Assembly: GCA_000320545.1 (NCBI GenBank) | Contig: ADNK01000196.1 | Coordinates: 1 to 44,718, forward strand | Length of the DNA: 44,718 nt | Direction: 5' to 3' | Origin: Bigelowiella natans CCMP2755 | Taxonomy: Eukaryota; Protista; Cercozoa | Shown: in pieces, positions 1 through 44,718 of the stretch | Layout: each line of letters begins with the position of its first letter | Numbering within the stretch: position 1 is the stretch's first letter | Notes under the pieces: generated by a model | The model's input: only the letters and a program-made list of their open reading frames with translations | What the model was told of the DNA's origin: nothing | Databases searched by the model: none | Program-made: the position numbers and the translations under genes

Positions 1-46
<46 letters not shown>

Positions 47-76
47 GTATATACATGTGTGCGTGTGTGTGTGTGT
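1..76. repeat. (TA)n then (TG)n microsatellite in an intron; typical of dozens of TA, CA, GA, TAG, CAT and CAG runs in the window
   Basis: Directly visible perfect dinucleotide runs. Confidence 0.95.
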
Positions 77-240
77 TTAATTGAACCCAGAAATAAGTAC
101 AGTACAAAATAAGTAGAGTTGTATCAAAAGGTGTTGCATTCTGTTGACCTTTACATCTCCCAATCCCATTATTATACAGAAGTAGAGGAAAGCAAAAGAA
201 GAAAAAGGACAAAGAAGAAGAAGAAGAATATCATTTGTAG

Positions 241-1080
241 CATCATCCAGCATGGTTACCGAGACTACATTCTGGAAGAACAGCCTTATCCTCCTCCCTC
301 TTCTTCTACTACGACTACCAGTGGACAACATCACCATATTATGGCATTGTTGAAGGCTGCTCATGAGCATCTTCAGCGTAATGAGGCAGGGGAGGCTCTT
401 GAGAAGTATCTAAGGGCGATTGATACATGTTCTAAGGTAGTAGGTTATCTATCATACATAAAGTCGTCGTAGTCGTTTTGTGTGAAGGGAAAAGGAAAGG
501 TTGGTGGTAAAGATGATCGAGAATTTATTTGTTGATCAAACATTATTAATGTCAATAAACATTTCTTTCTTCTTATTCTCCCCTGCTTTGAGATCTAATA
601 GTTTGTTTCATCTTTGTCTCTCGTTTTTCCCAATCTGCATTTTCTGTTTCTCTCCTTTTAATTTCTTGTTTATCAGCATTATATCTGCAAACATTCCCAT
701 TCAACACCATAATTAGGAGGGCCTTGGTGCGAGGCATGCGATGAGAACACGAGCACATAGCGGAGCTGCACACGCCTCCATTGAATTGAGCCGATGGGAA
801 TCTGCGGCGACACATCTACAGCAAAGCGTTGCAGGGTTTTGCTGCATACTCGTGATTAGAAAGAGAGGAGAAGAAGAGAAGGAGAGAAGGAGGAGAGAGG
901 GTAGAGTAAGGAGGGCAGAAAAGGGACTGTATGGTTGCTAATTCGTTCGAATCCTCCTTTCCTCCTATTCCTTCTGCAGTTCCAATTATTATTCTTTTGT
1001 ATCTGGAGCAGATTTGAAATAGCATACCCAGATGCACACCCTGTAAAGGCCGTGGAAATTCTAATGTGTGCAAAGGTAGA

Positions 1081-1113
<33 letters not shown>

Positions 1114-1161
1114 GTGGCTTAGGTGGATTAACCACTGCATTCAAATATTATAAATAAACGT

Positions 1162-1202
<41 letters not shown>

Positions 1203-1575
1203 GCACGTACGTACTCTGCTCTGGCTCACAAATGTAGGTTCTTTGGTTCAAAAAAGATGTTAATTCTGCTTTACAACATTTTCGAAGGGCTTTCAAGCTC
1301 CTAGAGGTCCTCTGCTGCTGAACATGTTTAAATGATGATGAGTTCTTCGCATGAATAATTGTGAACATTGGATAAGTTAACATACCCCTACCATGACGAT
1401 GACGGCATGATTGGATCATCTTACTCCTTTAAATAAAATCTAGATCACCCATGGCCCAACTCACACGTTAACTAAGGAGTGCATAATGAAGGAAAGAGAA
1501 GCTTCTGCGGAGTTCGCAGAGATCAAAAGGCAGAAACAAAATTCTTATTCTGTAGACTGTGATGAGAGGGAATGA
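241..1575 (+). CDS. SMYD-family (SET and MYND) lysine methyltransferase, C-terminal TPR-like region; 5'-partial, spliced
   Basis: GT-AG exons at about 241-436, 717-835, 1011-1074, 1238-1306 and 1444-1575 join in frame: ...RWESAATHLQQSVAGFEIAYPDAHPVKAVEILMCAKVLWFKKDVNSALQHFRRAFKLLEITHGPTHTLTKE...*. This matches the SMYD C-terminal pattern (Y/F-P-xx-HP...A+.I+.VTHG..H.L). The SET domain lies upstream of the window. Confidence 0.8.
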
Positions 1576-2080
1576 GAGAGGCCACACCGTTCGCTACATA
1601 ATTTTGCATGACAACAATGCGCCATGCAGTGATCGCCACAACAAATGGATCATGATGCGTACGCAAAGCAACTGTGGCGTGCCCAACGACAACACACGAC
1701 TAGAGGCGTAGCTATGCTAGATGGTAGGGTCGGCATGCTTCTCTCCATCATTCCGCTTTTGTTTCAAAGCATCGCATCAGCAGAGCTAGAGAGCACTATG
1801 TGTGGCTCAAACTAGCAAACAAGCACAAGCTAGCAAGGAATGACAGGGATTTGAGTGCTGACAACAACTCACATGACATAGTATAAATGTGCCATGTACA
1901 ATCGATATGAACAAGTGACTCGCTTGCATTTGCATTGCTGGATTGGAAATGTCAGCATCTCTGCAGAAAGACCAAGAAAAATTTATCCGGCATTCAATTG
2001 AAAGCCGTGTGCATTTCCATGGCAGCTCTGCATCAATGGACGAGGCGACGCACGCATAATCTCTACGCACTGTTGCATGA

Positions 2081-3121
2081 TTATTTGTTCTTCTTCCCAC
2101 CTCCAGAAGTAGGAGTAGTAGTAGTGGTAGTAGTAATAGTTTGTGCCCTAACCCTGAGCTTCGACAAAAAAAGCGGAAAACCAACAGGCGGCAACATCAG
2201 AGTCAACATGCACAACCACATTCTTTTTTGCTTGTCTTGGCGGTAGACTAAAACTGCAAATGTTACTGCAGCAAATATGTAGTCCAGAGAAGCTCCAAGA
2301 AAATTGTAATGGTATTGCTCCGTCTGGTTTGAAGTGAGAGATGCAAAGAAAGAACTTCTGTCAGGTTGTCCAGTCAGAAGTGACTCCGCGAAGAATGCTG
2401 CCACAAAAATTCCATTTAGAATAGCTAGCCCTGTGTAACCAGTGCCAGGATCTGTGAAGCCGAAATTTATCCAAAATGGAGGCAATTGTCCTCTGTACTT
2501 GTACAGAATCAACGGCAGCATTGCGAACCCCGCCCAAACGATTGTTCCCCAATCGAATACGGTTGAATTAGGCCCAGGAGGATATTTGTATTCTTGCTCG
2601 CACGTTGTCATGAGGGAAGTGTGACTAAGAACAAACCATCCAAAGTTGACAAACAGAGTGGTGTATGTGTCAAAGTCTGCATCATCCATTACAGTTGCGA
2701 CGCCATCGGTATGATGATATTCGTCATTTTTGCTCCACGGGGCGAACAAATCGGAATCTCCCGTGGTCATAAATTGAACTGGAATCGCAATTCCAACAGC
2801 CAAATATCCAACTGAGAAGTGTAACACCCTACGCAACAGTGCTTGCCCTCTTCTGTTTGAGTATGCAAGAAGGCTGACAAACAAGGCCATTTGCAGATGC
2901 AGCATGAAGTAGGACTTTGTTAAGATTGGATCCTTGCAAGTAGAACTTACAACGCCAGGGTAGAAGAAGAGACCGACATTGTGTGCAAGCCCCTGCACCT
3001 CGTGACTGTAGGTACTAGCCTTCCAAAGACAATATCCAGATGTACAACTTGCAGGTCCTAGGAAGAGGTAAGGAAGTCTCGATTTCCACCATGGAGCCTT
3101 TGCCTCATATTTAGTCGGCAT
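2081..3121 (-). CDS. Intronless multi-pass membrane protein (346 aa) with DUF2834-like repeats
   Basis: Uninterrupted ORF with several hydrophobic segments. The C-terminal FFASL...SLDYIFAAVTFAVLVY...WLCMLTLMLPPVGFPLFL resembles DUF2834, and a similar unit ends AVGIAIPVQF. The ORF is firm; the family call is tentative. Confidence 0.7.
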   Translation of the reverse strand: MPTKYEAKAPWWKSRLPYLFLGPASCTSGYCLWKASTYSHEVQGLAHNVGLFFYPGVVSSTCKDPILTKSYFMLHLQMALFVSLLAYSNRRGQALLRRVLHFSVGYLAVGIAIPVQFMTTGDSDLFAPWSKNDEYHHTDGVATVMDDADFDTYTTLFVNFGWFVLSHTSLMTTCEQEYKYPPGPNSTVFDWGTIVWAGFAMLPLILYKYRGQLPPFWINFGFTDPGTGYTGLAILNGIFVAAFFAESLLTGQPDRSSFFASLTSNQTEQYHYNFLGASLDYIFAAVTFAVLVYRQDKQKRMWLCMLTLMLPPVGFPLFLSKLRVRAQTITTTTTTTPTSGGGKKNK

Positions 3122-3179
3122 TTCTCCTGTTATGTTGGCAGTGTCCTCCCCCCCTTGAGCAACGTCCGACCGACTCCCG

Positions 3180-4729
3180 AAAACACGACAATTACAAAGA
3201 CGATCAAGGCAAGAAGGTAGGCCGATTTTTAATTTGATCCCTGTTTCTTAAGGCGACATGTGAAAGGCTATATCTCTCGTCAGCTGAACCATTTGCTTCA
3301 ACGACTACGACAATAAAATGTACTCGTTTTCTGGGAGAAATCCTAGGAAATCCAAGTAGATCTATGCGCTTCAGATTCTTCTCGTTAGTGAGAGCACCGC
3401 ATCATTTCAAAATAATTGGCATTTTATTGAGTAAAGGGTATCTATGTCGGTGTCGTAAGCATTGAATTTGGGCACTTTGTGCCCTTACCCCATCTCTATT
3501 GGTTGACGACACAAGGAAAAAATTGGAGGAAATAACGTGTGTAGGAGATAGACCTGCTGGCAGCGACAAAGTTCTCCTTTCCAAGGAGAATCCAGGCAGT
3601 TGAAAGCGGGTAAATTACATTTAAACATTAAAATGTAATGTAATATGTACTAACGACAATAATAATGATGAGCTGATGTTTCGAATTAAGCGGTGTTACT
3701 GAAGTTGTGACACTCATTCTCTCTCCTTTCCTTCTCTTTCTCTCCACAGTCCTCTTTTCAGACCAGCATTTTGAGGAAATGTATTCAGACTTGAATAAAT
3801 ATATTCTGGGTTTGAATAATCTATAATATTTTAAAAACTATCAATATATAATTGTCGTTATAGTAATTATACAGCTACCGAGATTTTTGTGAATAAATAT
3901 CAGATAACAATAGGATGAAAATAGAGTTGATTCACAGTTTTATGAGGATACTCTTAAGCGCTTTTATCATATGTTTCTTTCATGATATGAAAGTTTGAAC
4001 AAATATTTTAAAGTATTGCCATTAACACAAGGATTCTTAGGCTGAAAAATATGGAGCTTGCTCTGTCGGCGTTTTGGAGTTTGAAAACAACGCATGTACA
4101 CCTTTTCTAAGGAAAATGACATATTATTTTGAAGTATGCGTGGAAAACCGGAGGTATGCAGGATTTAGATTCAGATTTGGAATCGCTCATTATTGTGGAA
4201 GAATCTAATATTTTAGGTGGACAATTTAAGGGATTTTTCCCAATTTAGGTGTATTAATCGTTGCTAATCAATGTATTCATAGATTTGTATGCAACGAAAA
4301 TCTTATTTGGATGCCTGTCTGAAAGGGTTTTTTTTAATACTTGAAGGCGCAAAACTAAGATTATTCATCCCTTAACCCAATTTTTTCAATACTAGGCTTC
4401 TATGTCAATGTTGTTTTAATTACATGTTGTCGCATAATAAAATCTCTATCTATCTGAGTTTCAAATTGCAACTTGATTGTCTGAAAGAAGTATAGACGAG
4501 GAGGGGCTCTCATCTTCGAACGTATAACCCAAGGCCAAAGTAAACAACTGAAGGAAGGGGGGGAACGAAGGCTTTGAAAACAATCACACTTAACATTTTT
4601 TTAGGGTAGGAGACGAAAGCTACCCTCCGTCTTCCTACTAGGCTTACGACAGGATCCAGGGACGCTGAGAGTCCCTCCTTTGCTGGCTGAATTCCCTTCA
4701 GAATATCCGATTGACAGAAAGCTACTAAG
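3180..4729 (+). other. Putative multi-exon non-coding 5' leader or lncRNA upstream of the zinc-finger gene
   Basis: Series of plausible plus-strand donor/acceptor pairs (AAG|gtaggc...cttaag at ~3217-3252; AAT|gtactc...cttcag at ~3320-3374; CGG|gtaaat...ccacag at ~3610-3749) with no sustained ORF. Confidence 0.3.
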
Positions 4730-6249
4730 ATGAGCGGACGGCCTGTCCCTCCTTTAAAAACAGGAGTGATTCTTGATACTGAAGGGAAGGTGTTGCCGTC
4801 TCCAGACGCTGCAAACATTCTCATGTCTTTAAAGTTCCCTTCAAACAAAAATGGGAAGAAAGCTAACAGCAACGGTGTAAAAAAGGAGGGGGGGATCTTA
4901 GTTGATCAACAAAAAAACAAGGTAAAAATATTTCGGCGTCTTTAATTAATCAGTACTTAGCGTAGTTTTTCGTGGGCAGTATATTTTAAAGAAAATAATG
5001 ATATCAAATGCCTGTCTTGTAAATACTTGATCGACAGGTCATTAAACCGCCTGTCCCACGGCAAGTGTGCTCTCGTATAAAGGGGATTTCAAAGGAATCG
5101 TTCCAGAGAGAGGAACAACGATTGCAAGTATTATCTGACAAGGAACGAAATAGTGGGAAAATGAGAAAGCCTGCTCAACAGGATGGCAAGGCTCGAGTGA
5201 GAGATTACAATGCATCAAATGGAGGATTGGTGCATCCAATCCAGCAACAGCAACAGCAACAGCAACAACAACAGCAACAGCAAACAGGCCTGCGTGAGAA
5301 GCAATTTTACAACACTCCTCCTACCCAGACGCAATTTGCTGTTGATAGTTCTGAACCCCTATTTAAGAGAAGATTGCAGCCCCACTACTCCAGCAATAGT
5401 AGTGGTCAAAATAATCAACAAATATCTCCACCTGTACCCCCGCCGCCACCTCCAACAGGAAGTTCTGCCAGCAACGAGCAAGATCATAGTGTTGCAGCCC
5501 CAGTTCCAATGCCGGTTGGTTATTATCGTCAACCCAGCTTGGCCCAGTCGACGATCCCAAGTGCGCAGTATACTGCTAGTATGAAGCAACAGCAGCAGCA
5601 GAATTGCCCATCATCATTATCTCATAGACAGCGAGGAGTAGGTGCTATCACTACCAAAAGTAATAGCAGCTTTGGCTCCTCAAAATCCCCTGAGGGCATC
5701 CTCATAAGAGATGATCAATCGCGCCAACTCTTAAGCATACCGGAGCAGTCTCCACCTGAACGGCCCCACTCAGCTCCGAGTAGCGACCAGCTGCGAGTCA
5801 TGGAGTTAAATGCTTTTATGGAGTACAAGCAACAAGAAGGGGAACGTCAAATGAAGGGTAGTAGTAGCCAATATCAGCAGCAACAGCAGCAGCAATATTA
5901 TCAGGCGCAGCCGCAGACAATAGCCCAACAATATACGACCTCCTCCCATGGTGGACAAGGATTAATTAGGTCAAGGTCCCCCCCTGCTGCTTCTATCATA
6001 GGCACAGATGCTGCTGCCAACCCCTTTAAGAACTATTTAACGCCGACAATACCCACTGCTGGTGCTTCTAACTACCCTTACGGTAGTCTCGCAGCAGCAG
6101 CAGCAGCAAGCAGTCATCAGATGGGCCAGAGAATGACGACTATGCCGAGTGGGAGTGGTGGTCCAAATCAAATCTACGAAGCAGCTAGTGGTGTCAGTGG
6201 CCACTCTGCTGCTAATACTACCGCTGCTGCTGTAATGATGCCACAGATG

Positions 6250-6287
<38 letters not shown>

Positions 6288-7519
6288 TGGGCAGCGGCGT
6301 CTGCAGCAACAGAACGATTGGCAGCAAGCACCACCACCTCCAAAGAGAGCTAGAATCATGACGATGAACCAACAGTTTACTGCTTCTGTTGCTACTTCAA
6401 GAGGTGGACAGAAACGTAGAGGTGGTGGCACAAAAAAAGGACCACGTGAGGCCAAAGCCCAGATTTGCAACCAATGCGGAAAAACTTTCAGCACGGGTGG
6501 CAACCTTTCGAGGCATATGCTTACCCATAGTGACGAGCGCCCCTTCTCTTGTGGAATTTGCTTCAAAAGTTTCCGCCAGCGCGTGCACCTCAAGAAACAC
6601 ATTCGCTTGCACACAGGAGAGAAGCCTTATTCCTGCCCCCATTGTAATAATTACAATAAGAATAATAATAATTATATGTTGCCGTGTAAATGTCATCGTC
6701 GTCATCATTATTATCCTCATCCTCCTCCACCATATAAGTGCACGTACTTATCCTTCTATTTGTGGTATGTGTATTATATTTTTAGGTCCGAAGAGCTTCA
6801 CGCAAAAATCAACACTCACGGGACATATCCGAACAAAGCACACCGGGGAAACGCCTTACCACTGCCCTGATTGTGACAGAAGATTCCCGACACGGAATCA
6901 CCTACGAGCGCACAAAAATAAATGTCAGCCAGCACAGAATAATCGTGGAACAACTACTGCCACCAGGAGCGCCACCGGGATTCTCCGCCATCATTCTGCA
7001 ACCAATCCCTCTTCTACAACTTCTTCAACCACTGCTGCTGCTGCTGCTGCTGCTGTTACTTCTACTGCCCAAACAGATCGAAACGGCACTTTTCCAACGA
7101 CAATAATTCAAGCATCACCTACCGCAGCTAACCCTTCACCTGCACCCCCTGCTACCTCAAGAATATCATCATCGACTGGACGCCAACAAGCTGCCGCTGC
7201 TACTACTACAATTCCCATGAACAACAACATAACTACTGGTATGATGTACACCCATACTACAAATGGAAACTATCATCATCAGCATCAGCAGCAGCAACAA
7301 CATATTCAGCCGCCCAGCTATACCACAGTAGCAGCTATAAATGGGGGAGTTAGAAGAGGAGGTCCAACCATTGTCACAACTGTTTCTCAGCAGCAGCAGC
7401 AGCAGCAGATTCAGCAACCACTACTACCCTCATCATCGTCATCCTCTCTACAACTTCCACCACCACCTCCTCCTCCTCCTCCTCCTCCTCCTCCACCAGC
7501 TGCTTCTGCTGCGCTGTAG
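4730..7519 (+). CDS. C2H2 zinc-finger transcription factor (4 Kruppel-type fingers) with Q/A/P-rich low-complexity regions; 3 exons
   Basis: Exons 4730-4921, 5038-6643 and 6786-7519 splice in frame. Fingers: [64 protein letters not shown] and [21 protein letters not shown], with (S/T)(D/G)E(R/K/T)P(F/Y) linkers. Confidence 0.9.
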
Positions 7520-9098
7520 CGGTAGAAATGCCCCAACCCCACACCACCACTCCTGATTAGTATTAGGACTAGCAGTATTTGAATTATAATTGTTTTTTGG
7601 GAGATAGATATCATCATCATCATCTCTAATTGTAGAATAGAAATGTCAAAGCATCAATATTGTCGCACACCGAGTAGTAGTAGTTCATAGCATAGCTGCT
7701 GCCTCTATTTCAATGGTCGTCGAGGATGATGATGGGTCTTTGACGATTATACATACATACGTACGTACGTACGTACATACATGAACAAGCAAGTAATCAT
7801 TCAAGTGATCGTCAAGTGTTAGTCAAGTGATAATTTTAGATATGTAAACAAACTATGAAAGCTGCATTATTCACCATGGTGCAGGATGCTCAAGTAGTAG
7901 CTATATAGTACCAGCAGCAGAGAGGTTCATTGTATGGTGTAATTGTTGTTTGTTTTTGAATATACATCGTCTATATTCTTTTGATTCTGCAGCTACTTCA
8001 CATAAAGACAAACATATGCCTTTTTGCTTTTAGGATCCAACAAGTTATGAGTAGACAGAAACCTCTTTTAAAAATTTCACGAGACCCGCCATCCATTACC
8101 GAGCATCACATCACAAATTGAGTTCCTTAAATTTTTAATACCTGGACTATTTTGATTAATTTAAGACGATTTCTTGCAACACGTACAGGTGAGTGGAAGA
8201 GTATGTGAGATGTAATGAGTAGAATCTATATGTATCACCATTCTTTGTCTATTGCATTAATATCGACTTGCTGTAACAGCCTCGATTCACATGTATCTAG
8301 TATGACACATGTTACGAGCGCATTGATAGCGCTATCGGAGAGCCGCACCTACTACTCCTGCCTGTTGTAGTTGAGACCGATGTTCTACCTGCTTGCCACA
8401 TTTCAGCATGCAGACACAATCTAGCAATGAACACAGTGTGCACCATGCTAGCATATGAGACGGATGCAATGAATTGATTAAATCTTTTCAATGGTCATCA
8501 TGATGTACGTAGCTGTGCACACCTGCCAGACTCAGCTAGGGGGTCTGTTGTTGTGGTGACACTGAACTTTGTCTGGCCACTGCAATTTTGCTCGGATTTT
8601 CATTTTTTTGGCAGCGATCATGCGTGGTCCAGTCACGCGCTCAATGCACGCGTCTCTAGGTACGGTCTCTATGTGGTCTAGACGCACGAGCGAGACTGCG
8701 CATGATGCCAATGCAATCCATCGACTGCATGCACGGCCTACGATGATGCTGTGCTAGCATAGCTGTGCTTTGGTGCATGCGCATATCTAGATGTGCGTAT
8801 GCGCATGTGGGGCGTGTCGATTGCATGTTGGGGACGCAGCCGTCCGTCAGCACTGCTAGCTAGCATGTATACGTTGTGCGTGCACATGTCTAGCATAGAT
8901 CTAGAGATCTAGAGATGTATGTGCCATGATGATCATGGGACCATGTGCATGACTGTGATCTAGATGGCATGCATGCACGTGCATGCCACTGCAACGAGCA
9001 AGAAAAAATGCCTTGTTTTTCAATTTGTATTGGCTTCATGTGAGGCATCACAATGATACGCACAATGACGTGACGATGCAATGAATGCATGAGCATGT

Positions 9099-9148
<50 letters not shown>

Positions 9149-9214
9149 CACACACACACACACCACTGCAGCATGCAGCATTTTAGTAGTAGCAGCAGAT
9201 TTCTCTTACTAATG

Positions 9215-11284
9215 TTAATCGATGTCCTGAGTCCGAGGCATGTCATTCGCACTACTACCCCCTCCAAAAGGGTTGCCTCCTCCTCCTCCTCCTCCTCCTC
9301 CTCCTCCTCCTCCTCCTCCACCACCACCACCAAATGGCATTCCCCCTGGCATTCCCCCTGGCATTCCCCCTGGCATTCCCCCTGGCATTCCCCCTGGCAT
9401 TCCCCCTCTACCTCTTCCTGCCTTTGCTTGCATTTTCGCCATCAAATTTATAATTTCAGGATCTGTTAAAAATTTCAAGTTCATACCTCCAAAGTAATAC
9501 AATGCAAGTGAAAAGTATTAACCATGAGTAATCTCACACTTGATTATTAATCCATTCTCCTAGTTCTCATCTTCACCACCACCACCACCAAGGCAGAAGC
9601 ACCATCGACTTTTTAGTCACCTGTTGGCATCTTTCCCTTTTGCATGTCCATCATTGCCTGTTGTAACTTTGCTAACGTAGCTGGATTTTGCATAGCTTGC
9701 ATCAGTTCGGGGTCCTGCATAAGCTGCTGTGCCATCCCATCCATACCCCCCCCACCCCCTGGCATTCCCCCTCCTCCTCCTGGCATTCCTCCTGGCATTC
9801 CCCCTCCATAACCTCCTCCTGGCATTCCCCCTCCATAACCTCCTCCTGGCATTCCTCCTCCATAACCTCCTCCACCGCTCCCATAGTCTCCACCACTTTC
9901 AAATATCTTTCGCTTCCGTTCTTCATGTTCTTTTTGTCTTTTTTTCTTCTCCCATTTCTTCACTTTCGCCATGTGTGCTTCATTCGCTGAGTCTCTCTCT
10001 TGTTCGTAGCGTTTTCTGTGATCTTCAACTTTCTTGTTACGCCAAACGCGTGCTCTAGCATATTTCTCATCTTCACCAGTAATCGGGTCATAATCAATTC
10101 TCTGCCCATTTAACAGGTACTGAATTGCACCTGTGTAATTTCCCAACATATTGTATGCTTTGCCAATAACCTTGAATGCCTTTGCGTTGTCCTCCGATAT
10201 CTTGAACGCCTTCTTCGCAACTAAAATGGCGGAGTTTGGACGTTTTTGATCAAGGAGCACTCTAGCGATCTCTGCCAACACAGAAGCCGTAGGGTATTGC
10301 CTCGCAGATTCACGATATTTCTCAATCGCTTCATCAAGCTTACCATCTTTATAAAGTGTCTTAGCTTCTTGTTTTAGATTATTTCCTGCTTGCATCCGAT
10401 CATCATTGAGATTGGTTGGTACTATTTCAGGAAGATCTTCAAATTCTCCAATTCGTACTTTATCTGGATTCTTCATAGCGTCTGGATCTTCTTCAATTTC
10501 AATGGGAACATAGTCGGGGTATATAAATTCTCCAGGATCCTCCATTATTACCTGTCATTTAAGGTAATATTTCCATGGTTTTATTATCTTTTACCAATAA
10601 TATTAATGCCATTAGGTTAGAGGAGAGAAATGGATATATTAGATGGAAACAGGCCAAAAATAGCACACGAATATAAACCACTACCGAAAAGCAAAGACAT
10701 TTTCCAAAATTGCTGCTACTACTGGTACTACTACCATTACCACAAGCACTATCACTGCTCCTACTTACCTACCTCTTCACCATCATGGCCTCCTACATTG
10801 GCTACCACTAGCACTACTACCACTGCTCCTACCTACCTACCTACCTACCTACCTCTTCACTATCATCGCTTACATTGATGAACAGACCCTAACCCGTGTA
10901 ACCCTACTACCTCTTCACCATCATGGCCTACATTGGCGAACTGGTGTCCTGTTCCATCGTCGAAAATTTGTTTCTTTTCCCCCACTTTCTCCTATAGATG
11001 ATGATGAAGATGATGATGATGATTATGATGATGATGATGATGACAAACGCAGATAATGGTGATAGAAAGAAGTGTATAATAATAATAACCCAAGCAGCTT
11101 CTATAACCTTGTTGTCGTCCTCAGAGCGTAGGGTAGGTGCCATATGGGTTATAAATAGTTTGAAGAACTTAAACTCTGGTTTTTGAAGGAGGGATGGATC
11201 TCTTTGCACTTCAAGACAGCAATGCTCGAGGATCTTTATTTGTTCTGGCGTTATACTACTACTACCCCCACCTTCTCCTTCCAT
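9215..11284 (-). CDS. ST13: Hsc70-interacting protein Hip: HipN dimerisation domain, TPR, GGMP repeats, STI1/DP domain; 4 exons
   Basis: Exons 11284-11108, 10991-10911, 10551-9621 and 9462-9215 join in frame. Motifs: QRDPSLLQKPEFKFFKLFI (HipN), TPR ...QKRPNSAI...GQRIDYD, GGMP repeats, and LMQDPELMQAMQNP...DPEIINLMAKM (STI1). Confidence 0.92.
9336..9407 (-). repeat. Coding 12-bp tandem repeat (GGMP)x6; a second block of 27-bp units (GGGYGGGMP) lies at ~9760-9875
   Basis: ggcattccccct repeated in tandem on the plus strand. Confidence 0.9.
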
Positions 11285-12998
11285 TGCATCTCCTCCCCTT
11301 AACCGAGACGTTAAGAGAAGAAAAGGTGCAGCCTTCGCTCTGTTCCCGGCAAGGAGAAATCTAGTGTCATCACAACAACTACTCCTACTACTACTACTAC
11401 TACTCCTGCAGTGTTGGCGTAGTCCATCATCTAGAATCCCAACAGTAGTGGTAGTGGTAGTAGTAGTTGCACATGCTCCGACTTTATGATGATGATCAGT
11501 GCTGTTGCTGCTAATATTCATAGTGCCATAATGTAGTAATTATTAGGGTTAAACTACCAACAGAACAATGTTTCATCATGAGTTGTTGTTGCAGGGTATG
11601 TAGTAGACGACATACATCATTTAAACAACACCTACTACTTCGCATACTAGCCAAAGAGGAGCTCATCATATTTTAACAAACCCACCTCGATAGGCAGCAG
11701 AACACAACCGCACAGGCGATAGTTACTACAATTGTGATCTTCCCCAGGACTGAGGATTTGGTTTTCTGGTAATAAGCTTTATCGTAGAGGAATTTTCTCG
11801 ATTTCGGAATGTGAACGTCATTATCCCGAAAGCCAGCATTAATTTTTTCATAAGTTGTGGGTATCATTGTTATAAATTTCCAAAATGCCAACCTATTTTT
11901 AATTATTTAAATCAGCCACTGATTTCCGTTTTCTCCGACTCCTCGTTCTACGCCCCCAACTAATCCGTAAGTATCATTCAACTACCTTTACGTACTGGAT
12001 CCAAACAATGCGATTATCAAGCTCTGTAATTTGCCTGAATTTTTTCTCTGCGTCGACCAATGTCCTCGTTGTTGCAGTTCACCTCGTGTCTCCTATTGTT
12101 CTGCTTCCCTCTCTCTCTCTCCTGCTCCTTACAGACGACGTTGATAATTCGCAAGTTGCTCACGCACCGAGTCCGCCGCCTCTTCTTCGAGAGTTGTGTT
12201 AATTAAACTTTTCTGACGCATGGCAGATAATATCATATATTTCCCAAGTACGACATCAAGGATGTGCAAAATATTGCTAGAAAGGGCTCTTCGAAAGATC
12301 GGAGAGAGAATTATGAAGAAAAAGTGGTCCTCCTGGTTGTTCCGAGCACAAATTTTGATGTCGCAATGTCATTATTGGGGGAGTAGATTTCACAGATTTC
12401 ACAGCTTCTCTAACATATTTATTTGGTGGATCCAGCCCTGGATATTTTAATTTATTCCAAATATTCGTATGTCGTAGGCATAGAATACCGAACCCGGTAT
12501 TCAATTAAAGCCAAAAAACAATTTCTTTTCTTTTCTCACTGATTTCGTTTGGAAAATGAGCTAGATTCGCTGTTGGCCCCGGGGAATCCGAGAATGTATG
12601 GGGATCCCTACTTTACCGGTTGTGCGACAACGAGAAAGAACCGTGCGAACCGGAGGTCAAATTTAGGAGAATTTTGCTTAAATGTTGCTTTTTCGTGGAA
12701 ATCAGGGAACAGCCCTCATCAATGCCAGGCGGCCCTTTTAAAAAAAAATGGTCACATTTCCCTTGTGCGTCATGTTCCATTAGCATCTATCACGAAAGAT
12801 GGGATCAAATTTGGGATTGTTGGAGTTGTGAAGTGCCGGCCTATAAGTCTTAATCTAGCTTGCACCTAGCTGGAATCCCCTCCCCAATAATCGCATATAT
12901 CTCTTAGCTGCCTGATGAAGAAATACATGTTAATGGGGAGGAGATGATAATTGTCCGACGAGCTCGTAGTACTGTACAAGAAAAAGTACGGTGAAGGA

Positions 12999-13247
12999 AT
13001 GAAGACTTTAAGCTCCACATCATCTTTGAAGAAAACATCTCAAGTACCTAAGACTCCCAATGGCGACTATGTATTCGACACGTCAAGGTTTGGGCTTCTC
13101 GGCCGTGGCGCCCATGCTGTCGTTGTGCGTGCGCGCCATAATGTCACCGGTAATTGAGGGCATTTGTAGACCTATAATGATAAATCATTCGCCAAGAAAA
13201 GGAAATTAATCACCATATTTCGCACTTAGAATTATTAATTACACACG

Positions 13248-13291
<44 letters not shown>

Positions 13292-13329
13292 GCACGCACG
13301 CACGCTCACACACGCAAACAGACACACAT

Positions 13330-13370
<41 letters not shown>

Positions 13371-13424
13371 ATGACACATGTTCTCATTACACGACAATCA
13401 CCTGTCGTGTAATGAAACTAGTCG

Positions 13425-13471
<47 letters not shown>

Positions 13472-14529
13472 TTTGTATACTGTGTGGATGATAACAACAT
13501 ACATGAGTGCATCGTATGATACTCCCATTAAGTGTAATAATTAAAGAATGTAGTAAATGCGTGCCAATTTGTTGGTTAATTCATTGCTGTACATCCATTC
13601 TTTCGGCCTTCTGTTCCATTTTTTTAGCATTTCGTTGTATCATCTTAAGTATAAGTTGTTATCAGTGTCATATCGTCCTGATATTTGTAGTATCGATGAT
13701 TCATTTTTTTATTTTTTCTCTCACGCCATCATGAGTCCGATCTTCGTTATTCATTTTAGGAAAGGCCGTAGCAGTCAAGATTGTAAACAAAAATTATGAC
13801 CCAGGAGAAGCACACCTTCTCATGCAACTTCATCATCCAAATATTGTACGCATGTTCGGTATCCAACGTGATGAGAAGCGGATGTATTTCATCTCTGAAC
13901 TTTGCAGGGGTGGCGAGTTATTCGGTACTACATCAGTAGATAGTTGAGGAATGTGAGGGAAGCATTCTTATAACCTCCTCTCTCTGAGATCAATCATATG
14001 TTGTTGTTATTGTATGTGCCAACACCACCAGCAACAGCACATCGTAGATAAATAGTTAAACCACCTCTACCATTATCATTACTACTACCACTTATGCTAG
14101 TAATAATCAGCAGCCTTTATTGCAAAGAATATATATTATACACTACTACTGCTGCTGCTAATACTACCACTGCATCATCGTCAGATTCAGATTTGGTTGC
14201 AGAGCATGAGCTCATCATCATCATCTTCTTCTTTTTCTTCTTACAACCCTGATACTACTCCTACTACTACCAAATCATCATCATTTTCAGATTTGATTGC
14301 AGAACATGGACCCTTACCCTTGGGGCTTGCTAAGCATATATCTAGACAGTTATGTGAAGGCATTGCATATCTACACGGCAGAGGCGTTACGCACTGGGAT
14401 TTAAAGCCTGAAAATCTGCTCCTTACTGAAGCATTTCAAATCAAGATTGCTGACTTCGGGTTTGCTGTTTTGGGGACTGATAGCATGCCAGAACGTCCAA
14501 GAGGTACAAGTAGAAGTAGTAGTGATACC

Positions 14530-14562
<33 letters not shown>

Positions 14563-14832
14563 CATCAGTTGTGGGAGAGCAGTTGCGGCAAGCAGAAGTA
14601 CTGCTAGAACGTAATAAAAATAATAATGCCATAACGACGACGCCTAATTGACAAACGATGCCACACCACTAACTACTGCCACTATTACTACTATAACTAC
14701 TACTACTACTGCAGCTGCTACTCTTTCTATTTGCATATCACTATTACGTCATAAGTAGTGCTGATTCTGGGTGCCGCTCATATCTAAATCATGATCATCA
14801 TCACCGTCAAAAATATCACCATCACCATCAGT

Positions 14833-14865
<33 letters not shown>

Positions 14866-15222
14866 TTTTTATCATGAAAGCTTAATGATCCTAACTCCCC
14901 CTCAGGAACTATTCCATACATGGCTCCAGAATTTGTTCAGATTTGGAGATTTAGGTAACATATCTTCTACTGTTGCCAAACAAACAAAGCAGCAAGTTAC
15001 TGCTAATACTAGCACCGATTGGGTAGTAGTAGGAAAAAGAAAAAAGGAGGTGCTGTTGGTTTGTTATACGTTCATTCGTCGATAGCAAGAATATTTGATT
15101 CATCGAGCAGATGAAAGAATGGATAAAGGGGAGATGGTTGTAGTAGTAGTAGTAGTATATGGGTAATCAGATAATAGAGAAATCGTCGAGAGGATGTTGA
15201 AATCCTGTGTCACTAATACATC

Positions 15223-15279
<57 letters not shown>

Positions 15280-18271
15280 ACAGTGTGTGTGTCCAACACG
15301 CTGTGGATGTGTCTCTGTAGCGGGATCTTGATAATGTGTATCGGCTATTGTTTTTTATGATGATGATATAGACGACAAAGCCGAGATCGGTCTTCATCAG
15401 TCACTGGATCATCATCATCATCATCATCATCATCATCGTTATTATCAGCATCATTATCCTCTCGTCACAACGGCAGCAGCGGCAATGACATACGGCCACT
15501 GGCAGCAGAAACAACAATGACGATGGTAGATAGTAGCTCTTGCAGCAGCAGCAGAGAAAACAAACTTGAGATCACGACTGGAGATAGTAAGTCTTCGGGA
15601 AAGAACAACTTGCTATCAGAAACTTCTGCTTTGAGGAAGCAGCAGCAGCAGAAACGTCAAGCAGACAATCAAAACGACATCACCTTAAGTAGTAAGAATA
15701 ATACTAGTGCTTTTAGTATTACTAAAAAACAACACCAGCAACACCAACAAGCACTAGACCCCCAGAGAGCTGATATGTGGAGCATAGGAATCGTGATGCA
15801 CTGCATCTTAGCAGGAACATTTCCTTTCACTTCGCCTACTGAAGCAGACCGGAACTTTCGACTGCATAAGCAGAATGCATGGAAACCATCTTTCCCAGAG
15901 GAGGTACGTAATAGCTTATTATGGACTATTGTACTACTGCTACTACTACTACTACTAACATTTTTGTGTGCTGGTTGCCATATGATGCATGCAAGTAGTG
16001 GTGTGCGGTGATATCAACGATAATATGATTCTGGCTGGTGCTATTCTTCTCTATCTTCACATTATTTTTCATGAAGAACAGTAGTGTACACAGCTGGAAT
16101 TACAGCTAATTTTGAGATATTGTGTTTATACACATAATGTGTGTGTGTGTATCAGGATGACGATTGCATAAAGTTGGTGTTAAAGTTACTGGAAATCGAT
16201 CCTTTTAAGCGTCCAAAAGCAGGGGTACACTTATTTTGCATTATCGTGTGATGGTGATGGTGATGATGATGATGATGATGATGGTTATGATGGTCGTGGC
16301 GGTGATAGTGCTGCTCTTACAATAGATTCATAATGCAAACAGCTTGCATTACCATCTAGTGTTTCACTATTGACAGCTGCTGTTTGAATATACTGCTTCT
16401 TGTTAGGAATGTCTGGATTCTCAATGGTTACGATTAAAACCTACAAAGGTAAGTATCTAAGATGAAAAATAAATAAATGTCTAAAGGAATATAAGCTGCA
16501 TCAGATCTGTTATTATATGAATGACGATGCGATTATGACGACGACGACGATGATGATAATGAGCAGACTGCTGAGGAGATGCTGAAAAATATCAACAAAG
16601 AAAAAACACAGATAGAGAATCATGCAGAGGAGGGAGTGCAGGAAAGAGCAGCGGTAGTATCTAAAGCGGCGGCGGCGACGACGACGACGACTACTACTGC
16701 TACTGTAGGGATGAAGAGACAACGACGACAAATCGTTCGTGATGATGACGAAGAAACAATGGAAAATAATGATAATCATCATCATAGTAGCAATGGGTCT
16801 GCTGCTGATGGTGAAACTAATGGGGAAACGATTCACCAGCAAGGTTTGTAATAGTGACGGTATTCAGAAAGAAGAAAAAGAAAGGGAAAACATCGAATAG
16901 AATTATCACTGAATGAAAAACAATGCTTACTATTGCAGCAATAATCTAATTTAGAGAAAAAGAGACGACTTGGCGGCTATGTGGCATGTAAATGTGAGAC
17001 ACCTCTCGCTGCTTTGGCTGTGGAGATAGAAGAAGAACAGAAAGCCATGACGGCAGGAGCCATAAAAGCAGCGGCAGCAGCACCGACGCCAACAATCAGA
17101 GAAGGGAAAGGAGAGCCACGAAAGGGGGATTTCACTACTGCTGATACTCATACTACAATCGACGACTCAAAAGAGAAGCAGTTTCAGGTTAATGAAAAGA
17201 AATATCAAGTATAAAAAGTGACAATGATGATGATGAAAATGATGATGATGAAAATGATGATGATGAAAATGATGATGATGATGATGGGATGATGGACGAT
17301 GCTTATTAAAATCAAACAGACGATGAGGATGGTTCAAATGTAAAAATAAAGTTTACGTTGTTAAATGATTATGATGCTGCTTCGATTTAAGATAATCATA
17401 TTTGATGATTGATGATGCAACAATTATGCAGAATTCTAGCTCAGAGACCTCCCCGTTATATCATAATTCTGCTCATGGAGATTGTCAAGGAGAAGAGGAG
17501 GGAGGGAGAAAAACAGGGGACAGGCCTACTACAAAAGCTCCTCCCACCACTGCCACTAAATCCTCAAATCCAAGAAATGAAAAACATCTGCCGGTCAAGA
17601 GGCTCGGTTGGATCTTACCAGGGAAATCAGTCGAGAAATCCAATAAATTCTTGGATCAGATCGGACAAGCAGTTGCTGAAATTGGATTCGATGCTGAACT
17701 AGACACGGACGATTTCTTCGTTGTTGGAAGAGACAACGAAACAGATCAGGACATGTTCATCGTCACTCTTTTTGAGCAACAAGTCAAGGTGATGATCTTG
17801 GCGGTATTTGCACCACCCACTATTTTAGTGGAACTATTACTACCCACTACCTCGGGAAGAGATGTCCTTGTGGTTGTTGGTTTCATGGGTGTGATGCTGT
17901 TGCTGCTATTCCCGCAATTGCTGCGGTCAGAACCAACGCTGGCGTGTATGTACACTGCATCTTCTTCTGAATATCCTCTCCTTTGTAGGGTAAAGAATCC
18001 AATTTACTTCTCGACGTACAGCGATTAAACCTGCCCCCATTGGATTTTAATGAAGTTTATAGAAGTTTGAGGTAGAAGCACCTTGTGAAATCATGTACAC
18101 TGTGTACATTCCAATTAGTCAAAGCATACTGTTTACTCAAAAGTAAGAAAATGGGTATATTCAAGCAATAGATTTATGACGCACATTGTTAACTTGTTCT
18201 GAAACATCTGAATTAGGTTGGCGTTGAAAGATTTAAACCAGTGGAACGGTCATATGATGGCAAGCAGTTGA
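12999..18271 (+). CDS. Ser/Thr protein kinase, CAMK/SNF1/Chk1-like, with a KA1-like C-terminal domain; ~12 exons
   Basis: Spliced motifs LGRGAHAVV, VAVK, HPNIV, ELCRGGELFD, HWDLKPEN, DFG, GTIPYMAPE, DMWSIG, LLEIDPFKRP; tail LLLDVQRLNLPPLDFNEVYRSLR. Exons include 12999-13149, 13760-13924, 14291-14503, 14906-14954, 15372-15903 and 16156-16224; stop at 18269-18271. Confidence 0.88.
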
Positions 18272-19453
18272 AAGGGTTACCTCATTTGTGTAAAATTTAT
18301 GTCATATGAGATGTCTTTGATTGGCATTGCTAGATTGTAACGCGCGTTTCATTGTGGTTTTGTGCGGCACCACCCTTGTATGAATGCTAGAAAGTAATTT
18401 AAGTGAACATTTTGGTTAGTGCAATGCAATGTCGCTCTAAATCAGAGAAGAGCAGCTTGGCTAGCTTGGGTGCATGATGGGCATGTGATGCTTCAAAGTT
18501 AAACATGCCATTTGCAACAATGTGTGATGCCAACAAATTTCATGCACCTGCGCTGTAGTAGGAGTCACACCTCTAGACCTCATTGCAGCAATGTGTTGTT
18601 GAGTTGGTCGATTCTCGAAGCCTAGAAGCCACTGCTAGACTGTTGTGCTGGTGTGCTGGTGAAAGTCTAGAAGTGCAGCAGGTCCATCTGCAAAGTTGCA
18701 ATGCTAGAATGATCCAGAGACACCCTGAATGCAGTATCGCAGTGAAATGGTGCACATCTAGTATACTAGATGGACATGCTGTGTCAACACATGGTTTTAT
18801 TGCGATGCTCTGCTAGTGCTGGATGTAGTCCTCATCCCAATGGTCCAGTGGTGGAAGTTGCTAGCTAGCTAGCTAGCTAGCTTGCTAGTAGCTTGGAATG
18901 TTGGAGATGATCTGATCGATTGTTCTAGCATTCGCTTGATTGTGTCGGTCTGTCGGACTTTAGGACTAGCATAGCGGAGCTCGACTTTCAATGCCATGCA
19001 CCATCGATCGCATCGCTAGCATCGCATCCAAGACTAGAAGTCTGTGAGCAGGCATGTGCGACTTGCTGCACAACAACAAATCACCCAGCGCAGAGCGTAG
19101 CTCTCAGGCTAGCAGGTGTGCACATCTAGACATTGAAATCGAGCTTGTCGATCAATCTGCTAGCTAAGTCATCTGCCAGTTCGTTGGGCTTAGCTAGCTA
19201 GGGCTGCTCTGGCAGCTGGACTGCGCCAGTCTAGCAGTGCACTGAACAGCTAGACAGGAGCGAGTGATGGCTCACATGTGAGCTCTGCTAGACGGATGCG
19301 TCGTCATGAGCATCAGTAGCGTGTTTCATCCGTTTAGCGTGATATGTGGGATAATCAATAAACGGAACGATTATTAGCACTACAGTAATCTAACTTGATG
19401 TAATGACGAAATAATAGATCCATTGTGCATTCGACTGTTGGATTTCTGCTTCT

Positions 19454-22991
<3,538 letters not shown>

Positions 22992-23803
22992 GATGAAAAT
23001 ATAAACAGCCTTTGGCTAACTTCGCCGTACTTAGAAATTTAGATGCTTAATTGTTATGATTTGTTTGATACTTCCGTAACAATAATAGGGAACTCTCGCA
23101 GGCACCCTTAGGTTTTGATGGATGTGGTGAGTAATCGATCAAACCTTCCGCTCTCCTAGCTATTGTCTCCCTTCCTCTCGTTAATTTGTTGAGGGTGTAA
23201 TGTAGTAATGGACGAACGAACAATGCGAAGATGACAAAGCTTGGAGAAGAGAGTGAGCAGCAGACGAATAACTTGTGCTTGCCACGTTAAGATTAATTTA
23301 CGACCATGAACGCCTTAGAAAGGTCAGATCTCATCTGTTTCTTGCAGCTTGCAGGAAGAAAGCCTGACTCAGTGCAGTTTTGGGACAGCGTTCATCAACT
23401 AAAATTGTAGCCAGTTGAATTGTGTCAAACACAATCTTACGATAGATATCGATTCATTTATAACGACACACAAAATATTATGTCGCACCCAAGGTATTAT
23501 CACGATATTGTTGGTGATGTACCGCTGAGGCACAAGGACACATCGCCTAAAAGCATTGTAAAACCCTATGACGACATATCTGTATCATCGCATAAAAATG
23601 AAGTCGTACGACTCGCAATGATGCGCAGCACATGGATAACAATAGCAACGACAACACTTCTTTCCTAAAAACGATGCAGTCTCGTGGAAAATTCTGTTCT
23701 GCACTTGAAACATCTACAGGATGCGATTAGATCTAGATCTACAGGGTATTCACTTAAAACGACTTGTTGCTTGGCCAAACCCAGGATTTGGTAATTGCAA
23801 ATT

Positions 23804-24545
23804 CTAGTTAGTTATTCTGTTCGCGTCCTTGACTTCGTCGCACAAAGAGTCTTGATTTGTCGCTTGGCATTGGTGTTTACTGGTTCGTTTGACTTCCTCT
23901 TCCACACCAATATCTATAACAAAAACAACAAGAATCATAGTCTAAATATTGTTAAAAGTTTTATTTAGAAGTTTTGGTATTGAAATATTTACCAATTTTG
24001 TTACTTTTACTGTGCCACAACAACGCAATGGGCATGGTGGGACAGCAGTGACGACAAGAAGATGAAGTGGTTTCCCCTTTTGCCAACTCTTGCCATCCTC
24101 ACAATCATTCATACGAACATCAGCGATTACTCACCAAGGGAGCTCAGTATCAAAGCCACGGTGAGCAGTAAAACGGCAAAAACAAGTTTTGGTCATTTCA
24201 GGAAAAGGATTGTTTCCCCTTTTATCACCATCTCCCCGCCTCGACATTCTTCTCGTGTCACAAACACGGAGGCCCGTTTTTCTTCAATCCCACATGTTGG
24301 GTTCGTTGAAAACGAATCAGATTCTGCACAGATAGTCAATATTTCGGCCTACATTAGGGAAAGGAAAGGTAAAGCCGTAGAGGGGTACTTGCTTCATGTT
24401 CGACTTAAATGTTACTAAATATCTAAGAAGGTTAGATGCGTGAGGTGTGGCGCTCATTTGCTTAGCATTGGCACTATTTTTGTTGTGGTTGATAGGGAAT
24501 GTGTCTTCATTGTTGGATTCGGTCTTCACCAACATCACGCAGCCT
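23804..24545 (-). other. Putative spliced minus-strand unit (short ORF or lncRNA), function unknown
   Basis: Plausible minus-strand acceptors (~24546, ~24349, ~23934) and donors (TTG|gtgagt ~24134, ACA|gtaaaa ~24010). Only short ORFs with no recognisable domain. Confidence 0.25.
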
Positions 24546-25165
24546 GGAGATACTTTTGGGAAAGATGGAGGAGGGGTAACTTTAGAATAATATGTTTTAT
24601 TAACAGAAGCTCAAACATAGTCATGTATCTATGGTTCAAACAGTATTAGCAGAAGCGGGAAGCATGTTGTTGAGCTTCTTATGGTTGTTGGTGCAATAGG
24701 ATCCGAACAATTATTGTCATTACCACCTTAACTACTCGTAATTATCTCTCTCAGAATGACGACGATGGTTGGTTTCGGGGAAATATGAGAGGAGGCAGTG
24801 GTAGCTAGCGGCACAATCCAGCAGAATACATTCAGGCTGCTTGACCTTATAGTTATAGAACTAAGCTATTATTATTTGCAAGAGGCAGCAGCTCTACTTA
24901 GTTGTTCTTTTCTGATGCACGTTATCCTCTACATCCTTGCATTGTTATCATCCCCATATCACCATCATTATTATCTACGGTAGGCGAGTGGGTGGATGAT
25001 GCATCACCAAAGCTAGCAGCACTCCTCTTTGTGAACCGATCATGGTAATTAACGATGACGATGATGATGATGATGATGATGATGATCATGGGGCAATTGT
25101 TAGGTGGGTGCACATGGTATGAAAGCGGTATAGGGAGAAACCGATGATGATATTTCGTTCCGCCA

Positions 25166-26145
25166 ATGTTCTATTCATCAACCTCTAAAAGAAATATGTT
25201 GTTTGAAAGGGATGTAGATGGTACCATCACTCAGCTTCAACAAACGCCACCCCTTAGTCGAGAATCTATCGAAAATGATATCAGAAAAGCATATGGATCC
25301 TTAAAAGATGACTTTCGGCTCCTTCATCGCAACTTCACCGTGCTGATCCTCAAACCCTGCGTAAGTAAAGTGGAGGAACTTCTTCCTGATAGGGTAATAC
25401 TACTACTACTACTACTAATAATAATAATAATAATGATAATAGCAGCAGTGATAATATAAAAAGGAATAGAGCTGCTACTACATAGTAGTTATTTCGATGA
25501 TGTCATGCAATAGACTACTACTACACCACTTACTTATTACGTCCTCTGTTACATCCTTTGTGATGATGGATTGATTGATGATCACAAAATTAGTATTAAT
25601 CTTCACATAAATCAGTAGTAATCCATAGTTGTTCTCCAAAAGGTGAAGGAAATACGCAGCAGCAAGTTTGTAGGATGGATCCAAGCCTATGGGAGGTAAT
25701 GTCACTTAATAATTATATACATATTGTAAAACTATTACATGATCTCTATGAAGCATATTAAGTTTTTGCCTTCGTTCTTCTACGAAACTCCTCCTCCCTA
25801 TATCCTAATTGATTTGTTTTTAAACAAAAAATGGTGGTTACTACGATTAATGATGATTATTATTATATGCGTGTTTTTCAGGGAAGCAAATACAGAAATA
25901 AAATCAGTGGTTGGAATGATAAAGGAGTATATGATGTCCTTTTCTTCTTCCATGTCCTCCTCCTCCTCATCATCATCAAGATATCATCTTGGAAGAATTT
26001 GGAACGGATTTAGGAATAATGATAATAATGATGATGATGATGAGTCTCCTCTATTATTAGATGGTGGTTGTTATTCTTCCACCACCTCTAATCATCATCA
26101 TCATATTGACAACAAGAAGATGCATCAGCCCCATTGGCTTCCTAT

Positions 26146-26185
<40 letters not shown>

Positions 26186-26190
26186 AAGAG

Positions 26191-26225
<35 letters not shown>

Positions 26226-26611
26226 GCAACACATCTCCTACTACTACTATCGATGACCTAACAAACGTGATGATGGTGCCAACAGTAGAAACACCAACAA
26301 CAGAACATGCTTCCGCTGCCTGTGATAAAAATAGTGTAGGAGGAGGAGGAGGAGGCCAAGACTCATCATCATCATCATCATCATCAGAAGCAAAACCAAC
26401 TACTCCTTTCCTCCGAATGTCATCAACAACCACGACAACATCATCCGAAACAACAATGGGTACTGCTGCTGGTGGCGGTGGTGTTTATGATGAGCTTATT
26501 CATCAAAGGAGCAACTACTGCTATCTCTACAATAATAATAATAATAATAAGGTAGTAGCAGTAGTAGTAAATAGTGGCCATTTACTTGTAGTTTTAAATC
26601 ATGATGTATGA
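25166..26611 (+). CDS. Hypothetical low-complexity protein; exon structure unresolved
   Basis: Exon-like segments at ~25166-25393, ~25629-25695 and from 25882 with GT/AG borders; Q/T/S/D-rich ORF 25739-26611. I could not make all phases consistent. Confidence 0.3.
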
Positions 26612-26845
26612 TGATTATGATGATGACAATGTGCTACAAGTGGTGGTAATGTATAGGGACGAGAACATCTTAACAGCTACAAACTACCTGTTTCTTCTTT
26701 TACTCCTCTATTTGTTGTAAAATTGTATTTATTCCTTTTATTATTATGTATAGTGTTTAATCCTCACTAAACGGACCATCTGCCTATATTTTTAAAAGTG
26801 TAGATTTCAAGATAAGCTTAAAAGATGATACACATTGTAGTGGAA

Positions 26846-26879
<34 letters not shown>

Positions 26880-28351
26880 TTTATACATCAGGGTTCTCCT
26901 CCTCCTCCTCCTCCTCCTCCCTCTGTTCCCCCTTCGGGAGCAGCAGCAGCAGCTGCAAGCGGTTCATCATCATCCATTGCCAGCAGTACCATTCATAGGT
27001 TTCCAATATCAATACGATGACTATTATCATGGTATTCGATAGCTTATTAATGCACATTTCAAAACCGCCACACGTCAGCAGTTTGACATCATACTATTGC
27101 CGCTATGCTATTACAGAGGCCGTACCCTAATTATCGGGATTAAACATTATTATTATTATTATCATTATTGTTATTATTACGATTATTATTGTGGTTGTTA
27201 TTATATTATTATCATCATCATTATGATGATTCCTTTTGTGTCCATGGTCTAGAAAAATGAAAGTAACCTCACCTTCGTTTCAAGATACAACTTGAACAAG
27301 TCTCGTCAATTGTTCATTCCCAAAGCAATCATTCAGTACCAATCACAAACACACGTCGATTATAAGTTTTCTATTAAATTTCCATGCAGCAAAATTTGCA
27401 TGTGTGCGGGTTGTGTGATGTCACAGATGTCGATGTGTAGGATTTTTACTTATCGCTCATCATTGATAACTCTGTCAATGCAGAAATGCGCCGCTGCGCA
27501 CGTACATCCGTGCACGCACACATGTGTAGCAGTCGTGGCGTCCGCATGCCACAGATAGACGTTAATTGCATGAACTAGTGCGCATGCTAGTAGAATGGAT
27601 CGACGTGTAACGGTCATGGTAGCATGCTGCATGATGATGACTATGCATCATAGCATTGACTAGTTGACGGCGTATGCCACACGACACTAACTACTGCCAA
27701 AGCAATATATTCAGGGACTATCTAGCTATGTTTGATAAAGGCCTGTGCTAGTTGTATGTGGATAATAAGATGAGATCTATCTAACTCTAGAATTGCACGT
27801 GTCCATGATGAATGTGATCGAGAGACAATGTCTAACTATTGTGCTGCTGCTGTAACCGTAGCTTGTTTTGCAGAGCGCGCACATAAGGATGATGACCGTG
27901 CAAGAAAGTCCAAATTGTTCCTTTGTTATACCCGTCTCACAGATGTGTATATCATTGCATGTACGTACGTACGCGTATTTCATTACATGTGAATGCATGC
28001 CAGCATGGCTGTCTATATATGTGCACACGTGGTGCGTAGCCGAAATAATATATGACTGTACTGTCATGCATAAAGGGCGTGCGTCACATTGTTCATTCGT
28101 GGATACATCTTTATTTTGATAAAATATCTGGCAATTTGGCAAGCCCCCTACACAATCTGCAGTAACTTTTATTTCTGGCTTATACGATGTAAAGATGCTA
28201 CTTAATAAGGTGATGAATAGCTAAATCAGACCAAAAAAATAACTTTGTCCAAATGAACACCTCATTGATTAAGACTAATTTGCGGATTTTACTAATTCTT
28301 TTGATTCGGCACACCGTCGTTAACATCGTCCTAGGGAGAGCGCACATATTT

Positions 28352-29063
28352 TCATTTCTTCTGCAATCGATTTTCTACTTCAACGATAAACGCATCCATT
28401 TGCCTTATTAGATTTGTAAATGAATATTAGTGTAGATCAAACAAACATTTGAGAGCAATTGTACTGACACAAATACTTTATACTACTATTTTTATACCCA
28501 TAAATCTTCCATGAAATAACTAATCGAATGATGATGCAGATAATATTACATTCTTATTCACCATTTCTTGTATCAACATTATCATTATCATTTTCCTCTT
28601 ATTATTCTTGCTGTTTTTAAAATACATTACGTTTGAGCCATGTAAGAGAACACCGACGAAAGCGTTGAGTATTTGATTGGATCATAAATATCGATTTGAA
28701 CTTCAAATACTACTTCTGTTACATTATCTCCTATCAATAATAAGTAATCGACAAACAAGGGCCCCCCTCAGTTATCACCAACACACTTGCTGCAGCAGCT
28801 AACTGCATTTGGCAGAGCATAAGAAGAGCATTAGTAGTAGGAGTAGTAGTAGTTAATAATGATTTCGTACTCTACTACTCAACTACTACAAGTACTACTA
28901 CTACTAATAATAATACCCTTGGGAATAAAGGTCCACACTGTGTGCATCTTATCTACCACAGACGACTCAGTACCTTTTATTATACCAGAAAAATGAGGGG
29001 GGCGGGTAAGCAGGAAGATATATCTATTGATGAAATCTAAGCATTGAAGTATTGTTTGATATT

Positions 29064-29099
<36 letters not shown>

Positions 29100-29171
29100 T
29101 CGAATCAATGACCACATCGTTAGAGGGTGTGCGTATTGTGTAACCAATATAAAAACACATCGCCATATTTT

Positions 29172-29213
<42 letters not shown>

Positions 29214-29713
29214 GGCTTCACCCTAATGTGGGTATGCGTGTAAGTAGTGCATACATTGTGCTACGATTTGACTGGTTCCGTTAGAATGCTGCTGCTTGTG
29301 ATCATGAAGTTCCACTTTTGATCGAAATCTATCACTCAGTATTGAGCAGCCAACCTCAACTTGAGCATCGAATCCCTGCAAGATACGACGACGATGACAA
29401 CAACAACAACAACAACAAAGCACTGACTATTAAGCGATGAGTTAGATACAAGATAGTTGCTCGTGCAACCTCGTTTTTCAAGAAATAACGACTATTACCA
29501 TAACTCCTTCTCGAATCCTTTTCTTTGGGGTCAACACTAATGATGATGATGATGATGATGAGGAGGAGGAGGAGGAGGAGGAGGAGGATATTGATAATGT
29601 AACATCCACATTGGGAAGTAGTAGTGTTGGTAGCACTATTATTTGCTGCAGCAGCCCCTTTAGGCCTGAGCTATCTCCGTAAATCTTCGCTTCGCGCCCT
29701 CTCTGCTTGTCGC

Positions 29714-29792
<79 letters not shown>

Positions 29793-30078
29793 CTTGATCT
29801 ACTACTACTATACTACTTATATAATTGTAAAAGTATCACTTCACAACATAAAGTACTATACTACGTATGTAATTGTAGAAATATCCCTTCGCAACAATAA
29901 GTGCTGCTGCTGCTGCAAACATATGAAGAGATCCACTCTCCGCAATAGCTATATACCTTTTGAGTTTATTATGTACGGAAGGAAATTCTAACACAACAAG
30001 AAGAAGGAAAGAGAAGGGGAAGAAGAAGAAGAAGAAGAAGAAGGGACAACTAAGACCCAACGCCGACATGGCCGTATT

Positions 30079-30120
<42 letters not shown>

Positions 30121-30129
30121 CGCACACAC

Positions 30130-30171
<42 letters not shown>

Positions 30172-30858
30172 CTCTCTCGCCACCACCATCATTAGCACCA
30201 CCTGATAGTTTCCTACATCGGCCACAACATCAAAGACTGTATCTGGAGAATAATGAACGATCTAATAGAGATCCACCACATGCAATGTAGTATATATTAC
30301 TACGGATAAAGACTATTATATCATAGGTAATAATAGCACAAAATAACAACACACTAAAATTGTCGTATGAACAAAGTCCAGCATCTTAGTAGTATCTATC
30401 TATTACTAACTAGTGTTTAACAACAACAACAGCAACAACAACTCTAGTAGTATCATCATTTATGAATATGACCTTTGTCCTTTTTTCCTTATGCTGACTA
30501 TTGTTCGTATTATAAGGGGGGACTTTACCCAACAAACTAGTGAAAAAGATGATATGAGCAATGTAGAAATATAACAACAACACGAAGAAGACCAAATAAA
30601 AGTAGTAGTGGTGCTAGTAATTGTTTGTTTTATCAAGATATAAGCAGAATAAGTTTTGAACCTAATTGCATTTTCTCACCAGAATCGTCGTTGCCGTCGT
30701 ATTTTCATAGCAGATTGCAATAATAAATAGGAGGAACATGCTTGGCCATGACAAAATACCTTGTTATAAATGATCGTCGAGAGGGAAGAGCTGTTCCATC
30801 TTTGAAATAACCAGAACCATTAATATTCTTACACCTTTTCGCTGTTGTTATCCATATG
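28352..30858 (-). CDS. COQ10: COQ10-like START/polyketide-cyclase coenzyme Q-binding protein; N-terminus and one internal segment uncertain
   Basis: Spliced: KRTKIVHYSPDTVFDVVADVGNYQNFLPYIINSK...GFDAQVEVGCSILSDRFRSKV...VVDKMHTVWTFIPKGDNVTEVVFEVQIDIYDPIKYSTLSSVFSYMAQTQMDAFIVEVENRLQKK*. An Arg-rich RRQRRF segment upstream resembles a mitochondrial presequence. Confidence 0.85.
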
Positions 30859-31503
30859 CTACAAAACCCAGAGCCTGTGTGTGTTTGTGTGTGTGTACGC
30901 GTGTGCGCGCGTGTTTGTATGGAAGGAATAGAGATTTTGCTTTAGTTATTTCTCCTTTGTCATCACAAATTCATTAGAGCAGCGATGTTCCGTAGTACCA
31001 GTTGTGTGATTAGTTGTATCATTAGCTACTCTCATAAACTGGGTGGATTGGTGACGATTCTAACTGACTGACTGAATTGACTCACTTCTTCGCATCGTAT
31101 GAATTATGATGATGACGACGACGATGATCAATACTTTTTTCTGTCTCACCACTCAGGTTTGGCCTCAGAAATGAAGATATTACTCTCCTATTATGCATCA
31201 CGTCCGTAGTATCTTGACTCCCTTTGTTGGTGTCGTCCGTCGTCGTGAAGTTTTTAGTGACAAGGGCGAATAATCACTTATTATTAATAATAATAATATT
31301 TCTCCAGCTTCTTCAAAGAACACATGCTGTAGTAGTAGTAGTAGCAGAAACAAAAGTTCTGTGATAAGGTGGGAGGAAGTAATTTACAATTTACTTTCTC
31401 ATACCCATGCATGCATCAAAACTATCCCTCCCGTGACTACTATTAATACGACTGGTCAGCAGATAGACTACGTTCTCTGATGAGGGGGCAGCGCCTACCC
31501 AAG

Positions 31504-31571
31504 TACTATCTCCGGAGATTCACTGGAGGAGCACCTCTACGTACTACTATCTCAGGAGATTCACTGGAGGA
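31504..31571. repeat. Direct repeat, 27 bp x2 (26/27 identical), 41-bp period
   Basis: tactatctccggagattcactggagga (31504-31530) vs tactatctcaggagattcactggagga (31545-31571). Confidence 0.9.
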
Positions 31572-32253
31572 AGAAGAGGAAGATGAGAATGTGGAGTTTT
31601 GGTAGAGATCCTTTATGGAGTAACTCAATAATCTCGAAAAGGAAATCCAAATACATGTAGTTCGAGCAATGCGTAGAAGTTCAATATTCAATAATCAATG
31701 ATGACTCGCAACAACATTACTCTCCGATAATAATCGCCGTGAATCTGCGAACAATTATTATGTGCGACATAATATATATTCACCATTTTACCACAAATCC
31801 AGGAAGTTCGGGTAAAAATTCGATCAGATAATAAAACATGGCGCTGCCCCTCGCTCGGCCACATCGGCCTCACTCCGGTCTTTGCGTTATAGCATACGAT
31901 TTCATCTATTAATTTCAGTCATAGAAAGTGGTTCCGTAGCCAGTTCCAAAGATGCATTATTAATTTTGGATATATAAGGGTATGATGTTAAAAGCTGGGT
32001 CAAACCTACTGACTGCTACTTACTTACGGCTGTGCTCGCTGCTATTTTTCGGATAATAATTCTTCTTCTGAGAATGAATCAATTCTCGCTACCGTAGTTT
32101 CATCCCACACTACCCCAGTCGTTTTCCCTGTTATTCTAAAGAATGCTACACACTTGCGAAGCATAGTATACTAAACCAGTGCTCATGTTCACTCACAACT
32201 TTGGTTGTAGTAGTACGAGGGTATCTTCCTCCTCCTCCTCCTCCTCGGAGCAG

Positions 32254-32581
32254 ATGGAGAAGAAGAGGATACACAGAGCGTCATCATCTACAAATGGCGG
32301 TCGTGCTTCTCGTAGTAATGATGATGGCCGCAGGGATGATTCTAGCAGCATCAACATTTCTTCAGAAAGGTCAAGATTGCAAGATATAAGATATTGGCAA
32401 GATGACGATTAGTAGATGATATCGACGTCTGTGTTAATAATATATGATAACTTATATTTGACATTTACTCTCTTACTTTCCACTTTGCAGCAGCACCAGG
32501 TTTGGTGGGTCGTGTTATTGACAAAAAACGAGGAGGAGAAGGAAGAGTGGCTGGAGGAGGATCACAACCACCACTTGGTAA

Positions 32582-32616
<35 letters not shown>

Positions 32617-32624
32617 ACTATCAT

Positions 32625-32669
<45 letters not shown>

Positions 32670-35332
32670 TGATAAAAAACTATTTAAAAATATTATTTTA
32701 AATAGTATAATAATGAATATTTTTCAGTTCAGTGTTGCTGACACAGCATGAATTCGCAGCAGCAGCAGCACCAACAAAATCACACAATGCACAATAATAC
32801 TAATACTAATACTATCCGACATACCCTCCTCCTCCTCCTCCTCCTCCTCCTCCTCCTCCTCCTCCTCCTCCTCCTCTTGCTGCTGCAGCTACTGCTGCTA
32901 CACGCACAACCGACTTACGGAACAGCATAATGTGTTATTATTATGTGTGAATAATTATTGCGTATTTAAGTATGAGAACACATCAGCGTCGCTTAGTAAT
33001 TAGATATCACACCACTAAGGTGCTGCTTTTCCCCCTCCTTCTAATTTACCTACTATCACACTATGTGTATGTAAAGACATCATTTTCCCTTCTTTCTTTT
33101 ATACTTGTGTTTTCTTTTTTTCCTTCAGGTACTACTACCTCCCCTACGAATCGGATGAGGCCAATTTCTTCTCTTCATCATCATGCTTCTGATGATGATA
33201 GCAATAGCAACAACAACAAGAAGAAGAAGAAGAAGAAGAAGAGGGCAGCTAGTTGTAGTAGTAGCCAGAAGGTCAATCAGCAGTGGAACAACCAACTTCT
33301 ACATGCATGAACACAACCAACACCATGATAGAAACAGAAAGAAGAAGAAGATGATGATGATAATTATGATGATGCTGCTATCCTATTATTTGACGGAGCA
33401 AGGAGCATGCTTGTAGAATAATTAACAATTATTATCATCATAGATAGTAGTCTCCTTGTATAAAAGATGCAACTATGTTACTACTACTAGAAGAAGCTCA
33501 TAATAAAGTGCATACCCCCTCTGGAGATGGATGATGATGATGATGGAATAATTGGTTTCATCAATCACCAGAGGGGGGTGATGATTTTGTAGTCGTGCTA
33601 ACTTATTAATAATGACTCTCCTCCTCCTCCTCCTCCTCATTCATCATCATCATCACCTTCGTCATTATCATCACTTACTTCTAGTATCTTAATAACAGCC
33701 CCAGCGACTACGAGCTAGGAGACCTCCCTCCCCCACCTCTAGATATCATGATGATAAACCAGCAGCTGGTATTGTTAATATTATCATCACGATTGTTGTT
33801 GTTGATTATTAAATACGAATACGCTATCATTGTCAAGATCCACATCATTACTACATTTTCTTTTTCTTCCATCATCATTTACTATCTTAATCCAGTTAAT
33901 GCTTATTATTACTCCTAAGTTTATATTGTCACAGATAATACTACTGCTGCTAATTGTAGTTAAAATGATAATGATGATGATGATGATGATGATAATGATA
34001 TTGGTGGATGATGGATAAAAGCAACATAGTCAGAATGATATAACTTTCTTCGTCGTCCTACTCACGACGAAGTAGTATTGTCTTCTTGTGACGTGAAGGA
34101 CATGAGATCACGTACTCGTGCCAGGAGCTTTATAACTAACAGCACCAATTCAATAGTGTTGTCCCCTCCTCCTCCTCCTCCTCTTCCTCTTTTCTGTTAT
34201 AATTTATAGGTGCTGTTAGTAAGCATCGTTCAAAGTCCAGCAGCAGGGTACTAGTTGCACAGAAGAATAAGAAAGAGGCCAACAAGGAAGATGATAAAAG
34301 TAAGATGACGATGATGAGATAATGATGATGATGATGATGATGATGATAGAGAGGAATGTGTAGTTTCTCCTAATTGCTGCTTAGGATTGATTGATTGATT
34401 CTGTCACTACTTAAAATTGACAGAGGAAGGGTTGATGATCGTCTCTTCATTTTCCTCCTCCTTCTCTTCCTTATCATTATCCTTTTTCTCCTTTCAATAT
34501 TGTCACGTAGTATCATAAGATGATAAATAAGATCGAATGCTGATATTTATTACTATCTAAAAAAAATGCTAAAGCAGAGGGTGGAGAGGAAGAGAACGAT
34601 GGTTATAAATCGTCGTCGTCGCCATCACCATCTTCAAACGGAGCAGCAGCATCAGCAGCCAAAAAAAGAAAGCTCGGTAGCAGTTGTGGTTGTATTTGAC
34701 TGATATCTTTCAGCTTTTATGTTGTATCATCGTATCTCCTTCTTTTCATCATACTACATCATCTACACCTATATTATTATTTATCTCCCTCGCCGACCAT
34801 ATTATTCCCTCCTCCTCCTCCTTCTCCTCCTGCTTCTCCTTCTCTCAAACCAGGATCTCTCATATATACTCCTCCTATTAATAATCCTCCGTTTACTTTC
34901 TTATTTCCTTCCTCAATTTCATTCTCCCCCCCCCCCTTGCTTCTCCTCCCCTTCTCCTCCCCTCGATAACAGCATCATCAACGATGGATGCATCTACACC
35001 CCCGCCAATACAAACAAGAACAAAGAAAAAGGCTAAAATCAGCACATCAGTGCCCCCAAGATTTAAGAAGAAAGCTAAATTGACTACAAGCGAAGCACCA
35101 TCTGATGAAGATAACATGCCCCAGAATGATAAGAGAAGTAGTAGTAAAGACAAGAAAAGGAAGAAGAGGAAGAAATCTACTAACCCAATGATGATGGGGA
35201 AAACAACGGCTGCTGACACAGTAGATGAAGGAATAGTTAGCAATGTAGTAGAGGATGAGGATAATAGTTCTAAGAAGGAAGAAGGCGAGAGAATTGGTAA
35301 TAACAGCAATAGAAAGAGCATACCCACAAGTG

Positions 35333-35365
<33 letters not shown>

Positions 35366-35522
35366 AAAAATGTCCAAGAGGGGGAGAATCAATGAAGATA
35401 ATCAAGCAGCCCGACCCTCCTGAGAGATTTTGTGACGGGTATTTATTATATCCTCAAGTAGAACAAGAAGAAGCAGAGAACATAGTAGCAGTAGTAAGTA
35501 ATAGTACTCACTCCTTCTTCTT

Positions 35523-35553
<31 letters not shown>

Positions 35554-35607
35554 TATGGCAGTAACTAACATGATAAACGAAATTATATATCACCTATGCA
35601 AGCCACC

Positions 35608-35649
<42 letters not shown>

Positions 35650-35845
35650 ATTTTTGGTTTTATTCGGATTATTATTTTTGTACATATTCTAAGTATGTTA
35701 TCCTGATATTACCGTGGTCATCATATTTCATTTTCTTCAAGTAGTCAAGAAGTAGTAGCTAGCTCCTTTTTATTACTCTGGAGAACACCGCCATTACATT
35801 ACTATCATCATCATCATCATCATCATCTTATGTAGACAATACAAA

Positions 35846-35879
<34 letters not shown>

Positions 35880-36123
35880 TAATAATTGTAAGATTCCTTC
35901 CATCCTTCAAATTGGGTTGCTGCTTCTGCAAAGAATTGATGATGATGATGATGATGATGATGTAGTCGCTTAAGTTGTCGTCGTCATCGTTTGTGTACTA
36001 ATAATGTGAATTAGTTACAACAACTAATACTACTACTACTACTACTATATTTAGATGCGGTAATCGAAAGATACAACCTGGATCAAAATTATACACGTAA
36101 GTGAGTAGTAGTCCTCCCTCTCC

Positions 36124-36161
<38 letters not shown>

Positions 36162-36312
36162 GATGAAACACATGTTCATACTTATGATGTGCTTACGTTA
36201 TTTTGCAAGCAGAAGTGTGTGTATATGTGTGTGCCTTTTACAAAAACCACCTGCTCGCCACAAACCTAAAGATGAATAAACCATGAGGCGAATATATAAA
36301 TAAGTCATAGTG

Positions 36313-36355
<43 letters not shown>

Positions 36356-37392
36356 GAATATCAATATTTAGTATATTTGTATGCAGCCATTCGTGTTATT
36401 CTAATTATGTTGCTCATCGTGATGTGTTTTGCTATTATTACATCATTAGCTGTGAGAAGTGCGACTACGACTTATGCTACAATTGTGGAAGGGAGGGAGA
36501 TATTAAAGAACCAAAAGGTGTAGCAGCAGCAAATCGGAAGAAGTACTCTCATCAGCAGCAGCGACAGAAGAAAGATGAGGTTGTTGAAACTGCTGCTGTT
36601 GGCATCCAGACAGAAGACCAAAATGATGATGACAACATCGACGACGATGATGATTGCACAGTAAGTACAGCTACAACCAGCACAATAAAGGTTAGCAACG
36701 GATAGTAGTAATCCATGATCTCCACATCCTACTCAAGTAGTAGCCTCAAATCCTGTATTTATTAATTATTACTACTTTTTTGATAAATGACAAGATATGG
36801 AGAATAAGTAAATCGTGAATATAAGTGTAATTTTTCCGCTTTTTCTATGAATTGATTGACGACAATGCTGTGTGTGCCACACATGTTGTTTAAGTGTTGT
36901 TTGAGGGTGATGTGTATTGTTATGTGATCACTGCAGCACCCATTGCTCTCGCTTCTTTAAGTTTTTCTTTCAATTATACAAACTGTTCAGTGTTAATATT
37001 GTTTCCATTCATTCGTCGTTTGAGCTATTATTTTCAATTGCTTACATACAGAAAAGAACACGGACCAAAATACCAAAAGTCATCAGTAAGGAGGAGGTGG
37101 GTACTACTGAGTAACTTTCTCACGCATTCAATTCCATTAGTATCATGATTCTATCGATTGATTCGGTTTTGGTTCTTTGTGAAAACTATCTACTACTAAA
37201 ATTTGTAACTAACACTTGCTGCAATTATTATGCATCGTACCATGATGATGATGATGATGATAATGATGATGATGAAATTGTCCAAGTACAACATACACTT
37301 TTGTTCCTGCCGATCGATAGATAGTACCAAATCTTATGAAAAGGCTATGCATGTAGTACCTATAAAATCTATGAGCTAAATTATAGCAGCTA

Positions 37393-37431
<39 letters not shown>

Positions 37432-40400
37432 TGGAGGCTTGCTTGTTGAGTCTCAGTGGGATTTACTTATTAAAATAATAAATATTACAGCTGAGGTACA
37501 CCAACACAGACGACATTTATTCACACACACGTGCACTACTTGGTTAAGAAAATATGTCGCTGGGTGCTGCTACATACACATACATTATAACAGCAGCAAA
37601 AATTAATTGATTGGCTGTTTTAGGGGTCCTGGTTTTATCGTATGGTCAGAAATAGTGGTTACTCAAATATTAAAGTTCGGCAAAGGTACCATATCTCACA
37701 CTTATTGTCTATCGAAAGGAAGGATTATGATAATTAACATCGAGACTGTGTTATTCTCTTTCCATCAAAATAATTCGAACTGAGAGGTAGCGCGGTAACC
37801 AAATAGTTGTAGGATATATCATCAAAAAAATGCCTGAGGTTTTATTTTGTTTCATTATTGTGCTTTCTTTTTACTGTTTATGATACTTCTACATCGAAGG
37901 CCATATATGCATAGCCGACCAGTAAAACCTGCATTTTTTGCAGCACAGTCAACAGGTGAAAGAGGTAATTATTGCTTCTTACTCACAGCATATGATTCAA
38001 TAAGCATCAAGGTGTATTACACTTCAAGGTTTCTTATATTCTGTCGCTATAGTTGTGTACACAATCATGGTGATGATGATGATGATGATGGTTATGATCA
38101 TGTTTTTCAACTTTTTACCAATATATCCCAAAGTGCAGGAGGCTTGACAAAGGAAAGAGATTTTAATTGTTGGATACCTGATGAAATTATTGAAGTTTAT
38201 ATTCTGTGGCTCTACTATGATATATATGTATAAATTTCTTCAGTATTCGTAAGTGAGAGACTGAAGGGAGACGATGGGCAAACATACTTGAAAATCGAGC
38301 TTCCCAATGACAATGACGGGTAGAATGAAACAATAATCAATCATCAATCTCAATACGAGAGTAAATAAAATTTAAAATAACAATAGTAGCAATAGTAGTA
38401 TACATCGATATAGTGATGACGATAATGAGATGATAATGATGATGGTAATGACGATAATATCAAAGATTATGAAAAGGAAACACATGCTCACTTAATAGTA
38501 GTAACGACGATAGTCATCATGATGTAGTAATAGAATAAGTAACCTTTTTGAAATTCTGAGAATTTTTCTAAAGATAAAAAATATTATTTAAGGCACGGCT
38601 GGATATTTACACAAGACCCCATGGACCTGTCGAAGCGCATTTTACGAACAATTGATGAAGATGAAGAAGACGATATCGATGTATTTTTATTTCCTTATCT
38701 CTTTCGTCGTTCATCACTCTCAGACAGCTACAGCAATTTCTCAAGTTATTGATTACTTCTACTAAATATTTACATTAGGAAAACACAACGGCAGGGGCAG
38801 CAGCAACAGAGAAAGCAATTAACAGTGCTGCCAGTGGTGAAACACGGGAAGAGATGTCGTGCGATGAGGACAAAATTGAAAATCATCAGTCTCAGCAAAA
38901 TCAAAATGTTAAGACTAGGAATATCAAAACGGAGCTGGCAGAGGAAGAGGAAATGAAAAGTGACGAAGAGGGTGGAAAGCTACAAGGAGTTGTGACGATG
39001 AAAAAAGCCAAGGTGCGTCTTGCTTCATTGGCAAAATACCATAATGATATCACGAGTACTTAATAGCAACGATACAATACCTAACAACCATAGCTAAATA
39101 ATATATTAAACTGATGTTTATCTTAATTTACGTATCGACAGTATGTAAAACAAGAATCAATAACGAATACAGACGAAGAGAAACGTCAGGTAATTCTCTA
39201 TATTTACGTGTATTTTGTGAGTATTATTCATGTAGTACTGAATTTCAATTTATGCGTTAATAGATATATTAACATAAGTTGATGATAATACAATAATAAG
39301 CATGTTTGCATGCATACTCTCCTTTGCATACCTTTTCATATTCAATACAGTACAGTTCACAAACTTATGCAAATTTTATGTAAAATAAATATTTTTAACT
39401 TCATCTCATTTAATAAAATGTTATATACCACGATTTTATTCGACGTTGTGGTTAATCTTCCTGGTAACCCATATTAGGTCTACCTCCTGAATCTTTCTTT
39501 TCAAATCAACGATAAAATTCTGACGGACTTCTTCAAGGTAGGATTGTTATTTGAAAGAGCGATAGTTGATACGAATAAGACTCAATATTTTGGTTAAAAT
39601 TTCAGGATTGCGGCGATATCGAAAGCATAAAATGGGAGGAGGATAATGGGAGATTTGCAGGAAGAGGATGGGTTAGATTTAAGACTGAGGACGCTGCAAA
39701 GAGTGCTGTGTTGAAAGCAGGAACAAGTATACTTGGCCGACCAGTTATTGTAAGGAGAGCTACTGATGTTTTCTGCAATCGAATCTATGGTAATTAGTAT
39801 GACACCAAAGAACTGCTATTTGTGTGCAATTACTAGTAATAACGAAAATAAAAATGTGACGCACGTATGTAGTACAGATCTGAAGGGCGTTATGATACCA
39901 TTCACTTCCATATTTTATTTTGTTTTTACAAAATAATTGCTCTCTTGCTCCAAAACAATTTATTCAACTCTATCTTCGACAAAATATAATTGAACCTTTA
40001 TCAGTCCGGAATCTATCTGACGAAGTATCGGAGGAAGCTATAAGGTTTCTTCATCGCCTAGCTATGTCCTTGGAAATGCTCTATCCTAATTTTAGATATA
40101 AAACTCGATCATAATATGTTTTCTCGCTAACGTTGTCGAAATATAAATTTATCGTAGAAAATTCTTCGCTGACTGCGGGGCTATCACAGAAATAAAATGG
40201 ATTGAAGATAGGGTATTGAGAAGTGAGAAGTTTTTAGAAAATACAGAAGGTGTGAAGTTCATTTGCAATATATCATAAGTGGCTGGAGAATTGTTCAAGA
40301 ATATTTTGTGATTTTTACGAGTCTCTAGTATTTTTTTTATTCTTGGGATGGACTTGATGAAACTTTAATCATAAAACAAATTTTACTGTTATCAATATTA

Positions 40401-40620
40401 TGTGTCATGCTTAAAATAATAATATGTTACGAAGAACACTGGGGCATTCAAAGGATCCGGTTTCGTGCAATTTACATCAGTTGCGGAGGGAAAGGAAGTA
40501 GGGAAAACATTGTTCATTTAGATCAATAGTTATCCAAAAAATTCTGAATATCATAGTTTTCTAGTTTTTTAGATATTCAGATTTGATCCGTTGGAAACGT
40601 ATCCTCGTTTGAAGCTTTTG

Positions 40621-40657
<37 letters not shown>

Positions 40658-42200
40658 GTATCTCTCCTTCTCTCATACACCTCCCTAGGAAAAAAACAGA
40701 CACGCACATGATCTTTCGCTTTTTTCAGGCAATCAAGAAGCATGGCCAGATTTTCATGGGGAAAAGAATAACGTAAGGGACACTACCAATACATTATTTA
40801 TCAAGAGACTTCAATCTATTCGATATATTCGTTTAATTATATTGTGCATTTTCTTAGTTGCCTTCGTACGTAATATATATTTATTTATTTATTTATTATC
40901 CAGGAAAAATACAATATAACGTCCATACATACAAAAGTATATATAAAAATAATATTTATCGTCTAAGTAACTCAATAATAAGGAATCTGATACCTTTAGT
41001 TGTGAGTACTCTCGTCCCCTGAAGGAAAGTGGTGCTGCATCAACTAAACAAATAGGAAAAACGGGAGAACAGTCAAGGTTCTAGTAAACCATCTTTTACT
41101 GGTGACTAACATTAAAATAATATTTTCCAATTATTCCAAGGTTTTCTTCTAAAAACGAGCAACTTCCAAAGACGCGCGTTTTTATATCAAATCTCGACTA
41201 CAACATCGATGAGACTGCGGTCAGTATATTATTACTACTGTGAATAATATCACGGCAAATCTTTGCTATTTCAATTATTTGATGGTATCAACTCTATATC
41301 AATTTACTGGCTATTGAAATTTAAATTGGTGTGCATAAGACAAAGTATGACCATGAGACAACAATGTCCGGATATGGAAACACTAATCTTTCATGAGATC
41401 ATCTTTCAGATACAGATGGCATGATTCATGTGGGAATGCATGGCTCCATCATTAAAGACTCCATCGATTTTAATTTATCCCTATGTATGTCCTCTGATAA
41501 ACTTTGTAATTAATCATACACATTAACACTGATAAAGGTTCGGGAATTCTTCTCTGATTGCGGTGACGTTCGCAACATTAAATGGTCCGAAAAAAACGGA
41601 GAATTCTTCTGTAAGGTAATTAAGAACAGTGTGGGCATAACTTAACATTAATGGTCATAAACTTTACGATTGTACTAGAATCAATTCTCATCAGATTCCA
41701 TACTAAAACTTATGTGTCAATTATGCTCAAATTTATTTGTCATAATAATTCGTGAACTAGGGTGTTGTAGAATTCGAATCCGCAGATGCTGCTCAAAAGG
41801 TATAGTAATTACAAAAACTTGAGCACGTACATACCATGGAGTATCTGCGCAAATTAATATTTTGTACTACAATTTGCAGGCCGTAAAGAAATCTGGAGAA
41901 TTACTCCTGGGAAAAGAACTGAAAGCAGAGATATCCAATCCGCCTCGGTCATGAATAATTTGATACAATATGATTGAAGCAATCTCATCCTTGTCCCGCA
42001 TCTTATCCACTAGAAACTCAATTACATTTATTTAACTTTAAACAGGAAACGTATGACTGATAATACGGTGTCATAAGGAATACACGAACACACACACACG
42101 CGCGCGCGCGCGCACGTATTACACATTCATCAAGACAAATTAAGAATGAGAGTAAGAGAGAGGAGGCGGAGAAAGATAGATGGGGAAAGAGAGAGAGAGG

Positions 42201-42234
<34 letters not shown>

Positions 42235-42418
42235 TAACGTAAGAGTAACACTACTATTGCGAAATGTTACATGAAAAAAGGATGAGATGAATCCTTGGAG
42301 ATATTTGATTTATTTTCGTTTATGTCAATGTATTCAGAATCTTTCTACGCATTTAGTCCCTCTCTCTCTCTCTCTCTCTCTAGTCACCTCTTCCTCTCTC
42401 TCTCCCTCCCCCCCCCCC

Positions 42419-42460
<42 letters not shown>

Positions 42461-43512
42461 CGCATGATTGTGTGGATTGTATCTGTTTTTCAACCTGGGA
42501 AACCTAGATTTTTCTAGGGAATCTGCCTTTCGATGTATCTGAGCAAGAGGTTAGTGTGTCAGTATTTTAAAAAGTTTAATGGTCTTTGTTATTAAATGAG
42601 ATTTCACCAAATTTCGAGACTAAGAGAAACAGGATTTCCTGCGTATAGTGGAAGGTTTGGTTTTTTGGGGGATGGTATTCATAAATTGCAGAGGCTAGCT
42701 TGGTGCTCTAGGGTTCCTTGACAAAACAGCAACCAAACAGAAAAACTTGAGGCCTTACCTGTCACATCATCCAAAAATTTACATCTGTATACAATTTTTT
42801 AGATTTTAATGGTGTTTATTTAGGTTCGCGACTACGCAGAGGATGGATCATCTAGCATTAAAGGCGTTCGCCTCGTGAGGGACCGTACAACACAGAGATT
42901 TAAAGTCAGATCATTTCCTCCCTTTAATGTCCGATATGTAGATTATTACTACAAAAAATGCTCGTATGTGTGTGTGCAAAGGGTAATTCTAAATGTTTGC
43001 GTTTGAGTATCATTCTTTAGGTCGTATTTTGTTTGTGAATTCGGATGTATGATGTATTTTTATACTTAATATCATCACAATTCATTGTTTAGGGTTATGC
43101 ATTTATCGAATTCGACGACCAAATAATGGCGAAAAAGTAGACATATTTCTTTTTGTTTTGATTTAACGATTTACGATATACATTACTTGTTTTTTTAAAA
43201 CACCATCTGCAATACAAAAAATATGCATTGTTATAGTGTAAATAAATAAATAGGGCTACAGAAAAAAGTGATGATGCATCTAGAAAGTTATAGAAGCAAT
43301 CAACATTTTGATTTAGGTTCAAGTATATTAGAGCTAGAGGAGGGAAGACAAGACATGTTGTCACATTATCCTTGGAATTAGTCTAAGTTCTTTCTTTGCT
43401 GATGCCGTTGTTCAACAGATTCGTGAAATCAAAGTTCGGGACTCAATTGCGCGGGAGGCCTGTGCGTGTTCGGGAAATGTTAGAAACAAGAGGGAGGCCA
43501 CCAAGTGGCTAG
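32254..43512 (+). CDS. Large multi-exon RNA-binding protein: K/S/D-rich N-terminus, ZZ-type zinc finger, SH3b-like domain, 4 RRMs (nucleolin-like); start uncertain
   Basis: ZZ: CDG|CGNRKIQPGSKLYT|CEKCDYDLCYNC. RRM RNP2/RNP1 pairs: VYLLNL...GRGWVRF, IYVRNL...GSGFVQF, VFISNL...KGVVEF, IFLGNL...KGYAFIEF. Stop TAG at 43510-43512. Exons before ~34900 are low-complexity and uncertain. Confidence 0.8.
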
Positions 43513-44094
43513 TTAGTTATTTAATCTTTTTCGAAAGACAATCACCCTAATTAATAACATCGGGTCAGGTTTTCCCCGGTACACATTGAGTAGCTAAATA
43601 ATGTCTGCATTCCAAGTGAGAACGCTTGCATGCACTTTGTGATGTCAAGATTGCCAAAGGCTAGGCAGAGTACTTGTCAAAAAAAACGAGCACAGATACA
43701 GGTCGTCAGTATGCATAACATGACAAATAAAACTAGAATGTTTATTACCTTTCGTACGTGACGCGCATGCACCACAGTTCGGTTGATCGTTATCGATCAT
43801 TGAAAAAGCGATTCAAAATCGTATGCGTACACGTGCACACATTTGTATGAGCTAAAAGCCGCGAGTAAGCATTAAGATCTTTGTCACAACAACAATTTTT
43901 TCACACCCACCCCGCGTGCGTTGTAGCTGTAACAAGATGCGATACAAGCATGCACACTTTATCATCAGCAGCAGCTCTTTGATCCAATCATGCATGCTTC
44001 GTGCATGAACGTGTGCACCAAAATGCAAGAGAACCTGAAAACATGGTCACACGGTGCAATGTGTAGGTAATGCGATTCAATGATGACTTAAGTG

Positions 44095-44452
44095 TGTCAG
44101 CGGTCTGGCCGCGCCACCCACGATCAAGGAGCTGTCGCAGCATGCGCACGTCCACTCGTGCTGCACGCTGCGCTGCGCACATGCGCATGGAAGTTCTCAG
44201 AACTTCCAGAATCTTCGAGAACATTCCGGAAGCTTCGAGAACCTTCCAGAAACACTCGAGAGAATTCGAGAGAATTCTGGAAGATTCGAGAATCTTCGCG
44301 AATGCGCCGGAACCCAATGCGCACATGCGTGCAGCGCAAGTCACAAGTCATCATCAGAATCCAAAAGCACACGAGACCGCGTGTTGACTTTCCAACATCA
44401 ACAGCACAGTCCCGCGCACAAAAGCCAAACAGCTACCGCTAGTCCGCTAAAA
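44095..44452 (+). repeat. Putative 5' LTR (358 bp)
   Basis: Starts TGTCAGCGGTCTGGC and ends GCTAGTCCGCTAAAA (11/15 inverted match), abutting the PBS. It ends in AA rather than canonical CA. Predicted TSD half AAGTG (44090-44094). Confidence 0.7.
44189..44313. promoter_or_regulatory. Heat-shock element (HSF-binding) array
   Basis: 10 consecutive perfectly alternating nTTCn/nGAAn pentamers at 44203-44252 and 6 more at 44274-44303. Additional GAA cores at 44190, 44200 and 44310. Confidence 0.88.
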
Positions 44453-44463
44453 GGTTATGAGCC
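44453..44463 (+). promoter_or_regulatory. Primer-binding site complementary to the anticodon arm of initiator tRNA-Met (half-molecule priming)
   Basis: GGTTATGAGCC is the reverse complement of GGCTCATAACC in the tRNA-iMet anticodon stem-loop, the PBS type used by Ty5 and copia. Confidence 0.8.
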
Positions 44464-44638
44464 TCAAGAGGACTTGCTAGAGAACCAACAAAGAAAAGAA
44501 CCAAGCAAACCCCCCACCCCCCCCCTTCAGCTACATCCTTCCAGAAGAAGGAACTGAAAGCGACAACAGCATTCCCTCAGCCAATCTTCGGTCAAGCCTC
44601 CAAAGCACTGAAAACAAAGAAACAGGGAACGAAACAAC

Positions 44639-44718
44639 ATGTCAGAAAAGCAGATAGACTCCCTGCTGAAAAACTTCACCCTCAAGTACGATGGTAGCAC
44701 TACAGCCCTACATGTACA
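44639..44718 (+). CDS. Putative gag N-terminus (3'-partial)
   Basis: MSEKQIDSLLKNFTLKYDGSTTALHV..., open to the window end, ~175 nt after the PBS. KYDGS resembles the (K)FDG motif near gag N-termini. Confidence 0.5.
   Translation, partial: MSEKQIDSLLKNFTLKYDGSTTALHV

What the first reader, a model, noticed from the sequence alone, without database searches (positions are those of the whole stretch)
44095..44718. Candidate heat-shock-activated copia retrotransposon with an unusually large HSE array in its LTR
Seen: a 358-bp segment bounded by an imperfect inverted repeat, directly followed by a tRNA-iMet half-molecule PBS and a gag-like ORF. It contains 10 + 6 perfectly phased nGAAn/nTTCn pentamers, with a 10-bp period over ~120 bp. 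Established: three pentamers bind one HSF trimer, longer arrays bind cooperatively, and Arabidopsis ONSEN uses LTR HSEs for heat-induced transposition. Inference: an independent, ONSEN-like hijacking of the host heat-shock response in a probable protist, with room for about five HSF trimers. It could also spread heat-inducible promoters next to host genes.
Basis: partly seen in the sequence, partly recalled or inferred. Interest (0 to 1): 0.9.

Follow-up and report, generated by a model that had tools for sequence, protein, structure and literature searches.

The report
Copia jumping gene with giant heat-switch array
The window ends inside a young, multi-copy copia-type jumping gene of a marine alga whose end repeat carries an unusually long row of perfect binding motifs for the heat-shock transcription factor, a likely independent case of a transposon tapping the host stress response, although induction by heat has not been tested.

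Summary
Window 44095-44452 is the 358-bp 5' LTR of a Ty1/copia retrotransposon. Intact copies are about 7.1 kb, with a 1480-aa gag-PR-IN-RT frame and 5-bp target duplications.

- **Primer site:** it pairs perfectly over 15 nt with the anticodon arm of the host's own initiator tRNA-Met.
- **This copy's other end:** its 3' LTR, followed by the predicted duplication AAGTG, lies on the neighbouring contig and is the only such site in the genome.
- **HSE array:** the LTR holds runs of 10 and 6 perfectly phased nGAAn/nTTCn units, about 23 GAA/TTC cores in 125 bp. All 12 canonical three-unit HSEs in the 44.7-kb window lie here, against 0.77 expected.
- **Variation:** sister subfamilies carry arrays of up to about 33 units that differ by 10-bp steps. 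Cores are conserved while spacers vary (p = 3e-9).
- **Host side:** two HSF genes have an intact recognition helix, and HSE-like motifs are enriched upstream of HSP genes.
- **Expression:** sense RNA is present in one confirmed RNA run, and contigs of three further runs show spliced antisense RNA. No heat-shock data could be examined, so heat induction remains an inference.

It is not the ONSEN lineage but a convergent case. This scan had already reported the same family on other contigs (s1-733855, s1-417311).

The parts
44090..44094 (+). 5-bp target-site duplication AAGTG, left copy
   Evidence: The LTR end followed by AAGTG occurs exactly once in the 91-Mb genome, at G000:C3540:2663-2681, next to an LTR at C3540:2319-2676. 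Ten of 15 full copies have exact 5-bp TSDs and one more differs by a single base.
44095..44452 (+). 5' LTR, 358 bp. Its termini (44095-44106 and 44441-44452) form an imperfect inverted repeat that begins TG and ends AA, not CA
   Evidence: It is 100% identical to both LTRs of several 7.1-kb copies. At least 40 matching places exist in the genome.
44154..44188 (.). Left G+C-rich arm of an inverted repeat that brackets the array, with CATGCGCA-type motifs
   Evidence: the repeat finder pairs I6, I8 and I9. The 196-nt region folds at -51.5 kcal/mol, z = -6.8. The arm is identical in all subfamilies.
44189..44253 (.). HSE block 1: 13 GAA/TTC units. The last 10 (44203-44252) are contiguous, canonical nTTCn/nGAAn pentamers
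44260..44304 (.). HSE block 2: 6 contiguous canonical pentamers (44274-44303), preceded by GAG-type degenerate units. It is 1 bp out of register with block 1
44317..44341 (.). Right arm of the bracketing inverted repeat. A CCAAT sequence ends just before it, at 44314-44318
44370..44372 (+). Candidate RNA 5' ends (tentative)
   Evidence: About 1,300 sense reads of RNA run X22 start aligning at L031:776 or 778, preceded by about 9 unmatched letters. Two guessed junction sequences are absent from the genome. This is not a demonstrated start site.
44452..44466 (+). Primer-binding site: 15 nt perfectly complementary to the anticodon stem-loop of the host tRNA-iMet. Its first A is also the last base of the LTR
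   Evidence: The tRNA-Met(CAT) genes L048:1476-1547 and L050:1476-1547 have A1:U72 and a GATCGAAAC T-loop. The PBS is conserved in 22 element copies.
44639..44718 (+). Start of the gag-pol ORF, cut by the contig end
   Evidence: In other copies it is a 1480-aa frame with Retrotran_gag_2, Pol_BBD, rve, SH3_retrovirus and RVT_2 domains. In the window two one-base differences lie inside it.

Best explanation
**What it is.** Window 44095-44718 is the 5' end (LTR, primer-binding site, leader and first 26 codons) of a young, probably still active Ty1/copia LTR retrotransposon. Earlier notes of this scan name the host as the chlorarachniophyte alga Bigelowiella natans; I did not verify that name. The rest of this copy lies on the neighbouring contig.

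**How it replicates (inferred).** Reverse transcription is primed by a 5' fragment of the host initiator tRNA-Met, as in Drosophila copia.

**How it is likely regulated (inferred).** The middle of the LTR is a 125-bp array of alternating nGAAn/nTTCn units with runs of 10 and 6 perfect units, and up to about 33 units in a sister subfamily. The most likely function is cooperative binding of several trimers of the host heat-shock factor. That would make the LTR a stress- and heat-responsive enhancer-promoter for the genomic RNA, and possibly for flanking DNA.

**Shown here:** the element's anatomy, copy number and youth; the match to the HSE consensus far above chance; conservation of cores against variable spacers; host HSF genes and HSE-like motifs at host HSP genes; sense transcription of the LTR.

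**Inferred:** HSF binding, induction by heat, and the position of the array upstream of the start site.
For: **Element anatomy**
- Paired identical LTRs lie 7.1 kb apart.
- The 1480-aa frame has copia domain order.
- 5-bp TSDs are exact in 10 of 15 copies, and LTR pairs differ by 0-5 of 358 positions.
- This copy's own 3' LTR plus AAGTG was found at C3540.
- The 15-nt PBS matches the host tRNA-iMet.

**The array**
- 12 of 12 canonical HSE hits in the window fall in the array, against 0.77 expected.
- Genome-wide there are 254 six-unit hits against 0 for the reversed control.
- Array length differs among subfamilies only in 10-bp steps: LTRs of 356, 358, 368, 398 and 416-418 bp. The first 108 bp of the LTR are identical in all of them.
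- One insertion with an intact TSD has a 398-bp 5' LTR and a 418-bp 3' LTR.
- In the 15 in-phase decamers of the long array, 3 of 90 core positions deviate against 25 of 60 spacer positions (Fisher p = 3e-9).

**The host**
- Two HSF DNA-binding-domain genes are present, scoring 97.7 and 54.8 bits.
- The C1696 protein keeps the SFVRNLNMYGF recognition helix, followed by a stretch that looks like a coiled coil by eye.
- Near-HSEs (at least 8 of 9 core bases) form 16 clusters in seven HSP70/90/20 upstream regions. Shuffles give 4.3 +/- 2.1, and the window background gives about 2.

**Transcription**
- Stranded RNA run X22 gives sense depth of about 2100 over L031:601-800, against 30 antisense.

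**Precedent**
- ONSEN has five HSE-like units in 49 bp (PMC13602373).
- Macrostomum lignano LTR elements have 1-4 HSEs, are induced more than 250-fold by heat, and lose heat responsiveness when the HSEs are mutated (PMC12801592).
Against: - No heat-shock or HSF-binding data were examined.
- RNA of the element is already present in the four runs laid, from four studies. Their culture conditions are unknown, so expression may not need heat.
- Sense reads cover the array itself at high depth. The array is therefore transcribed, as U3 of 3' LTRs or because the start lies upstream of it. The candidate 5' ends at 44370-44372 are tentative.
- None of seven host HSP upstream regions has a single perfect three-unit HSE. 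The host factor's preferred site may therefore differ from the textbook consensus.
- The array with its G+C-rich flanks is a long imperfect palindrome, which could have a structural role instead.
- The two perfect runs are 1 bp out of register.
Confidence: 0.6

Rival explanations
1. The array does bind an HSF-family factor, but the output is not heat-specific. It could be a strong constitutive enhancer, or one that responds to another stress (oxidative, nutrient or light), or a sink that titrates HSF.
For: Element RNA is present in all four runs laid, from four studies. None is known to be a heat experiment, because run identities are coded. In some protist lineages HSF families serve roles beyond heat (my own knowledge, not tested here).
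Against: HSE-like motifs are enriched upstream of classical HSP70/90/20 genes. That links this motif class to the chaperone regulon, which responds to heat in all studied eukaryotes.
Confidence: 0.2
2. The array matters as a nucleic-acid structure rather than as a protein-binding site. It would be a long hairpin or cruciform in U3 DNA or RNA, for example a source or target of small RNAs, or a by-product of template switching during reverse transcription.
For: The 196-nt region folds at -51.5 kcal/mol with z = -6.8. G+C-rich inverted repeats that are not HSEs bracket the array and are conserved in all subfamilies. Short reads (60 nt or less) pile up on the LTR at 10-100 times the depth of the body. 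Array length changes in 10- to 20-bp steps, even between the two LTRs of one insertion.
Against: A hairpin needs only complementarity, so any covarying pair would serve. Instead the GAA/TTC cores are held fixed while the spacers vary. An HSE array is self-complementary by construction. Reads are almost all from one strand, unlike typical siRNA from double-stranded RNA.
Confidence: 0.1
3. The array is a neutral 10-bp minisatellite that expanded by slippage inside the LTR and resembles the HSE consensus by accident.
For: Copy number is variable and higher-order 20- to 40-bp repeat units are visible.
Against: Core positions are about 12 times less variable than spacers. The array is retained in every subfamily examined, including ones about 12% diverged in the 3' third of the LTR. 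It matches the exact HSF consensus, including inverted orientation and 5-bp phase.
Confidence: 0.05
4. It is an ordinary host heat-shock gene promoter and not a transposon.
For: None was found.
Against: The ORF continues as a copia gag-pol frame. There are paired LTRs, TSDs and a PBS, and at least 40 LTR places in the genome.
Confidence: 0.01

Closest known systems
ONSEN (ATCOPIA78), the heat-activated Ty1/copia element of Arabidopsis and other Brassicaceae
   Same: Both are Ty1/copia elements with clustered nGAAn/nTTCn units in the LTR. Both have young, near-identical copies.
   Different: ONSEN has five HSE-like units in 49 bp (PMC13602373). This element has 16 perfect units and about 23 in all, and a sister subfamily has about 33. 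The polyprotein is only about 28-30% identical to plant copia proteins, so the lineage is different and the acquisition convergent. Heat induction and HSFA binding are demonstrated for ONSEN and untested here. The PBS here is the internal half-tRNA type; plant copia elements use the 3' end of tRNA-iMet (my own knowledge).
HSE-bearing Ty3 LTR retrotransposons of the flatworm Macrostomum lignano (PMC12801592)
   Same: Both show independent capture of canonical HSEs in LTR promoters. The same regular-expression definition of an HSE applies to both.
   Different: Those elements are Ty3/Mdg4 with 1-4 HSE motifs per LTR, and their HSE dependence is validated experimentally. Here the same definition gives 12 overlapping motifs in a copia element of an alga, with no validation.
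Helitron1_CE of Caenorhabditis (PMC6927752)
   Same: A mobile element that carries HSEs and spreads them through the genome, so it can rewire the heat-shock regulon.
   Different: It is a rolling-circle DNA transposon, not an LTR element, and HSF-1 dependence is shown. Here spread to host genes is suggested only by read-through reads from one 3' LTR into its flank.
SmTCL heat-activated Ty1-copia elements of Symbiodinium microadriaticum (PMC5776459)
   Same: A copia family of a marine protist with recent expansion, linked to heat.
   Different: There the heat induction is measured but the paper describes no cis element; the terms HSE and promoter do not occur in its text. Here the cis element is obvious but induction is unmeasured.
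Drosophila copia
   Same: The PBS is complementary to an internal stretch of tRNA-iMet around the anticodon arm, which implies a cleaved half-tRNA primer (my own knowledge for Drosophila copia; tested here for this element).
   Different: The host and lineage differ, and copia's LTR has no canonical HSE array. PMC12801592 notes that the HSE-like sites proposed in Drosophila are far from the consensus.

Membership tests
Ty1/copia (Pseudoviridae-type) LTR retrotransposon | Two direct long terminal repeats flanking an internal region | tested here: met
   LTRs of 358 bp lie 7.1 kb apart in at least 8 copies, with 0-5 mismatches per pair. This copy's 3' LTR is at C3540:2319-2676.
Ty1/copia (Pseudoviridae-type) LTR retrotransposon | Domain order gag - protease - integrase - reverse transcriptase | tested here: met
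   Pfam matches along the protein: Retrotran_gag_2 at 104-227, Pol_BBD at 374-457, rve at 608-703, SH3_retrovirus at 765-825, RVT_2 at 958-1208. No separate RNase H model was tested.
Ty1/copia (Pseudoviridae-type) LTR retrotransposon | 5-bp target-site duplication | tested here: met
   Exact in 10 of 15 full copies, with 1 mismatch in one more. AAGTG flanks both ends of this copy. Four copies lack a TSD and share 3' flanks in pairs, which suggests recombination or assembly chimeras.
Ty1/copia (Pseudoviridae-type) LTR retrotransposon | PBS complementary to a host tRNA directly after the 5' LTR | tested here: met
   15 of 15 nt are complementary to the anticodon arm of the host tRNA-iMet genes L048 and L050.
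Ty1/copia (Pseudoviridae-type) LTR retrotransposon | Polypurine tract directly before the 3' LTR | tested here: inconclusive
   Only a short G-run (ATGGGGGCG) precedes the 3' LTR. It is identical in all copies.
Ty1/copia (Pseudoviridae-type) LTR retrotransposon | LTR termini TG...CA | tested here: not met
   The LTR starts TG but ends AA (...CCGCTAAAA) in all copies. The terminal inverted repeat is imperfect, 9 of 12. This is a common but not universal feature, so it does not exclude membership.
HSE-driven, heat-activated LTR retrotransposons (functional class: ONSEN, Macrostomum lignano elements) | Canonical HSE (three or more alternating nGAAn units) in the LTR | tested here: met
   12 overlapping canonical motifs, in runs of 10 and 6 perfect units.
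HSE-driven, heat-activated LTR retrotransposons (functional class: ONSEN, Macrostomum lignano elements) | HSEs lie upstream of the transcription start, in U3 | tested here: inconclusive
   Candidate RNA 5' ends lie 58-70 bp downstream of the array. However, sense reads also cover the array at high depth, and only 200-bp bins were available.
HSE-driven, heat-activated LTR retrotransposons (functional class: ONSEN, Macrostomum lignano elements) | Transcript level rises on heat shock | not tested
HSE-driven, heat-activated LTR retrotransposons (functional class: ONSEN, Macrostomum lignano elements) | Host HSF binds the LTR | not testable with these tools
   Only the prerequisites were shown: HSF genes with a conserved recognition helix and HSE-like motifs at host HSP genes.
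ONSEN / Oryco lineage of plant copia elements (phylogenetic membership) | Close polyprotein relationship to plant Oryco-clade elements | tested here: not met
   Best hits are 38-48% identical and come from unnamed Logan or ENA contigs. Plant copia proteins are 27-30% identical. No tree was built.

The most novel reading that the evidence does not exclude
The family carries the strongest HSF target sites in the genome: none of seven host HSP upstream regions has even one perfect HSE, while each LTR has 12-30 overlapping ones. Array length would be tuned under selection in 10-bp steps. Because an HSE array is symmetric, the same array could drive sense genomic RNA from the 5' LTR and the multi-intron antisense RNA seen across the element from the 3' LTR. 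Dozens of copies could act together as an HSF sink that alters the host's own heat-shock response. This would be a super-enhancer form of HSE hijacking in a eukaryotic supergroup (Rhizaria) where I found no description of it.
Probability: 0.15. Interest if true: 0.8.

Novelty: new variant of a known kind. Interest (0 to 1): 0.6.

Why it matters
Capture of heat-shock elements by LTR retrotransposons has been validated experimentally only in Brassicaceae (ONSEN) and one flatworm (PMC12801592).

A third, clearly independent case would show that hijacking the HSF regulon is a recurrent strategy across eukaryotes. This one sits in a rhizarian alga and has an array several times longer than any described in the papers I read.

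The family also offers a natural series of array lengths (356- to 418-bp LTRs on otherwise 96%-identical elements). That series could be used to study how the number of HSF sites sets promoter strength.

In a warming ocean, a heat-triggered mutagen in a marine phototroph is also of ecological interest.

All of this depends on a heat-induction test that has not been done.

Tried and rejected
- **Host HSP promoter reading:** rejected.
- **Full 20-nt post-LTR sequence as a tRNA probe:** it found only element copies and no tRNA. The textbook initiator anticodon-stem pattern GGGCYCATAACCC is absent from the genome. A 17-nt anticodon-arm probe then found the real tRNA-iMet genes.
- **Perfect three-unit HSEs upstream of host HSP genes:** none in seven regions. 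Only near-matches are enriched.
- **HSE arrays in the closest relatives:** the contigs of P0001, P0002 and P0017 show none, but they appear to lack LTRs, so this is uninformative.
- **Post-pol ORFs of the 7.1-kb subfamily (137 and 325 aa):** no Pfam family and no Atlas hit with low recognition. The 325-aa frame is truncated or replaced in sister subfamilies, so it is probably not a gene.
- **Loose read ends at L031:776/778 as an LTR deletion variant:** two guessed junctions are absent from the genome. The guesses came from low-agreement consensus letters, so this is weak evidence.
- **Organism name:** not verified independently. It comes from earlier notes of this scan.

Full report
**1. What is at the coordinates**

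The window is contig C3541 of a 91.4-Mb assembly in 3,736 contigs, and it ends inside the feature. Earlier notes of this scan name the organism as the chlorarachniophyte alga Bigelowiella natans. I could not verify the name.

Window 44095-44452 is a 358-bp repeat. At least 40 places in the genome match it, many at 99-100% identity. In complete copies two identical 358-bp repeats lie 7.1 kb apart.

Between the repeats is an uninterrupted 1480-aa frame. Its Pfam matches run in Ty1/copia order: Retrotran_gag_2, Pol_BBD (protease region), rve (integrase), SH3_retrovirus and RVT_2. The feature is therefore the 5' LTR of a copia element and not a host promoter.

**2. Ends, duplications and age**

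I cut out 15 full copies.
- Ten have exact 5-bp target duplications and one has a single mismatch.
- LTR pairs differ by 0-5 of 358 positions, and 8 of the 15 pairs are identical.
- 13 of the 15 keep a frame of 1455-1481 aa. One copy has a 1540-aa frame and one is split into two frames (439 and 906 aa).
- Four copies lack a duplication and share their 3' flank in pairs. This points to recombination between copies or to assembly chimeras.

The LTR begins TG but ends AA, and its terminal inverted repeat is imperfect (9 of 12).

The LTR end joined to AAGTG occurs exactly once in the genome, at C3540:2663-2681, next to an LTR at C3540:2319-2676. This copy is therefore a complete insertion that the assembly split over two neighbouring contigs.

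The last ~100 bases of the window differ from all other copies by three homopolymer-length differences, two of them inside the ORF. I cannot tell contig-end errors from real changes.

**3. Primer-binding site**

The 15 nt at 44452-44466 are perfectly complementary to part of a host tRNA-Met(CAT) gene. The matching stretch covers the 5' strand of the anticodon stem, the loop, and the first three bases of the 3' strand. Two copies of the gene were found, L048:1476-1547 and L050:1476-1547.

That tRNA has features I know as initiator hallmarks: A1:U72 and a GATCGAAAC T-loop. Its anticodon stem has two rather than three G:C pairs next to the loop.

The primer must therefore be a 5' fragment of tRNA-iMet, as described for Drosophila copia (my own knowledge). 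The same PBS is kept in 22 copies, and a one-base variant in others.

**4. The array**

GAA and TTC cores alternate at exactly 5 bp in two runs:
- 44204 to 44249, ten pentamers (44203-44252);
- 44275 to 44300, six pentamers (44274-44303).

Further units have 4/6-bp spacing or GAG cores, giving 23 cores between 44190 and 44312.

The three-unit consensus hits 12 times in the 44.7-kb window, all of them here. Shuffles give 0.77. The six-unit pattern hits 254 times genome-wide and its reversed control 0 times. The listed hits lie almost all in this family.

The two perfect runs are 1 bp out of register, because this subfamily has an 11-bp piece where a sister subfamily continues in phase.

**5. 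Family comparison**

LTRs of 356, 358, 368, 398 and 416-418 bp exist. Their first 108 bp are identical, and their last ~110 bp differ by roughly 12% between the 358-bp and 416-bp forms. Almost all of the length difference is 10- or 20-bp steps inside the array.

The 416-bp form has about 33 units in one unbroken phase. One insertion with an intact duplication has a 398-bp 5' LTR and a 418-bp 3' LTR. The array therefore changes length on the time scale of single insertions.

Across the 15 in-phase decamers of the long array, 3 of 90 core positions deviate from GAA/TTC. By contrast, 25 of 60 spacer positions deviate from their majority base (Fisher p = 3e-9). This pattern fits selection on protein-contacted cores and does not fit a drifting minisatellite. 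One caveat is that higher-order 20- to 40-bp repeats mean the decamers are not fully independent.

**6. The host side**

The genome has two genes with an HSF DNA-binding domain, scoring 97.7 and 54.8 bits. The C1696 product (289 aa) keeps the recognition helix SFVRNLNMYGF, followed by a stretch that looks like a coiled coil by eye.

I examined upstream regions of four HSP70, one HSP90 and two HSP20 genes.
- None contains a perfect three-unit HSE.
- Near-matches with at least 8 of 9 core bases form 16 clusters. Dinucleotide shuffles give 4.3 +/- 2.1 (maximum 12 in 200), and an equal length of window background gives about 2.
- Two HSP70 paralogues share one such site.

The HSF-HSE regulon therefore appears to exist in this organism, and the element's sites match the consensus better than the host's own.

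**7. Transcription**

One raw RNA run (X22) and the contigs of three other runs were laid on L031:401-6400.

The few X22 reads that cross introns with CT..AC ends (GT..AG on the minus strand) all have their first mate on the minus strand. In this library the first mate therefore reads the RNA strand, and the dominant signal is sense to the element.

| L031 region | Sense depth in X22 |
|---|---|
| 601-800 | about 2100 (30 antisense) |
| 801-1000 | about 700 |
| 1001-1200 | 152 |
| most of pol | under 10 |
| 5201-5400 | 437 |

The 801-1000 figure can be explained largely by the LTR part of that bin.

LTR RNA thus far exceeds body RNA. The available 200-bp bins cannot separate 3'-end bias, solo-LTR transcripts, read-through and short RNAs.

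About 1,300 reads begin aligning at L031:776 or 778 (window 44370-44372) after about 9 unmatched letters. Two guessed junctions are not in the genome. These may be RNA 5' ends carrying library letters, which would put the start 58-70 bp downstream of the array. This is tentative.

Another 198 reads run from the LTR end into the flank of the C3735 copy, so at least one 3' LTR is read through into neighbouring DNA.

Run identities are coded, so I do not know whether any condition involved heat. The papers I searched describe no heat experiment in this alga.

**8. Mechanism and rivals**

The best-supported reading is that the array is a cooperative binding platform for several HSF trimers. That would make the LTR a stress-inducible promoter, as in ONSEN and the Macrostomum lignano elements (PMC13602373, PMC12801592). 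I give this 0.6.

The main rival keeps HSF binding but not heat specificity (0.2), because the element is expressed in the runs examined.

A structural role has some support (0.1). The array and its conserved G+C-rich flanking inverted repeats form a 190-bp imperfect palindrome, and short reads pile up on it. The core-versus-spacer pattern argues against structure alone.

A neutral minisatellite (0.05) and a host promoter (0.01) are poorly supported.

**9. Comparison and novelty**

The element works like ONSEN but is not a member of that lineage. Plant copia proteins are about 28-30% identical, and the nearest relatives (38-48%) are unnamed contigs.

Published HSE-bearing LTR elements have five units (ONSEN) or 1-4 motifs (Macrostomum lignano). 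The heat-activated copia of Symbiodinium has no described cis element. I found no paper on this family.

This scan had already reported the same family on other contigs (s1-733855 and s1-417311), also with heat untested.

- the tRNA-iMet match;
- the recovery of this copy's 3' LTR and duplication;
- the core-versus-spacer test;
- the host HSP-promoter control;
- strand-resolved RNA evidence.

I class it as a new variant of a known kind.

Noticed in passing
L031:1281-6332 (equivalent to the interior of the element; outside the window): Contigs of three runs (X1, X3, X7), and a few reads of the confirmed RNA run X22, show at least 14 joints with CT..AC ends (GT..AG on the minus strand), 54-253 nt long, all along gag-pol. 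This indicates a multi-intron spliced antisense transcript of the element, whose origin and role are unknown.
   Followed up: partly
L057 element position about 5688 (G000:C394), and also L058-L062, C142:7494-7521 and C392:2921-2948: The 6.5-kb subfamily with the 416-bp LTR has a second, internal HSE-type array (three to five GTTCCAGAAT-type decamers) about 420 bp upstream of its 3' LTR. It lies in a region that replaces about 1 kb of the 7.1-kb subfamily.
   Followed up: partly
L058 (G000:C2046:59921-66422): One insertion with an intact AGGGG duplication has a 398-bp 5' LTR and a 418-bp 3' LTR. They differ by two decamers of the array, so the array changed length during or after that insertion.
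   Followed up: yes
G000:C273:59315-59342: A six-unit perfect HSE run whose sequence does not match this family. It may be a host promoter or another element.
   Followed up: no
L031/L032 and L053/L054 (3' flanks): Two pairs of full copies on different contigs share the same 3' flank but have different 5' flanks and no target duplication. The cause could be recombination between copies, insertion into another repeat, or assembly chimeras.
   Followed up: no
L031:5201-5400: A local sense-depth peak (437, against under 10 in neighbouring pol bins) in RNA run X22, near the end of pol, with a cluster of read ends at 5443. It is unexplained.
   Followed up: no
window 9613-11521 (-): ORFs with TPR repeats and a weak match to the Hsp70-interacting protein (Hip) N-terminal domain (22.6 bits, just under the 23-bit cut-off) suggest a co-chaperone gene about 33 kb from the element. 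The pairing is probably coincidental.
   Followed up: no
window 5065-7519 (+): Two overlapping ORFs in different frames with C2H2 zinc fingers. This is probably one host gene with introns.
   Followed up: no
window 42018-42517: Long CT/GA-type dinucleotide runs that give SLSLSL and RERERE pseudo-ORFs on both strands. This is a simple repeat.
   Followed up: no
window 44141-44189 and 44317-44329: A CATGCGCA/TGCGCACATGCG motif occurs several times on both sides of the array and is conserved in all subfamilies. GCATGC-type strings are also frequent in the 600 bp upstream of the LTR. It may be a second transcription-factor site.
   Followed up: no
window 44620-44718: Three homopolymer-length differences from all other copies in the last 100 bases of the contig, two of them inside the gag ORF. 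These are either contig-end sequencing errors or real frameshifts in this copy.
   Followed up: partly
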